From assembly GCA_965224085.1 (NCBI GenBank), contig CBDCYI010000004.1:896001-960000 (forward strand): a DNA stretch of 64,000 nt. The letters run 5' to 3'. Origin of the DNA: Candidatus Marinacidobacterales bacterium. GTDB taxonomy: Bacteria > Acidobacteriota > Vicinamibacteria > Marinacidobacterales > SMYC01. The translations under genes and the position numbers were made by a program. The first letter of the stretch is position 1. The number at the start of each line of letters is the position of its first letter. This document shows positions 1 through 64,000 of this stretch, piece by piece. The notes below the pieces were generated by a model. The model saw nothing but the letters and a program-made list of their open reading frames with translations, was not told where the DNA came from and made no database searches.

Positions 1-265
1 ACTGCCGTCACGATCACTGGCGAGCCAAACCTCAAGCTCTCTAACCCAGCCGTGCCGACTGCCGTCACGACGGAAGTTCGTGAACCGTATCCCGGACGTG
101 ATCAACGCGCCGCCGGGCTTCGTCAGATGCGAGAAGCTGCCGGCGCTCAAGTACCGAGCGTTCCAGCTCGGCCTGTACGTCGCCGACTAGCGCAACCATG
201 GACCTTCCATGCCGAAAGCGCCTCCAACAATCTCGAGCTCGTCGACAAGACGATGGGGCCTAGAC

Positions 266-2105
266 CTATTCCCAGTGCAGCGCGCGTGTCGGGTTGATCG
301 TCGCCGCTCGCCGGGCGGGGAGGTAGCTCGCCAGGAGCGCGACGCTGACCAGCACCACCGACACGAGGCCGTAGGTCGTCGGGTCGACGGGACTCACGTT
401 GAATAGCAGCGCGCTCATCCATCGCGTCAGCAGGAAAGCGAAGCCGAGACCGATCGCGATGCCGACAGTCGCGAGCACCGCAGCGTGGCGCAGGAAGAGA
501 TTGCTCACGTCGTTTTTCTGAGCGCCGAGGGCCATGCGAACGCCAATCTCTCGGGTGCGCTGGCTGACGCCATAGGAGATGACACCGTAAAGGCCGACAG
601 CGCCAATGAGAAGAGCGACCGCGGAAGCGATGGCCAGCATGATGAGGGTGAACGACGTGCGGTTCATCGACTCGTCGAGGATCTCGGCGAGCGTCCAGAC
701 GTTAGCGAGCGGCACGTCGGGAGCGAGAGACCAAACGGCTTCGCGGATCTGCTGGAGAAAACCCGGGTCTCCGACTCGACTCGTCCGCACGGCGAAGGCT
801 AAGTTGCGTTGCGCAAATTGGATCTCTTCCCAGAAATCGGTCACCGACATCGGCCAGTACATCACCGCCGTGGCCGTCTTTCAAAGCATCCATGACCTGC
901 GGCCTCGTATATTTGAAGACGGGAAACAGTCCAAAGAAAACACCGGCCGCGAGAGACAGGCCGAGCGTAACGGCGAGCACGGTCGAGTCGATCGTAATGG
1001 CCTCGAGCCGGGGCAGCGTTTCGGGAGCTACGGCAACGAGCACGCGGATCGCCGCGTAGGCGACGCCGAGTCCGGCGAGACCACCCAGAAGCCCGAGCGT
1101 CACGCTCTCACCAAGAAGCTCTTTCGCGACGCGAGCGCGATCGGCTCCGAGCGCCGTTCGAAGGGCGAGCTCTCGCTGGCGTCCTTCGGCGCGCACGAGA
1201 AACAGGTTCGCGACATTGGCGCAGGCGATGAGCAGCACGATCCCCACCGTGCCGAGAAGGACCCAGAGGGTGGCGCCGACGTCGCCGATCACGTCCTCGA
1301 TGAGCGGATGGACGTCGGGTCCGAAGCGGGCGTCCTTCAGCATCTCCATTGACAGTCCGGTCGGGAAGGGAAACGTCTCGGTGGCAAGTGGGACCATCCG
1401 TTCGACGTCGGCGTTGGCTTGCTCGACGCTCGCTCCGTCCTTCAGTCGCGCGATCCCCTGATAGCTGAAGTTTCCGATGAACAGCTCGGAGCGATCGAAC
1501 TGGAACGGCAGATACACGTCCGGGTTCCACCGCAGAAAACGGAAGCTCGCCGGCAAGACGCCGATGATCTCTTGCGGGCGCCCATTGACGGTGAGCGTCT
1601 GGCCGAGGACGCTCGCTTTCGCGCCGAAGCGTCGCTGCCAGTACCCGTAGCCGAGTACGACCGTCTCGGCGCTTCCCGGCTCGTCGTCCTCGGCGCTGAA
1701 GATCCGACCGAGCGTCGGACGGGCTCGCAGCAGTCGGAGCGTCCCATACGTCACCATCATCGCGGGAACCCGTTCGGGCTCCGCCACGCCGGTAATGGTC
1801 ACCTGGTTGTTGTCCCACATGCCAATTTCGTCGAAGACGCGGCTTTCGTCCTGGTAGGTGAAATGAAGCGCGGGCGATTGATTCAAGCGGTCAAACCCGA
1901 TACCGGGTGCGACGTGCCAGACGCCCACGAGCCGCTCGGGCTCTTCGAAGGGAAGCGGCTTTAAGAGCACCCCATGGACGACGCTGAAGATCGCCGACGT
2001 CGCTCCAATCCCGAGTGCCAGGGTGATGACGGAGACGAGCATAAACAGCGGTGACTGCGCGAGCCGGCGGCCCACGTAACGGATCTGTGAAATTATCGAG
2101 GACAT
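266..2105 (-). pseudogene. ADOP/MacB-type duplicated ABC permease with an internal deletion and frameshift near 870
   Basis: ORF 702-2105 has the N-terminal MacB-PCD and first FtsX region (LALGIGATSAIFSVV, LLIACANVANL, RELALRTALGA). ORF 266-865 has the second FtsX (GLYGVISYGVSQRTREIGVRMALGA). They join out of frame at ALKDG|PTAVMYW and total ~610 aa versus ~800 typical. Confidence 0.85.
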
Positions 2106-2563
2106 GCCAACACCTCAATCTAGATACGCATCGACCCCCCCGGGAAGTTCCGCTCTTTTCCGCAGACGCAAGCGCTCGGGTGGAGACCGCTTGATCTTGC
2201 ACTACGCCTTTGGAGTTGGAACGCTGAGGCCACGCACGCTGGGCCACACCACGCGTTCCCCACAGCATCCATACTTCGTTCTTTTGCAAGCGCTCATCTG
2301 AGGAGAGACCTCGGTCAAGGTTATGCAGGGTTTGTGCGCCGAAAAGAAGGCGATTCGACCCCGAAAGCGGCTCGATTACAGCACTTTACAGTCGATCGCC
2401 GACAAAGAATCCGCGAATCGTGATCAGGTGGCTTTTGAGTTCTTTTTTCCGAGTTTCATAAGCTAACATGTGGATTCGGTGCTTTGGGAAAAGCCATCTG
2501 AGAACGATGAACATCATGCCAGCAAGTTCCGCCACGGTGGCACCCGTGAGGTAGAGGAGCGCT

Positions 2564-3232
2564 TTGTCCGAGAGCTCCCTTGAAGCGCTATCGGAGGGCG
2601 CGACGCGCGTCCTCTGCTACGCCTTCCGAGACATTGAGAAGGGAGACGTCGGGGTTTGTGGAGGTGACGTAGAAATCCTCCTCGAGCCGATACGCCCGCA
2701 AGCGAAGGTCATCGTCGTAGGTGGTGGCCATGTGGGCCGAGCGTTTGCGCACCTGGCCCACTGGTTGGGCTTTCGCGTCGTGCTCTCAGATGACCGGGCG
2801 GAGTACGCTACACCTGAGGCTGTACCCGACGCCGACGAGCATGTTTTCTGTCCTTTGTCGGAACTGCCGAATCATGTCTGCATCGACGAAAACACGTACA
2901 TCGTGCTAACGACGCGAGGCGTTCCCGTGGACGTAGAGGCTCTGCCTACTCTCCTTGAGACCTGCGCCGCTTACGTTGGGGTGATCGGATCTCGCCGGCG
3001 CTGGGAATTCTGCATTCGAGAATTGCGCAGAAGGGGAGTCCCTGAGGACCGGATCGCTCGTGTGACGTCCCCGATGGGGCTCGAGCTAAATGCCGAATCT
3101 CCCGAGGAGATAGCAGTCAGCATCCTGGCGGAAATTGTCATGCTACGTCGTGCGGCAACGGGTAGGCCCATGGGCCATGCCCCGGCTTCCACGCGTGAAT
3201 ACAAAGCAACCCACAGTGTCATAACTGAGTAG
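2564..3232 (+). CDS. XdhC/CoxI family Moco-insertion accessory protein, probably 5'-truncated
   Basis: Motifs VCGGDVEILLEP, VVGGGHVG, YVGVIGSRRR and SPMGLELNAESPEEIAVSILAEI; the usual N-terminal domain is missing. Confidence 0.8.
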   Translation: MSESSLEALSEGATRVLCYAFRDIEKGDVGVCGGDVEILLEPIRPQAKVIVVGGGHVGRAFAHLAHWLGFRVVLSDDRAEYATPEAVPDADEHVFCPLSELPNHVCIDENTYIVLTTRGVPVDVEALPTLLETCAAYVGVIGSRRRWEFCIRELRRRGVPEDRIARVTSPMGLELNAESPEEIAVSILAEIVMLRRAATGRPMGHAPASTREYKATHSVITE

Positions 3233-3694
3233 AGGATACGGATGGTCGACGAAAATTGGGCACAGCTTGCCGAAGAGTTCCAGTCGCTCTTGAACCTTGA
3301 GGCACCACCTTTGGCCATCACGTTTTCGATGGAGGTCCCGGCGGGAGTCTCCCGTTACGCAGGACGGGTCGCCAAACCTGCGCAGGACGGTAGGACTGGC
3401 AAAGTGCCTGCGGGATGTGTCTTTTGGATGAAGGCGACCGACAGAACCTTTACGACCATGTCCGAGGACCACGCCAACTGTAGCGTTGGGAGTGTTACAC
3501 ATGGTTTCAAGACGCTCGACGAGGTTGCTCACAATGGCGATGTCACCACGTTGCTCGACAGCCGTTGGGTGACGATGGACATCGTACCGACCATTCCGGT
3601 GGTGAAGCAACGATACAACTACGTTACTTACGGCCCGCTGCAGGAGGCGGAGATGGACCCCGACGTCATCTTTCTGCGCCTCCGTGCGATCCAA

Positions 3695-4281
3695 CTGAGC
3701 GGGTGCGCTCCATCGCCTAAAGGCGATGGGTTCGCGGGCGACTAAAGTCGCCTAAAGGCGCACGGCGGAGGATTACTCGCTTACCCTGAACGACTCGTCG
3801 TCTTCCGGCAGCTCTCCTTGCAGCTCGATGTACTTGGCCACAACCTCATCGGTCACGTTTCCGCTCGTCGCTACAAAATAGCCGCGCGCCCACAGGTGCC
3901 GACCCCAAAACTTCTTGCGGATCGCTCGAAAATCACGCATCAGCTTGTGCGATGTCTTCCCCTTGATCGCCTGCATTACTCGGCTCGGCGACAGCCGTGG
4001 CGGCACGCTCAGCAACAGATGAACGTGCTCTGGCCGTACATGGCCCTTCAGTATTTCTATGTGGTGCGTCGCACAGATCTCTCTTATCAACTCCCGCAGG
4101 CGAAGTGCTACATCTCCTCTCAATACCGGCTTGCGGTACTTCGGGATGAATACGAAATGGTAGTTTAATTGATACGTCGTGTGCGATGATTTCCGATATC
4201 CTTTCATCCGGGGATCGTACCGCAAGCCTCCTAAAGGCTTCGCCTGAAGGCGAGGGGTTTCAACCATCCCCGAGTGAGACA
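3695..4281 (-). mobile_element. IS200-like element (tnpA only), 587 bp
   Basis: Subterminal hairpins ccatcgcc-taaa-ggcgatgg and ggcgac-taaa-gtcgcc, and cttcgcc-tgaa-ggcgagg at the other end. No TSD; exact excision restores the host ORF (ends uncertain by ~2 bp because of a ct microhomology). Confidence 0.9.
3773..4207 (-). CDS. tnpA: IS200/IS605 Y1 HUH transposase
   Basis: YHFVFIPKYRK, EHVHLL (HUH), IKGKTS, LWARGYF and catalytic KYIELQ. Confidence 0.95.
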   Translation of the reverse strand: MKGYRKSSHTTYQLNYHFVFIPKYRKPVLRGDVALRLRELIREICATHHIEILKGHVRPEHVHLLLSVPPRLSPSRVMQAIKGKTSHKLMRDFRAIRKKFWGRHLWARGYFVATSGNVTDEVVAKYIELQGELPEDDESFRVSE

Positions 4282-4581
4282 CTTATGATTCTACACGACG
4301 CGATTCCTAACCTGCGCTTCGAAGGCAAGCCACAGTGCCACATCATCGCGATCGCGAAGGAACAAAACGAAGTGGCTGTTAGCGTCGGCTGCATGCTGAG
4401 CCGGGTTCGCACAGGGATGCCCAGCGACGAGGTTACGTGCGCGATACCGTCTGGTCGCTTCCGTGAACTGGTGAAGAAGCTTAGAGACACGTGTGCAGCC
4501 GATAACGCGGTTGCTCAGTACGCTGCTACGGATTCCGTCCGCTTTGCCGAGAAGTGCTACATCGTCTTCCGGGAAAAAAGC

Positions 4582-4914
4582 ATGGCCGACGACAGCCGAA
4601 TTCAAAAGTTCCAGGAGCTTCTTGCCAAGGACCCACGGGATCCGATGCTTCATTACGGGCTTGGAAACGAGCTCTCAAAAAGCGGCCGCTTCGCGGACGC
4701 CGTCGAGAGCTTTGAAGAGGCCATCCGCGTCAACCCCAACTACACTGCGGCATACCGTCAGTTGGGCAAATCCTTGGAGAAGTTGGGCCGTAAGGACGAG
4801 GCCCGACGTGCCTATGAAGATGGTATCGCCTTGGGTCTCGAGACCGGAGATTTGCAAACCGTAAAAGAAATGAAGGTTTTCCTGAGGCGTCTCGGAGCGG
4901 ATTCCGAAGCGTGA
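4582..4914 (+). CDS. Small tetratricopeptide-repeat protein
   Basis: DPRDPMLHYGLGNEL...AIRVNPNYTAAYRQLGKSLEKLG TPR pattern; in frame with the upstream DUF169 remnant. Confidence 0.85.
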   Translation: MADDSRIQKFQELLAKDPRDPMLHYGLGNELSKSGRFADAVESFEEAIRVNPNYTAAYRQLGKSLEKLGRKDEARRAYEDGIALGLETGDLQTVKEMKVFLRRLGADSEA

Positions 4915-6667
4915 GAAGGCGAAGTTGTACGCCGTGGGTAGTCTTAGAGAGTCCTGCGAGGTAGAACGCTTGGGATTTATTGGATACGCGGCCCGCCGAA
5001 ACGTAACTCCGGGTCGTGACGTCGTCCGGATCTTCATTAACTGCGCGCTCACGGATGCGCCCACCGTCGGCCAACGACAACGCTTGAACGACCCCGCGGG
5101 CCTTTCCCCCCCAGACGATATCCGCTTTCTCCATGCCATCGACGTCCTTTTCGAGGAGCGCCGATGTCGATTCACGGGACTCGATACGCTGTCAGCTATT
5201 CGTAAGTTCCACCGCTTCATGGGTGCGCTCGGTGCGCGGGCACGCGAGATGGGGCAGGGCCACGACTGGCCATTCGAGTCGACAAGGAACTTGTTGGAGA
5301 CGCTCGCACGTATCAAGCACTCCCGCGACTACAGTTCGATCGCTCAGTCCCCTCAACTCCGCAGATAAACCGACACGAGGCTCTCGAACGGTCAGGCATG
5401 ACGCAGCCGCGAAAGTAGCGGTTACCGCCGCCTCAATCGTCTCCATTCTCGAATCCAACGCCGAACCGCGCCAGCTCAACGCCCGACGCGCCAATTCTGC
5501 GGACCGAGATCACGGGTTCAGTAAGAGGAAGCCAGCTGCCCCCTTCGTCTTCCCACCGTGCCAAGGCCGAGCGTAGGTCGGGGGCGTCTTTCGCTTCCTG
5601 CTCGCTCGCGGGCGCCGCCGTGCTCTCGCGTTCGAGCTTTAGCCGGAAGTTCCCGGTTTAGGCCAGACGTAATGTATTGAACGCGTGGAGTTTTTCATCA
5701 GGGAAGGTTTCCCGGCACTGGGAACAAACCGAGCAGTTGCATTGCGCGTTGTTGTGTTGAGTTGGCTTCGGTCACCATCTGGAATGGTGGAGCGGTCGGG
5801 TCGGCTTTGAGTTGGCAAAGGTTGAGACTGCGGGTAGCAAGCTCGGCAAGAAGCGTGGGGAAACTGTGAATAGGTAATCCGTCAGATGTGCGACGGACGC
5901 TCTTTTTGTTTTTGGCCGAAGTCGAGGGCAGAGCTGGCAAGACGGGGTCTCGGGTCTCGCGGTCGGCGTCAAGTTGCTCGTCGACGAAAAGTAGTGGAGC
6001 AAGGGCCTTTTTCATGTGCCATTGCACATAGTAGGCGAGCAAGCACAAGAAGATGTGTGCCCGCACGCGTTGGGCATCGCGATGGCGGATGGGTCGTACT
6101 AACAGGTCGATGCCCTTCAAACAACGAAAGGCTTGTTCAACCTGAGAGAGCCGCTTGTAGCTGCGCACGGTGTCCTCGGCCGAGAGATGCTCAAGCGGCT
6201 CGCTGGTGCGGATTACGTAGATGCCGTCGCGTTCCGATTCTCGGCGAATGCTTTCCTCGCGTCTGCTGTAGCTAAAAAGGCTATCTTCGATCTTCAGTGT
6301 GAAGTGCTTGCCCACTTTGTAATGGTTGAGCACCTTTCCGACCTTCTTGCCAATTTCAGCTTTGTCCAAAGGAGTTTTCGTTCGCCGGGCAACCTGTCGG
6401 CGGATCTTGTCGAACTTGGCCTCGGTCGCTTCAAGCAGGGCCTGGCGCTTCCTTCGCCTCTCTTCGGCCAGCAGAGGGTTGTAGCAAGCAATCAGTCGCT
6501 CACCGGGAAAATCAATAGAAGTGATCTCCGCCAGGTTTTTTTGGTCGAACAGCGACAGCTGCAAACACTCCGTGTCCAGTAGTTTGCGAATCGCTGTCGA
6601 ACGCAAGGCTGAGATCCAGCCAAGTCCTGGGTATTGCCTTAGAGCCTTAATCTGGGCAATAATAGAC

Positions 6668-6696
6668 TTGACTAACCTAGCCTCCTAGCATACCAT
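6668..6696 (+). promoter_or_regulatory. Inward-facing sigma70-like promoter with -35 inside the IR
   Basis: TTGACT-N17-TACCAT; the same geometry occurs at 24471-24499. Confidence 0.7.
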
Positions 6697-6702
6697 CCCT
6701 CC

Positions 6703-6846
6703 CGTCACAATGAACCGCGTGTGGCTCGACCATCGGGTCACTCGCTAAATACAAGACCTCCTTCCCAGGGGGAAATAGGCGGGATCCTGCATGCCAACCA
6801 CATGCGGTTCGTTGTGACGACTGGCCCGGTGACCAATTCTCCGGGC
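6703..6846 (+). ncRNA. Putative structured RNA or 5' leader, copy 1 (family not recognised)
   Basis: 22-bp closing stem 6703-6724/6798-6819 with two G-U pairs, inner stem gggtc-a-ctcgct/ggcggg-atcc, then a gcccgg..ccgggc hairpin; covaries with the copy at 24506. Confidence 0.7.
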
Positions 6847-6869
6847 TCCAATCCACGAAAGGATGGCCC

Positions 6870-7361
6870 ATGCGGAGAGCAACATTGTTTCTACTTGTAG
6901 GTGTACTGGCTGGCTGTGGCGATGAGGGCGGGAGTACACCAACGTCCCCAGCGCCGGCGCCGACCACAACTCGTCAACCAAGGCCACCACGAAAGGCGAT
7001 CATCCATCTTGACGCGAATATTCCAGCCGTTCGCGTTACCGACCAGGGAAACGGCGTGATCCTAGATATAAATCTCGTAGAGCTAGGAGGCGTAGGCGCA
7101 ACAATCAACTTTATTAGACTAGATGTTTTTAGAGCGACAGGCTTTTTTGAAGAACGCCAGGAGTTATCAGGTGCCCGTCTTAGACGCGAACTTATTGGAC
7201 GAACTCGCGTTGAAGCCAATTCGCGAAGACGTTTTTCCGTCATTTTTTGGTTTAGGGCCACGGTGAAAAGAGGAAGGGGATTAGAAGTCACCGTTGGGCT
7301 TACCGATGACAACGGAAACGTGTTTGAGCTAAGTGAAGCGTTTGTTTTTACTAGAGCCTGA
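6870..7361 (+). CDS. Passenger lipoprotein of unknown function
   Basis: Signal and lipobox MRRATLFLLVGVLAG-C, Pro/Thr linker, beta-rich C-terminal region; SD gaaagga at 6857. Confidence 0.8.
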   Translation: MRRATLFLLVGVLAGCGDEGGSTPTSPAPAPTTTRQPRPPRKAIIHLDANIPAVRVTDQGNGVILDINLVELGGVGATINFIRLDVFRATGFFEERQELSGARLRRELIGRTRVEANSRRRFSVIFWFRATVKRGRGLEVTVGLTDDNGNVFELSEAFVFTRA

Positions 7362-7455
7362 AGTGGAGGTCATTGCAATCAAGGCCGGAGGCTTCCGGCT
7401 AGGCGGTGGGCTTCGGTTCTGATATAGACTAGAGCCTGAAAAAGGAGGAAAGGCT

Positions 7456-7815
7456 GTGACCGAAACCAAGTGGCTAACCGCCATACACTATCTCTTTACC
7501 GAATCCAACGGGAAAATCGTTGCACATTGCTTGGATTTGGACATCATTTCTAGCGGGAGCACGAGAGAAGAAGCCCAAGAGAAGCTAAATGCCTGCGTGA
7601 AGCAACAGATTATGTCATGCTACCAGGAGAAGAATTACAGCCAATTGGTTTTTCAAGCTCCTGACAGCTATTGGAGAGAGTTTGATGAAGCCGTAGATCT
7701 GCCCTCATCTGTTCTCGAAATCGAGTTCCAAGGACCAACAACAACTAGACTGCACGCCCAATCGTTTGTGTGCCCTGGGCAATTGAAGTTAGAGGCCGCT
7801 TTGTGCGGTGCCTGA
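7456..7815 (+). CDS. HicB-like antitoxin-fold protein
   Basis: IVAHCLDLDIISSGSTREEAQEKL matches the HicB N-terminal pattern; strong SD aaggagg. Confidence 0.65.
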   Translation: MTETKWLTAIHYLFTESNGKIVAHCLDLDIISSGSTREEAQEKLNACVKQQIMSCYQEKNYSQLVFQAPDSYWREFDEAVDLPSSVLEIEFQGPTTTRLHAQSFVCPGQLKLEAALCGA

Positions 7816-8039
7816 AAGATGTCCTGGCACCATTGGAAGAAAAAAGGGGCGTCAGGATCATCGGAACATGGAAACTAAAATGCCGTAATGGAATCACGCT
7901 GGCACACCCACACAGCATTTTCCCTTATGGCGGACCAAGGTATCAAATAGACACCACCAAAAACGAAAACCCAGAAATTACAACAGTCGAGATAGAGGCG
8001 TTGGAGCGCAGGTTTGGAAAGTTCTGGATGAAGGTATGA
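7803..8039 (+). CDS. Small protein, possible HicA-like toxin
   Basis: GTG start overlaps the end of the HicB-like gene; 78 aa; His-containing AHPHS motif and a C-terminal helix. Weak resemblance only. Confidence 0.4.
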   Translation: MRCLKDVLAPLEEKRGVRIIGTWKLKCRNGITLAHPHSIFPYGGPRYQIDTTKNENPEITTVEIEALERRFGKFWMKV

Positions 8040-8189
8040 TTTTCTAAAAAAAGATCATAGGAAGAATCTTGTAGCTGTTCGTTCGGCGAACAGCTTAGGC
8101 GGTATCGGTAAAGCTTCCAAAGGAGAAGCTATAAGCCCATGAGAAAACCGATGATCATCCCCGAGCGCTACCTGGCTGGCACCCCCCTA

Positions 8190-8232
8190 ACCACAAGATG
8201 TAGTGATCAAGCCGACCACAAGATGTTGTGGT
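8190..8232. promoter_or_regulatory. Tandem NrdR-box-like palindromes
   Basis: accacaagatgtagtga (8190) and accacaagatgttgtggt (8215) fit CACwAnATnTwGTG, 25 bp apart. Confidence 0.5.
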
Positions 8233-8241
8233 TAGTGGAAT

Positions 8242-8269
8242 GCCTGTCAAGGTTCACTTATAATCCCCC
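8242..8269 (-). repeat. Orphan internal IS1595-type terminal repeat
   Basis: Reverse complement gggggattataagtgaaccttgacaggc is 23/28 identical to the left IR of the element at 24452. Confidence 0.8.
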
Positions 8270-8281
8270 AAGGAAAGAACC

Positions 8282-8488
8282 ATGCTAAGGAAACCAGAAC
8301 TCCACGAGGGCGACGCCGCGCTAAACCGCTTCACCAAGGCCCTGAAGACGATCTTCTCAATACCGCGGAAGGACGCAGAGCGGATTCGGATGGAGGCCCG
8401 TACTCCGATGGCTAGACGGGTGTCTCCTGACCAATCAGCTCCAGATACGTCAACCGCTTCCCCACCGCCTGACGAAGAGCTCGAGTAA
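8282..8488 (+). CDS. Small protein convergent with and overlapping the IS1595 transposase 3' end
   Basis: SD aaggaaag; MLRKPELHEGDAALNRFTKALKTIFSIPRK is predicted helical; positionally equivalent to ORF 25350-25541. Confidence 0.55.
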   Translation: MLRKPELHEGDAALNRFTKALKTIFSIPRKDAERIRMEARTPMARRVSPDQSAPDTSTASPPPDEELE

Positions 8489-9344
8489 AGCGCTCATCGT
8501 CCGTTCCGTGCCGCTCGTTGAAGCGGTACGCCTGCTCGTCCAGGTAGCGTGACAGGTGGAAGGGCTCAACGCTCACGTAGGTTCCATGGATCGCCCGTTT
8601 CAGCAGACTCCAGAAGTTCTCAATGCCGTTGGTGTGGACACGGCCATTGACGTAGGTTATGGCATGGTTCACTGTCCCGTGAGCGTATTCACGCTCGAGG
8701 CCATTGTAGGATGCTAGCGCGTCAGAGTAGAGCGCCGAGCCTGCAGCCACGTGCTTTTTGACTTCCCGTTGGAGAGTCTTCTTCTTCCGGTTGCTGACAA
8801 CCATGGTGCGAACGATGCCCCCTCGCTCCAGCATCCCAAGAACGGCCGTCTTGTCGGATGGACCTCGCCCTGTGATTCGCCGCCGCCGCTTGTCGGCGTG
8901 CATATTCCTGGCCTTCCCACCGATGAACGTCTCATCAACCTCGACCTCGCCAACCAGTTTCTCGAATGAACCGGAATGGAGCGCGAGTCGGATACGGTGT
9001 CCCATAAACCAAGCCGTTTTCTGACAGACGCCCACCGCGCGGTGAATCTCGTAGCTGCTCACACCGTTCTTGCAGTTCACCACTAGCCAGAGGACGGGGA
9101 GCCACTTGTCGAGGCCCAAGGGGGAATCCTCAAAGATGGTCCCGGTCTTCAGAGAAAACTGTCGCCGCTGGTGTTCCTCTGAACACTTCCATCGGCGCAC
9201 CCTGGCGAGCCAGTGAACTCTCTTGGACCCGCATGTGGGGCAGGTGACGCCCTCCGGCCATCGGAGTCCGATAAGGAAATCACGGCAACGGTCGAAATCC
9301 GAGAAGTATCTGATGGCCTCCAATAAAGTCTTTGGCTGCTTCAT
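8412..9344 (-). CDS. IS1595-family (ISXO2-like) DDE transposase
   Basis: Zn ribbon CPTCG..WKC, HTH KTAWFMGHRIR, VEVDETFIGG, YSDALASY, HTNGIENFWSLLKR and YLDEQAYRFN; promoter TTGACT-N17-TATCCT from the right IR. Confidence 0.96.
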   Translation of the reverse strand: MKQPKTLLEAIRYFSDFDRCRDFLIGLRWPEGVTCPTCGSKRVHWLARVRRWKCSEEHQRRQFSLKTGTIFEDSPLGLDKWLPVLWLVVNCKNGVSSYEIHRAVGVCQKTAWFMGHRIRLALHSGSFEKLVGEVEVDETFIGGKARNMHADKRRRRITGRGPSDKTAVLGMLERGGIVRTMVVSNRKKKTLQREVKKHVAAGSALYSDALASYNGLEREYAHGTVNHAITYVNGRVHTNGIENFWSLLKRAIHGTYVSVEPFHLSRYLDEQAYRFNERHGTDDERFTRALRQAVGKRLTYLELIGQETPV

Positions 9345-10511
9345 GTTCAAAGGATAGCATTCGATGCTAGGTTAGTCAAGTCTATTATTGCCTTAATCTG
9401 AGTCTGAGTGAGCAAGCCCCGGTCACCAACCAGCACCACCTGTTGAAGCTCAAAACGCTCACGAAGCTTTTGTACTTGATCCGGCAGTGTCGTCGGATCC
9501 CCTGTGTTCCCCGGGTAGACCTCCACGGCCACGGGACGTCCTTCGTGGTCCGTTAACACTCCATAGACAACGATGGGTTTGCCCTTTTTACCATCTCGGC
9601 CGTAGCCGAAAAGAGCCAGTGGACAGGTGCGTCCTTCATAGTAGCTACTGCTCACATCGTAAAGCACCTGTGCACCCTCGGAAAGGTGTCGACTCGCCAG
9701 CTTCTTTTCGATCCGAGACTGGCGCTGGATCAACCAATCCATTGCCGCATAGAGATCATCTTCGTCCGCATCGACCACGCCGAGCTCTTGCGCCAGCGTT
9801 GTCGTGTGCCACAGTCGTGTCGTGCCCAACTTCGAGCTGGGATGAATGAGTTGCTCGGCAATCATGGCGATAACCAGATCGCGTTCGCGACATCGTTTCG
9901 ACGCGATGAGTCTATCGAGTTCCAGTTGGTGGATGGTGCCGAGCACTGCCTCGACATGGCCGTGGGGCAGTGTCCGCTGCACGACGAACACATCCGACGG
10001 AGCCATCAAGGGCTCGTCTCTCAGTAAGCGTCGCAGGGCTTCGACCTTGGCCTTGGGCCACTCCGTCAGATTGGCGATGGTGCGTTTTCGGATGCGCTTT
10101 CCCTCTCGCCAACCCTCGCGCAACAAGATGGCTGGCCGGGAGTTCCGGTTGGGAACGATGTCGACATACATGGCAACAATAATACACATAAAAAGCTTAA
10201 TATCAATATAAAACAGATCAATACATGGGAAAACTTGTGGGGCCACATTTTCTCGTTTCCCACTTAGAATCAATGAATTACACCCCGTTCTAGGTGTTTC
10301 TGTTAGGGGAACTTCTGGTTAGAGGGCGTTTCTGCGCCTGCCCGGAGCTCGGTGTCGTTCGCCCAAGCATAAACCGATCCTGCATCAGCGCCTTTCTGAG
10401 GGTCGGCTTGACCCGCTCCGCTCCTGCAGAACACGTAGTCGATCATGACGGTTCGGGCACGCGGTAGGGGTCAGCGACCCGCCGTCTGGCTCTACCACCG
10501 ATTCTGCGTGA

Positions 10512-10960
<449 letters not shown>

Positions 10961-11024
10961 CGACGAAAGCTTCGTAGGGTTCGTGTTGCCTTCGCGTCGA
11001 GGCCTGAGTCGTAGAGCACGTGGT

Positions 11025-12000
11025 TCAGGTCTTGATGGCCACACATGTTAGAAAGTCGCCAAGCTCTTTTTCGACGAGCAACTGACGGAAGCGGGCATCT
11101 GCGTGCCACCATTCGCGAAGCGTCGCATGCAGCGGGTCTGCGCTCCTGTCCCAGGTGACGTCCGTCTCCATCCGCTCGATTCGCCATCCCAAGGCCGCGA
11201 GCTCCCGGCGCACGCTATCGGCGCTGACTCGATCGATGCCGTGGTGCGAACCATCGAAATAGCCCTCCCACTCTTGGCCGAAGACTCGATGACACAAGCT
11301 ATCTGCGTTCGTCGTGTTCAAGAGCAGTACGCCTCCGGACGCCGCCACCTCCGAAAGTTTCGCGAGAACCCGGAACGTATCTCGAAAGTGCTCGAACACC
11401 GCCCAGAGGATAAAGGTACGAAAGGGACCTTTGGCGACGAGCTCGGCCGGCAACGGGTCGAGCTCCGCGTCGCAGCGAAACGCGCGACCAGGACCGAGCG
11501 TCTCGCTCGCCCGCGCCACCGCCCACTCCGAAATGTCGACGCCATAACCGTCGATGCCCCTTGCCCCGAGAGCCTCGAGAAAGCCACCGGTGGTCCGTGC
11601 GCGTACGGCTTCCGTCGAAATAAAAACAACCGCCGGAACATCGAACGTCTCCAAGATGGGCTTGCCGAGCGTCGAGACACTGCGGTAGCCATCGTCGAAA
11701 GTTACGAGGACCGCGCGGTCCGGAAGGTGCTTTCGCCTCTCGAGAGCATCGAGCCAGAGACCGAGCCCGATGGGATGGGCGTGTTTCGCGAGCACAGAAC
11801 AGTGCTCACGAAGCTCGTCCTCGCTGACGTGCAATGGCCCGAACGGAATATCGGAGGCAGCGGTGCTCCGATCGCGCACGCCGTGATAGCAAAGAACGGC
11901 GACGCCCGGAAAGCGGTCCGCAGACAGATGTCGCCCATAGTGACCGGCGCGCGCCATCGCGCGCTTCGCCAAAGCCGCAAGCCAAAGGGGTCGCCTTTGC
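11025..12000 (-). pseudogene. In-frame chimera: polysaccharide deacetylase N-half plus SAM methyltransferase C-half
   Basis: VLCYHGV..VLVTFDDGY..PAVVFIS, then GGFLEALGARGIDGYGVDISEWA..WAVFEHFRD; junction near 11590. Confidence 0.7.
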
Positions 12001-12255
12001 AAAGTATAGTTTTCCAGCGACGCCTTTGGGGCGGCGCGATAGTAGCGGACGTGAGTTAGCCCTAATCGCAAAATCTTCGAAGCACGAAAACGCGAAACAG
12101 CCGCACTGGGCGCAGGCAAGAAGCTCATGCTGGGGCACCCGCTCGCCGCCACGATAGGTGATTCTGCACGGTGTATGCAGAACCTGGAAAAGGTGCTATT
12201 CACGGGGCCAAAGACCTCAGACACGGTGACGTTTATTTGCGATTAGGGTTAGTTA

Positions 12256-13939
12256 GTTCCTGTCCAGAAACACCATAACTTGTGGTGTACGAGAGGCCTA
12301 TCGAAGATGTGGGTATTATACGTTTTCAGCCGGCACCTCGTAGGCTCGGAAGCGAATGAAAATCTTGGACGAAACGAGAGGCGAATCGTCAGCAATCCAT
12401 GGCTATAAACGCAGTAAGAGCAATCATTATTATCGTAATAGGTGCCTTGCCATTACCAACAGGTTGCAGGTGATGATGGAACTCCATACGTAGGATTTGA
12501 AAGAAGGCAATGAGCGCCATGTGCATCGGTCGAGACCAAAGACTCGTTTCAAGAACGAAATGACGCCTTCGATTCCGCAGCGAAATCGCCGTAGGCGTTG
12601 ATAGACCCAGGAACTCTTGACCATATCGGTCACCGCGAAGTGAGCCTTGGTAAAGGCAACATCTTCAACTCCCTTGCCTTTGATGGCTTCCAAGTTTGCC
12701 TTTGAAGAAAACGCGCCATCGTAGGCAACCTGGCGCGGGGCCCGTTCGTAGAGTTCGACTTGACGGTCGATCATGGTTTCCGCGAGAGTTGAATCGGACG
12801 GATTCCCATCCAAGATCACGCAATCCAAAATCATCGAGGACGAGCCACCAGTCAAACACACCTTGTGACCGTAGAGAGTCTCGCGCCGGTCTTTGCGAAT
12901 AATGTCGGTGTGTTCTTCGAAGATCGAAACGACCTTTTCCTCCGCAGGCACACGCTCTTCATCAATCACTCTACGCCGAGTTTGGTTGATGACTTTTTCG
13001 GTGAGGACGAGAAAGTGCTTAAAATCCGCGGCGATCTTCTCCGCACTCGCTCGCTTCACCGGCTCGGTCAAGCCGGACTCGTCCAACTGGTCTGCAACGC
13101 GTTGAGCGGAGCGATAGGTTTCTTCCGACACCTTCAGTAGATCTCGATAGACGCGACGCCTTTGTTCCTTATCCTTCGCGTTTAGAACTCCCAGTCGACG
13201 TCTCTTCGCTCGACGCGTTCGATTGCCGAAGACCACTACTGTACCCAGCAGTTCGCGAGTTCGGCACATGAGGCGAGTGAGAACTCGGACGCAGTCATAA
13301 AGAAGCTCGGAGTCCGTAGGAGAATGAATATTCGACTCCACTACCGTGCAGTCCACTCGTACTTTTCTTCCTTTTTCGATCGCGGTCTTCTCGGCAACAC
13401 TCACCAACTCTCGGTTGATTTTCTCCAGCGTTTCGAACTTCACGGCTTTGATGTTTGCTGCTAGGGTCGACTTCGACGGGCTCGGCTCTATGATGCCGAG
13501 CTGGCAAAACGTCCGATAGCTTCGAGAGTCTGCCAAGTGAAACGCCAGCTCCCGATAGGTGAACTGATTCAGCTGCTTGACCAACAACGCCCGGAGAACC
13601 TGCTCCGCGCTCATTCCCCCACGACCAACATCGCTCCCTGCCGATGGGGTGACCGACCTCAGGTCTTGCAGTACCAGCTCATTGAGCTTAGGATGGGCAT
13701 CGAGCAGCGATGATATCGTTTCGAGCTCGCGTGCGTGCTCCAGCTCCAGCCAGGGCTCGCGAAGGCTTGGTTGTGGGTTGATCGTTTTTCGCATTTAGGG
13801 CTGGTCTCCTTTGGAGTTAAGTCGTTTAGAATCTGCGTTTTTGTCGACTCGATACTAAACGACACTCCCTCAGAAGGCTAGCCCTAAATTTGCGATTACC
13901 CCTTTTTTCTCAACCTCTTACACCTGTCAGGACGGGTAC
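12256..13939 (-). mobile_element. ISNCY/IS5-like insertion sequence
   Basis: Ends gttcctgtcc / ggacgggtac (imperfect IR) flanked by a tagtta duplication (12250-12255, 13940-13945). Confidence 0.8.
12430..13794 (-). CDS. ISNCY-family DDE transposase
   Basis: VRVDCTVVESNIHSPTDSELL, EKVVSIFEEHTDII, YGHKVCL, YDGAF and FRCGIEGVISFLKR. Confidence 0.9.
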   Translation of the reverse strand: MRKTINPQPSLREPWLELEHARELETISSLLDAHPKLNELVLQDLRSVTPSAGSDVGRGGMSAEQVLRALLVKQLNQFTYRELAFHLADSRSYRTFCQLGIIEPSPSKSTLAANIKAVKFETLEKINRELVSVAEKTAIEKGRKVRVDCTVVESNIHSPTDSELLYDCVRVLTRLMCRTRELLGTVVVFGNRTRRAKRRRLGVLNAKDKEQRRRVYRDLLKVSEETYRSAQRVADQLDESGLTEPVKRASAEKIAADFKHFLVLTEKVINQTRRRVIDEERVPAEEKVVSIFEEHTDIIRKDRRETLYGHKVCLTGGSSSMILDCVILDGNPSDSTLAETMIDRQVELYERAPRQVAYDGAFSSKANLEAIKGKGVEDVAFTKAHFAVTDMVKSSWVYQRLRRFRCGIEGVISFLKRVFGLDRCTWRSLPSFKSYVWSSIITCNLLVMARHLLR

Positions 13940-14115
13940 TAGTTAATGGCTCCATGATACCAGGTCTCTTCCCAGATGCGAGACGGCGCGTCGTCTGGAT
14001 CAACTTCATTTTGCCCAATCAGTAACCGCGCGCTCCACCATGGGTGCGCGGCGTCGTTTGAAGCGGAGCGCCCGTGCCGCTACCATCGGGCTGCGAGGAC
14101 TCTTGGAGGACGACC

Positions 14116-15678
14116 ATGCGAAGGATCACCCCTCAAACGGCCAGCGTTCTATTCACGGTGAGCGCAACCATATGTCTGGGAGCTGCGGCTACCGCACACG
14201 CTGCCTTTCGCGTCGACGAAGCCACGATCGCCGAGATTCACGCCGCGATGAAGTCCGGAGAGCTAACCGCGCGTGGCCTCGTCGAGGTCTATCTCGAGCG
14301 CATCGCAGCCTACGATCAGAGCGGCCCAGCGATCAACGCGGTCATCCTCGTCAACCCTAACGCCATCGCTCGTGCCGAAGCGCTGGACGAGTTGTTTAGT
14401 CACTCCGGCTTGTCTGGGAGGCTCCACGGCATCCCTGTTCTGCTCAAGGACAACGTCGAGACGGGAGATATGCCGACCACGGGAGGCTCGCTCGCCCTCG
14501 AAGGCTATCGCCCCAAGGCGGACGCCTTTCTCGCGCGCAAACTCCGGGAAGCGGGTGCGGTCATCATTGCCAAAGTGAACCTGACCGAGTTTGCCGCCTC
14601 AGGAATCACGCGAAGCTCGCTTCAAGGACAAACGCTCAACCCGTATGATCTCACGCGAACACCGGGAGGCTCCAGCGGAGGTACCGGTGCCGCGGTGGCC
14701 GCGAACTTTGGCGTCGCAGGTATCGGCACCGACACCGTCAACTCCATCCGCTCCCCCTCTTCCGCAAACAACCTCGTCGGCATCCGACCAACGCGCGGGC
14801 TCGTGAGCCGCGCCGGCATCATTCCTTTCGCCCTCACTCAAGATATGGCGGGGCCGATCGCCCGTACGGTCGAAGATGCCGCGAGGGTCCTCGACGCCGT
14901 TGCCGGTTACGACCCTGACGACCCCACGACGGCGTGGAGCGTCGGGCGTATGGAGAGCTACGCACAAGCTGTCGGCACCGCTGGTTTGAAAGGAGCACGG
15001 CTCGGAGTTCTTCGCTCTTTTTTCGGCCGCGACGATATTCATCGAGACATCACTCGCGTCACGAACGAGGCGCTCGAAGCCATGCGGCGGCTCGGCGCCG
15101 AGACGGTCGAGCTCGACGTCGACCTCGATGCCGACCAGCTCATCTCCGAAGTGTCGGTCTCGGGTTACGAGCTCGACGCCCACCTGAGCGCCTATTTGAG
15201 CGCGAGCGGAACGCCTGTCCGCTCGCTGAGCGATGTCCTCGCCTCCGGTAAGTACGAGCCGATGCTCGAGGGCCTCTACCAGCGCGCGCTCACCCGAAGC
15301 GTCGACGAGCCCGCATACCAGCAGCGGCGGCGCGCGGGCCTGACACTTCGCGACCACGTTATGAAACTGATGGCTGATCATCGGCTTGACGCCCTAGTCT
15401 ACCCACACCAAAAAAGACTCGTCGTGCCCATCGGCGAGGACCAGGTCGACCGCAACGGCGTGCTCGGAGCGATCACGGGTTTTCCCGCGATAACGGTTCC
15501 CGGGGGCTTCTCGCCGAAGACCGCGAGCGCCCCACTCGGCGTACCGATCGGCGTAGAGTTTCTAGGACGACCGTTCAGCGAGCCGATCTTGATCCGCCTT
15601 GCCTCAGCGTTCGAGCACGAAACAAGGCACCGCCGCGCGCCGGCGAGCACACCGCCGCTCGCGCAGCAAGAACCGTAG
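14116..15678 (+). CDS. Secreted amidase-signature family enzyme
   Basis: LHGIPVLLKDN, GGSSGG, GIGTDTVNSIRSP; signal peptide. Confidence 0.92.
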   Translation: MRRITPQTASVLFTVSATICLGAAATAHAAFRVDEATIAEIHAAMKSGELTARGLVEVYLERIAAYDQSGPAINAVILVNPNAIARAEALDELFSHSGLSGRLHGIPVLLKDNVETGDMPTTGGSLALEGYRPKADAFLARKLREAGAVIIAKVNLTEFAASGITRSSLQGQTLNPYDLTRTPGGSSGGTGAAVAANFGVAGIGTDTVNSIRSPSSANNLVGIRPTRGLVSRAGIIPFALTQDMAGPIARTVEDAARVLDAVAGYDPDDPTTAWSVGRMESYAQAVGTAGLKGARLGVLRSFFGRDDIHRDITRVTNEALEAMRRLGAETVELDVDLDADQLISEVSVSGYELDAHLSAYLSASGTPVRSLSDVLASGKYEPMLEGLYQRALTRSVDEPAYQQRRRAGLTLRDHVMKLMADHRLDALVYPHQKRLVVPIGEDQVDRNGVLGAITGFPAITVPGGFSPKTASAPLGVPIGVEFLGRPFSEPILIRLASAFEHETRHRRAPASTPPLAQQEP

Positions 15679-15701
15679 GGCGTTCACCCTCCTGCACGCG
15701 C

Positions 15702-16454
15702 TTACGGCATGAAGCGTCCGCCGTTCACATGCACGGTCTGGCCGGTGATATAGACGTCCCGCGGATCGCTGAACGCAAGCACGACGCGGGCGACATCCTC
15801 GCTCGTACCCACGGGGCGGCCGCGTTCGAGCTCCCCGAGATGCGGGTTCGATTGGCCGGGCCGCCGCTCGGTATCGATCAGCCCCGGCACGACGGCATTC
15901 GCCCGGATGCGACCGAGCCCCTCCTCCGCCAAGGCTCGGGTGAGACCCATCAACCCGCTCTTGGCAGCAATCACGTGCGCCCGGTCCTTTTGGGGGCGAT
16001 GGGAACTCAGACCTCCGACATTGATGATGGCGCCTTGCCGCGACACGGGAAGCCTCCGGAAGAGCTCCCGCGAAGTGAGAAAAGCGCCGGTAAGTACGGT
16101 GGCGATCACTGCGTTCCAAGACGCGAGGCTGAGCTCGGTGAAGGACTCATGGGGCCTCGTCGCGGCACCGTTCACGAGCACCGAAGGCGGCCCGAAACGG
16201 TCTGCAATACGCTCGTAGAGCTCGACGACCGCGCCTTCATCAGCCACGTCGAGCAACGTGCTCATCGCGTCGACGCCGCTTGGATCCAGACGGTCGAGCG
16301 CTGCTTCGAGCTGCTCTGAATCGGCGCGCGCGACGATGCAAACGCGGGCGCCGGCGCTTCGAAACGCTTCCGCGATCGCGAGCCCGATGTTGCGGCTGCC
16401 TCCGGTGACAAGCGCCACCTGACCACTGAGGTCGACGTCGACGTCGAAGCCCAC
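15702..16454 (-). CDS. SDR family oxidoreductase
   Basis: VTGGSRNIG, LVNGA, HVIAAK (His in place of the catalytic Tyr), ITGQTVHVNGG. Confidence 0.9.
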   Translation of the reverse strand: MGFDVDVDLSGQVALVTGGSRNIGLAIAEAFRSAGARVCIVARADSEQLEAALDRLDPSGVDAMSTLLDVADEGAVVELYERIADRFGPPSVLVNGAATRPHESFTELSLASWNAVIATVLTGAFLTSRELFRRLPVSRQGAIINVGGLSSHRPQKDRAHVIAAKSGLMGLTRALAEEGLGRIRANAVVPGLIDTERRPGQSNPHLGELERGRPVGTSEDVARVVLAFSDPRDVYITGQTVHVNGGRFMP

Positions 16455-16455
16455 T

Positions 16456-17901
16456 CTATTCCCTCCGCCCTGCGAGCAGACTCGTCAGCTCGCCGACGGA
16501 GGCGAGCTCTTCGAGACGCTTCACGGCGTCGATGACCGGCTCGATCCGATCGGCTCGAAACCCAGCAAAGCCCGCGCACTCTCGAAACTTTTCGGCGACC
16601 TCGTCGTAGCTCATCGGGTTCGATGGGCTGCCCTTGCCGAAGTCGGCACTTCCTGTGATGTGACGACCGTCCGCGAGATGGATATCGAGGATCGTGGTCA
16701 TCTTGTCGTAGCCGGCGTCTTCAGCTGCCGGATGGACGCCAAAGTGTATCTTTCGAATCATGTCCTGCACGTCGCCGCGATGGACGACCTCGTCGACGAA
16801 CTCTCTCAGACCGCCTCGGCGCTCGAGCAGCAAGATCGCCATACAAAACTCCATCGAGAACTTTGCTTGGAGCTCGGTCTCAGGCCGGTGGTGGATGAGC
16901 GCGTTAGGCATGTTGTGATTGGTACCTACGTCAACATGCTCGACGTTCGCTGGATCGATGTCGTGCTCGACAATGAGCTCGAGCAGCTTCGTCATCCCCG
17001 GATGCGTGAGAGAGCCTGAAGGATGCGGTTTGATGGAAATGCCGGGATCCATAAAGGTCCATGGGGTTCCGAGCTTCCCTTCCATCGCCTCGAGCGCGTA
17101 GCCCCCCCCATGCGCCTGAAAAAATCCGCGCGGCGATTCGAGGATGCGATCGGTCGCTGTCCATCCGCTCCGCGCGAGATCGGCAGCGAGCACGCCGGAC
17201 TCCGCTGCGCGGCCCGCGTGAAACGGCTTGGTCATAGTGCCGAAATTCTCCCGCAAGCCCGCCGATTGACTCGCTGCGATGGCCATCGCGTGTAAGCTCG
17301 GCTCGAGCGCGAGCCCGTAGAGCTTGGACGCGGCAGCGGCCGCGGCGAGCGTGCCGCATGTCGCCGTGGAGTGGAACCCGTGCTGATAGTGGCGCGGCGA
17401 CATCGCTTCGGAGATTTTGGTCTCCACTTCCACTCCGAGATGGTATGCCAGCACGAGGTCGCGTCCTGACCGATCGGCTGCCTCCGCGATGGCGAGCGCC
17501 GCGGGCAGGCAAGGCGCGGTAGGATGAGTCAACAGACCATAGACCCGATCGGCGCCGACCGCGAGCTGTGTGTCGTCGTAGTCGTCCGCGTGCATGCCAA
17601 TGCCGTTCGCGAAGGCCGCGAATCGAGGCGACACTTTGAGCGCGGAACCGATAACCGTTGCGTCGCCCACAATGTCTTGCGAGCTCAAATAGTCCTGAAC
17701 GAGGCGTCCGCTTGAAGCGACAGAGCCGGAAAGCGCGAGCCCGAGGCCGTCGAGGATGGATTTTCGGCCGAGTTCAATGAGCTCCTCAGGCAAGTCCTTG
17801 AATTCCGTCCCCGTAATGAACCCGCACACTTCTCTCGTGAGGCCCTCTCCGCGCCGCGAGTTTATGTCGGGGGTAAAATGCTCGATTTTCGATGACATCA
17901 C
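16456..17901 (-). CDS. MmgE/PrpD family protein
   Basis: AAFANG..HADDYDDT, GFHSTAT, NFGTMTKPFHAG, QAKFSM and KGSPSNPM. Confidence 0.92.
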   Translation of the reverse strand: MMSSKIEHFTPDINSRRGEGLTREVCGFITGTEFKDLPEELIELGRKSILDGLGLALSGSVASSGRLVQDYLSSQDIVGDATVIGSALKVSPRFAAFANGIGMHADDYDDTQLAVGADRVYGLLTHPTAPCLPAALAIAEAADRSGRDLVLAYHLGVEVETKISEAMSPRHYQHGFHSTATCGTLAAAAAASKLYGLALEPSLHAMAIAASQSAGLRENFGTMTKPFHAGRAAESGVLAADLARSGWTATDRILESPRGFFQAHGGGYALEAMEGKLGTPWTFMDPGISIKPHPSGSLTHPGMTKLLELIVEHDIDPANVEHVDVGTNHNMPNALIHHRPETELQAKFSMEFCMAILLLERRGGLREFVDEVVHRGDVQDMIRKIHFGVHPAAEDAGYDKMTTILDIHLADGRHITGSADFGKGSPSNPMSYDEVAEKFRECAGFAGFRADRIEPVIDAVKRLEELASVGELTSLLAGRRE

Positions 17902-17918
17902 TACCTCTTCTAGAATGC

Positions 17919-19409
17919 TCAGTGCGACTGAGCATTAGTCACCAGCGCACGAATGGGACGAAACAGAATACTGCCTGCCGCAAGGAGGAACAAAGCGAGC
18001 GCCACCGGGCGCGACAAAAAACCTGTCAAATCCTGGTCGAAAAGGATCATCGATTGCGCGAGCGACGTCTCCACCAAACGCCCGAGAACGAGCCCCATGA
18101 TGATGGGCGCCGCGCCGAAGCCGAAGCGTTTGAGTGCAAAGCCCAGCAGTCCCGCCGCGAGCATGATCCAAACATCGACCATAGACTGCTCGACACCGTA
18201 AGCCCCCACAACACACAGCACGAACACGGCCGGCCAGAGAAGCGTCTTCGGCACGAGACTGATTCGGGCGAAGAGCTTCGCTCCCCCGAGCCCGATGACG
18301 AGAAAGAGCACGTTAGCGAGCAGCATGGAGATGAAGATCCCGTAGAGAAGGCTCGGTTGCTCCTCGAAAAGATAGGGGCCCGGGCGCAAACCGTGGACTT
18401 GAAGACCGCCCATGATCACGGCCGCCGTCGCGCTCCCTGGAATGCCGAGCGCAAGCGTCGGCACCATGGCGCCTCCCGTTGCTGCGTTGTTGGCGGCCTC
18501 CGGGCCAGCGATTCCTTCGAGAGCGCCCGTTCCGAAAGCCTCAGGCTCCTTCGACCACCGCTTCGCCTCGTTGTAGCCGATCATTGCGGCCATGGTGCTG
18601 CCTTCCGCGGGCAACACACCGACGAACGTTCCGATGAAGCTCGAGCGCAGAATCGTCCCTCTGACCTTACGAAAATCTTCGAGGGACGGAAGGCGCGTCG
18701 CAGAGACGCCGACGCTTTCGACGCTTTCGACGCTCGCGCCAAGGTCTTGCGCTTGGCTCAGCGCTTCGGTAACTGCGAACAAGCCAATGAGCACGGGAAC
18801 GAAGTGGATCCCGTCGTAAAGATCCGGAACCCCGAAGACGAAGCGCTCGACGCCGGTGGTCAAGTCGACCCCCACGGTCGCGATCAGCAAGCCCAGGCAT
18901 CCGCCGATAAGATTCTTGAGCGGAGCCTCGCCACCGATCGACGAGAGCATCGAGAGTCCAAACACCGCGAGCGCGAAATACTCCGGCGGTCCGAAACCAT
19001 ACGCCATGCGGGCGAGAAGGGGTGCGGCAAAGAGCAAGACCAGCACACTAAAAATTCCCCCAACCGCGGACGCGAGCGCCGCCATCCCGAGCGCTCTCCC
19101 CGCTTCTCCTCGGCGCGCCATCGGATATCCATCGAACGCTGTCGCCGCGGCCGGTGGTGCACCCGGGGCGTTGATCAAGATCGCCGTAATCGATCCACCG
19201 AACGTCCCCGCGCAATACAAAGCAGAGAGAAGTGCTATCGCGGGGACGGGCTCCAGATAGAGCGAGAACGGCAGAAGAAGCGCGACAGCCATCGAGGACG
19301 AGAGCCCGGGAAGCGCACCGACGAGAACACCGCCGATCGTTCCGAAAACGATGAGACCGAGGACGACAGGGTCCCTCACCAGCGCGAACGTGAGTCCTAG
19401 ATCCGGCAC
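17919..19409 (-). CDS. tctA: Tripartite tricarboxylate transporter large permease
   Basis: [37 protein letters not shown] and LALGIPGS. Confidence 0.93.
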
Positions 19410-19414
19410 TCCCT

Positions 19415-19861
19415 CTACCAGACAACGCCGCTCGGAAAGCGCATACCGAGCGCGAGAACGAAGACAACATAGACGGCCAGAGGAAGACCCAACGCGAGAC
19501 CCGCGATCCGAAAGGCGTTGCGCTCGCCCCAATAGAGCGACAGACCCATCGACACGAGAAACACCGTCGCCAGCATGCCCAAATACGGCACGAGCGCCAC
19601 GGCGATCGTAAAGATGCCGGCGGTCAAGTAGACGGGCCGCTCGAGCGGGGCCGCCGGTTCGTCGCGCTTGTTCCTCGACACGGCGACGAGCGCCAGGCTC
19701 AAGAGCGCGAGGGCTACCAGAACAACGCGCGGAAAGAAAGTCGGCGGCACGTTCTGGGAGAGCATCGCCGGCACGTCGCGAAACGTCGTTGTGTTGTAGA
19801 ACGCGGCGCCGCAGAATAGGAGAAGCGCGGCTCCGGCTCCGACGTCTCGAGAAAGCTGCAC
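19415..19861 (-). CDS. tctB: Tripartite tricarboxylate transporter small permease
   Basis: Four TM segments, PTFFPR, ends FVLALGMRFPSG; lies between tctC and tctA. Confidence 0.85.
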   Translation of the reverse strand: MQLSRDVGAGAALLLFCGAAFYNTTTFRDVPAMLSQNVPPTFFPRVVLVALALLSLALVAVSRNKRDEPAAPLERPVYLTAGIFTIAVALVPYLGMLATVFLVSMGLSLYWGERNAFRIAGLALGLPLAVYVVFVLALGMRFPSGVVW

Positions 19862-19862
19862 G

Positions 19863-20834
19863 TCAGTTCTTAACGATACCGAGCTCACGCATCGCATGAC
19901 GCGCTTGCTCATACATTTGTGTAATCTGGGCATTCCAATCCGACGCTCCCGCCATCGAGCTCTGATCGAGCCCCGCGCCCGCTAAATAGCTCTGATACGT
20001 GGGATGCGAAAGGCCCTCGAGCAAAGCTTGTTCAAGAACGCGAATCCGATCTTTTGGCGTCCCCTTCAAAACGACGTAGCCGCGCACGGTGGAGTACTGG
20101 ACGTCGTAGCCGAGCTCGACTGTCGTCGGGACTTCGGCGATCGCTTCCATGCGCTTGGACGCCATGACGGCGAGCGCTCGAAAATCGCCCCGGCGAATCT
20201 GGTCGAGACCTTCCGTGAGATTCAAACCCGCGGCGTCGATGTTGCCGCCCATCAAGTTCGTAACGATCTCGCCGCCGCCGCCGAACGGAACGACGCTGAG
20301 CTCGGTATCGGCACTTTCAGCGAGCATGGCCCCTGCCACGTGATCGACGCTTCCGATCTGCGTCGCTCCCCACTTGACGGGACGCTGCCGGCCGAGCAGG
20401 AACAAATCGTCGAGCGTCTCGACGGCGCTGTCGGCACGCACCATTACAACTATCGGGTCGTCCGCCGCGCGCGCGATCCCGACGAGATCGTCAATGCTCA
20501 GCTTCGCCTGGCCGCGCGCGAGCGCAAAAAGATGTGTAGGGGTGATGCCCATCAATGTATAACCGTCCCGCGGCTGAGTGCTCACGTAGCTCATCGCCAC
20601 GAGCCCGCCGCCCCCGACCTTGGGCACGACTGCCATCCCCACCCCGAGCGCCTCGCGCGCGCCGACCAGCATGGCGCGTGCGGTCGCGTCCGTGCCGCCG
20701 CCGGGGGACGCGTGGGTGACGATGTCTATGGGTTTCGACGGAAAAGTCCCCTCGACCGTCTCGCAGCCAACCGTCGCGACGGCAACGATGCTAATCATGG
20801 AGACGCTCTGGGAAACGGCTCGGATATCGAACAC
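19863..20834 (-). CDS. tctC: Tripartite tricarboxylate transporter substrate-binding protein
   Basis: FPSKPIDIV..PGGGTD, DGYTL, VPFGGGGE and VPTTVELG. Confidence 0.92.
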   Translation of the reverse strand: MFDIRAVSQSVSMISIVAVATVGCETVEGTFPSKPIDIVTHASPGGGTDATARAMLVGAREALGVGMAVVPKVGGGGLVAMSYVSTQPRDGYTLMGITPTHLFALARGQAKLSIDDLVGIARAADDPIVVMVRADSAVETLDDLFLLGRQRPVKWGATQIGSVDHVAGAMLAESADTELSVVPFGGGGEIVTNLMGGNIDAAGLNLTEGLDQIRRGDFRALAVMASKRMEAIAEVPTTVELGYDVQYSTVRGYVVLKGTPKDRIRVLEQALLEGLSHPTYQSYLAGAGLDQSSMAGASDWNAQITQMYEQARHAMRELGIVKN

Positions 20835-21306
20835 AGATAGCTCCTGGCGCGAAAGAGTACCACGCGCTCTGGTCAGTTCTGCGATGCTGGCGCTGTGCTC
20901 ATTTGACGCACAAGCTCCAAAAAGTGACGTTCCTTCGGCGTTGTTTGGCTTCGTTTTGGGAGCCGAGCACGGGCCGACTCAGTTGGCAGGCTGTCCCACC
21001 GCGGAGGTCTTGTCCGCGCGATTGCTGGCATAGAGGTGACCGATTTGCAATCCAGGAAGCCAGGTAAAATCTAGGATTTGGGGACATCGGCTCGAAGCGA
21101 GATTCTACGCGTGCAGGGTCGTGAGACCGGACTCGAGCTCGAACAGCTCCTATCCGAGTCGCTTCCTATCACATCGTTGGCGCCGCAAGCCCATCCCAGG
21201 GCCTCGCGCATCTGCGTCACCCTCCTCAGAATGTGCCCTCGTACTGCTCGATTCCTCGACGTCGGCCGGCTGTGGAGCTCCGTCCTGACGCGATACTAGT
21301 CTCTCG

Positions 21307-21444
21307 ATGTCCTATGACGCGATCGTCGTCGGATCCGGAATCACTGGCGGCTTCGCCGCGAAGGAACTCACCGAGCGAGGCCTCGAGACCCTCGTCCTCG
21401 AAGCGTGGCGCTCGATAGCACCCGAGCACGACTACGATTCCTGA
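21307..21444 (+). pseudogene. GMC oxidoreductase N-terminal remnant
   Basis: [33 protein letters not shown], stop after 45 aa. Confidence 0.8.
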
Positions 21445-21754
21445 AAGACGAGTGCTAAATCCTCGGCGAGCGCCATGAAGATACCATCGATGTGGATATG
21501 ACCGAACGGGAGCGGAACTTCGAGAAAATATTTAGCATCTCGGCCGAGCACCAGATCGCGCAACATGCGCGCTCCCGTCTCGTTTGCACGGTCGCAGAGC
21601 GACGCGACTACGGTGTCCTCTGGCTTTCCTCCTGGCTTTCCTCCTGCTCTCCTCCTGAAGACCGGCGTAACTTACTCGTTCCAGAGGACAAAGACAACGG
21701 CGTTTGGAGACCCCGGAGATTCGTTTCTATAATGCGATCGTCGAGGAGGTATCC

Positions 21755-23596
21755 ATGCCCACTTTCAGACACGTAAGTTCCCCTCTCCTACGAGGCCTGG
21801 TAGAAATGCCCGGCCGAAGAGTGGTAGGGGCAGCTTCGGTAGGCTTCCTGCTTCTTTGGACGACGAGCTTCGCGCATGCGCAGCAACAAGATCGGACCCC
21901 CACGTTCCGCACCGGAATATCGACGGTTCTCGTCGATACCTTGGCCCTCGACGCGGACGGGAATCCCGTGACGGGACTCACGCAAGACGACTTCGAGATC
22001 TTCGAGGACGGAGTTCCCCAGACGATTGTGACTTTCGACGTGACGGACTGGACCTCCTACGTCGCCGCCAAGACCGACGGCCTCCCCGCGACCGACGCCT
22101 CCTCCATCAACACCTACCCACGCCGCTTCGTGTTCGTCTTCAACCGGCAAGGCGCTCGTTTCGCCTGGCTGAACCGCGGCAAACGCGCGCTTCGGGAGTT
22201 CATCGTCGACTCGATGGCCGAAGGCGACGAGGCGATGGTGATCGAGAACGGCTACGCGTTCAAGATCGTTCAAGAGTTCCGCTCCACCAAGAAAAGTACG
22301 ATCGAAAGCGTCCGCTCTCTGAGCCAGATGGTCGTCGATTACCCGATGGGCGCGGATCGCGCAGCCGGACAGCTCTACCGAGATCTGGAATCGCTCGGCA
22401 AGAGCCTAGAGGCGATTCCCGGCCGCAAGGTGCTCGTGCTGCTCTCGAACGAGCTCACGACGTTCACGAGCCCGGGCTCACGACGATCGAGCGAAGCCCT
22501 CACGTTGGAGCGCGCAGCGACGGCGCTCAACCAAGCCAACACCACCGTCTACACCATCGACCTTCGTGGACCGGAGAGTAACCTGTCGCTCGCGGGAGGG
22601 CTCTTTCCCCTCGCCACCGGGACTGGCGGCCGCCACTTCCGTAACAGCATCGCGTTCGAAACGCCACTCCGGCAGGTCGGCAAAGAGAACCAACGCTACT
22701 ACCTCCTGAGCTATACCCCGTCGAACCCGGAGCTCGACGGTAGGTATCGCCGCATCGAGGTCAAGGTCCGCGAACCAGGCGTCGAGATCGTCGCAAGGCA
22801 AGGCTACGTCGCGCGCGAGCCCGCCACCGTCGTCGCCGACGTGGCCGAGGCGGAGGCGAAGAGCGAAGAAGTTGGGGACGACGAGACGCAGTCACGGGTA
22901 CTTCCCGACGCACTCGAGCTCACGAGCTATCTGTTGCCCACGGGCACAGGCTCCTCGCGCGTTCCCGTGAGCGTGGCGCTGCCGCCCGAGCTTCTCTCCG
23001 CCACAGAGGATCGCAAGCTCACCGTCACCATTTCTCAGGACGACGAAACGCTCCATACGTTCGAAGAATCGGTGAACTTACAGCGCTATTTTCTCGTCGA
23101 GAACGTGGAGCTCGACCCCGGGCTCTATCTCTTGCGCATTACCCTGACCGCGGACGGAGCGCAGCTCTACCAAGCTTCGACCGGGATCCAAGTGCCGGCC
23201 GGATTCGGCGAGCGCTTCGGCCTTTCGAGCATCGTACCGGTGGTCGCGCCGGGCGCCACGAATGCGATTTCGGGCGACATCCCGATCCTCCCAACAACGA
23301 GCTTGATACGAGGGGATGACGCCTACCTGCTTTTCCAGGTTTTCGCCGGTGTCGATCGCCCTTCACGCGAGGTCGAGCTCACCTATACGCTGTTCGATGA
23401 AGGCGATAACCCAATCGACTCAGGCGGCAAAGCCGGCCCGATGGCGCTTGGTGAAGACCGGCCCGGCGGGACGCCCGTCATCTTGCGGATTCCGATGAAC
23501 GAGCTCTCCCCTGGCCCCTACCGCGTTGACATCCGCATCGAGGATCGTTCGTTGGGCCGTCGCGCCGCGAGCGAGATCGAGCTCCGCATTCGCTAA
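21755..23596 (+). CDS. Acidobacterial VWFA-related secreted protein
   Basis: PTFRTG..LVD..DGNPVTGLTQDDFEIFEDG, IPGRKVLVLLS, YYLLSYTPSN..GRYRRIEVKV..ARQGY; SD gaggaggt. Confidence 0.88.
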   Translation: MPTFRHVSSPLLRGLVEMPGRRVVGAASVGFLLLWTTSFAHAQQQDRTPTFRTGISTVLVDTLALDADGNPVTGLTQDDFEIFEDGVPQTIVTFDVTDWTSYVAAKTDGLPATDASSINTYPRRFVFVFNRQGARFAWLNRGKRALREFIVDSMAEGDEAMVIENGYAFKIVQEFRSTKKSTIESVRSLSQMVVDYPMGADRAAGQLYRDLESLGKSLEAIPGRKVLVLLSNELTTFTSPGSRRSSEALTLERAATALNQANTTVYTIDLRGPESNLSLAGGLFPLATGTGGRHFRNSIAFETPLRQVGKENQRYYLLSYTPSNPELDGRYRRIEVKVREPGVEIVARQGYVAREPATVVADVAEAEAKSEEVGDDETQSRVLPDALELTSYLLPTGTGSSRVPVSVALPPELLSATEDRKLTVTISQDDETLHTFEESVNLQRYFLVENVELDPGLYLLRITLTADGAQLYQASTGIQVPAGFGERFGLSSIVPVVAPGATNAISGDIPILPTTSLIRGDDAYLLFQVFAGVDRPSREVELTYTLFDEGDNPIDSGGKAGPMALGEDRPGGTPVILRIPMNELSPGPYRVDIRIEDRSLGRRAASEIELRIR

Positions 23597-23667
23597 ACCC
23601 GACTTTCTCTCCGCCCAGGGAGGACGACGCAACCGAATCTCGTCTGTACTCTTCAGGAGGAGAACAG

Positions 23668-24456
23668 ATGAGTAAAATCAACGCTATCGTACTGATCGCG
23701 TCTCTATCGGCAGGCACGGGCTCCGCGACGCCCATCATTCACGAGGTTTTCTACGACGCAATCGGCGCCGACACGAGCTCCGTATTCACGGAGCTTTATG
23801 GAAGCCCCGGGACCTCTTTCGACGGCTGGTCGCTCGTCGGCGTAAACGGCGCGAACGGAATGCCCTATCGCACCGTCGATCTCACGGGTGCCGTTATCCC
23901 AAGCGACCGGGTTCTGGTGCTCGCGACGGCGTCGGCCATAGGTAGCCTTCTCGCTGTGCGCGACTTCGTGGCGAACGTCGACTGGCAGAACGGCCCGGAC
24001 GCCGTGCTGCTTTATGACGCGTTTGGCGGGCTCGCGGACGCACTTCAATATGGTCACGCCGGCACCCATAACCGCGGCGCAGGAGCCCCGGCAGCGGACC
24101 CCCCGGCCGGTCTCGGGCTTACACGTGACGCACTGAGCACCGACACCGGCGACAACGCGACGGATTTCTTCGCGCTGCCGCCCACACCCGGTTTCCGCGC
24201 CGCCCCCACCCGCGTCTCCGAGCCGAACGTCTTCGGACTCGTCCTCCTGGCCGCGTGGGCCACCGCGCCGTCGTCGCCGTCCAGGGAGCGTCGAGTGAGC
24301 GGGTCCCTTCAATTGGCTGCCTTGGAGCCGCCAATACGATTCCGAATCGCGGCCCTCTCTTCGGGCGTAATCGGACGATCGGGTTGTGAAGTCACACGCG
24401 TGTGGATGGCGCGAAACTCCTCAACCAACTCCGGACTGTCCATAAAAAAAGGGTGA
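23668..24456 (+). CDS. Secreted lamin-tail-domain protein with a degenerate PEP-CTERM-like tail (3' end probably read-through)
   Basis: Signal, IIHEVFYDAIGAD..FTELYG, WQNGPDAVLL, DTGDNATDF..PTPG, then VSEP-hydrophobic-RERR. Confidence 0.7.
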   Translation: MSKINAIVLIASLSAGTGSATPIIHEVFYDAIGADTSSVFTELYGSPGTSFDGWSLVGVNGANGMPYRTVDLTGAVIPSDRVLVLATASAIGSLLAVRDFVANVDWQNGPDAVLLYDAFGGLADALQYGHAGTHNRGAGAPAADPPAGLGLTRDALSTDTGDNATDFFALPPTPGFRAAPTRVSEPNVFGLVLLAAWATAPSSPSRERRVSGSLQLAALEPPIRFRIAALSSGVIGRSGCEVTRVWMARNSSTNSGLSIKKG

Positions 24457-24470
24457 ATTATAAGTAAACC

Positions 24471-24499
24471 TTGACAAGGACTGCCCATTAGAATACCCT
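24471..24499 (+). promoter_or_regulatory. Inward-facing sigma70-like promoter with -35 inside the IR
   Basis: TTGACA-N17-TACCCT; the first stem G is 8 nt downstream, as in element A. Confidence 0.68.
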
Positions 24500-24505
24500 T
24501 CCCAC

Positions 24506-24647
24506 CGTCACACGAACGCGTGCGGCTCAACTATCGGGTCACTCGCTGAATACAATACCCTCCCCATAGGGAAATAGGCGAGATCCTGCTTGCTACCGCA
24601 TGCGTTTCGTGTGACGACTGGCCCGGTGACCAATTCACCGGGCCAGT
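24506..24647 (+). ncRNA. Putative structured RNA or 5' leader, copy 2
   Basis: Closing stem 24506-24525/24596-24616, inner stem gggtc-a-ctcgct/ggcgag-atcc, and a perfect 13-bp hairpin actggcccggtga-ccaat-tcaccgggccagt. Confidence 0.7.
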
Positions 24648-24677
24648 AATCCACGAAAGGACGCTTCGAGAATGCTC

Positions 24678-24914
24678 ATGCGGAGATCAGCATTGTTTCT
24701 ACTTATAGGTGTATTGGCTGGCTGTGGCGATGAGGGCGATAGTACACCAACGTCCCCAGCGCCGGCACCAACCACAACTCGTCAACCAACGCCAAGGCCA
24801 GCGCCAGCACCCAGACGCCCAGCCGATATCAGCTTGGCCGGTGAATACGAATGCACTAGTGAACAACCACCGCCTAGAAGGCGGTGGCTTCAAGGGCTGT
24901 CAATTGGAAATTGA
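24678..24914 (+). pseudogene. Passenger lipoprotein truncated by an IS200 fragment
   Basis: MRRSALFLLIGVLAGCGDEGDSTPTSPAPAPTTTRQP is nearly identical to the N-terminus of 6870-7361, then diverges; IS200 sequence starts at ~24859. Confidence 0.8.
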
Positions 24915-25110
24915 CTGTCGTCGTGAAGAGGCTCGCCATCCTGGGAGTCTATGTACTCCTTTACCATCTCGTCCGTTATGCTTCCTGAACTCACCGCCAG
25001 ATATCCTCGGGCCCAGAAGTGCCGGCCCCAAAACTTCTTCCTCAGGTGAGCAAACTCCTGAAGGAGTACTCGGGAGCTTATTCCTTTTAGCCACTGCACG
25101 ATCGTACTCA
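24859..25110 (-). mobile_element. tnpA: IS200 right-end fragment (3' half of tnpA)
   Basis: IVQWLKGISS..FWGRHFWARGYLAVSSGSITDEMVKEYI; hairpin ccaccgcc-tagaa-ggcggtgg; ends in TTCAC. Confidence 0.88.
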
Positions 25111-25112
25111 GG

Positions 25113-25352
25113 TTCGACGAGAAGTACGGGTTCAGGCAAGGAGAGATAATCGACGACATCGAAAAAGTGTCGGGTAAAATCGACGGGCTGTCGTCAAAGC
25201 TCGACGCGATGGGTCACCGGTTCAGCACCCTTGAGCACAATTTTGGAGTATTCGGTCAGAAGCTAGACCTCATTGGGCCGTAGGACCGAGAAGATGGATA
25301 AGCGGCTCGAACGCGTAGAGGACCGGGTCGGTAACATCAAGGTGAAGCTATG
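25113..25352 (+). pseudogene. 3' remnant of a coiled-coil passenger gene
   Basis: IIDDIEKVSGKIDGLSSKLDAMGHRFSTLE..., frameshift, ..KMDKRLERVEDRVGNIKVKL*; its stop overlaps the next ATG. Confidence 0.5.
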
Positions 25353-25541
25353 AGACCACCGATGATCATCCCCGAGCGCGACCTGGCCGGCGCCACGCCG
25401 GAGAGATTGGCCCGCGCGTTGCTGAGTCCCTTACGACCTCGCCATCGAACTGAGCCCGTTCTTGGCGACGAGGTCACGGTAGAGAAGTCGGTGTCCGACA
25501 AGCCGAGCGACGGTGTCGAGCATTTGGTCGAGAGTTCCTAG
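25350..25541 (+). CDS. Small protein convergent with and overlapping the IS1595 transposase 3' end
   Basis: MRPPMIIPERDLAGATPERLARALL; a homologous relic MRKPMIIPERYLAGTP sits at 8139. Confidence 0.6.
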   Translation: MRPPMIIPERDLAGATPERLARALLSPLRPRHRTEPVLGDEVTVEKSVSDKPSDGVEHLVESS

Positions 25542-26411
25542 GTCGCGGATGTTGTGCTTCTCAGCGAACTCATTAACGTAGCGTTGTAAGTGCTTGGGGC
25601 TCATCTTGTGGAACGCCCCCTTGTGCGCCCGCTTGAGCATCGACCAGAAGCTCTCAATCCCGTTGGTGTGCACCATTCCGTTGACGTACTCTTTGACGCT
25701 GTGCTTCACCGTCTCGTGATTGGGTAGACCGACATAGCCTCTGTGGTCGTCGGTGTAGAGCTTCGCGCTAGGATCGACATTCTTCGCGACGAAGCCTTGG
25801 AGCGTCGGTTGGTCGGTGTTGCCGATGACCTCGGCGCTGACACGGTTCGTCCGGCGGTCCTTCGCGCCGATGACGGCCGTCTTCCCTGCGGATCCTCGGC
25901 CCTTAATAGCCTGCTCGCGCTTGTGGGCGTGCTGCATGTTGCGAGCCTTCCCGCCGAAGAAGGTTTCGTCTACCTCGACAGGCCCGGCGAACGATTTGCC
26001 GTTAGGACCGCTCCACGCTTCTCGAATCCGATGGAGCATGAACCAAGCCGCGGCCTGTGAGACGCCGATGTCTCGGTGGAGCTTCATGCTCGAGACGCCT
26101 TTGAGACTAGTCAAGCAGAGGTAGATGGCGATAACCCATTTGCGGAGCGCGATCTTAGAATGGGCAATAGGGGTGCCCGTGCGAACGCTGAAGTAGCTCC
26201 GGCAGGTGGAGCACCAGTAGGGCATCGGCTTTTCGTTCGGGACTTCGCTGGTGCTGAGGCTACCGCAATGTCCGCAGCACCGAGTGCCATGCCAGATTGC
26301 AGCCTCGAACCATTTGGTTGCCGCTTCATCGGTCGGGAACATGTCCATGAGCTGAACAACGGTTATGCCTTCCCGGTGCCCTCGCCCTGGGGAGTTGTAT
26401 CGCGTCATCAT
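25431..26411 (-). CDS. IS1595-family DDE transposase
   Basis: CGHCGS..YWCSTCRSYFSVRTGT, AAWFMLHRIR, VEVDETFFGG, YTDDHRGY and HTNGIESFWSMLKR; promoter TTGACA-N17-TATTCT from the right IR. Confidence 0.96.
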   Translation of the reverse strand: MMTRYNSPGRGHREGITVVQLMDMFPTDEAATKWFEAAIWHGTRCCGHCGSLSTSEVPNEKPMPYWCSTCRSYFSVRTGTPIAHSKIALRKWVIAIYLCLTSLKGVSSMKLHRDIGVSQAAAWFMLHRIREAWSGPNGKSFAGPVEVDETFFGGKARNMQHAHKREQAIKGRGSAGKTAVIGAKDRRTNRVSAEVIGNTDQPTLQGFVAKNVDPSAKLYTDDHRGYVGLPNHETVKHSVKEYVNGMVHTNGIESFWSMLKRAHKGAFHKMSPKHLQRYVNEFAEKHNIRDLGTLDQMLDTVARLVGHRLLYRDLVAKNGLSSMARS

Positions 26412-26911
26412 GATCGTAGAATACACGATCACGGGTGCCTTGTCAATCGTTTCTTATAATTCCCCATAAAAGAGCTCATCGCCTTGGTCGTGAATGTGGA
26501 GATTCGTTGTCCCGCCCCTCTGGAAAGTTTGCTCCACTAGAATAGAGCCCATCGTCCCAGTCTTCGGCGACGCCTTAACCACAATGCCGTTCAGCAAGGC
26601 TTCGCCGCCTCCTACTTTGAGAATAAACCCTTTGGCGGGAGTCGACGACGGTGACGTCGGTTCTGGCTCGCGAGCAGCCTGCGTGGCAGGCTCTTCGCTA
26701 CACGCTGCAGAGCCAAAAAAAGCGGCTGCGATTAGCATGTGTCGCATCATTCGTCTTCCTCCTCAGAGTGCTGAAATCGCGTTGGTAGCCACCGGGCATC
26801 GAGGCTCAACGTCGCGTGGGAAGTTTTCAGCGCGCGTCGCCTCCGAGTGAACTTGACCGGCTCGGAATTGTCGACTGTGTCAAGGAGGACCAAATCGTTA
26901 GGGAAGCGTCC

Positions 26912-28108
26912 CTACCGCAGCCCAGACCCGTCAGACCCGGATATCCCGAAGCGGTGCACGACGGCGTCGTCCTCTCCCCGCACCGTAATGACCACCGGTG
27001 CGTCGCGTTCCAGGCGCCCGCGGGCGTCGCCGAACGTTTCGATGCGGATCGTGAGTCCCGCGACATCGAGGATCTCGATCGCTGGCGTCTCGCTCAAATC
27101 ACCCACTTCACCGAGGCGGGCACCTTCACGCGCCACCGGATCGGAGAACCAGATCCCGACGTCGACCTCGAGGGGTGGTGCCTCGCCGAACAGGAGTTTC
27201 CCTCCCCTGAGGATGATGTCGTGCTCGATGCCATCGTTTTGCGGAAGCCTCTCATAAAGCGACGGGTCCGCTTGACGGTAGCTCTCGGTGCCTATCGCGT
27301 CGAGCGCTTCCAGAATCGTGAGCACGTTGAGGGCGCGCAGGTCCTGTTTCTGGGGATCCCCGCGAAGTGCGCCCGACTCGATGAGCACCGTGCTCGTGCC
27401 CCAAGCTTGCATCAAATCGCCGAATGCGCGCGGGTTGAACGTGTCGTCATATTTCGCGATGTGGCCGCCGATCGTCGGCTCTAGAACGGAGACAATCGTC
27501 GCGGCGACCAGTCGGGCGCGCGCGCGCACGTCTCCGTAGATGCGGGCTTCGTTTGCGGCGGGTGCGAGGAGCGCAATCGCGACTTGGCCACCGTTTTTAC
27601 CGGCGAGGGTGCGGGCGTTCTGGTCGTGGAGGTTGAAACCGAAATCAGGCTCGAGGCAGTCACGAAGCTCTTTGAGAGTTTGGCCTTCCGGGGTCGCGAG
27701 ACGGCGCGCGTCGCGGTTGATGTCGACCCCGATCGCGTTACCGCGGGCGAAAACCTCGGCGCCGTCGGGGTTGAGCATCGGCACCAGTGTGATGCTCAGA
27801 TTTCGTTGCAAACGCTCCCTGAGAGGCTCACGCTCACCCTCGGCGAAAAAGCGCACGATATCGACGAGCGCCATCGTGGCCGTGGCCTCGTCGCCATGCA
27901 TTTGCGACCACAGCAGCACCTTCGTCTCGCCTTCGCCAAAGTGCAGCGCTCGAATGGCACGGCCTTGTAGCGAACGGCCGATCTCCTCGACACGGATCGC
28001 CTCCAACGAGATGTAACGTGCCAGCACGTCCCAGAGCTTTTCGTGGTTGAAGCGGCGTTGTTCGAGTCCGGAGGCACGAAAGCGCGTAGCCACGTCTGTT
28101 CCGTTCAT
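26912..28108 (-). CDS. M14 zinc carboxypeptidase family protein
   Basis: WSQMHGDE, PMLNPDG, DINRD, FNLHDQ and LIESG. Confidence 0.9.
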   Translation of the reverse strand: MNGTDVATRFRASGLEQRRFNHEKLWDVLARYISLEAIRVEEIGRSLQGRAIRALHFGEGETKVLLWSQMHGDEATATMALVDIVRFFAEGEREPLRERLQRNLSITLVPMLNPDGAEVFARGNAIGVDINRDARRLATPEGQTLKELRDCLEPDFGFNLHDQNARTLAGKNGGQVAIALLAPAANEARIYGDVRARARLVAATIVSVLEPTIGGHIAKYDDTFNPRAFGDLMQAWGTSTVLIESGALRGDPQKQDLRALNVLTILEALDAIGTESYRQADPSLYERLPQNDGIEHDIILRGGKLLFGEAPPLEVDVGIWFSDPVAREGARLGEVGDLSETPAIEILDVAGLTIRIETFGDARGRLERDAPVVITVRGEDDAVVHRFGISGSDGSGLR

Positions 28109-28158
28109 CGGAGCGGCTCAACCAAAGCACAGAAGCGTCAGAAGCCAGTAGGCGCCCC

Positions 28159-28971
28159 TCATGCCTCGCGCTCCACGGGCATGATGAGACAGGTCGGGCC
28201 CCCGGCGCCTTTGCGAAATTCCGACAAGTCGACGCCGTGGACTTGAACGCCGCGACTATCGAGCACATCCATCGTCTCCTGATTCTCAGCTTCGTTCGCG
28301 ATGACCTCGTTCGGCGCCAGGCAAATGACATTCCCCGTCGACGGGCCTTTCTTGTCCACTTCGATCACATCGAACCCTTTGAGAAAACCCTGCGGGTAGT
28401 CGTCGCGCACGACGAGCAAACGATCCGGCGCTACGACGCTCACCGCACCGCCGAGGTGCAGATAGCCGGCGACGCCGGTGACACGCACTTCGTAGCCCAT
28501 TTTCTGAACAAGCTCCGAAATCTGCTGTACGCCGCTTTCGTTCGTTCGGACCGAATGGCCGACGAAGGCCACGCCGCCATGGATGGTGACGTCGCCTCCC
28601 TCCACCGTCCCAGGTGCTTCGATCTCCCCCGCGCAAGCCTCGCCGTGCTCTTCGAGCACCGCGCCGAGCCATGCTTCCTCCCCGCGCCGTGTGTCGATTC
28701 CCATTCGGAGCTTGATGTAGCCCTGCGGCGTCATGAGCGACACGTCGCGCGTGAACACGGAGTTCGGATGGCCTTCGAGCTCTGGGGCGTCGATGACCTC
28801 GGGGCCGCGCGACGCCAGCTTCTCTTGGAGAGCCGCGTGTTGCGCGATCGTCACGTCGCGGTCCGCGACCTCGTTCATGTTGTGGGCGTCGGTATCGGAG
28901 ACCTTGAAATATTCCTCTCTCGGGGTCGAGACGACGACTCGGGTGAGCCGCTCACCCTCATTCCTCAGCAT
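28159..28971 (-). CDS. Amidinotransferase/DDAH (arginine deiminase superfamily)
   Basis: PNSVFTRD, EGGDV, RTN, LHL and GGPTCL. Confidence 0.9.
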   Translation of the reverse strand: MLRNEGERLTRVVVSTPREEYFKVSDTDAHNMNEVADRDVTIAQHAALQEKLASRGPEVIDAPELEGHPNSVFTRDVSLMTPQGYIKLRMGIDTRRGEEAWLGAVLEEHGEACAGEIEAPGTVEGGDVTIHGGVAFVGHSVRTNESGVQQISELVQKMGYEVRVTGVAGYLHLGGAVSVVAPDRLLVVRDDYPQGFLKGFDVIEVDKKGPSTGNVICLAPNEVIANEAENQETMDVLDSRGVQVHGVDLSEFRKGAGGPTCLIMPVEREA

Positions 28972-28998
28972 CCTTTTCCTCCAGCAGCTTAAAGACAC

Positions 28999-30000
28999 TT
29001 ACTGGACAACGAGGAGCCTCTCGATCATGCGGCGCGCTGCGATCGGCCCCTGATCGACGCGGAGGTTCACGATGGTTACGTCGGGAGGATCCGCGTCCAT
29101 GTTCCGCTGCTGCGCTTCGAGCATTTCGGTATCCTCGAGCGCCGTCCGGTAGACTTCGTCCATCATGACTTTAGTGAGCTTTTCGTCGTCGAGCTCGAAG
29201 TTGCGGTAGAAGCACAGAAACTGGTGATGGGACTTCTCCGTCTCGGGTGTAATCGGGCTCAGTACGATCATTCGCCGCTCTTCGCTCGGCTCGCGGACTC
29301 CGGCCGGGCGCACGCTCATCTCGAGCAAACAATAGCCAGGCGGCCAGAAATGGATGACTTGCTCCCGGTCGGCCATCTCGAAGCCCATGATCTTGATGAA
29401 GGTCGACGGATTCTTGACATTCTTGAATCCGCGGCTCACGGCCACGTGGTTGTCTTCGATCAACGTGTCCGGGAGCATGTAGGGCACGTAATCCGTGCCG
29501 ACCGTCCGTGAGTGCAGGTAGGACGCATGCGTAAGGTCGAGCACGTTCTCCGTGATGAGCATCGCGCTTGAGCGCGTGTGAATCATCACGCCGTCACCAG
29601 CCCAATCTGAATCCGTCTGAATCGCATATTGCGTCGGGATCGCGTCCAGGTCGGCGGCGGCGGGATCGCCCATCCAAATCCAGAGAAACCCGTAGCGCTC
29701 GATAAGGGGGAAAGCTCTCGTATGCGCCGCGTTCTGGATGTGATCCTGACCGGGGACATGCGTACAGGCACCGTCGGGACCGAAGCGCATGCCGTGATAG
29801 GCGCACTGCACGTCGTCGCCGATGAGTTGTCCAAGTGAGAGCGGCGCGCGCCGATGCGGGCATCGGTCGTCCATTGCGACCGCTCTCCCATCTTCGGTGC
29901 GATACATCAGAACGGGAACGTCGAGAATCCGCCGCGCGAACGGTGCCCGCGCGACTTCGTAGCTCCACGCAGAAACGTACCAATAGTTTTTCAGAAACAT
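28999..30000 (-). CDS. Rieske non-heme iron oxygenase alpha subunit (VanA-like)
   Basis: CPHRRAPL..CAYHG, ENVLDLTHASYLH and EDTEMLEAQQ. Confidence 0.92.
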   Translation of the reverse strand: MFLKNYWYVSAWSYEVARAPFARRILDVPVLMYRTEDGRAVAMDDRCPHRRAPLSLGQLIGDDVQCAYHGMRFGPDGACTHVPGQDHIQNAAHTRAFPLIERYGFLWIWMGDPAAADLDAIPTQYAIQTDSDWAGDGVMIHTRSSAMLITENVLDLTHASYLHSRTVGTDYVPYMLPDTLIEDNHVAVSRGFKNVKNPSTFIKIMGFEMADREQVIHFWPPGYCLLEMSVRPAGVREPSEERRMIVLSPITPETEKSHHQFLCFYRNFELDDEKLTKVMMDEVYRTALEDTEMLEAQQRNMDADPPDVTIVNLRVDQGPIAARRMIERLLVVQ

Positions 30001-30128
30001 CGCGCTATCTTACTACTTGAGATATTTCAAGAGCTCTTCCTTATAAGCGGTTGCCGCCGTGGTCTGGCGAATACCGCTATCGATTTCATGAGTCCAACTC
30101 CCATGGAGTAATGGAGTAGCATTCTACG

Positions 30129-30368
30129 ATGTTCGGAGCGCAAAAGCTGCTTGTCGGGGTGATCCACCTTCCGCCGCTCCCCGGCTACCCCGAGAGTCCC
30201 GGAATGGACGCGGTCCTCGACAAAGCGCTCGCCGATCTTCGCGCACTCGAAACCGGCCCTGTCGAAGCCGCTCTCGTCGAGAACGAGAACGACAAGCCGC
30301 ACCGCGTTGTGGCGGCGCGCGAAACGATCGCGGCGATGACAAAGCGACATCCAGCCGAGCGAGAGTAA
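30129..30368 (+). pseudogene. BtpA/SgcQ family, truncated
   Basis: LVGVIHLPPLPGYP..LVENENDKP, only 79 aa. Confidence 0.8.
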
Positions 30369-30492
30369 GCCCTACCTGATCGTCTCGAGCGAGCTCGACA
30401 CACGGCGGCTCGTCACCTACTGCCATACCGCGTCCGACGCCTTCGTTCCCGACTTGATGCGGCGGATACTCGACGTCCCGTAATTTGAGAGT

Positions 30493-31569
30493 TTAAGCCT
30501 CGACTTCTTCTTTGGCGTCCGCTTTTTCGGAAATCGGCACCTTTTCGGAGATTGGCCCTTCTCCGGGCTTCACGGTCACCGGGTCGAGAAACGGCATCAT
30601 CTTCCGGAGCTCAGCGCCGACACGCTCGATCAGGTGGTCCTGCTCAATCAAGCGGGTCTCGTTGAACCACGGGCGGCCGCTCTCGTTTTCCTCGATCCAC
30701 TTCTTGGCATAGGTGCCGTCGCGGATCTCGTCGAGGACGCGCTTCATCTCCTTGCGAGTCTCGTCGGTGATGACGCGCGGCCCGCCCGTGTAGTCCCCAT
30801 GCTCCGCGGTATCGGAGACGGAGTACCGCATGTAGTTCACGCCGCCGCGATACATAAGATCCACGATCAGCTTCAGCTCGTGCAGACATTCGAAATAAGC
30901 CATTTCCGGCTGATAGCCCGCTTCTACGAGCGTGTCGAAGCCCGCTTTTACAAGATGGCTCACGCCGCCGCAGAGAACCGTCTGCTCGCCGAACAGATCC
31001 GTCTCCGTCTCTTCTCCGAAAGTCGTCTCCAAAACGCCCGCGCGGCTTCCGCCAATCCCCATCGCGTAGGAAAGCCCGAATTCCTTCGCGTTTCCCGACA
31101 CGTCTTGATGGATGGCGAGAAGAACCGGCGTGCCTTCGCCGTCGACATAAGTCTCGCGGACGCTGTGGCCCGGCGCTTTCGGAGCGATCATCGAAACGTC
31201 CACGTCGTCGGGTGGCACGATGGTCTTGTAGTGAATGCTGAAGCCGTGGGCGAACATGAGCGTGTTGCCAGCCGTCAAGCCCGGCTCGATCTCCTCTTTG
31301 TAGATCTTCGGCTGCTTCGTGTCGGGTGCGAGCACCATGACCACATCGGCCCAATCGGCGACCTCCGCGACGCTCCCCACCTGAAGACCGTCCGCTTCGA
31401 CCTTCGCCCGGCTGCGGCTATCGGAACGAAGCCCGACGCGTACCTCGACCCCGCTATCCTTCAAGTTCAACGCATGCGCGTGGCCTTGCGAGCCATAGCC
31501 GATGACGGCGACTTTCTTTCCTCGCACGATCGCGAGATCGGCGTCTTTGTCGTAGTAAATCGTTGCCAT
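30493..31569 (-). CDS. ilvC: Ketol-acid reductoisomerase
   Basis: [30 protein letters not shown] and AYFECLHE. Confidence 0.97.
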
Positions 31570-32100
31570 TTAAACCACTCCTTCGTGTGCAAGTTCCTCG
31601 GCAGTCGTTTGTTCGCGTGCCATCGCTACCCGTCCCGTACGCGCGAGCCCTAGAATGCCAAAAGGCCGCAGCACTTCCACAAGCCGATTGATTTTGTCCT
31701 CGGTTCCCGTAATCTCGAAAATCAAAGCGTCTGGGCTCACATCCACGACCCGGGCCCGAAACACTTCCGCAACCTGCATGACCTCCGCCCGCCGTTGGTG
31801 GCCGGCCCGAACCTTGATAAGAGCCAGATCGCGAGTGACGGACGGGACGTTCGAGACGTCTTCGACGTCCAGAACATTCACCAGCTTATACAAATTCGCT
31901 TCGACGAGTCGAGCCGTGCGGTCATCGGCATTCATGACGATCGTGATGTGGGAGACGCCCGGGCGGTCCGTATGCCCGACAGCTAGCGACTCGATGTTGT
32001 AGGCGCGCCGGCGAAAGAGCGACGCCACACGGTCCAAAACGCCCGGTCGGTCTTCGACGAGAACGACGAAAGTGCGGGGGCGCATGCTCGGCTCCATCAC
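31570..32100 (-). CDS. ilvN: Acetolactate synthase regulatory subunit
   Basis: VEDRPGVLDRVASLFRRRAYNIESL, KLVNV and ARTG. Confidence 0.96.
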   Translation of the reverse strand: MMEPSMRPRTFVVLVEDRPGVLDRVASLFRRRAYNIESLAVGHTDRPGVSHITIVMNADDRTARLVEANLYKLVNVLDVEDVSNVPSVTRDLALIKVRAGHQRRAEVMQVAEVFRARVVDVSPDALIFEITGTEDKINRLVEVLRPFGILGLARTGRVAMAREQTTAEELAHEGVV

Positions 32101-32101
32101 G

Positions 32102-33847
32102 CTAGTCCTTTTTCACCAGCGCCGAGTCGTCTTTCTTCTTGAGCGGCGGTTCCGGCCGCCGGATCATCGTTTCGATTTCCTTGCCTGGAGGCACCATTGG
32201 GTAGACAGTGTCTTCCTTCTCGACGCGAAAATCGATCACGACGGTCCCGTCCGCCCCACGCGCGGTGGCGACAGCCTCTTCGATGCCCGCCCGCTTTTTC
32301 ACGCGCAGCCCAAGGAGACCGTGCGCCTCAGCGAGCTTGACGAAATCCGGGTTCTGCATCGGGGTCGACGCGTAGCGCTTGTCGTAGAAAAATTCCTGCC
32401 ATTGGCGCACCATTCCGAGATAGCCATTATTAATGATGGCGATGTTCACTTTCAGCTTCTCTTGCGCACAGGTCGATAGCTCCGCTGCCGTCATCTGAAA
32501 TCCGCCGTCACCCACGACGACCCAAACTTCCTCGTCCGGCCGCGCGAACTTCGCGCCGATGGCCGCGGGGAGCGCGAAGCCCATGGTACCGAGACCGCCG
32601 GAGGTGATGAGCTTTCGCGGCGCGTCGTGCTTGTAATATTGTGCCTCCCACATTTGGTGCTGGCCGACATCGGTGACGACGAGAGCATTCCCTTCCGTCA
32701 AGTTCCACAAATCGCTGATGACGTGGGCCGCATAGAGATGGCCGCTATCGGGAAGCTGCTGAATGTCACGGACCGCTGAGCCACCCTTGAGATCGCGGAT
32801 GAAGCCGTGCCACGGCGCTAAGTCCTGGCAGGATACTTTCGGCGCAAGAGCGTCGAGCAAGCCCGCGAGATCGCCGATGAGGGCGACGTCGACTTGAACG
32901 ATCTTGTTCACCTCGGAAGGGTCGATCTCGACATGGATCTTGCGTGCAGCCGGGGCAAACTTTTTCGGGTCACCGACAACGCGATCGTCGAAGCGCATGC
33001 CAAGCGCGAGCAGAACGTCGGCGTTTTGGATGGCTTGGTTCACCCAAGCCTCGCCGTGCATGCCCATCATGCCGAGATTCAATGGATGGGTCGCGGGAAA
33101 GCCGCCAATACCGAGAAGCGTCATCGCGACGGGGATCTTTGTCTTCTCCACGAAGTCGTCGAGCCGCCGTGTCGCGCCCGAAAGCGTCACGCCGCGTCCC
33201 AGGAGAATGAGGGGGCGCTTCGCAGTGCTCAGGATCTCCGCGGCGTGCTCGAGCTCTTCCGGGCTTACCGTGTGTAGCGGGCGCCTCCTCGCGGAGGACG
33301 ACGGAAGCTTGACTGGCGCCTCATCCCATACATAGTCACATTTACCCTGCTGCGCGTCCTTAGTGATGTCGATGAGCACGGGACCAGGACGACCGCTCTC
33401 GGCGATATGGAACGCCTGTTTGATGATCGGGGCAATGTTCTCGGTCTTGGTCACGAGAAAATTGTGCTTCGTGATCGGCAGGGTAACGCCCGTGATGTCC
33501 GTTTCTTGAAACGCATCTGTACCGATGACACTGCTCGGAACTTGCCCTGTAATGAAGACGACCGGCGACGAATCGAGCATCGCGGTGGCGATCCCCGTGA
33601 CGAGATTCGTGGCTCCTGGGCCCGAGGTCGCGATCGCGACGCCGGCGCGCCCAGCAGCGCGCCCAAAGCCATCGGCCATGTGCGCCGCACCTTGCTCGTG
33701 CCGCACGAGAACATGATGAATACTCGAATCGAGAAGGGCGTCGTAGGCAGGTAAAATCGCGCCGCCAGGATAGCCGAAGACCGTCTCGACGCCTTGGTGC
33801 TCGAGAACATCCCAGAGGATCTGTGCTCCTGTCTTGCGCGTTGTCAT
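32102..33847 (-). CDS. ilvB: Acetolactate synthase large subunit
   Basis: FGYPGGA, RHEQGA, TSGPGATN, RFDDRV, GDGGFQM and GMVRQWQ. Confidence 0.97.
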   Translation of the reverse strand: MTTRKTGAQILWDVLEHQGVETVFGYPGGAILPAYDALLDSSIHHVLVRHEQGAAHMADGFGRAAGRAGVAIATSGPGATNLVTGIATAMLDSSPVVFITGQVPSSVIGTDAFQETDITGVTLPITKHNFLVTKTENIAPIIKQAFHIAESGRPGPVLIDITKDAQQGKCDYVWDEAPVKLPSSSARRRPLHTVSPEELEHAAEILSTAKRPLILLGRGVTLSGATRRLDDFVEKTKIPVAMTLLGIGGFPATHPLNLGMMGMHGEAWVNQAIQNADVLLALGMRFDDRVVGDPKKFAPAARKIHVEIDPSEVNKIVQVDVALIGDLAGLLDALAPKVSCQDLAPWHGFIRDLKGGSAVRDIQQLPDSGHLYAAHVISDLWNLTEGNALVVTDVGQHQMWEAQYYKHDAPRKLITSGGLGTMGFALPAAIGAKFARPDEEVWVVVGDGGFQMTAAELSTCAQEKLKVNIAIINNGYLGMVRQWQEFFYDKRYASTPMQNPDFVKLAEAHGLLGLRVKKRAGIEEAVATARGADGTVVIDFRVEKEDTVYPMVPPGKEIETMIRRPEPPLKKKDDSALVKKD

Positions 33848-33859
33848 GATTTACTTAAT

Positions 33860-33877
33860 TTACCGACCGGTTGGTAA
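33860..33877. promoter_or_regulatory. Palindromic operator-like site upstream of ilvB
   Basis: ttaccgaccggttggtaa, 16/18 self-complementary, ~12 bp before the ATG. Confidence 0.55.
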
Positions 33878-34024
33878 TCAAAACATCTTAACACAAATGG
33901 AGACAGCGCCCAATTCGTGCTAACCGATTCTAACGTAAAGGCTTGACACGACCCTGTAAATCTGAAAATCTCCGACCATGGTAGCGCCACGGCAACGATG
34001 ACGAAACGAGCTTCTCATCGCCGT

Positions 34025-34740
34025 CTACAGAGCGCGGAAATCGACGCGAGCGTCGAGCTCGAGGGTGCGTTGCTCGATGCGTTTGTCCCCGCGGTCGCGC
34101 GCGGCGGGCGGAACCCTCGAGCCAAGAAACACTGACTTGCCGTGACGCGACGCATTAGTAAAAGACGATTTTATCACCGCGCAGGGACGCGAGCTCCCGC
34201 ACGTGTTCGACGAGCAGGTCGCGCCGGGCGAGAAGGTTGCGCACCTCGAGGCCATCGAGATATGGCGACACCGCTCGGCGGAGCTCATCGCCAGTGAGTG
34301 CAACGATCTTCTCCCACAAACGGCGATCCACTCAAACGATGCGATCGTCGAGAAGCTCGGGTACGATCTGAAACGCGCGCGTGTGGTCAATGAGCCAGAG
34401 TCGATGCTCGCGGTCGACGAGCAGATTCGCCGAGTTTCGATCCACGTTGAATTACCAAGTTGTCGACAAGTACATGCTCCAGAGCTGGTTCACCAACTGC
34501 TGAGCGTTTGCGGGTCGAAAGAGCCGATCGCCCACCTTCGCATTCTCCCGCTCGACATCCACCTCCCGGAAGATCGCGTGGGCGCGAATTCCATCTTTTT
34601 CGAGAAGGATCTTGCGGGACTCGTTGATCCCGATGTCGAGTGGTCGCGACACTCTCTACGCTTCCGGTGCGAAGGAAATGGATGAGCTCCTCATCCCGTT
34701 CGAAACGGGAGCTCGGTCCCGGTGGGAGCGAGCCACGCAT
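34025..34740 (-). pseudogene. Fragmented hypothetical gene
   Basis: Protein-like fragments in several frames (RDEELIHFLRTG; IGINESRKILLEKDGIRAHAIFREVD); no intact ORF. Confidence 0.4.
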
Positions 34741-34932
34741 GTTCGCTTTGTATGGCAAACGCCGAGGCCGCAAAGATGAGACCGGCGAGACTCAGCTTCA
34801 GCTTCATCATCGCACCGAGCCTACCACAGGCATTTGACGAGCCTCGGATGCTTTCACCCGGTACAACGCGATTCGCTTCACAACTTCCCGACAGCTAGAA
34901 TCACGCGGACCAGTGTTCTGAGAGGATCGTCG

Positions 34933-35394
34933 ATGCTATCGACCATGGAGCTCATCGTCGCGCTCAAGGAGATATCCCTTTTCGCCGCCGTCCGCGGGGA
35001 GGGGTTGAAGCGCATCTCCGACGCGGTTCGGGAAACGCGGATGGCCAGCGGGGAGCTCATTTTCGCCGAGCGGGATCGCGGCGACGAAATGTACATGATC
35101 CATTCCGGGAAAGTCTCGATTTTTGCCGGCCACGCCCCCTCCGAGAAGCTTATCGCGACACTCAACAGAGGAGCTTACTTCGGAGAGATGGCCATTATTG
35201 ACGACCAACCGCGACCCGCCTCTGCGAGGGCCGAAGAGACCTCGACGTTGCTCGTCCTTCGCAAGCGGGATTTTCGTGTTGCGGTGCTCGATTATCCAGA
35301 CATCGCTTTCGCGATGTTCGAGGAGTTCGCCCGGCGTCTACGCAAAGTGAACGAACAGGCCTATTCTCCGTCGGGAGCACATGGAGATTCGTAA
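34933..35394 (+). CDS. Stand-alone cyclic-nucleotide-binding domain protein
   Basis: LKEISLF, GDEMYMIHSGKV and YFGEMAIIDDQPRPASARA. Confidence 0.9.
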   Translation: MLSTMELIVALKEISLFAAVRGEGLKRISDAVRETRMASGELIFAERDRGDEMYMIHSGKVSIFAGHAPSEKLIATLNRGAYFGEMAIIDDQPRPASARAEETSTLLVLRKRDFRVAVLDYPDIAFAMFEEFARRLRKVNEQAYSPSGAHGDS

Positions 35395-38200
35395 AGCTTT
35401 CAACATCCTCGAGATGGACCAGCGTCCCATCCTGCTCCTCGGGGCGCTCCACTTTGTGGTGGCGGCAGCGTACACGCTTTTCGATATCGGCATCACATCG
35501 CTCCTGGTAGCGAATCTCGGCGCGGAGGTGCTGCCACAAGTCTATGTTGGAAGTGCGCTGCTTCTCATCTTCGCCAGTCTGTTCATCATTCCAGTCATCG
35601 ATCGGCTGGACCGATTCAAGCTCTTCGCGGCGACGCTGATCCTTTTCGCCGCCGTGCTAGCCCTCTCACACCATCAGGGCGAGCAAGCTCCAGGTCTCAT
35701 CTATCGCGCGCTCTACGTGCTCTCCTATCTGATGAAGAGCTTGCTCTTCCTGCAGTTCTGGCTGATCGCAGGCGAGGTCTGTGACCTCCGGCAAGCGAAG
35801 CGCTTGTTCCCCATCTTGCTCGGCTTCAGCCTTGCAGGAGGAGTGACCGCCTCGGCGGCGGCCTCCATACTGCCGCGATGGATGCCCACGGAAGATCTTC
35901 TGCTGACCGCCGCCGTGTTGCTGGTAGCCGCGCTAATTCCGACGCGTAGCGTCGCCCAACAATACGGAGCTCATCTCGAACGACCTCAGATCCCAGGAAG
36001 ATTCAAGGTGAAGGACTCCCTCTATCGCCTTTGGTCCGATTTGCGCATCTCGCTCTCATCGCCCCTCCTGAGAAGCATCTCGACGTCGTTCCTGCTGTTC
36101 GCCTTTCTGGCACAGGTGCTCGACTTTCTCATGGGTAAAGCTGCAAGTGTCCGATTTACAGAAATGGGGGGAGTCGACGCAGAAGCGCTCACCTCCTTCT
36201 ATGCTCTGTTGAACGGCAGTGTCATCGGAGTAGGCGCCTTAGTGCAGCTTCTCGCCGCCAACCGGCTGATCTCCTCGCTCGGCGTTACCCGAGGGCAGCT
36301 TGCAGCTCCGCTCGCGGTTCTCACCGGCTTCGCCTCAATTGGGGTGGTGCTGATCGCGACTTCCGACGCGCTCGGACCGGAATTCTTTTTCGCCGTGCTC
36401 GCAAGCCGAGCCGTGCAAAAGGTGCTGCGGATCTCCATCCATCGGACCTCTACAGACCTCGTCTTCAATCCGATTCCCGCCGATCGGCGTGGCCGTGCTA
36501 AAGCCTTCAAGGAAACGATCATCGAGCCCGCGGGCGTGCTGATAGGAGGGCTCTTCCTGCTTGCTAACGACTTGTTCGAGCTGCGCACACTCGTCATCGC
36601 AGCGCTCGTAGTGTCGGGAGCGTTTCTTCTGGTCTCCCTTCGATTGCACTCCGCTTACCTCGCAAGCCTGGTCGGGATCCTCGAAGAGAAGAGCCGGCTT
36701 CGCTTTGCGTTCCCATCGAGCGATGCACCGCAAGCGATGGTACAAACGCGGCGAACACGGGATATGTCGGATCTCGAAAGAGCTCTGAACGACGACGAAG
36801 TTTCGGTGAGACTCCTCGGCGTCGAGGTAGCCGCCGAGCTCCGCGATCCCGCCGCTGCCCCGCTTCTCGCTGACGGCGTGCGCCGGGAGCAGGATCCACG
36901 GGTGCGCGCCACGATGGTGGCGGCACTCGGTCGCCTGCTGCGCAAAAACGACGAATCGATGCGGCTCCTGGAACCGGCGCTCGAGGACAGGGACCCGAGG
37001 GTACGCGCCAACGGGATCGAAGCACTCGCCCAGATCGGCCTGGCACACCCGGACTCACTGCTCCCGTCCTTCGAGACGGATCCGGAAGCGAGAATCCGCG
37101 CCAACGCGGCGGTCGCCTGTAGTCGCTTCGATCCGGAGCGGGGAGCCGACTATGGCCGCGAGATTCTCGAAGAGATGTACCGGACCGAGGAGGAGGCGCA
37201 CCAACGTTCGGCGCTGTACGGACTGGGCGAGATCGGCGATGCCCGCTCCATTAGGCTCCTGGACGAAGCGCTCGTCGACGAGAGTCTGGCGGTCCGCCGT
37301 CAAGCTATTCTCAGCCTGGCCCAGGCCGGTCGGCGCGAGGCGATCGGGCGTCTCGTTCGATTCATGGAGGAAGGCAACGGCACCACGCGCCGGCTCGCCG
37401 CGCGGGCTCTTGCCGGTTCGGGAGAAGCGGCGGTCGAACCGCTCCTTCTCTCGCTCTGGGGCTCTGAAGTCGACGTGCGACGCCACGCCATCGAGGCGCT
37501 GGACGGGATCGGATCGACACGGGCGGACCAGGCACTTCTCCAAATCCTCTCACTCGAAGCCGAGCAGTCCTACTACGACCTCGTGCGCTTGCAGAGACTC
37601 CGAACCCTTCCGCAGAAGCCGGGTCTTCGCCTCGTATGCGACGCGCTCGTCGACCGCGTCAAGGGCGCCAAAGAGAACACTCTCGACGTTCTGGACAGCG
37701 TCTTCGGTGAGCGCGACGGCATGCGCCTCATCCTCGGAAATCTCACCCACCCCGAGCTCAACGTGCGATCGAACGCCGTCGAGGCGCTCGAAGTGCGCGT
37801 CGACGCCGATGTTCTGGGCGGCATCCAGCCCCTCTTCGAGCACGCGAACCTGACAACCGTCGCCGAACATGGCCGGACGCTCTATGACCTTCCGACCAAA
37901 CAGCCGATCGAGGTGCTCTTCGAGCTGGCCCGCGACCCCTCCGGCTGGACTCGGGCCTGCGCCCTATACGCGCTCGGTGAGCTCGGGAGTCAAGAGGCGG
38001 TCCAGCATCTCGCACAGAGGACCAACGACCCCTATGAGCTGGCGCGCTTGAACGCCATCCACGGGCTTGGCCGTCTCGCGTCGAAGAGCAGCCTCTCGAT
38101 CCTGGAGCGTATCGACAAGGGCAAGGACACGACCGCGCGCCAATACGCGAAGGATGCTATCAAGAGCATCAAATCGCGCATCATCATCGCAAGCGATTAG
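35381..38200 (+). CDS. Npt/TLC-like (MFS) membrane protein fused to HEAT repeats
   Basis: About 12 TM segments with QFW..DLRQAKRLFP and PIPADRRGRAKAF, then repeated D.DPRVRA.A..AL HEAT units. Confidence 0.85.
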   Translation: MEIRKAFNILEMDQRPILLLGALHFVVAAAYTLFDIGITSLLVANLGAEVLPQVYVGSALLLIFASLFIIPVIDRLDRFKLFAATLILFAAVLALSHHQGEQAPGLIYRALYVLSYLMKSLLFLQFWLIAGEVCDLRQAKRLFPILLGFSLAGGVTASAAASILPRWMPTEDLLLTAAVLLVAALIPTRSVAQQYGAHLERPQIPGRFKVKDSLYRLWSDLRISLSSPLLRSISTSFLLFAFLAQVLDFLMGKAASVRFTEMGGVDAEALTSFYALLNGSVIGVGALVQLLAANRLISSLGVTRGQLAAPLAVLTGFASIGVVLIATSDALGPEFFFAVLASRAVQKVLRISIHRTSTDLVFNPIPADRRGRAKAFKETIIEPAGVLIGGLFLLANDLFELRTLVIAALVVSGAFLLVSLRLHSAYLASLVGILEEKSRLRFAFPSSDAPQAMVQTRRTRDMSDLERALNDDEVSVRLLGVEVAAELRDPAAAPLLADGVRREQDPRVRATMVAALGRLLRKNDESMRLLEPALEDRDPRVRANGIEALAQIGLAHPDSLLPSFETDPEARIRANAAVACSRFDPERGADYGREILEEMYRTEEEAHQRSALYGLGEIGDARSIRLLDEALVDESLAVRRQAILSLAQAGRREAIGRLVRFMEEGNGTTRRLAARALAGSGEAAVEPLLLSLWGSEVDVRRHAIEALDGIGSTRADQALLQILSLEAEQSYYDLVRLQRLRTLPQKPGLRLVCDALVDRVKGAKENTLDVLDSVFGERDGMRLILGNLTHPELNVRSNAVEALEVRVDADVLGGIQPLFEHANLTTVAEHGRTLYDLPTKQPIEVLFELARDPSGWTRACALYALGELGSQEAVQHLAQRTNDPYELARLNAIHGLGRLASKSSLSILERIDKGKDTTARQYAKDAIKSIKSRIIIASD

Positions 38201-38208
38201 CGTGCCCG

Positions 38209-39798
38209 CTAGATTTCCCCCAGGTCCATCTGCTTGACCGCGTAGTCACAGGCGCGCGCGGTCAACATCATGTAGGTGATCGACGGATTTACGCAGGACG
38301 AAGATGTCATACACGCGCCATCGGTTACAAAGAGGTTCGGCACGTCGTGCACCTGATTGTGGCCATTCAAGACCGACGTCGCCGGGTCGCGCCCCATCCG
38401 CGCCGTGCCCATCTCGTGGATCGTAAGTCCCGGCGGGTTGTCTTCGACGAAGGTCGAGACGTCTTTGGCGCCCGATGCGTCGAGCATTTCCGCCGCGGTC
38501 ACGGCGGCATCTTCGAGAAGCGCAGGCTCGTTCTCTGCCCACGTCATGTCGACTCGAAGCGCAGGAATACCCCATTTGTCCTTTGCGACCGGGTCAATGG
38601 TCACGTAGTTGTTCTCACTCGGCAAGCACTCACCGAAACCGTAGAATCGGAGCTTCCACGAACCATAGTTTCTGAGAGCGTGCTTGAAATCAGCGCCGAA
38701 GCCTGGGGTATCGAGTCCGTGCTGCCAGCGCTCGCGGAAGCCGCTGCCTTGAAAGCCGTAGCCGCGCAAAAAGCCACGGCTCTTCGACGTCACGTTGCGC
38801 AAACGCGGCACTTAAAGTCCGTTGGGACGCCGGCCGTAATCCGTTTTGTCCTCGTTGCCAGAAAGCGTGCCCTCGGCACCGCCACCCATGACGTGGTCCA
38901 TCAAGTTCTTGCCGAGCTGCCCGCTCGAGTTGGCGAGCCCGTCGGAAAAACGAAGTGTTTTCGAGTTCAGCAAAATGCGGGTGGACTCGAGCGCGGAGGG
39001 CGCAGAGAAAGATGACCCTTCCATAAACCTCGAAGCTCTCGTGTGTATTGGCGTCGATGACGCGGATACCGGTCGCACGGTGCGTCCCTTCGTCGTAGAT
39101 CACGCTATGAACGACGCTGTAGGGCCGGAGCGTCAGGCGTCCGGTCGCGCGCGCCACCGGCAAGGTTGCATTCACACTGCTGAAATAAGACCGTGTGATG
39201 CAGCCCCGGCGGCACGGCCCGCAATAGTGACATGGCGCGCGTCCTTTGTGCTGTTCGGTCAACACGGCGCAGCGGCCAATCGTGAGCATCCGGCCGTCGT
39301 CGAACTTCCCTTTCAGCGAGTCGCGAACGTGCTGCTCCGCACAGTTGAGCTCCATCGGCGGCAGAAACTTTCCGTCCGGAAGCTGCGGCAAGTTCTCTCT
39401 CTGGCCGCTGATGCCAGCGAACTCTTCAACGTAGTCGTACCAAGGTGCGATCTCGTCGTAGCGGATCGGCCAGTTGACGCCGATACCTTCCTTCACGTTC
39501 GCTTCGAAGTCCAGATCACTCCACCGATAGGTCTGCCGCGCCCACATGATCGAGCGCCCACCCACGTGGCGGCCGCGAATCCAATGAAACGGCTTGTCTT
39601 TGTCGAAAGTGTAGGGGTGCTCGTGATCGTTCACGAAGAACTTGCTCGACCATTCGTCACAGGCATAGCAGTTTTTTTGAATTCGAGAACGAGTGTCTCG
39701 AGCCCTTTCTCGGTGAGCTCCTTGGCGGCATAGCCGCCGCTGATGCCCGAGCCCACGACGATCGCGTCGTACTCTTTGCGCTGCGCCAGAAACACCAT
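38209..39798 (-). pseudogene. GMC oxidoreductase with a deletion, frameshifts and an internal stop
   Basis: [24 protein letters not shown] jumps to IQKNCYAC; VGGRSIMW; frameshift near 39000; TAA at 38812; HEMGTARMG and NPSITYM. Confidence 0.9.
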
Positions 39799-39800
39799 CG

Positions 39801-40260
39801 CTAGACTTCGATGTTGCGGCCGATATTGCGATCGATATTACGAATGGAAACGCAACCTTCATAAGAGCCGGGAAAGACGACATGTCCGAGCTCCTGATCC
39901 ATCCCGATTTCCGAGGTGTAGTAGCCCCAGAGCGTGAGCCATTTCATCACGTTGAAAAACGGTTGGGCCGCGGGGGAATCCGATGTCGCCACCGGACTCC
40001 TGCTCGTCGCGCGCTCCTCTTGCTCCGCGAGCGCGGCCTCCTCGGCTCTCTCCAGATCGCGATCTGCTCGGCTGTCTCGCGCTCGATGAACGGCGTTTCG
40101 TCACCGTCGAGCTCCGCCAAACCTTTTCGGAAACTTGCGCGTCTGGCCGGGATGTCCGTCGACAGTGCGATGAAGACGCGGCAGTTCTACTTGCTCTAGA
40201 CGATCATGTTCTTGAACGTCACGGCGGGCATCGGCGTGCTCGGTCAAGCCTCGCCCATGA
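39801..40260 (-). pseudogene. Gluconate 2-dehydrogenase subunit 3 family remnant
   Basis: PFFNVMKWLTLWGYYTSEIGMDQEL..PGSYEGC directly upstream of the GMC gene; 5' part broken. Confidence 0.75.
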
Positions 40261-40311
40261 TTCAGGAAGTGTTCGACAGCTTCAGCGTCTCGGCAGAGCG
40301 GGCCTACGGCG

Positions 40312-41808
40312 TCACGATGTACGTGATGGGGTCTGGGTGACCGAGTAATACCCGTTCACGCGCAGATTCGTGTAGAAGGCGAAGTTTCCGTCGATGCCAA
40401 GGAGACTGTTGGAGAGACCGTTCTCCGAGACCGAGCTCGTACGGTGGGTGGCCATGAAGCCGATATCGCTTCGGGCAAGCACGTCTCGACGCGCCCGCAT
40501 GACCGTGAAGTTCGTCGGATCGATGCTGCCCTCTATGCCGTCCGTTTGGATGTTGAGCGCGCCGACGCGGAACTTCCCCGACCGCCCCGTTAAGCGACCC
40601 CCTGCGATGATGGGGTCGACCCCCCCATCGGTGAGACCAATCCGCCGGCTGAAGAACATGATCGGCGTCAAGTTCTGGGTATTGCTGCCTCTACGCCGAA
40701 ATCCCCCGCCGCGCAGTTGCCGGCCACCGAAGACAAAGATATTTTGGCCTTCGAGAAAAAACTCACGCTTCTCGGGAAAAAACAAGCTGAAACGGGTCAA
40801 GTTGACCTGTTGCTCGTCCGCCTCGACTTGGGCGAAGTCGGTATTATAGGTGAAATCAGCAATGAGACCTTTGGTCAGTCCGTATTTCACATCAAAGCCG
40901 AAATCACCGTCGAGGTCGTTCGAGACGGGTGGGTCTTCGTCGACATCCGTGATCACGGACGAGATGCCATAGGGTTTGAGCTCGAGGTTCCGCGACGAGA
41001 AAGGCGCCTGAATGCCCACGAGAGTCGCAGACTCCGAGAAACGATAGATGCCGCGGAATCGGTGCGAGGCCTTGATGGGAGACAGAAACGAATCCTCGTT
41101 CTTCCAGCGCACGGTGCGGCGGAGGTTGATGCTCCAAACTTGATCGCGGCCCTTCTTATATCGGAGCGACTTGAACGGAATGACGATCTCCACCGTCCAG
41201 CCTTGGTCATCCCTCGAGGCTTTGACGTCCCACACCGTATTCCAATCGTTGTTGTTTGCGTTCCCTTCATCGCTAACGCTCTGATCGCGAAGCGCCCCGA
41301 GAGGGTTCGTTTGGAAGAAGAACCCGTTGCGGCGGTCGTAAAAGGTATCGAGCACGACGGTGAAGTTCTCGTTCTGGAAGATGTTCCGGTGGTCGCGCCG
41401 CATCTCGTTGACGACCATCCGCTCGGGACGGCTGTCCCAGCAACGCGCCGAGACGTAGATGTTCTCGTCGTCGAAGAACACCCACGCTTCTGTTTTTTCC
41501 GTGGCTAGCTGGCCTTCGTCCGGCTCCTGCTGAATGAAATCGCTGACGGAAGGGACTCTCGCGTAAGGGGGGTCATCCAGCTTCCCGTCGAGCACAATGG
41601 GCTCGGTGACGCGCGTCGCGCGCAAGGTGACGCGGCCCATCTCGTCACGAGAAATGACCGCTGGCGCTAATGGAGCCGGCGGACCGTGAAGAACAACGGG
41701 CGTCTCGGTCGTGTCGTCGTCGTCGACGGCGAACGCTTCAGCCACCAAAAAAGGCCACAATAATAGGAACAATGACGCGGCGTACCGCGACGGTAGAGCG
41801 AGCTTCAT
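40312..41808 (-). pseudogene. CBM9-like/DUF5916 outer-membrane protein, 3'-truncated
   Basis: IVLDGKLDD, GWTVEIVIPFKSLRY, NTDFAQVEAD..NLTRFSLFFPEKREFFLEG; ends abruptly. Confidence 0.8.
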
Positions 41809-42039
41809 ACGATGCCTAGCCGGCTGAAGCTTAACGCAGAACCCGCCCTGCTGCCATCGCCCGTCGGGCGGCCCGGCGGCTCGGGGACGAGCGCACTTAC
41901 CGCGTGCAGGATACGAAGTGGCCCGGACCCTCATCCCAGGCCCGGCGACTCCGCAAAGGACCGACGCCTTTTGCCTGGACGCCTTCTGCCATACTAGACG
42001 AGGAAAAGCTAGAAATCATTACGGCTTACGAGGTATGGG

Positions 42040-42315
42040 ATGAGTGATAAACGGCACGTCGATCTTGAAATCACCTATCGGGATGGTCGTCCCAGGCTCG
42101 GTTATCTTTACCTGTCGGACCCCGGTTAAAAAAGCGAGCACTCTCGTCGCATCTCGCCCCAGATCGTTGTCGACATCAACAAGCACAATGAGCTCATCGG
42201 AATCGAGCTCCTGGACCCAGAAAGCACAACTGTCGACTCTATCAACAATGTTCTCGAGCAATACGGTTTGGAGCCGCTCAAAAGATCCGACCTGAAACCG
42301 CTACTGGCCGCGTAG
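42040..42315 (+). pseudogene. DUF2283-like protein with one in-frame TAA, preceded by a possible DUF4258 3' remnant
   Basis: LEITYRDGRPRLGYLYLSDPG*KSEHSRR..IVVDINKHNELIGIELLDP; upstream ..KLEIITAYEVWDE*. Confidence 0.7.
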
Positions 42316-42339
42316 CCTAGCCCCGCCCTTAGGCGCAGA

Positions 42340-43070
42340 CCTCGATCTGCGGCACAAGCTTCGGTACTGAAAGCAAGATGTCGGCTTCGGTGAGCTTCCC
42401 GCAAAGGCCGGAAAGACCTCCTCGAGAGAGCCATACGGCGGCGACTCCCTGCGAACTCTTGGAGCTCGACAGATCCGGGTCACCGTCCCACCGCGGTAGT
42501 TCTTCCATTGGCGAAAACGCTCCGCAATCGGCGTATCGGCGATATGTTTGCCGTCCGGGGAATAGGAAGCTTTGACGGCGTGCGGGATCGGAAGCTCGAC
42601 GGTGTACCCGCTAGAACCGGCACTGTGTAGAGCTTACGGTGGCGGTTGGTGTGGACGCGGCGCGGGGAGCTGAAAAGGACGGCGGCTCCGTCCGCGGTGA
42701 AGTCGCGCGCGATGTCGGCGCCGGGATGCCACGTGAGTCGTCGCGGCTCGCCTCCGGTAGCCGGCACGACGTAGACGTCCAAGTTGCCATCGTACTCAGC
42801 GCTGAACGCGATGAGCGCGCCGTCGGGCGAAAAGCACGGATTCGACTCCGTGCCCTCGTGAGACGTGAGGCGGCGCACGTCGCTCCCATCGCGGCGTGCG
42901 GACCATAGATCGCCTGCATAGATGAAGGCGATGTGCGAAGCGCTCACCGCCGGCTGACCGAGCAGCCTCGTGTCACGCGTGTCTACCGCGTGGACGGCGG
43001 GAACTAGCGCCAGGATCGTGATGCAAGCGGCGACGCTCCGATAGGTTGCGCGAGCTCGATAGGATTGCAA
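42340..43070 (-). pseudogene. Tricorn-like S41 protease N-terminal (PD40) remnant
   Basis: TRLLGQPAVS..IAFIYAGDLW..RRLTSHEG..FSPDG..RRLTWHPG; frameshift, then truncation. Confidence 0.85.
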
Positions 43071-43313
43071 CGGTTTTCCTCCTCGACGAGACGGCGCGGC
43101 AGGTACTGTCCTGCGCGCAAAGTTGAGTTTAGTCCGTCGCGAGCGTGAAGGCGATTCTCAACAGGGGGATGTAAGGACGCCGATATAGACCCCGACGAAA
43201 AGCGCTAGAATCACTTGGCGCGGGACGACGGGACAAGCAATGGCGACCACAATCGGGACGATCGACCAGAAACCAGCATGCTCCATCGACGCCTATTCTA
43301 CGGAAACCGCAGT

Positions 43314-44327
43314 ATGAGCTCAGCCGATTTCGCACACGCCCTTCCGGATGCCTACTTTCTCGACGCGGCCGATCTGGAAGGGCTCGAGCGTTACGCACGC
43401 CAGCAAGGATTCATCGGACCCACGCAATCGCTTCATAGCGCTCAAAAAGCGGGCGAAGGCAACATGAACCTCACCTTGAGGCTCACGACGGCGGAGGGCT
43501 CGCTGATTCTGAAACAAGCCCGCCCGTGGGTAGAGAAATATCCACAGATCGAAGCACCCGCGCAGCGCTCGCTGGTGGAGATCGCGTTCTACGAGGCTGC
43601 GGCAAAACGCCCCGCGCTGCGTGACGCGATGCCTCTATTACAAGGAAGCGATCCGTCCTCGCGGGTCATTGCTCTCCAAGATCTAGGAGAAGCCCTAGAC
43701 TTCACACCGCTCTACGCGGGGAAGACGCTGACGCACGCGGAACTCGACACGCTCGTCGCCTATCTCGGAGCACTCCACGAAGCGTGGGACTCCCCGCTTC
43801 CGGCTGTCTTCGCGAATCGGGAGATGCGGGCGCTGAATCACGAGCATATCTTCCGGCTCCCGCTCGCGAGCGACAATGGTCTCGAGCTCGACCCATTCAC
43901 AACGGGACTCCAAAAAGCGTCCGAGGCATTGAAGACAGATCGCGTCTACGTCGATCGCGTCACGAAGCTCGGAGAGATGTATCTCGCCGACGGTGGGCAG
44001 CTCGTCCACGGCGACTACTTTCCAGGAAGCTGGCTTAAAACGGCGAGAGGCATCCGCATCATCGATCCCGAGTTTTGTTTCACCGGCCCCGCGGCGTTCG
44101 ACGTGGGCGTCATGCTCGCGCATCTCTATCTCGCCGACCAGGCCGGTGCCGAAGATGTGCTCGAGCTCTATCCCGGTAATGGTGAGGTTACAGCGCTCGC
44201 GCGCCAGTTCGCCGGCGTCGAGATCATGCGGCGGCTCATCGGCGTTGCTCAGCTTCCTTTGAGCTACGGCATCGAGAGAAAACGTGAGCTTCTCGAGCTG
44301 TCCCGCGAGCTCGTCCTATCCGCGTGA
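43314..44327 (+). CDS. Phosphotransferase, methylthioribose-kinase-like
   Basis: GEGNMN, ILKQARPWV, LVHGDYFPGS, IIDPEF and GVEIMRRLIGVAQ. Confidence 0.85.
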   Translation: MSSADFAHALPDAYFLDAADLEGLERYARQQGFIGPTQSLHSAQKAGEGNMNLTLRLTTAEGSLILKQARPWVEKYPQIEAPAQRSLVEIAFYEAAAKRPALRDAMPLLQGSDPSSRVIALQDLGEALDFTPLYAGKTLTHAELDTLVAYLGALHEAWDSPLPAVFANREMRALNHEHIFRLPLASDNGLELDPFTTGLQKASEALKTDRVYVDRVTKLGEMYLADGGQLVHGDYFPGSWLKTARGIRIIDPEFCFTGPAAFDVGVMLAHLYLADQAGAEDVLELYPGNGEVTALARQFAGVEIMRRLIGVAQLPLSYGIERKRELLELSRELVLSA

Positions 44328-44538
44328 CGCGCACGCCGGGACGCTTCGCCGCGCGTGCCGTCATTCTTCTCACGGTGGGCTGGCTCGGCGACACGGTCGG
44401 ACTGCGCACCGCCTACATGTGGTGCGGCGGATTCGCGCTGCTAGGGCTGCCTTTTGTCTTTCTCTTGCCGAAGAGCGTCCCCGAGTGTAGACTCCCGCCA
44501 AATAAAGAAGAGCCAATTTGAAGCCACGGAGAAGCTCG

Positions 44539-46248
44539 ATGACACGACTCGCAAAGATATTGGCGGTTTTCGCTCTCTTGACCGGTTGCACGGGTCAGGA
44601 AGCGAAAGAGCCGGCCGAACTCATTCTTCGAAATGGCAAAGTCGTGACGGTCGACGAAGCACTCCCCGAGGCGCAAGCCGTGGCGGTGAAAGACGGCAGG
44701 ATTTTGGCCGTGGGAAGTGACAGCGACATCGCAGGCCATATCGCCGAAGCGACCGAAGTCATCGATCTCGAAGGCCGTCTCGCGATTCCCGGCTTCATCG
44801 AAGGTCACGGACACTTCATGAGCCTCGGCAACGCGAAGATGATTCTCGATCTCACGAAAGTCACGAACTGGAACGAGATCGTTACCATGGTCGGCGACGC
44901 GGCGCGCGAAGCCGAGCCGGGCACGTGGATCTCGGGCCGCGGCTGGCATCAAGAGAAATGGGACGCGATCCCGCCGGGGGCGATCGAAGGTCTACCCGAC
45001 CACACGGGGCTGAGCGAAGTGTCACCGGACAATCCCGTCATTCTCGGACACGCGAGCGGCCATGCCGCTTTCGCGAACGCGCGTGCGATGGAGCTCGCGG
45101 GAATCGACCCGAACACCCCCGATCCTCCGGGCGGGACCATCGTCAAGGGATCTGACGGGGATCCAACAGGAGCGCTCCGCGAAACGGCGCAAAGGCTCGT
45201 GCGCAGAGTCTTTCAGGACTATCTCAACCAGCGCTCTGCCGAAGAGAAGCGCGCAGACGCCGAACGGCGCGTCGAGCTTGCAAGCCGAGACTTACTCTCG
45301 AAAGGCATCACGAGTTTTCACGATGCAGGCGTAAGCTTCGGGACGATTGATTTTTACAAAGAGATGGCCGAGGCGGGAAAGCTCCCCGTGCGACTCTACG
45401 TCATGGTGCGGGGCGAGTCGAACGCGGCGATGGACGAGCAGCTTCCCGCGTACAAGATGACGAACGCCTATGACGGCCACTTGACGGTGCGTTCGATCAA
45501 ACGGCAAATCGACGGCGCTCTTGGCTCTCACGGCGCCTGGCTGCTCGAGGACTACGCGGATCACTATTCGGCCGGTCTCGTTCTCGAGACCGTCGAGGAT
45601 ATCACCGGCACGGCGGAAGTCGCGATCAAATACGGCTATCAAGTCAACACCCACGCTATTGGCGATCGCGCAAACCGCGAAGTGCTCGATATCTACGAGA
45701 AAGCTTTCGCCGCGGACGCGAATGACGGTAAAGAGCTGCGCTGGCGGATCGAGCACGCGCAGCACATCGATCCCGACGACATCCCCCGCTTCTTCGAGCT
45801 CGGCGTCATCGCAGCCATGCAAGGCATCCACTGCACCTCGGACGCGCCGTGGGTCTACAAGCGCCTCGGCGACGAGCGCGCCGAATCCGGAGCTTACATG
45901 TGGCGCGACCTCCTGGATTCGGGCGCCATCGTCGCGAACGGCACCGACGTCCCCGTCGAAGATGCCGATCCGCTCGCGAGTTACTACGCCACCGTCACAC
46001 GCATCACGAAAGACGGAAGCGCATTTTTTCCCGACCAAGCGATGACGCGCGAGGAAGCGCTCGAGTCCTACACGCTGAGCAACGCCTACGCCGCGTTCGA
46101 GGAAGACGTTAAAGGCTCCATCACGCCGGGAAAGTATGCCGACATTACCGTGCTCTCGAAAGACATTTTAACCATCCCCGCCGAAGAGATCCTCGAAACG
46201 GAAGTCGTCTACACGATCGTAGGTGGCGACGTCCTTCACGCACCGTGA
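44539..46248 (+). CDS. Amidohydrolase 3 (YtcJ-like) lipoprotein
   Basis: PGFIEGHGH, DGALGSHGA, HAIGDRAN, RIEHAQ and GTDVPVE. Confidence 0.92.
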   Translation: MTRLAKILAVFALLTGCTGQEAKEPAELILRNGKVVTVDEALPEAQAVAVKDGRILAVGSDSDIAGHIAEATEVIDLEGRLAIPGFIEGHGHFMSLGNAKMILDLTKVTNWNEIVTMVGDAAREAEPGTWISGRGWHQEKWDAIPPGAIEGLPDHTGLSEVSPDNPVILGHASGHAAFANARAMELAGIDPNTPDPPGGTIVKGSDGDPTGALRETAQRLVRRVFQDYLNQRSAEEKRADAERRVELASRDLLSKGITSFHDAGVSFGTIDFYKEMAEAGKLPVRLYVMVRGESNAAMDEQLPAYKMTNAYDGHLTVRSIKRQIDGALGSHGAWLLEDYADHYSAGLVLETVEDITGTAEVAIKYGYQVNTHAIGDRANREVLDIYEKAFAADANDGKELRWRIEHAQHIDPDDIPRFFELGVIAAMQGIHCTSDAPWVYKRLGDERAESGAYMWRDLLDSGAIVANGTDVPVEDADPLASYYATVTRITKDGSAFFPDQAMTREEALESYTLSNAYAAFEEDVKGSITPGKYADITVLSKDILTIPAEEILETEVVYTIVGGDVLHAP

Positions 46249-46613
46249 AGCGCGACATCGATCTTCTCCGCCGCATTCTGCTCGATCTCGAAAGCGGCAG
46301 CTCGAATGTGCGCGGCACTAATGACGACGACGACGGCGGCGAAGATCCGCAAACGCGCAACTACCACATCCAGCTGCTGCACGACGCCGGTCTCATTGTC
46401 GCCGACGAGCTCGTCCCCGGCCAATGGTGGCCGGAGCGGATCACGTGGGCGGGTCATGAATTTCTAGATCTCGCCAGGAACGCCTCCTCGTGGGACCGAG
46501 CCAAAAGCAACGTCGAGTCCAAAGTAGGCTCCGCCCCCTTCGGCATCGTCCAGGAGCTTCTTGCCCGCGACATGCGCAACGCTTTGAGCTCGGCGCGAAC
46601 GAAGAAGAAGTAA
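46245..46613 (+). CDS. DUF2513 family protein
   Basis: MKRDIDLLRRILL..YHIQLLHDAGLI..ITWAGHEFLD. Confidence 0.85.
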   Translation: MKRDIDLLRRILLDLESGSSNVRGTNDDDDGGEDPQTRNYHIQLLHDAGLIVADELVPGQWWPERITWAGHEFLDLARNASSWDRAKSNVESKVGSAPFGIVQELLARDMRNALSSARTKKK

Positions 46614-46757
46614 TATGGCGAATGTCCTCGCCAGAGGACATTCGCCGGTGGCGATCAGGAACCGGGAGTACGGTACAAGTAGCTGCGTCGAAGCCATTTA
46701 GCCGTATTCGTTCAATGTGGCACGTGAGGTGCTATCACCCAAGCGAGGAGGATGTTA

Positions 46758-47135
46758 ATGAGAAAGATCAAGCTCACCGCCGCCATAGCTCTTGTCGTCA
46801 TCGGGAGCGCCTGTGCCTCGAAAACGGTCAACGACGTCATGGCGGACCCGCATCGCTATGCCGATCGCAACATTGCTCTACGGGGTAAAGTCATCGAGAG
46901 CTATTCCGTTGCCGGCACCGGGTTCTATCGTTTAGAAGACACGACCGGCCGCCTCTGGATTTTCTCCAAAAAAGGCGTGCCCCGAAAGGGCGCACGGGTG
47001 GAAGTCAAAGGAAAGATCCATGACGGCTTCGATCTGTCCTCAGTGGGAGGTTTCCTGAGGCTGCCCGAGGGGATCCGCGAGCGCATCGACTCGGGCTTGC
47101 TAATGGTCGAGAGGTCGCACAAGGCAAGAAGCTGA
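46758..47135 (+). CDS. OB-fold lipoprotein
   Basis: Lipobox GSAC; ADPHRYADRNIALRGKV..YRLEDTTGRLW. Confidence 0.75.
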   Translation: MRKIKLTAAIALVVIGSACASKTVNDVMADPHRYADRNIALRGKVIESYSVAGTGFYRLEDTTGRLWIFSKKGVPRKGARVEVKGKIHDGFDLSSVGGFLRLPEGIRERIDSGLLMVERSHKARS

Positions 47136-47177
47136 CCACCCGACTGGAACCTTTCTCGGAATCCTCTGACTATGGCG

Positions 47178-48029
47178 TTACGGCGTCGCGAAAGCGTTCG
47201 AGCATAACCCTTGCTTCGGGTGTGTCGTGTCCCGCTCCGATGAACCACTCGAGCTCCTCGAGAGCCATGTCGCGAGAGCCGGGGAGTCGAGCTCCCACAT
47301 CGCCCAAAGCTTGGCCAGCTCGCAGCGCGACCACTCTTCCTTGTCGTCCAGCGAACGGAGCGCGTGTTGTAACACTTCGAAGGGCTTCTCTGCCGAGCGC
47401 GCGGAGTTAGCCGACTCCCAGTGGCGTCCCGGTTCCGCGTCTCGAGAAGTGAGGTAGCCGATGAGGCCCGCCAGATAGAGTTTGTCCACACTGTAGTTGA
47501 ACACTTCCTCTTTCGAGACCGTTGTGTAGGGATTGAACGCGGCGCCGGTGACCTGCTCAGAGTAGAGGGCGCTCTCGAGAGCCTCGGCAACAGGTTGCTC
47601 GACCTGGTAGGTATCGGGCTTCAGCAGGCGGTGATCCGTGTAGAACACGAGCCACAGCGTCTCGCCCTCTTGGCGCTGCTCACTTATGATCATCGGTTGC
47701 GGACTGACCGCGCCGGCGGGAGCCGAGCCTTCGTGCTCGTTGAGCGTTTCGAGCATCTTCCGCGCGCTCTCGGTCGAAAGCGGTTGGGCCAGTGTCGTCA
47801 GCTCGCGAAGCGGCGCCCACATCTCGTCGTACGACCCAAGAGCGGAGGGCACGATAGTAAGACCGCCGGGCGCGGTTTTGTCGTCCGGCCTCGTCGCCGC
47901 CGGCGTGTCTGTTTCTCGTGGTCCCGAATCGCAAGCGAAGCTAAGAAACGCCGTCAGTGCCGCAAGCGTTCGCGTCATACGCCCGATGCGCCGGACCAGT
48001 ATCGTAGCGGGACGGCACTTTACCCCCAT
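47178..48029 (-). CDS. Hypothetical lipoprotein
   Basis: Lipobox LSFAC and a long ORF; weak SseB-like segment WLVFYTD. Confidence 0.55.
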   Translation of the reverse strand: MGVKCRPATILVRRIGRMTRTLAALTAFLSFACDSGPRETDTPAATRPDDKTAPGGLTIVPSALGSYDEMWAPLRELTTLAQPLSTESARKMLETLNEHEGSAPAGAVSPQPMIISEQRQEGETLWLVFYTDHRLLKPDTYQVEQPVAEALESALYSEQVTGAAFNPYTTVSKEEVFNYSVDKLYLAGLIGYLTSRDAEPGRHWESANSARSAEKPFEVLQHALRSLDDKEEWSRCELAKLWAMWELDSPALATWLSRSSSGSSERDTTHPKQGLCSNAFATP

Positions 48030-48107
48030 GCTCACCTCTTTTTTTGGAATGCTTCCATCGTGAGCGCGGTCGTCTCTGGTGTCAACCTCTTTCTTGCGAC
48101 TGGGAGG

Positions 48108-48170
48108 GCCTGCCCGCCTAAGCTTTAGCATCAGAGGGCCTGCCTCGCCGAAGCTTTAGCGAAGGCGGGG
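48108..48170. repeat. REP-like palindrome pair
   Basis: cctgcccgcctaagctttagc and cctgcctcgccgaagctttagcgaaggcgggg. Confidence 0.5.
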
Positions 48171-48290
48171 CCAGTCACCCGAAGCGACGCGCCGACTGTC
48201 GACGGGCAACGCACCTTTCAGGTGCAGCTCGTGGTTGAAATAGCCGACCTTCAACGTCCCGTACAAGACTACGAGGGTCAAAGGCCCGCC
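48156..48290 (-). pseudogene. Gamma-glutamylcyclotransferase N-terminal remnant
   Basis: LVVLYGTLKVGYFNHELHL, ending at the REP-like repeats. Confidence 0.6.
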
Positions 48291-48321
48291 CTTCGCGACG
48301 CGAAAAGAGCTTCCCGCGCCA

Positions 48322-50172
48322 TCAATAGCCGAGCGAATGCGTTTCGCGCCGCACGTCACCCGCAGCTATCATCACGCCCGTTTCCGGATCCCGATAGGTC
48401 ACGGTGAGCGCCCCGGTTCGCCAATTCCACAGTCCAAAGGACTGCACGTTATGGCCTTTCACGCGCAACGCCTGAAAAGTCGCCGTCGGGATACGCGCTT
48501 CGACGCGTAGCACGCCGGGGTGCTCGTTGACCTCGCTCCCGGTGCCGGGAAAGTTATAGCTCCCGAAGCGCGGCTGGTCGACTGCATGCTCCGGCGACAT
48601 GCCCCACACGCTGACGTTCAAGAAGACCTGGAGCATTGCCTGCACTTGCTGGTCGCCACCCGGCGTCGAGAGTCCCATGAAGGGCTTCCCGTCTTTCAGG
48701 ATGAGGATAGGGGTGTTGGTGTTGCGCGGGCGTTTTTTGGGGGCCATGACGTTCGCGAGGCTCGGGTCGAGATTGAGCTGGCCCATTCGGCCGCCGAGGC
48801 CGAATCCCCAAGCTGGGACGAGCGGCGTGAGCATGTGACCGTCGCTCTCGGTCATGGAAAATACATTCCCTTCCGCGTCCATCACGTTCAAAGAGGTCGT
48901 GTCCGGACGCGACCCTCCCGCTTGCCCCGAGCCGGGTCCGGCGAAGACTTCGGGCGAGTCCGTCGCAACGTTTTCCATGTTCGCAGGATCGCCCCAAGGC
49001 GGCATATCTCTAAAAGCTTTGTCCCGGTCGACGAGCTCCGCACGCTTGCGGCCATAAGCTTTCGTATAAAGCCCGCTCGGCACGTCCACGAAATCGGGAT
49101 CGCCGATATATTTGTGGCTGTCGGCCATGGCGAGCTCGATGACTTGCGAAAGTACGTGGATATATTCGGCGGTGTTGTAGCCGAGCGCTTCGACGTCGAA
49201 GCTTTCGAGCATGTTCAGGATCAGGACGAGCCGGGGTCCTTGGGACCAACCATCGCAAACATAGACGTCATAGCCGCGAAACGTCGTGTGGAGCGGCTCC
49301 ATCCAGCGGCTCTCATAGCCCGCGAGATCGTCGTAGCGCACGAGACCGTCATCGAAGCCTTCATAGAGCGCCGCCGCCGCGCGTGCAGGCTCGCCTTTGT
49401 AGAACGCGTCCCGAGCCGCGCGAATGCTCTCGGAGCGCGACGCGCCCTTCTCGAGCGCTTTCGCTTCGCCGTCCATCATGTAGCGGATGAGCCGTCCCAG
49501 GTCTTTGTTGACCATCAAGTCCCCGAGCTTCTGATCGCCCACGCCGTTCGGATACCAAAACTCGACGTTGTACGGAAACCGGGTAATCGCATCCGGCTGT
49601 GCATCGAGAAGCCCCTTCTGGTGCTTGTAGAGGTGATAGCCCCCCTCAGCAATCTCGAGAGCCGGGGCCACTGCGTCCCGAAAGCTGAACGTTCCGTATC
49701 GATCGAGCGTAGAAAGCCACACGTCGACATCGGCAGGTATGAGCGCGATACTCGTCCGCGTTTTTCCGTGCTCCAGGAAGTGCGCGAGCGTCGCTTTCGC
49801 AGGTGTTTTCCCGGCCCCCACCCGGGTTATGACCCGCCCTTCTTCAGCGCTATAGAGGATCAAAGGCGCCACGCCGGTCCACCCGGCAAAGCCCATCTTC
49901 ATGACTTTCAAGGCCATCGCGGCCGTCACGCCAGCGTCGAAGGCATTGCCGCCTTTCTTGAAAGCCTCCATACCGGCGAGCGTCGACAAGTAATGCCCGG
50001 TCGAGATGACGCCCCGTGTGCCCATGACGCGAGCCCGCATCGCCTCTATGCTGTCATTGTCGTAGACGTGCCCGTAGGCGCCGAACGGGCCGAGCGTCTC
50101 GAGAAGCTTGCGCTCCTGCGAAGCAGCCGTCGTCGCCAGAAGCACCATTCCCAATAGCCATGGACGTTTCAT
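48322..50172 (-). CDS. Gamma-glutamyltransferase family protein
   Basis: GGNAFDAGV, DTTSLNVMDAEGN, PKKRPR and TPGGDQQVQ. Confidence 0.92.
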   Translation of the reverse strand: MKRPWLLGMVLLATTAASQERKLLETLGPFGAYGHVYDNDSIEAMRARVMGTRGVISTGHYLSTLAGMEAFKKGGNAFDAGVTAAMALKVMKMGFAGWTGVAPLILYSAEEGRVITRVGAGKTPAKATLAHFLEHGKTRTSIALIPADVDVWLSTLDRYGTFSFRDAVAPALEIAEGGYHLYKHQKGLLDAQPDAITRFPYNVEFWYPNGVGDQKLGDLMVNKDLGRLIRYMMDGEAKALEKGASRSESIRAARDAFYKGEPARAAAALYEGFDDGLVRYDDLAGYESRWMEPLHTTFRGYDVYVCDGWSQGPRLVLILNMLESFDVEALGYNTAEYIHVLSQVIELAMADSHKYIGDPDFVDVPSGLYTKAYGRKRAELVDRDKAFRDMPPWGDPANMENVATDSPEVFAGPGSGQAGGSRPDTTSLNVMDAEGNVFSMTESDGHMLTPLVPAWGFGLGGRMGQLNLDPSLANVMAPKKRPRNTNTPILILKDGKPFMGLSTPGGDQQVQAMLQVFLNVSVWGMSPEHAVDQPRFGSYNFPGTGSEVNEHPGVLRVEARIPTATFQALRVKGHNVQSFGLWNWRTGALTVTYRDPETGVMIAAGDVRRETHSLGY

Positions 50173-50279
50173 TGCTGGACCCTCCCCTCATCGAGATTTC
50201 TATCACATCTAGCCTATCCTGATTAATAAATATTCGGTGTCCTCCCCGGCGTGGTATTTAATGTGCTTAGGAGGTTGTC

Positions 50280-51455
50280 ATGAAAGCCTGGCCACAGATG
50301 ACTCTCGCGGGCGGCCCCGTGCAGCTTACCGACCGCACCCTTCGAGACCAATCCCGTCCCGTGCTGTATCACTACGATCCCGCCTTCATCGAGATATTCA
50401 GCCACACGTGTGACCTATTGAAGAAGGTCTACCGAACGAAGTATGACGTGATCATCATGCAGGGCGAGGCCATCCTCGGGCTCGAGGCCGCGGCGGCGTG
50501 CTTGTTGTCGCCTGGCGACAAAGTGCTCAACCTCGTCTCGGGTGTTTTCGGAAAGTGGTTCGAGCTGTTCATCGAAAAATACGGGGGTGAGACGATCGAG
50601 CTTGCCGTGCCTTACAACGAAGCGATCGACCCCGATACCGTCCGCAGAACTCTCGAAGAAAACCCCGGCATCAAGTTTCTTTCGGTCGTGCACTCGGAGA
50701 CGCCGTCGGCAACGGTCAACCCCATCGAAGCTATCGGCGCGGTCGCGAAAGAGTTCGGCGTCCTCACGATGGTCGACACCGTGTCGGGATTGGGCGGAGA
50801 GCTCTTGAGCCCCGAGGATTGGGGGATGGACATCGCCGTTGCCGGGCCGCAGAAATGTCTCGGGGGGCCCCCGGGGCTTTCCATGCTGTGCGTGAGCCCT
50901 CGAGCTTGGGAAGCGATGGAGTCCAAGAAGAGCCCGCTCCGAGGAAGCTTTCTCTCGATTCTCGATTGGCGCGACACATGGATGGCCAAGAAGATCTTCC
51001 CCTATACGCCGTCGGTCACGAACATCTACGCCCTGGAGTCGATTCTCGAACAAGCTCTCGAAGAAGGGATGGAGCACATGGCGATGCGCCATACGACGAT
51101 CGCGAAAGCCGCTCGGCGCGGTGTTGCGGCGATGGGGCTAGAGCTTTGGGCGGCGCGCGAAGAGATCGCCGCGTCTTGCGTCACGGGTGCAGTGATGCCG
51201 CAAGGCGTCGACGACGAGAGGCTTCGAGGACGCTTACGCGATCGCTACGGTGTCATGATCTCGGGAGGCTACGGTGAGCTCGCCGGCAAACTTTTCCGGC
51301 TCGGCCACATGGGAATGGCCGCGCATCCGACTTATCTTTGCGCACAGCTCGCCATGCTCGAGCGCACTCTCGCGGACCTTGGTGTGGCTGTCACGCTCGG
51401 CCAAGGCGTTGGCGCAGCGCTCGCGTCGCTCGCAGACTGGGGAGAAAGCGCGTGA
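50280..51455 (+). CDS. Class V aminotransferase (pyridoxamine-pyruvate/AGT-like)
   Basis: VHSETPS, VDTVSG, GPQKCLGGPPG and FRLGHMG. Confidence 0.9.
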   Translation: MKAWPQMTLAGGPVQLTDRTLRDQSRPVLYHYDPAFIEIFSHTCDLLKKVYRTKYDVIIMQGEAILGLEAAAACLLSPGDKVLNLVSGVFGKWFELFIEKYGGETIELAVPYNEAIDPDTVRRTLEENPGIKFLSVVHSETPSATVNPIEAIGAVAKEFGVLTMVDTVSGLGGELLSPEDWGMDIAVAGPQKCLGGPPGLSMLCVSPRAWEAMESKKSPLRGSFLSILDWRDTWMAKKIFPYTPSVTNIYALESILEQALEEGMEHMAMRHTTIAKAARRGVAAMGLELWAAREEIAASCVTGAVMPQGVDDERLRGRLRDRYGVMISGGYGELAGKLFRLGHMGMAAHPTYLCAQLAMLERTLADLGVAVTLGQGVGAALASLADWGESA

Positions 51456-52055
51456 AGACTTCCGTCCTCGCGACGCTCGTCCTCACCGCCGCCACGCTTT
51501 CGGAAGCTCGCGTCGTGCGCCTTGCGATCACCGAGCGCGAGAGCGTGCTCTCCGGCAAAGCTTTCGAGCTCGCCGGCGATGACGCGCGCGCGCGGCGACC
51601 CCGGCCGCGCCTACGCCGCGTCATTGCTCGTCAACGTACCGACGAGCGCAGCGAGCCTGGAAAAAGCGCGTGCCTTTTCTGCGTCGCTCGAGCCGAGCCA
51701 CCCGCAGGGTGTAGTTTCCTTTTGGGAGATGTACGCCCAGCGCACCATAGAGGATCGCCTTCCGGCGCTCGGCATCACAGGCCACATCGTGCCGGGAGAT
51801 CTGGGAGGCGCGCTCGCAGCGCTTCTAGTCGATGCCATCGAGGACGGAAGCCTCCTCGAAGAGGCGGGGCTTCAAAAAGGTGACTTGCTTTTCGAAGTCG
51901 ACGGCGAGCCTTTCTTCAACGACAGCACCGTTTTCGAGCTTCGCGCGTGGCTCGTCCGCGAGCTCGACGCTCGTCCTCGAAAGATGGCTTTGCGCGTTGT
52001 TCGACGCGGTGCCGAGCTCTCGCTCCATGCAACCGCTTCGCTAGAACCGTTCTAG
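51452..52055 (+). pseudogene. Chimera: secreted alpha/beta-hydrolase-domain N-terminus plus PDZ-protein C-terminus
   Basis: MKTSVLATLVLTAATLSEARVVRLAITERESVLSGKAFELAG, then out of frame ..IEDGSLLEEAGLQKGDLLFEVDGEP..LRVVRRG. Confidence 0.6.
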
Positions 52056-52741
52056 AAGAAGCTCATCTTCAACGCGACGTTTGCCGCGAACCCGTCGAGC
52101 CGGTTTTGGAGGCGCCCTGCGCCTCCGATGAAACGGTAGCCGCCCCCGACGCTGAACCGGAATGTTTCGGAGATGTTGAGGATGACGTTTACCTCTGGCT
52201 CGGCAACGAAGAAGCTCGTTTCTGTCGCGAAGATATCTTCGACATCGAAATCGTCGGAGAAGCGCCGCCCGAGCTCATTCACGAAACCAGGCACGTTCAC
52301 ACGAAACCCAGAACCGCGAAATCCGGGAACGTCATTGGGGAATCCGCCGCGGCCGGAATCGCGATCGAATGAGGGAAAGCCCGAATCAAGGGATGCGCTG
52401 CCGCCACCCACGAGCCCCCGTACCGAGATATTCACCAAGGAGCCTTGGTTGATGAAGTATTCGAAGACACCGCCGCCATAGGTCATCTCGTCGGCGCCGG
52501 AGCCGTTCGCGAGCGTATAGACACCGCCTCCGATGAGAAACTTTTTGTCGATGACAAAGCCGCCGTAGCCGCCGACGAGGCTCGCGAAGTCGCCGTTCAC
52601 GTCCGTGAACTTGAAATCCGGAGCAAAGAGAAAGCCGCTATCGACGTCACCCTGCAAGAGAGTTTCGGTGCTCACCGAGCCTTGTGCCGAAGCGAGAACA
52701 GAAATTGACAGCAGCATCAACGTAGTCAACAAGATTCGCAT
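52052..52741 (-). CDS. Outer-membrane beta-barrel-like protein
   Basis: Signal peptide, amphipathic strands (LVGGYGGFVID, FSVGGGYRF), C-terminal Phe. Confidence 0.75.
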   Translation of the reverse strand: MRILLTTLMLLSISVLASAQGSVSTETLLQGDVDSGFLFAPDFKFTDVNGDFASLVGGYGGFVIDKKFLIGGGVYTLANGSGADEMTYGGGVFEYFINQGSLVNISVRGLVGGGSASLDSGFPSFDRDSGRGGFPNDVPGFRGSGFRVNVPGFVNELGRRFSDDFDVEDIFATETSFFVAEPEVNVILNISETFRFSVGGGYRFIGGAGRLQNRLDGFAANVALKMSFF

Positions 52742-52899
52742 GATGTCGTATGCCTCCGCGCGAACGGTTTGCAGCATCCGTGCCAGCGTCGCGCGAAGGC
52801 CCAACCGCAGCGGTGTCTCCGGAAGTGGACGTGATGTCATTGAAAATGAACGGCTCATAGCGTAGTCTCCCTTCTTCACGCGAAAGAGGTCACGACCAT

Positions 52900-54006
52900 A
52901 TGTCTATCGCAAAATTGAAAAAGATCCACCGGCTTGGGGTCCTGGCGCTCGCCGCCACATGGGCCTGCCAGCCCGTCCAAGCGCCCGAAACGAGTCCCGC
53001 ATCCGTCGAACAACCGCCGCCGGGCGCCGTGTGGGAGGGCGAGGCCTTCACGTTTCACAAGATCCGCGACGACATCTACCACGCCGTCGGAACCGGCAAC
53101 CTGACCATCGGATGCAATGGCAGCGTCATTATCAATGAAAACGACGTCCTGCTCGTCGACTCGCACATGACGCCCGCGGCCTCTTGGGCGCTTGTGAAAG
53201 AGTTCGAGACACTCACCGACAAACCCGTCCGCTACGTCGTCAATACCCATTTTCATTTCGACCACGCGCACGGCAATCAAACATTTGGTGACGACGTCGA
53301 GATCATCGGACACAAATACACGCGCGACCAGCTCGTCGCGGGAGCTTCCAAACAAGGCCGCGCGTGGGAGGGTTTCGTCGTCAACGGGCTTCCCCAAAAC
53401 ATCCAGCAAGCCGAGAGCGCGCTCGAGACGGCAGTGGATGCCACCGACAAAGATGCCGAAGCTGACGCTCGAAAGCAGCTCGCCGTGCTTACGAATTATC
53501 GAGACGCGACGAACGCGATTGTCGCAACGCCACCGACGATGACTTTGACGAAGCAGATGACGCTCACCCGCGGCGGACGCAAGATTCAGCTGTGGTTTTT
53601 CGGCCGCGGTCACACTGGCGGCGACGTCGTCGTCTATCTACCCGAAGAGAAAGTCATCGCGACGGGCGATCTGGTCGTAAACGGCATCGCCTATATGGGT
53701 GACGCCTATTTGAGCGAGTGGGCCGATACGCTCGACGCGGTCAAACAGCTCGACTTCGACGTCGTCTTGCCCGGCCACGGCGCCGCCTTCGAGGGCAAAG
53801 AGAAAATCGAGCACTTCCAAGCCTACATCCGAGATCTATGGACAAGTATCGTCGCGAGCCACGAAGCCGGGGTCAGCGCGGAAGAGGCGGCCAAAACGAT
53901 CGACCTAACGAGCCACGCCGAGCACTTCCCTCAAATCAATGGCCCCGGCGTACACCCGCACGCCGTCGAGCGCGTCTACGCACTTTTCGACGGCATCGAA
54001 CAGTAG
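52900..54006 (+). CDS. MBL-fold metallohydrolase (cyclase-like) lipoprotein
   Basis: NTHFHFDHAHGN, GHTGGD, TGDL and LPGHG. Confidence 0.92.
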   Translation: MSIAKLKKIHRLGVLALAATWACQPVQAPETSPASVEQPPPGAVWEGEAFTFHKIRDDIYHAVGTGNLTIGCNGSVIINENDVLLVDSHMTPAASWALVKEFETLTDKPVRYVVNTHFHFDHAHGNQTFGDDVEIIGHKYTRDQLVAGASKQGRAWEGFVVNGLPQNIQQAESALETAVDATDKDAEADARKQLAVLTNYRDATNAIVATPPTMTLTKQMTLTRGGRKIQLWFFGRGHTGGDVVVYLPEEKVIATGDLVVNGIAYMGDAYLSEWADTLDAVKQLDFDVVLPGHGAAFEGKEKIEHFQAYIRDLWTSIVASHEAGVSAEEAAKTIDLTSHAEHFPQINGPGVHPHAVERVYALFDGIEQ

Positions 54007-54059
54007 TTACAGTTGCCCGCTATCGGCTACGTCAACGCGTCACGCGGCCGAGCGCCCAG

Positions 54060-54220
54060 GCGGCTTGCTCACGTCACTCCTCTTCTCCGTGGCCCCCTCT
54101 GATCCCGCGACGTTCCTCGTCGCGGCTTCCATTCTCGGCGGCACCGCCCTCGGGGCGTGCCTCTCGCCTGCCCGGCGTGCCTCCAAGCTGGACCCGATGG
54201 CAGTCCTGCGTTCTGAGTAG
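54060..54220 (+). pseudogene. ABC permease C-terminal remnant
   Basis: LLTSLLFSVAPSDPATF..ACLSPARRASKLDPMAVLRSE. Confidence 0.8.
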
Positions 54221-54381
54221 CTATGTGGCGAATCGCGAGTTGGCACAAAATTTGCTGGAGTAGTAGACAAATACAAAAAACTTTGGTCTCAAAACTTTTT
54301 TCAACAACTTAGCGTTCCATCCAAGGGCTCCCCCTAGCCCGACGGGCACATTCTGCCCCAAATTGGAACAAGGCGTGTGGG

Positions 54382-57300
54382 GTGAGAAAAAGAGCGGTGC
54401 TAGCCGCGATCCTCCTCGGGTGGTCTGCGCTTGCCGACGCCGAGAAGCTGGACTACCAGATTGCTGCCACCAATGACGACGCCGAAGAAGAGGTGTCCAG
54501 CGGCAACATGTACCGCAACAGCTCGGATCTCGAGCTGATTGCCGACGGCAGCACGAACCAGCTCATCGGCCTTCGCTTCCAGAACATCCAGATTCCGCAA
54601 GGCACGACCATCGTCAGTGCCGTGCTCGAGTTCGAGACCGACGAGACCAATTCGGGCGCCACATCCGTCACCATCGAGGGCGAAGACATCAACGACGCGC
54701 CTCAGTTCGGAAACGGCAACTCCAACATTTCGAACCGAGCCCGAACTTCCGCCTCCGTCGATTGGAACAGCATCCCCGCATGGAACACGGTGAGCGAGCG
54801 TCATCAGTCTCCCGACATCACGAGCATCGTGCAGGAGATCGTCGATCGTGGCGGCTGGTCGGCCGGAAGCGACATGGTCTTCATCATTACGGGAAGCGGC
54901 GAGCGCACCGCGGAGTCGTATGACGGCGAAGCGAGCAACGCACCGATTCTGCGGATCGAGATTGCTGGCATCACGCCTGCGGCAGGCGCCGCCCTTTGTT
55001 ATGGCGTGGCCGATGGAGGAAACAGGTTTGTGCTCATCGATATCACAGACGGCACCGTCGATACCAATGTCGGTAACGTCGGTGTCTCCGACATCGAAGC
55101 GATCGCGATCGATCCGGAGGGGCTCGACGTCTACGGCGCCGATGCCGACCAGCTCGGGCGCATCAATACCGACACCGGCGAGTTCATCCGTCTGACGGAG
55201 ACGTTCGGTACTGGTTCGGGCTCCACCGGCAATATCACGTTCGACGATGTCGACAGCTTGGCCTTCGATCACGATACCGGAACGATGTGGGGCGTTGACG
55301 CCCGTGGCGGTGCCGACGCTCTTTTCCAAATCGATCCCGACACCGGCGCCCACGTTCCCGACGCCTTCGGCGTGGGGGTGGACTATGTGCTCATCACGGG
55401 GACGAATATCGGCACTTCGATCGACGACATCGCCATCGATCCCAGTACCGGCGTCATGTACGGAGCGGATACGACCAATTCTCAGCTGATCACCCTCAAT
55501 ACGTCCACCGGAGCGGGAACCGTGGTTGGAAGCTTCGGGGGAAGCGTCGACATGGAAGGCATGGGCTTCCATTCAGACGGCACACTCTACGGGACCGAAG
55601 GCCGGAGAGTGTACACGATCAACACGTCGACAGGCGCAGCCACGCAGGTCGGAAGCGGCAATACGCTGAACGTCGGCAGCGACTACGAAGGCTTCGATTG
55701 CCACTTCACGGCTCTCACCCGCGCCACGATCGCGCGTTTCGACGTGGTCGCCGATGGCGACCGAACGATCGTGACCTGGGAGACGTCGTCCGAGAACGGC
55801 ACGGCCGGTTTCTACCTCTATCGATTCGACTTTTTCGAGAACCGCTGGATACTCACTCATGACGGCCTGCTTCCGGGGCTCCAAAGCGCCCCCCAAGGCG
55901 GCACTTATCGGCTCATCGACGAGACCGTGGGCTCTGAAGAGAGGCTTTACTATACGCTCGTCGAAGTAGAGGTCACCGGCAAATTTATTTGGCATTCGCG
56001 GTGTTGTCGAGCAAGCGTCACGCCTGACAGGCCGTTGCCTGGCGATAAGAAGTTCATACGAAGGACACGTCGAGAGCTCAAAGAAACCCTCCGCCCCGGA
56101 CAGGCAAGGCGGCGCGTCTCCGAGAAATTCGACTTGAAGGTCCTTACGCGACGCCGAGGGCTCCATCACTTGAGCATCGACGAGATTGCGGGCGCTCTGG
56201 GGCGTCCCGAGCTCGCGCCATGGGTCGCTCGACAGACTGGTCGCGGTCTTATCTCGCTTCGAAACCGCGAGACCGAGGTGCCATGGCTCCCCGCGACGGA
56301 CGGTACCGGGCTCTCGTTCTACGCGCCGGAGCACCGGAGTCTCTACAGCGAGCACAACGTGTTTCACCTTCAATTCGTCCGCGGGACAACAATGGAGCGT
56401 GCCGGCCTTCCAACGAGCGGTGCCGCGCTCCAGGCCATGAACTTCGTCGATCGCGTCACGTTCGAGGAAGATCGTTTCGCGGCTACGGTGGTAGCGCTCG
56501 ACCCCGACTCCGACTATTGGTTTTGGGAGTTCGTGAGTGCCGGCGACGCGGATTCTGGCTCGCGTCGTTTCACGCTCGACGTTCCATCCCTCGACGCGCG
56601 AGGGCGAAACGCCTACCTCGAAGTTGAGCTCTTCGGCGCGACCCATACGGGTTTCCCGTCGGAGCACCGCGCGACGATCCGCCTCAACGGCGTCGATGTG
56701 GGCGCGACCGTGTGGTCGGGGATCGGTACGCACGAAGTCGCGATTGAGCTTCCGGTCGGGTTGCTGCAAGAAGGCGACAACGTCGTCGAAGTCGAGGGGA
56801 TTCTCGACGGCGCTCCGTATAGCGTGTTCTACATCGATGCTTTTGCACTGCGCTATGCGCGTCGCTACGAAGCTCGCGACGACGCACTCCATTTCAACGG
56901 TACCGGAAGAGCGTCCATATCTCTCGTCGGCTTCTCGAGTGAGCCGTGGCTCTTCGATATTTCGGACGCGACAACACCCTTCGTCGTCAACGCGTCGGCC
57001 GCGGGGACCATCGTTCCGGCGGGCCCAGAGCGGGAATATCTGGCCGTCGGGGCAGAAGGCGTCCTGAGCGCAGAGCTCGAACCGTGGGTGACCGCCTCGA
57101 AGCCGCTGAAGAGTCGTGACCATCGGATCGACTATCTCGTCATCGCCGCGGACGCGCTCGTAGACGCTGCCCAGTCGCTGGCCGACTATCGCGAATCGCA
57201 AGGACTGAGAACGATGCTCGTCGGCGTCTCCGAGATCGAAAACGCGTTCAACGATGGTTTCCGAAGCCCCTACGCGATCCGCGACTTTCTGCTATACGCT

Positions 57301-58152
57301 TCGAAACACTGGACGCGCGCTCCCCGCTACGTCGTTCTCGTGGGTGAGGGCTCTTTCGACTACCGCAACCTTCTCGGACAAAATGACAGCCTCGTCGCGT
57401 CTCTCTTGAGGCGCGGCAATCTCGGCATTTATGCCGCGGACAACGCGCTCGGAAGCGCGGGTGAGCCTACGCTGCCTCTCATGGCCATCGGGCGTATCCC
57501 AGTCACCACAGAAGCACAGCTCGAGACCTACGTCGCAAAGGTGCGAGCTTTCGAAGGATCCCCCGGGATCGAAGCGCCTCTGTTGCTCTCGGATGTACCC
57601 GATGTAGGAGGGAACTTCGCGGCCGATGGCCTCCAGATTACGGCGACGCTTGCCGATGTCGCAAGTTTCGAGTCCATCTCTCTCGAAGAGCTGCCCGTAA
57701 ACCAGGCGCGCGAGCGGCTCTTCGCCCGATTGAACGAGGGTGCGGGCCTCATGGTGTATACGGGTCACGGCGGCCTCGACCGTTTGTCGTCCCTCGGGTT
57801 GCTGACATCCTACGACTCCGCCGCGCTCGAGTCGGTCGCTTACCCGCCGATCCTCGTGTCTCTGAGCTGCTCGACCAACCGCTTCGATATTCCAGGTTTC
57901 GACTCGTTGGGAGAAACGCTCGTGCGGCAAGAGGAAGGTGGCCTCGTGGCGGCATGGGCGCCGACCGCGCTCACTTCCCACGGCCAATCGACGCTTCTCG
58001 GCCAAGCGTTTCTCGAGCACGCGTATAGGAATGCCGATCGCCTCGGCGACGCTATGTTGTACGCACTACGGGACTACAGCCAGCGTCCCGACGCCGAGCG
58101 ACTCTTGCGTGCCTTCAATCTGCTGGGAGATCCTGCGCTTCGACTGCGATAG
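54382..58152 (+). CDS. Secreted C25 (gingipain-like) cysteine peptidase, multidomain
   Basis: DYLVIA, AIRDFL, YVVLVG, IGRIPV, YTGHGG (His), LSCS (Cys) and FNLLGDPAL. Confidence 0.9.
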   Translation: MRKRAVLAAILLGWSALADAEKLDYQIAATNDDAEEEVSSGNMYRNSSDLELIADGSTNQLIGLRFQNIQIPQGTTIVSAVLEFETDETNSGATSVTIEGEDINDAPQFGNGNSNISNRARTSASVDWNSIPAWNTVSERHQSPDITSIVQEIVDRGGWSAGSDMVFIITGSGERTAESYDGEASNAPILRIEIAGITPAAGAALCYGVADGGNRFVLIDITDGTVDTNVGNVGVSDIEAIAIDPEGLDVYGADADQLGRINTDTGEFIRLTETFGTGSGSTGNITFDDVDSLAFDHDTGTMWGVDARGGADALFQIDPDTGAHVPDAFGVGVDYVLITGTNIGTSIDDIAIDPSTGVMYGADTTNSQLITLNTSTGAGTVVGSFGGSVDMEGMGFHSDGTLYGTEGRRVYTINTSTGAATQVGSGNTLNVGSDYEGFDCHFTALTRATIARFDVVADGDRTIVTWETSSENGTAGFYLYRFDFFENRWILTHDGLLPGLQSAPQGGTYRLIDETVGSEERLYYTLVEVEVTGKFIWHSRCCRASVTPDRPLPGDKKFIRRTRRELKETLRPGQARRRVSEKFDLKVLTRRRGLHHLSIDEIAGALGRPELAPWVARQTGRGLISLRNRETEVPWLPATDGTGLSFYAPEHRSLYSEHNVFHLQFVRGTTMERAGLPTSGAALQAMNFVDRVTFEEDRFAATVVALDPDSDYWFWEFVSAGDADSGSRRFTLDVPSLDARGRNAYLEVELFGATHTGFPSEHRATIRLNGVDVGATVWSGIGTHEVAIELPVGLLQEGDNVVEVEGILDGAPYSVFYIDAFALRYARRYEARDDALHFNGTGRASISLVGFSSEPWLFDISDATTPFVVNASAAGTIVPAGPEREYLAVGAEGVLSAELEPWVTASKPLKSRDHRIDYLVIAADALVDAAQSLADYRESQGLRTMLVGVSEIENAFNDGFRSPYAIRDFLLYASKHWTRAPRYVVLVGEGSFDYRNLLGQNDSLVASLLRRGNLGIYAADNALGSAGEPTLPLMAIGRIPVTTEAQLETYVAKVRAFEGSPGIEAPLLLSDVPDVGGNFAADGLQITATLADVASFESISLEELPVNQARERLFARLNEGAGLMVYTGHGGLDRLSSLGLLTSYDSAALESVAYPPILVSLSCSTNRFDIPGFDSLGETLVRQEEGGLVAAWAPTALTSHGQSTLLGQAFLEHAYRNADRLGDAMLYALRDYSQRPDAERLLRAFNLLGDPALRLR

Positions 58153-58185
58153 ATCCGCCCGCGTTGCGATAGGCGTAGTGCGCAT

Positions 58186-58960
58186 TCAGTCAGCCGAGTA
58201 GATAGTCTCCGTATCGGATGGCGTCATATTTCGGTGGCCGTTTCTCGCTCTGGCATGTCGAAAGACAAGCGATTGCGACATCCATGTTGGGGTCGAAGAA
58301 AAAAGGCACTGAGTCACGGTGGCCTCCCCGAATGTTGACCACGCGATGCTCGGTCGACACGTAGCGATCGTTCGTCCATCGCGCCATGACGTCTCCGATA
58401 TTGACGACGAAGGCGCCCGGTATCGGCGTCGCCGCGATCCAGTCTCCCGACCGTTGCCGGACATGCAGCCGCCGGAATCGTCTCGGGCGAGCAGCGTGAT
58501 CGCGCCGTAATCCGTATGCGGGGCGGAGCCGAACTGATTCTCCGCTGAAGCCACCCCTTGCGGTGAGTAATGCAGCAACTCTCAGAAACGTCGTCGGATC
58601 GCGGAAGCTCGGTGCGAAGTAGTCTTCTTCGAGCTCGAGCGCGATGGCGAAGCGCGCGAGCAAGGCCCGCCCGACCTTTCCATCGCCGACCCGTAAGCGA
58701 GCATCGTGTCACGAAAGTCGGTGAGCTCGGGCCATTGATTCGGCCCTTGTAGCGGCCGTTCGGCGAGCAAGTCGGGGTGGCCGGTCCGAAGCTCGTGCAT
58801 GATCACGAGGGACTCGCTAACGTTTGGCGCGAGCGCCTCGATGAGCCGGTAAGTGGAGGCGCCGATATAGCCGCGGTGAAACGCGTTGATCGCGAGCGCG
58901 GTCTTGCTCTTCAGAGGCTCGGCAGCCGGTCTTTTGGCATCTCGACGGCCGAACGTGTCA
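58186..58960 (-). pseudogene. IPNS-family 2OG-Fe(II) oxygenase, frameshifted and 5'-deleted
   Basis: HRGYIG, GPNQWP, APHTDYGAITLL, FVVNIGDVMARWTNDRYVSTEHRV and RDSVPFF spread over three frames. Confidence 0.85.
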
Positions 58961-58998
58961 CAACCGCATCTTGGCGTTGCCTGTGGTACGCTCCCGCC

Positions 58999-60057
58999 AT
59001 GCCTCGGGGCGTCCTCTTCGCCGTTCTCGTCATTTTTTCTACGGGGATTTTTCCCGCGATGGCTACAGGCGAAAGTCGCAAAATCATTTTCGATACCGAC
59101 TTTGCCTTGCCGCCAGGCGATGACGGTCTCGCGCTTCTTCTCGCCCTCCAATCTCCGGAGATCGAGATCCTCGCCGTCACGACCGTCGCCGGCAACGAGA
59201 GCGTGGAGCGCGCCACCGCAGACGTCTTGTGGCTTCTCGAGTCCGTCGGGCGTACGGAGATCCCCGTTTATCAGGGCGCCGACATGCCTTGGGTTCACGA
59301 GAGAAGCGACTTTGCCGTCCACCATTACGGGAAGTGGTACTCGAACGACGCCCCTCCCCCACCACCTGGGGGCCATGCACGGAAGAAAGTCGAAAAGGAG
59401 ACAGCCGTCGAGCTCCTCGTCCGTTCCGTTCTCGCTAGCCCCGACGAAATCACCATCGTCGCGATTGGGCCCTTGACGAACGTTGCCACGGCCATCCGTC
59501 AAAACGCCGCCTTCTCCGAAGGCGTCCGCGCGCTCGTCATCATGGGAGGCGCCGTCGCCTCACTCGCAGACGGCGCCGGCAACATCACGCCGAACGCCGA
59601 GTTCAATTTCTGGGTGGACCCCGAAGCCGCTCGCGTCGCGCTGCGCTCCGGTATCCCAATCGTGCTCTCTCCGCTCAACGTCTCGCGCAAAACCGCGTTG
59701 ACTAAGGAATGGTACGAGAAAATGGTCGCCTCGGACACGGCCATCACCCGGCTCCTGAGGACGACGATGGGGCCGCGGTTCGACCGCGATCCGGATCGCG
59801 TCTGGCTCATGTACGACCAAGTCGCTATCGGAAGCTTGATCGACCCGTCGCTCGTCATGACGGAAGAGCTCTTCGTCGACGTCGACGACAACCACGGCTT
59901 GAGCTATGGGACCTCCGTTGGAGGCACCGAGATTTGGCCGGGCGCCGAAGGAGCTCGCAAGATGAAGGTTCAGCATGACCTCGACTGGCGCCGTTTCATC
60001 GAAATGTTCATCAAAAGAATGAACGCGCCCGTAGCTTCGGCTCCTACTAGACCTTAG
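58999..60057 (+). CDS. Nucleoside hydrolase (IU-NH family), secreted
   Basis: IIFDTD..DDGLA, TTVAGN, IGPLTNVA and AEFNFWVDPEAA. Confidence 0.92.
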   Translation: MPRGVLFAVLVIFSTGIFPAMATGESRKIIFDTDFALPPGDDGLALLLALQSPEIEILAVTTVAGNESVERATADVLWLLESVGRTEIPVYQGADMPWVHERSDFAVHHYGKWYSNDAPPPPPGGHARKKVEKETAVELLVRSVLASPDEITIVAIGPLTNVATAIRQNAAFSEGVRALVIMGGAVASLADGAGNITPNAEFNFWVDPEAARVALRSGIPIVLSPLNVSRKTALTKEWYEKMVASDTAITRLLRTTMGPRFDRDPDRVWLMYDQVAIGSLIDPSLVMTEELFVDVDDNHGLSYGTSVGGTEIWPGAEGARKMKVQHDLDWRRFIEMFIKRMNAPVASAPTRP

Positions 60058-60277
60058 TTTCGTTTTGACGCAAAAGCTACACATCCACTTACAGAGCAAC
60101 CCAAAAGCGCCCGAAATCTTTCGCATGACCCGGGAGCGCTATCGCGCCGCGGCAAAGCGTCAGCCTGAGATCGCGCGCCGTGGAGAAACGGAGCATACCA
60201 CCGAGTAGCCTCCCGGACCGCACTGATGTTTTGCGTCCCAAACTAGGTTATCCTCCACCCCTGCGAAGGGAGAAACC

Positions 60278-60682
60278 ATGACGAAGTTGTTCTTGCCCGT
60301 TCTCGCGCTTGCGCTGTTCGCACTACCCTCCGAGAACCTGGCGCAGCCCAAGCTAGACGCTCAGATCTACGAGCTTCGCACCTACACGACGCATGACGGT
60401 TCTCTCCCGAAACTGCACGCGCGATTCAGGGAGCACACGAATCACATCTTTGTGAAACACGGCATGAAGCTCATCGCTTACTGGGTCCCCGCTGACGAAG
60501 ACAACAAGCTCATCTACGTGCTCGCGTTTCCGAGCGTCGAGGCGCGTGAGAAAGCGTGGCAGGCCTTCCGGGACGATCCGGAATGGCAAGCGGCCTACGA
60601 GGCGTCGCGCGCGGACGGCCCGATCGTCGAAAAGGTCGAGTCGGTCGTCATGTTCCCAACCGACTATTCGCCGATTCGCTGA
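60278..60682 (+). CDS. NIPSNAP family protein
   Basis: YELRTY, AWQAFRDDPEW and PTDYSP. Confidence 0.9.
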   Translation: MTKLFLPVLALALFALPSENLAQPKLDAQIYELRTYTTHDGSLPKLHARFREHTNHIFVKHGMKLIAYWVPADEDNKLIYVLAFPSVEAREKAWQAFRDDPEWQAAYEASRADGPIVEKVESVVMFPTDYSPIR

Positions 60683-61507
60683 CGGCTTTTTGGAACTGGC
60701 CCGGCGTCCAACCCGTCATGCGACGGAACACGCGGTTGAAGTGACTTTGGTCCGAGAAACCGCAGGCGAGCGCCACTTCGGCGAGACCGGCGCCAGGGTC
60801 CACGAGCTTCTTGGCAGCTTGCTCCACCCGTAATCGCCGCAGATACTCACCGACGGACTGCCGGTAGTGCTTGCGGAACGTCCGCGAGAGGCGGACCGGG
60901 CTGACGTCGAGATCTCGAGCGAGCCCGGTCACCGTCAGAGGCTTCGCGAGTTCATCGCGTAATCGCTCGACGGCCAGCTCCAGCCAGCGAGGGCGACGCC
61001 TGTCCACCGCTGGCTCCTCACGCAGCACGGCGCCGAGCATCTCGAGCACGAGTCCTTCGATCACGAGACCCGAGCCTCGCCCGACAGAGGCAAACTCCCG
61101 GTAAAGCCGGCTCGCGAGCCAAACGAGGCCGCCCGCGTGCCAATCCACCGTTTCCGCCGGGAGCCGGCCATAATCCCGTGCGCGCTGACCCAGGACGGCT
61201 CGAGCTCGGCGTGAAAGCAGCGCCCACCGAGAGTGCCAATGTCGCCTCGATGAGCGTCTTCCGGAGGATGAAACGCGACGGACAGAGAATCGTACGTGAC
61301 CCGCCGTCGACGGCCATATTCCTCCCGATAGCCGCCACCCAAAAGGAGGCAAAAGTAGGCGAAGGCGTGCTCGTGCGCCGGCACGCGCAACGCCGGCGGA
61401 TAGTGCGTGTCAGACAAAATGACGCCGGACGAACGGAGGCTTCGGTGATTAACACCGAAAAACTCACCGACAGGCAGACGTTCAGGACAACTCGCGAGCA
61501 CGGCCAT
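60648..61507 (-). pseudogene. AraC family regulator with frameshift
   Basis: N-terminal PAHEHAFAYF (61061-61507) and HTH LSRTFRKHY..LAEVALACGFSDQSHFNRVFRR in another frame; shift near 61170. Confidence 0.85.
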
Positions 61508-61649
61508 CAGCGATCCTCCGCTAAGTTTAGATCACGCCACCGAAAACCCATTGTACGGAGCGCACCTTTTGAACACTTCATACCTCGCGCCGTTCAAAAC
61601 ACGAAAATGATTCAATACAAATGCTCCGTGCTCCGGCTACGGTATCACT

Positions 61650-63032
61650 ATGAACCCGTTCGAGCGCCTGCCCCGCACGATTGATGACTATTTCTCACGC
61701 CTTCACGAAGCGCCCGTAACCGTAAACGTCACACCGGGTGAGGTCCGCCGCCATCTCGCCGCACGCTACGACTTCACGCATCCCATCGCCATCGAGCACC
61801 TCATCGACGATGTGAACAAGATGCTTTACGAATGGACGGAGCACGCCAGCCACCCAATGCATTTCGGCCTGTTCCGGCCCGCGATCGATCCGACGGCTAT
61901 TCTCGCAGACGCTCTCGTGGCTCTCTACGACCCCAATCTCGCGACATGGGAGTTCTCGCCGGCCGCCAACGAGATCGAGCGCCACGTCTTGGCAGCGATC
62001 GCGTCGCGCTTCGGATGGAAGCTCGAGCCCAACGGCATCGCTCATTTCACATCAGGTGGCCAGGAGGCCAATCACACGGCGGTCGCGGTGGCGCTCACGT
62101 CCAAATTCCCCGAGATCGAGCGCCAGGGGCTACGGGGGCTCAGGAAAACGCCGGTGTTCTACGCCTCCGAGGAAGGTCACCACTCGTTCGATAAAGTCGC
62201 GCACAGTGCCGGGCTCGGGCGGGACGCGCTGCGTTTCGTGCCCGCCGCAAGCGATCTCAGAATGGACCTAGAAGCGCTAGAGAGTTTGGTACGCCATGAC
62301 CGCGACCGCGGCCTAGCTCCGTTTCTCGTCGTGGGCACGGCTGGAACGACGAACGCGGGCATCGTAGACCCACTTGCGGCGCTCGAGACCTTTGCTAAAG
62401 CACAAGGACTTTGGTTTCACGTCGACGCGGCCTGGGGTGGCGCAGCCGCGATATCGAAAAGGCTTTCGCCCGTGCTCGGCGGGATCGAGCGAGCGGACTC
62501 GATCACTTGCGACGCGCACAAGTGGTTCTCCGTTCCCGTCGGCACCGGCATGTTCTTTTGTCGCCATCGGCGCGCCGTCGAGACCACGTTTGGCACCGAC
62601 GCCGCCTACGTGCCCGATCGCCACGACGACAGAACTTATCCGTTCGTCACCTCGATGCAGTGGTCGCGCCGTTTCACGGGGCTCAAGCTTTTCATGATGC
62701 TCGCGGAGCATGGGATCGAAGGGCTCGCGGCGCGCATCGAGCGTCAAACCGAGCTGGGCGACTACTTGAGAAAGCAGCTTCGCTCACACGGTTTCGTGAT
62801 TTTGAACGAAACACGCCTCCCCGTCGTCTGTCTCACGCATCCGGACATCGAATCGGGCGCCGCACCCATGTCCAATGTAGTGGAAAACCTCCGGCGAGAG
62901 CAGACAGCTTGGATTTCCAAAACCACATTGCGAGGCCACGTGCCCGCTCTTCGTGCCTGCATCGCCAACTTCCGCACGAGCCAGGAGGACATCGTCGCGC
63001 TCGTCGACGCGTTAGCCCGAGCGATAGCTTGA
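61650..63032 (+). CDS. Group II PLP-dependent decarboxylase
   Basis: FTSGGQEAN, GTAGTT, HVDAAWGG and DSITCDAHKW. Confidence 0.92.
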   Translation: MNPFERLPRTIDDYFSRLHEAPVTVNVTPGEVRRHLAARYDFTHPIAIEHLIDDVNKMLYEWTEHASHPMHFGLFRPAIDPTAILADALVALYDPNLATWEFSPAANEIERHVLAAIASRFGWKLEPNGIAHFTSGGQEANHTAVAVALTSKFPEIERQGLRGLRKTPVFYASEEGHHSFDKVAHSAGLGRDALRFVPAASDLRMDLEALESLVRHDRDRGLAPFLVVGTAGTTNAGIVDPLAALETFAKAQGLWFHVDAAWGGAAAISKRLSPVLGGIERADSITCDAHKWFSVPVGTGMFFCRHRRAVETTFGTDAAYVPDRHDDRTYPFVTSMQWSRRFTGLKLFMMLAEHGIEGLAARIERQTELGDYLRKQLRSHGFVILNETRLPVVCLTHPDIESGAAPMSNVVENLRREQTAWISKTTLRGHVPALRACIANFRTSQEDIVALVDALARAIA

Positions 63033-63247
63033 TCCCAACGAGTGCTTCCGCGCCTCCGCGGGCGCGCTCGTCCGGCGGCAGAGGGATCGAGTCTATCCTC
63101 GCGCAGCGACTGCAAGTCGTCCTCCATGGCTTCGAGAACAGCAAATTGTTGTCGGTAACCCCGCGACACACCGCGGCCTCCGAGACACTACCTTGCCTTT
63201 CGCTTCTATCGACCGGATGACGCTGGCAGTACGATTGAAAAGAATAA

Positions 63248-63262
63248 CTTACTTATAGTAAG
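63248..63262. promoter_or_regulatory. Palindromic operator of the TA operon
   Basis: cttact-tat-agtaag in the AT-rich promoter just before the antitoxin ATG. Confidence 0.55.
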
Positions 63263-63271
63263 ATTTCAAAG

Positions 63272-63544
63272 ATGAAAGTAATCAAAGTCACTTCCAAAGG
63301 ACAAATCACCATTCCTCTCGACGTGCGTACGGCGCTCGGAATCGATGAGCACACCTACCTCGAGGTATCGGAGAATGGCAACGAGATTCGTCTCCGGAAG
63401 GTCGTTCCGACTCGCCCACTTAGCGACGACGATCCCATTTGGAGCTTGATCGGAGCCGGCTCGAGTGGGCACACCGATATCGCCGAGCAACATGATCGAC
63501 ATCTGGCAGATGGAGAAATAGAGCGTTGGCGCGAATCCTCGTAG
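63272..63544 (+). CDS. AbrB/MazE-type antitoxin
   Basis: KVTSKGQITIPLDVRTALGI; acidic tail DIAEQHDRHL. Confidence 0.9.
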   Translation: MKVIKVTSKGQITIPLDVRTALGIDEHTYLEVSENGNEIRLRKVVPTRPLSDDDPIWSLIGAGSSGHTDIAEQHDRHLADGEIERWRESS

Positions 63545-63927
63545 ATACGAGTGCCGTCTTTGCCCTGGTCGATCGTAGTGACCACTGGCATTCCACAGCT
63601 AAAGCCGAGCTCGATAAGTTGAGAAGAGCGCGCTCCGAGCCCCTGCTGACAAATTTCATCGTCGCGGAGTGTCACGCGCTTCTACTCGCGCGGCTGGGCT
63701 CTCAGTTGGCGAGAAACTGGCTGACAAACAACGCGTGGTCCGTGCAACGGATTGCGGCGGAGGACGAAGCCAACGCGATTTCGATTGTCTTACAGTACAC
63801 CGACAAGACGTTCTCATACACAGATGCCACGAGCTTCGCGCTCATGCAACGTCTAGGTATCCGAAAGGCGTTCGCATTCGACCCACACTTTCGGCAATAC
63901 GGCCTCCACGTTGTCGGTCTTCCTTGA
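63526..63927 (+). CDS. vapC: PIN-domain toxin
   Basis: ILVDTSA, FSYTDATSF and FAFDPHF; overlaps the antitoxin gene. Confidence 0.92.
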   Translation: MARILVDTSAVFALVDRSDHWHSTAKAELDKLRRARSEPLLTNFIVAECHALLLARLGSQLARNWLTNNAWSVQRIAAEDEANAISIVLQYTDKTFSYTDATSFALMQRLGIRKAFAFDPHFRQYGLHVVGLP

Positions 63928-64000
63928 GGCACGAGCGGGAGCGGCGGCACGGTCGCGAGACGGAGCGATCAAGCGCCCGGCTCACGTCCGCGATCGACGA

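What the first reader, a model, noticed from the sequence alone, without database searches (positions are those of the whole stretch)
6668..6846. Conserved, covarying ~140-nt structured RNA with a predicted promoter in the terminal repeat of two different IS1595 elements
Seen: the same non-coding segment lies just inside the transposase-distal IR of element A (6703-6846) and element B (24506-24647), although their IRs differ and their transposases are divergent. It folds into a 20-22-bp closing stem, an internal loop, an ~11-bp inner stem, an A/C-rich apical region with a small hairpin, and a second hairpin. Differences between the copies preserve pairing: U-A to C-G (gtgTgg/ccAcat vs gtgCgg/ccGcat), loss of one A-U pair from both arms, U-G to C-G, and U-G to U-A in the inner stem. 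Most other changes fall in loops. G-U wobbles work only on the + strand, which favours an RNA over a DNA cruciform. In both elements TTGAC(T/A)-N17-TACC(A/C)T, with the -35 inside the IR, ends 8 nt before the first stem G, so the predicted 5' end is the stem base. Known: IS1595 members carry passenger genes and non-coding DNA, and IS110/IS1111 and IS200/IS605 encode functional ncRNAs. I know of no RNA described for IS1595, and the segment does not match riboswitch, SRP, 6S or tRNA patterns I recognise. Inference: an undescribed IS1595-associated sRNA or cis-regulatory leader that controls passengers or transposition, or binds the transposase.
Basis: partly seen in the sequence, partly recalled or inferred. 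Interest (0 to 1): 0.9.

Follow-up and report, generated by a model that had tools for sequence, protein, structure and literature searches.

The report
Portable leader RNA on IS1595 elements
A real, covarying structured RNA of about 140 nt lies between a promoter in the end of two IS1595 transposons and their cargo gene; it is a distant, longer relative of the sRNA-Xcc1 family, whose function is unknown and which rides on mobile elements in many bacteria.

Summary
Window 6703-6847 and 24506-24647 are two copies of one structured RNA. Each lies 18-28 nt inside the transposase-distal inverted repeat of an IS1595 element; element A has an 8-bp target duplication. Homologues occur in 14 of 55 genomes of the order. 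The long stem shows compensatory changes at 21 of 22 pairs, and G-U outnumbers A-C 164 to 20, so an RNA of the + strand is under selection.

The RNA is not specific to IS1595: 28 of 48 loci have no such transposase within 4.5 kb. It is a promoter-proximal 5' leader. An ORF starting downstream of it was called in 36 of 48 loci (25 unrelated clusters), mostly lipoproteins or membrane proteins.

It is also not a new kind. Its core (P1, P2, P3 and P4, with AAUACAA and GAAUA loops) is the fold of Rfam sRNA-Xcc1. It scores below Rfam's threshold (22-33 bits against 53). It is linked to that family by reciprocal single best hits and by intermediate sequences.

The long stem S1 overlaps P4 and crosses P1, and all three covary, which points to a conformational switch or a pseudoknot.

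My best reading is a cis-acting regulatory leader of cargo genes that IS1595 elements captured in this order. The trigger is unknown.

The parts
6647..6654 (.). Target-site duplication TTAATCTG, left copy, of element A
   Evidence: Read. The identical 8 nt lie at 9393-9400.
6655..6684 (+). Transposase-distal inverted repeat of IS1595 element A; holds the -35 hexamer TTGACT (6668-6673)
   Evidence: 30 nt, 97% complementary to 9363-9392; promoter-like TTGACT-17-TACCAT.
6691..6696 (+). Predicted -10 hexamer TACCAT, 6 nt before the first stem base (6703)
   Evidence: A -10-like hexamer lies at the same distance in homologues (upstream sequences printed).
6703..6724 (+). S1 5' arm (long closing stem)
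   Evidence: MFE; 21 of 22 pairs have compensatory changes.
6732..6740 (+). P1 5' strand AUCGGGUCA; pairs with 6822-6830. This is the closing helix of the sRNA-Xcc1 core and crosses S1.
   Evidence: First pair AU 10 / GC 7 / GU 2 in an alignment not fitted to any structure.
6741..6783 (+). P2 (6741-6746 / 6778-6783) enclosing the conserved internal loop (AAAUACAAGA, AAAUA) and the P3 hairpin (6757-6772)
   Evidence: P2 99-100% paired, P3 with compensatory changes at 3-4 of 4 pairs. Aligned to the RF02221 consensus.
6787..6807 (+). P4 local hairpin CUGCAUG...CAUGCGG; its 3' arm is also the upper part of the S1 3' arm
   Evidence: 3 of 5 pairs compensatory, 87% paired.
6798..6819 (+). S1 3' arm
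   Evidence: (I3).
6822..6847 (+). P1 3' strand UGGCCCGGU (6822-6830), which alternatively forms hairpin P5 (6823-6829 / 6841-6847)
6848..6872 (+). Small hairpin covering the Shine-Dalgarno-like AAGGA (6859-6863), and the ATG (6870-6872)
   Evidence: MFE; sequence.
6870..7361 (+). Cargo ORF, 163 aa, with a lipoprotein-type N-terminus (…LLVGVLAGC…)
   Evidence: No Pfam family. Weakly related to the cargo of L095 and L100.
8412..9350 (-). IS1595-family transposase of element A, convergent with the RNA and cargo
   Evidence: DDE_Tnp_IS1595 7.1e-45, Zn_ribbon_IS1595 1.5e-9.
9363..9392 (-). Transposase-proximal inverted repeat of element A
24452..24479 (+). Transposase-distal inverted repeat of element B, with -35 TTGACA (24470-24475)
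   Evidence: 28 nt, 82%. 8 further copies of this left end lie in the genome.
24506..24647 (+). RNA copy B: S1, P1 (24533-24541 / 24619-24627), P2, P3, P4, and a 13-bp P5 hairpin (24617-24647)
   Evidence: (I4).
24672..24914 (+). Cargo ORF of element B, cut short by a foreign repeat fragment at 24858-25113
25431..26432 (-). IS1595-family transposase of element B
   Evidence: DDE_Tnp_IS1595 2.8e-40.
26438..26465 (-). Transposase-proximal inverted repeat of element B

Best explanation
The segment is the 5' leader of the mRNA of the IS element's cargo gene. It is transcribed from a sigma-70-type promoter whose -35 hexamer lies in the inverted repeat.

It is a divergent 'long-form' member of the wider sRNA-Xcc1 family. 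That family has a core of helix P1 closing a junction with P2-P3 (conserved AAUACAA / GAAUA internal loop) and P4. Here the core is preceded by a 5' arm that pairs with the P4 3' arm and the junction behind it, giving the 20-22-bp stem S1.

S1 overlaps P4. P1 crosses S1. The P1 3' strand can instead form hairpin P5 with downstream sequence. So the RNA can adopt at least two folds.

I infer that switching between the folds sets how much cargo protein is made, by changing ribosome access or transcript elongation or stability just upstream of the Shine-Dalgarno sequence. I also infer that the promoter-leader-ORF unit is a portable cassette which IS1595 elements picked up repeatedly in this bacterial order.

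Shown: the structure, its covariation, its strand, its relation to sRNA-Xcc1, its position before ORFs, and its carriage inside transposed IS1595 units.
Inferred: transcription, action in cis, the switch and its output. The trigger is unknown.
For: Structure and strand.
- MFE z -4.7 and -8.3.
- On 34 distinct homologues, 93.9% of 1221 cells are paired, against 33-45% for slid partners. 31 of 41 pairs carry compensatory changes.
- G-U 164 against A-C 20.
- On a MAFFT alignment not fitted to any structure (19 sequences), the core fold is 94.9% paired, with 10 of 24 pairs compensatory.
- The first pair of P1, which was absent from the model used to collect the sequences, reads GC 13 / AU 9 / GU 2 / other 2.
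- P1 is fully paired in 16 of 29 distinct sequences, has one mismatch in 12 and two in 1.

Relation to sRNA-Xcc1.
- The RF02221 alignment covers the whole model and pairs exactly P1, P2, P3 and P4.
- All 7 RF02221 matches at E<=10 in the own genome are this RNA.
- Model R2, built only from this order, has a single match in the 5.5-Mb EDL933 chromosome. That match is the locus RF02221 scores at 69.1 bits.
- Intermediates exist. L141 (another Acidobacteriota family) scores 57 bits on RF02221 and 36.9 on R2. L142 scores 55.1 on RF02221 and has an S1-like arm.

Leader position.
- An ORF preceded by an SD-like motif and starting within 114 nt after P1 (mostly 20-60 nt) was called in 36 of 48 loci, falling into 25 unrelated clusters.
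- In E. coli EDL933 the bona fide family member ends 40 nt before the ant start codon.
- In Xanthomonas it lies upstream of symE with its own orientation (passages of bioRxiv 10.1101/2025.06.18.660453).
- A promoter-like site lies at a fixed distance.

Mobility.
- 8-bp target duplication around element A.
- Element B is present in several copies of >=99% identity.
- 8 elements show the same IR-RNA-cargo-transposase-IR layout.
- 20 of 48 loci have an IS1595 transposase within 4.5 kb. The own genome has only 17 such transposase loci in 6.87 Mb.

Switch.
- S1 and P4 share a strand, and both covary.
- P5 forms in nearly all sequences.
Against: - No expression data for this organism: no RNA run is listed for it, so transcription and the 5' end are predictions.
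- Both window copies fail Rfam's gathering score (22 and 24.8 bits against 53). In a scan of 17 related loci, only 1 gave any RF02221 match at E<=1.
- R2's hit on the E. coli RNA has E 0.7 genome-wide, and R1's has 13 bits. The homology rests on reciprocity, shared architecture and intermediates, not on one significant score.
- The proposed output is weakly supported. The predicted unpaired probability of the translation start region is 0.53 with P1b free and 0.45 with P1b locked. It is higher in only 16 of 24 sequences, and some start codons are uncertain.
- In nearest-neighbour energies the S1 state is favoured by 4.7-33 kcal/mol over a nested fold with P1 forced, in 12 of 12 sequences. So a simple equilibrium switch is unlikely without a factor, a kinetic route or a pseudoknot.
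- The cargo genes share no function. That is unlike classical metabolite riboswitches.
- In Xanthomonas the family member was reported as a discrete ~88-nt RNA (PMC2996969, passages).
Confidence: 0.55

Rival explanations
1. It is a trans-acting small RNA, as sRNA-Xcc1 was first described. It would be released by termination or processing after P1/P5 and would base-pair with mRNAs elsewhere. The downstream ORF would merely be a neighbour or be read through.
For: The Xanthomonas member is a discrete ~88-100-nt species by Northern and RACE (PMC2996969, passages). In EHEC it is abundant with low ribosome coverage (PMC5331693, table passage). Xylella carries 7 copies, reported as expressed (PMC12189769, passages).
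Against: - No U-tract follows P1 or P5 in the window copies. The only terminator-like site the scan flagged in either leader is the P4 hairpin in copy A.
- The ORF start follows within 114 nt (mostly 20-60 nt) in the 36 of 48 loci where an ORF was called.
- The most conserved bases are buried in helices and an internal loop, not in an exposed seed.
- An accumulating short leader is also what an attenuated cis-regulator gives.
Confidence: 0.15
2. It is a constitutive 5' structure without a switch. A 5'-terminal long hairpin would protect the cargo mRNA from 5'-end-dependent decay and insulate its translation signals from whatever sequence the cassette lands in.
For: - S1 starts a few nt from the predicted 5' end and is by far the most stable fold.
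- The cargo is unrelated in function, which fits a generic expression module.
- The difference in start-site accessibility between the states is small.
Against: A stabilising hairpin needs no conserved internal loops. Here AAUACAA / GAAUA and the P1 strands are nearly invariant from Acidobacteriota to Enterobacterales. P1 and P4, which compete with or cross S1, also covary. Many family members lack S1 altogether: 57 of 75 by the criterion.
Confidence: 0.15
3. It serves the IS itself. It could be a transposase-binding or guide-like RNA (as in IS110 or IS200/IS605), an antisense regulator of the convergent transposase, or a DNA hairpin used in transposition.
For: - Fixed position next to the IR in 8 elements.
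- Strong enrichment near IS1595 transposases: 20 of 48 loci, against 17 transposase loci in 6.87 Mb of the own genome.
- Transcription is convergent with the transposase gene in 13 of 13 within-element cases.
Against: - 28 of 48 loci have no IS1595 transposase within 4.5 kb.
- Only 2 of 80 wider-family loci have one, and both in another arrangement.
- No complementarity to IRs, flanks or the transposase 5' mRNA (10 of 10 tests |z| < 2).
- The G-U to A-C ratio of 164:20 argues against a DNA cruciform.
- IS1595 transposases are DDE enzymes that, to my knowledge, need no RNA (recalled).
Confidence: 0.05

Closest known systems
sRNA-Xcc1 (Rfam RF02221), first found in Xanthomonas campestris
   Same: - Same core: a 9-bp P1, P2, the internal loop AAUACAA.ACC / GGRAAUA, a P3 hairpin, P4, and a U-rich junction before the P1 3' strand.
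- Carried on mobile elements (integron cassettes, prophage). Directly upstream of a gene, with its own promoter.
- Multi-copy in some genomes.
   Different: - Scores 22-33 bits against the gathering score of 53.
- P1 here reads AUCGGGUCA/UGGCCCGGU, not the GUCGGGAGG/CCUCCCGAC of the proteobacterial members.
- Has the extra 5' arm forming S1. No such arm is visible in the E. coli member, and S1 is not part of the 87-position Rfam model. S1 is, however, present in 18 of 75 other family members, including one that passes Rfam's threshold (L142).
- No U-tract after P1.
- The cargo here is mostly envelope proteins, not SymE or Ant.
IS1595-family insertion sequences with passenger genes ('transporter IS'); mobile insertion cassettes
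   Same: IRs, an 8-bp target duplication, a DDE_Tnp_IS1595 + zinc-ribbon transposase and a passenger ORF. Locus L113 is an IR-flanked RNA+ORF unit without a transposase inside.
   Different: I found no description of a structured leader RNA as a recurrent part of the passenger module. This rests on search listings only. The Siguier et al. 2009 paper on IS1595 is recalled, not read.
Leader-derived immunity RNAs of phages P1/P7 (c4) and P4 (CI)
   Same: A structured RNA right after the promoter and upstream of an antirepressor-type gene. Parts of it are complementary to sequences elsewhere in the same leader. In a Xylella prophage region, sRNA-Xcc1, isrK and C4 matches lie within about 400 nt of each other (table passage of PMC12189769).
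   Different: No sequence or model match to C4 (RF01695) at any threshold used. The mechanism of c4 and CI is recalled, not tested here.
Riboswitches and other cis-regulatory leaders
   Same: A conserved, covarying core with invariant unpaired bases. A variable downstream region in which the closing-helix strand has an alternative partner.
   Different: The regulated genes share no pathway (25 unrelated clusters). No ligand is known. No terminator or clear anti-SD sequence in this lineage.
IS-encoded functional RNAs (IS110/IS1111 bridge or seeker RNA; IS200/IS605 omega RNA)
   Same: A non-coding structured RNA encoded inside an insertion sequence next to its end.
   Different: Those RNAs pair with the element's ends or targets and are tied to their recombinase or nuclease. 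This RNA shows neither.

Membership tests
sRNA-Xcc1 (Rfam RF02221) | Covariance-model score at or above the curated gathering score (53 bits) | tested here: not met
   Window copy A 22 bits, copy B 24.8 bits. Best relative in the order 32.7 bits. In a scan of 17 related loci, only 1 gave a match at E<=1.
sRNA-Xcc1 (Rfam RF02221) | Core secondary structure: P1 closing P2-P3 and P4, with the AAUACAA / GAAUA internal loop | tested here: met
   Full-length model alignment. Same layout read in the 69-bit E. coli member. Pair counts.
sRNA-Xcc1 (Rfam RF02221) | Homology shown by reciprocal search and by intermediates | tested here: met
   7 of 7 RF02221 matches in the own genome are this RNA. R2's single match in the EDL933 chromosome is the bona fide member. 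L141 and L142 pass RF02221; L141 also matches R2 (36.9 bits). Caveat: the individual E-values are weak (0.16 to 0.7 genome-wide).
sRNA-Xcc1 (Rfam RF02221) | A discrete ~88-nt transcript (Northern, RACE) | not testable with these tools
   No RNA run is listed for this organism. There is no U-tract after P1.
IS1595 family insertion sequence with passenger gene | DDE_Tnp_IS1595 transposase with N-terminal zinc ribbon, terminal IRs, 8-bp target duplication | tested here: met
   for element A. For element B, the IRs are 82% complementary, the duplication matches at 7 of 8 with the register uncertain by 1 nt, and the zinc-ribbon match is below Pfam's cut-off (21.2 bits against 25.4).
IS-encoded guide/bridge RNA (IS110, IS200/IS605 type) | RNA obligatorily linked to the element's recombinase | tested here: not met
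   28 of 48 loci lack an IS1595 transposase within 4.5 kb. 78 of 80 wider-family loci lack one in the 8 kb held.
IS-encoded guide/bridge RNA (IS110, IS200/IS605 type) | Complementarity of RNA loops to the element's ends or target | tested here: not met
   RNAduplex against IRs plus flanks, both strands and both ends, and against the transposase 5' mRNA: |z| < 2 in 10 of 10 tests.
Riboswitch | Conserved aptamer-like core with covariation and invariant unpaired bases | tested here: met
Riboswitch | Expression platform whose pairing excludes the aptamer's closing helix | tested here: inconclusive
   The P1 3' strand alternatively forms P5 in nearly all sequences. The predicted effect on the start site is small: 0.53 against 0.45, higher in 16 of 24.
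Riboswitch | Regulated genes share a pathway that points to a ligand | tested here: not met
   25 unrelated cargo clusters. Pfam finds an above-threshold family in 4 of 20 proteins tested: DUF4875 twice, CsgG and bPH_1.

The most novel reading that the evidence does not exclude
The greater sRNA-Xcc1 family, including this long form, may be an orphan sensor RNA that mobile elements of many phyla place in front of their cargo. The elements include IS1595 transporter-IS, integron cassettes, prophages and genomic islands. The cargo includes envelope proteins here, and SymE toxins and antirepressors elsewhere.

The invariant P2/P3 internal loop would bind a ubiquitous cellular signal or a host factor. 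The S1/P4/P1/P5 competition would convert that signal into on/off expression. This would give mobile DNA a common, portable way to time cargo expression, and in prophages to time induction, according to the state of the host.
Probability: 0.25. Interest if true: 0.8.

Novelty: new variant of a known kind. Interest (0 to 1): 0.55.

Why it matters
sRNA-Xcc1 is annotated in thousands of genomes as a 'trans-acting virulence-related sRNA', yet its mechanism is unknown.

This case and its relatives show four things:
- The family is much wider than the Rfam model captures. Only 4 of 18 architecture-positive loci tested pass the threshold.
- It is nearly always a promoter-proximal leader of a gene on a mobile element.
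- It has a long form with a competing 20-25-bp stem.
- Insertion sequences can carry it as a ready-made promoter-leader-cargo cassette.

Together these turn a vague sRNA annotation into a testable cis-regulatory hypothesis. They also give IS1595 'passenger genes' a defined expression module. If the core proves to be a sensor, it would link cargo expression on transposons, integrons and prophages to one signal.

Tried and rejected
- **Rfam at gathering threshold, whole window:** no match.
- **Similarity searches of the RNA against the plasmid and phage collections (distant mode):** no match.
- **Expression:** no RNA holder is listed for window 6640-7400. Read laying was therefore not used, because contigs cannot show transcript ends.
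- **Guide, antisense or transposase-related pairing:** rejected.
- **DNA cruciform:** rejected on the G-U / A-C asymmetry.
- **Simple thermodynamic switch:** the nested P1 fold is 4.7-33 kcal/mol less stable than the S1 fold. I therefore leave open a pseudoknot, a kinetic switch or a factor-dependent switch.
- **P4 plus the following U-rich run as an intrinsic terminator:** only copy A is flagged by the simple scan. Not pursued.
- **Translational control model:** only weak support.
- **The 256-bp insert in element B as a MITE:** rejected. It is the end piece of a longer repeat with about 37 copies and has no terminal inverted repeats.
- **Literature:**
  - The 2011 RNA Biology paper on sRNA-Xcc1 is not held, so what I say about it comes from other papers' citations and from recall.
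  - I saw only search listings for 'IS1595 + passenger' and 'IS1595 + non-coding RNA', and none suggests an IS1595-linked RNA.
  - Supplementary files were not consulted; they may hold coordinates of sRNA-Xcc1 copies that bear on gene context.
- **Circularity caveat:** Their hits with R2 (60 matches at E<=0.01 in 77 sources) are therefore partly circular.
- **Rows dropped:**
  - One search used 29 distinct sequences. 16 of 48 loci failed one of my three anchor patterns, and exact duplicates were merged.
  - One search used 24 (one skipped for distance, four without a called ORF).
  - One search used 75 of 81 pattern matches (too close to a locus end, no P1b-like anchor, or duplicates).
  - Alignment A5 used only the 19 short-P3 ('subtype 1') sequences of those 29.
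Full report
**What is there.** Window 6655-9392 is an IS1595-family element (A).
- It has 30-nt inverted repeats that are 97% complementary and an 8-bp target duplication, TTAATCTG, at 6647-6654 and 9393-9400.
- Its transposase with DDE_Tnp_IS1595 and zinc-ribbon domains lies on the minus strand at 8412-9350.
- A 163-aa lipoprotein-like ORF lies on the plus strand at 6870-7361.

Window 24452-26465 is a second element (B). It has different inverted repeats (28 nt, 82%) and a transposase about 40% identical to that of A.

In both elements, the stretch between the transposase-distal repeat and the cargo ORF is the same structured segment. The A/B similarity starts at the -35 hexamer, runs through the segment and the first ~40 codons of the ORF, and then stops.

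Both copies fold far better than shuffled sequence (z -4.7 and -8.3). A sigma-70-like TTGACT-N17-TACCAT lies at 6668-6696. The B equivalent is visible in the sequence but misses the scan's criteria.

**More than chance, and an RNA.** The own genome holds 11 blastn matches: one A, one A-like copy in another context, and several near-identical B copies.

More distant homologues were found as follows.

| Search | Genomes with a match |
|---|---|
| blastn, same family | 5 of 19 |
| covariance model R1, same order | 14 of 55 |
| covariance model R1, sample of the phylum | 5 of 151 |

All three counts include the own genome.

On 34 distinct sequences:
- S1 shows changes on both sides at 21 of 22 pairs.
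- The whole structure is 93.9% paired, against 33-45% when partners are slid.

That alignment was fitted to R1, which leans towards S1. But the same holds for helices that R1 did not contain, and for a MAFFT alignment that was not fitted to any structure.

G-U pairs outnumber A-C 164 to 20 among 1221 cells. Selection therefore acts on an RNA of the plus strand, not on a DNA cruciform.

**What it is related to.** No Rfam family reaches its gathering score in the window. A permissive scan gave sRNA-Xcc1 (RF02221) at 22 bits, and 32.7 bits in a relative. That alignment spans the whole 87-position model. It pairs AUCGGGUCA-type sequence (6732-6740) with UGGCCCGGU-type sequence (6822-6830) as helix P1. 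This pairing crosses S1 and had not been part of my model.

Three results make this more than a chance resemblance:
- P1's first pair covaries: GC 13, AU 9, GU 2, other 2; AU 10, GC 7, GU 2. P1 is fully paired in 16 of 29 distinct sequences and has one mismatch in 12.
- In the whole 6.87-Mb genome, RF02221 has 7 matches at E<=10, and all 7 are copies of this RNA.
- Model R2 was built only from 19 sequences of this order with the P1-P2-P3-P4 fold. It has one single match in the 5.5-Mb chromosome of E. coli EDL933. That match is exactly the locus RF02221 scores at 69.1 bits.

**Evidence against the relation.**
- Each of these scores is weak on its own: 22-33 bits against a threshold of 53; E 0.7 for R2; 13 bits for R1.
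- In a scan of 17 related loci, only one gave an RF02221 match at E<=1.

- Of 18 of these loci tested, only 4 pass Rfam's threshold, although all show the same layout.
- 60 matches to R2 at E<=0.01 were found in 77 of these loci. This is partly circular, because the loci were chosen by motif.

I conclude that the RNA is a divergent member of a family much wider than the Rfam model.

**The long form.** The E. coli member reads P1, P2, AAUACAACACCC-GCAA-GGGGAAUA, P4, junction, P1, and has no upstream partner for the P4 region.

The window's RNA has an extra 5' arm that pairs with the P4 3' arm and the junction behind it; this is S1. This long form is not peculiar to Acidobacteriota. 18 of 75 wider-family sequences have an upstream arm that pairs with the same region (dG <= -15 kcal/mol and z <= -3). 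One of them is L142 from Stenotrophomonas, which passes Rfam's threshold.

S1 and P4 share a strand, and both covary: P4 has 3 of 5 pairs compensatory, and its local hairpins are -6 to -12 kcal/mol.

P1 crosses S1. The P1 3' strand can instead form hairpin P5 with downstream sequence in nearly all members.

Nearest-neighbour energies favour the S1/P5 state by 4.7-33 kcal/mol over a nested P1 fold. The P1 state therefore needs a pseudoknot, a co-transcriptional route or a partner.

**Context.** I fetched 46 further loci and put them in one orientation together with the two window copies.

*Upstream.* There is always a promoter-like site a few nt before the RNA.

*Downstream.* An ORF preceded by an SD-like motif and starting within 114 nt after P1 (mostly 20-60 nt) was called in 36 of 48 loci.
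- These ORFs fall into 25 unrelated clusters.
- Most begin with a signal peptide, a lipobox or a membrane segment.
- Pfam gives an above-threshold family in only 4 of 20 tested: DUF4875 twice, CsgG and bPH_1.

The RNA is thus a leader shared by unrelated cargo. This matches what is reported for sRNA-Xcc1: it lies upstream of symE in Xanthomonas integron cassettes and of an ORF6N protein in APSE phages. Here I found it 40 nt upstream of ant in an EDL933 prophage.

**Link to IS1595.**
- 20 of 48 loci have an IS1595 transposase within 4.5 kb; one of these is only a 32-aa fragment. 13 lie downstream and convergent.
- 8 elements in 5 genomes have the RNA 18-28 nt inside an inverted repeat whose partner lies beyond the transposase.
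- The own genome has only 17 such transposase loci, so the link is far above chance.
- It is not obligatory, however. 28 of 48 loci lack the transposase, and among the 80 wider-family loci only 2 have one, both in another arrangement.
- The RNA shows no complementarity to the repeats, the flanks or the transposase mRNA.

IS1595 elements of this order have therefore captured a promoter-leader-cargo cassette. The inner part of the repeat supplies or coincides with the -35 hexamer.

**Mechanism.**
- Shown: a plus-strand RNA structure under selection; a promoter-like site; a position directly before diverse ORFs; mutually exclusive or knotted helices that all covary.
- Inferred: the RNA acts in cis on its own cargo mRNA, and the S1/P5 fold and the P1/P4 fold differ in how well the message is translated or extended.

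The predicted effect on the start region is small (0.53 against 0.45 unpaired; 16 of 24). The output therefore remains open, and the trigger is unknown. Rivals are a trans-acting sRNA, a static stabilising 5' structure, and a function for the IS itself.

**Verdict.** It is wrong about 'no known family' and about specificity for IS1595. This is a new long-form variant of a known but mechanistically unexplained RNA family. It is of moderate interest in itself and of higher interest if the family proves to be a sensor.

Noticed in passing
window 24858-25113: A 256-bp piece inside element B interrupts the cargo ORF. It is 99.6-100% identical to the end of a longer repeat that has 37 near-full matches in the genome. 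35 of these continue into the same flank (CCTGGTGTGGTCGG...), so the piece is a fragment of another multi-copy element. It has no terminal inverted repeats.
   Followed up: partly
window 8173-8269: Inside element A, between cargo and transposase, lie a 36-nt imperfect palindrome (8173-8208 / 8214-8249) and an inward-facing copy of a B-type IS1595 repeat (8242-8269, 5 mismatches). This suggests a nested or rearranged element. A similar palindrome precedes the RNA at the A-like copy G000:C5:1980196-1980349 and at L104.
   Followed up: no
window 8139-8183 and 25350-25394: A 45-nt stretch, 89% identical, lies downstream of the transposase stop codon in both elements, which are otherwise divergent. 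It begins with ATG on the + strand. Function unknown.
   Followed up: no
L091, L092, L094-L097, L115, L117 (upstream 60 nt of the RNA): In copies without an IS1595 end, a GC-rich palindrome (ACTTGCGCGCGCAAGT and variants) sits between the -35-like and -10-like hexamers of the RNA's promoter. This looks like an operator for a repressor.
   Followed up: no
L015, L017, L018, L022 (genomes G013, G017) and L113: At four loci, the 3' half of the RNA (from GGGGAAUAGGCG onward) is fused to the sequence GGGCCGAGTTTTGGCACAGGACG. At L113 the same 23-mer forms an inverted-repeat pair 2.3 kb apart around an RNA + 346-aa ORF unit, with no transposase inside; this resembles a mobile insertion cassette.
   Followed up: partly
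L140-L219 (wider family): In proteobacterial members the P1 strands read GUCGGGAGG / CCUCCCGAC. These resemble a Shine-Dalgarno and an anti-Shine-Dalgarno sequence, and a real AGGAGG-ATG follows 30-60 nt later. This suggests translational control by P1 in those lineages. The Acidobacterial P1 lacks this feature.
   Followed up: no
L138 / NZ_CP008957.1 1394619-1394707 (-): The bona fide sRNA-Xcc1 of E. coli EDL933 (69.1 bits) ends 40 nt before the start of a prophage antirepressor (Ant) gene. A published table lists this RNA as abundant with low ribosome coverage (PMC5331693).
   Followed up: partly
window 5698-6606 (-): A 302-aa ORF with only the C-terminal part of a DDE_Tnp_1 domain (E 3.6e-6) abuts element A on its left. 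It may be the gene into which, or next to which, element A inserted.
   Followed up: no
G000:C5:1980196-1980349 (-) (L002/L136): An RNA copy 95% identical to A has a different upstream region and a different, unrelated 79-aa membrane ORF downstream. Similarity ends within P5. The leader seems to be a joint at which cargo is exchanged.
   Followed up: partly
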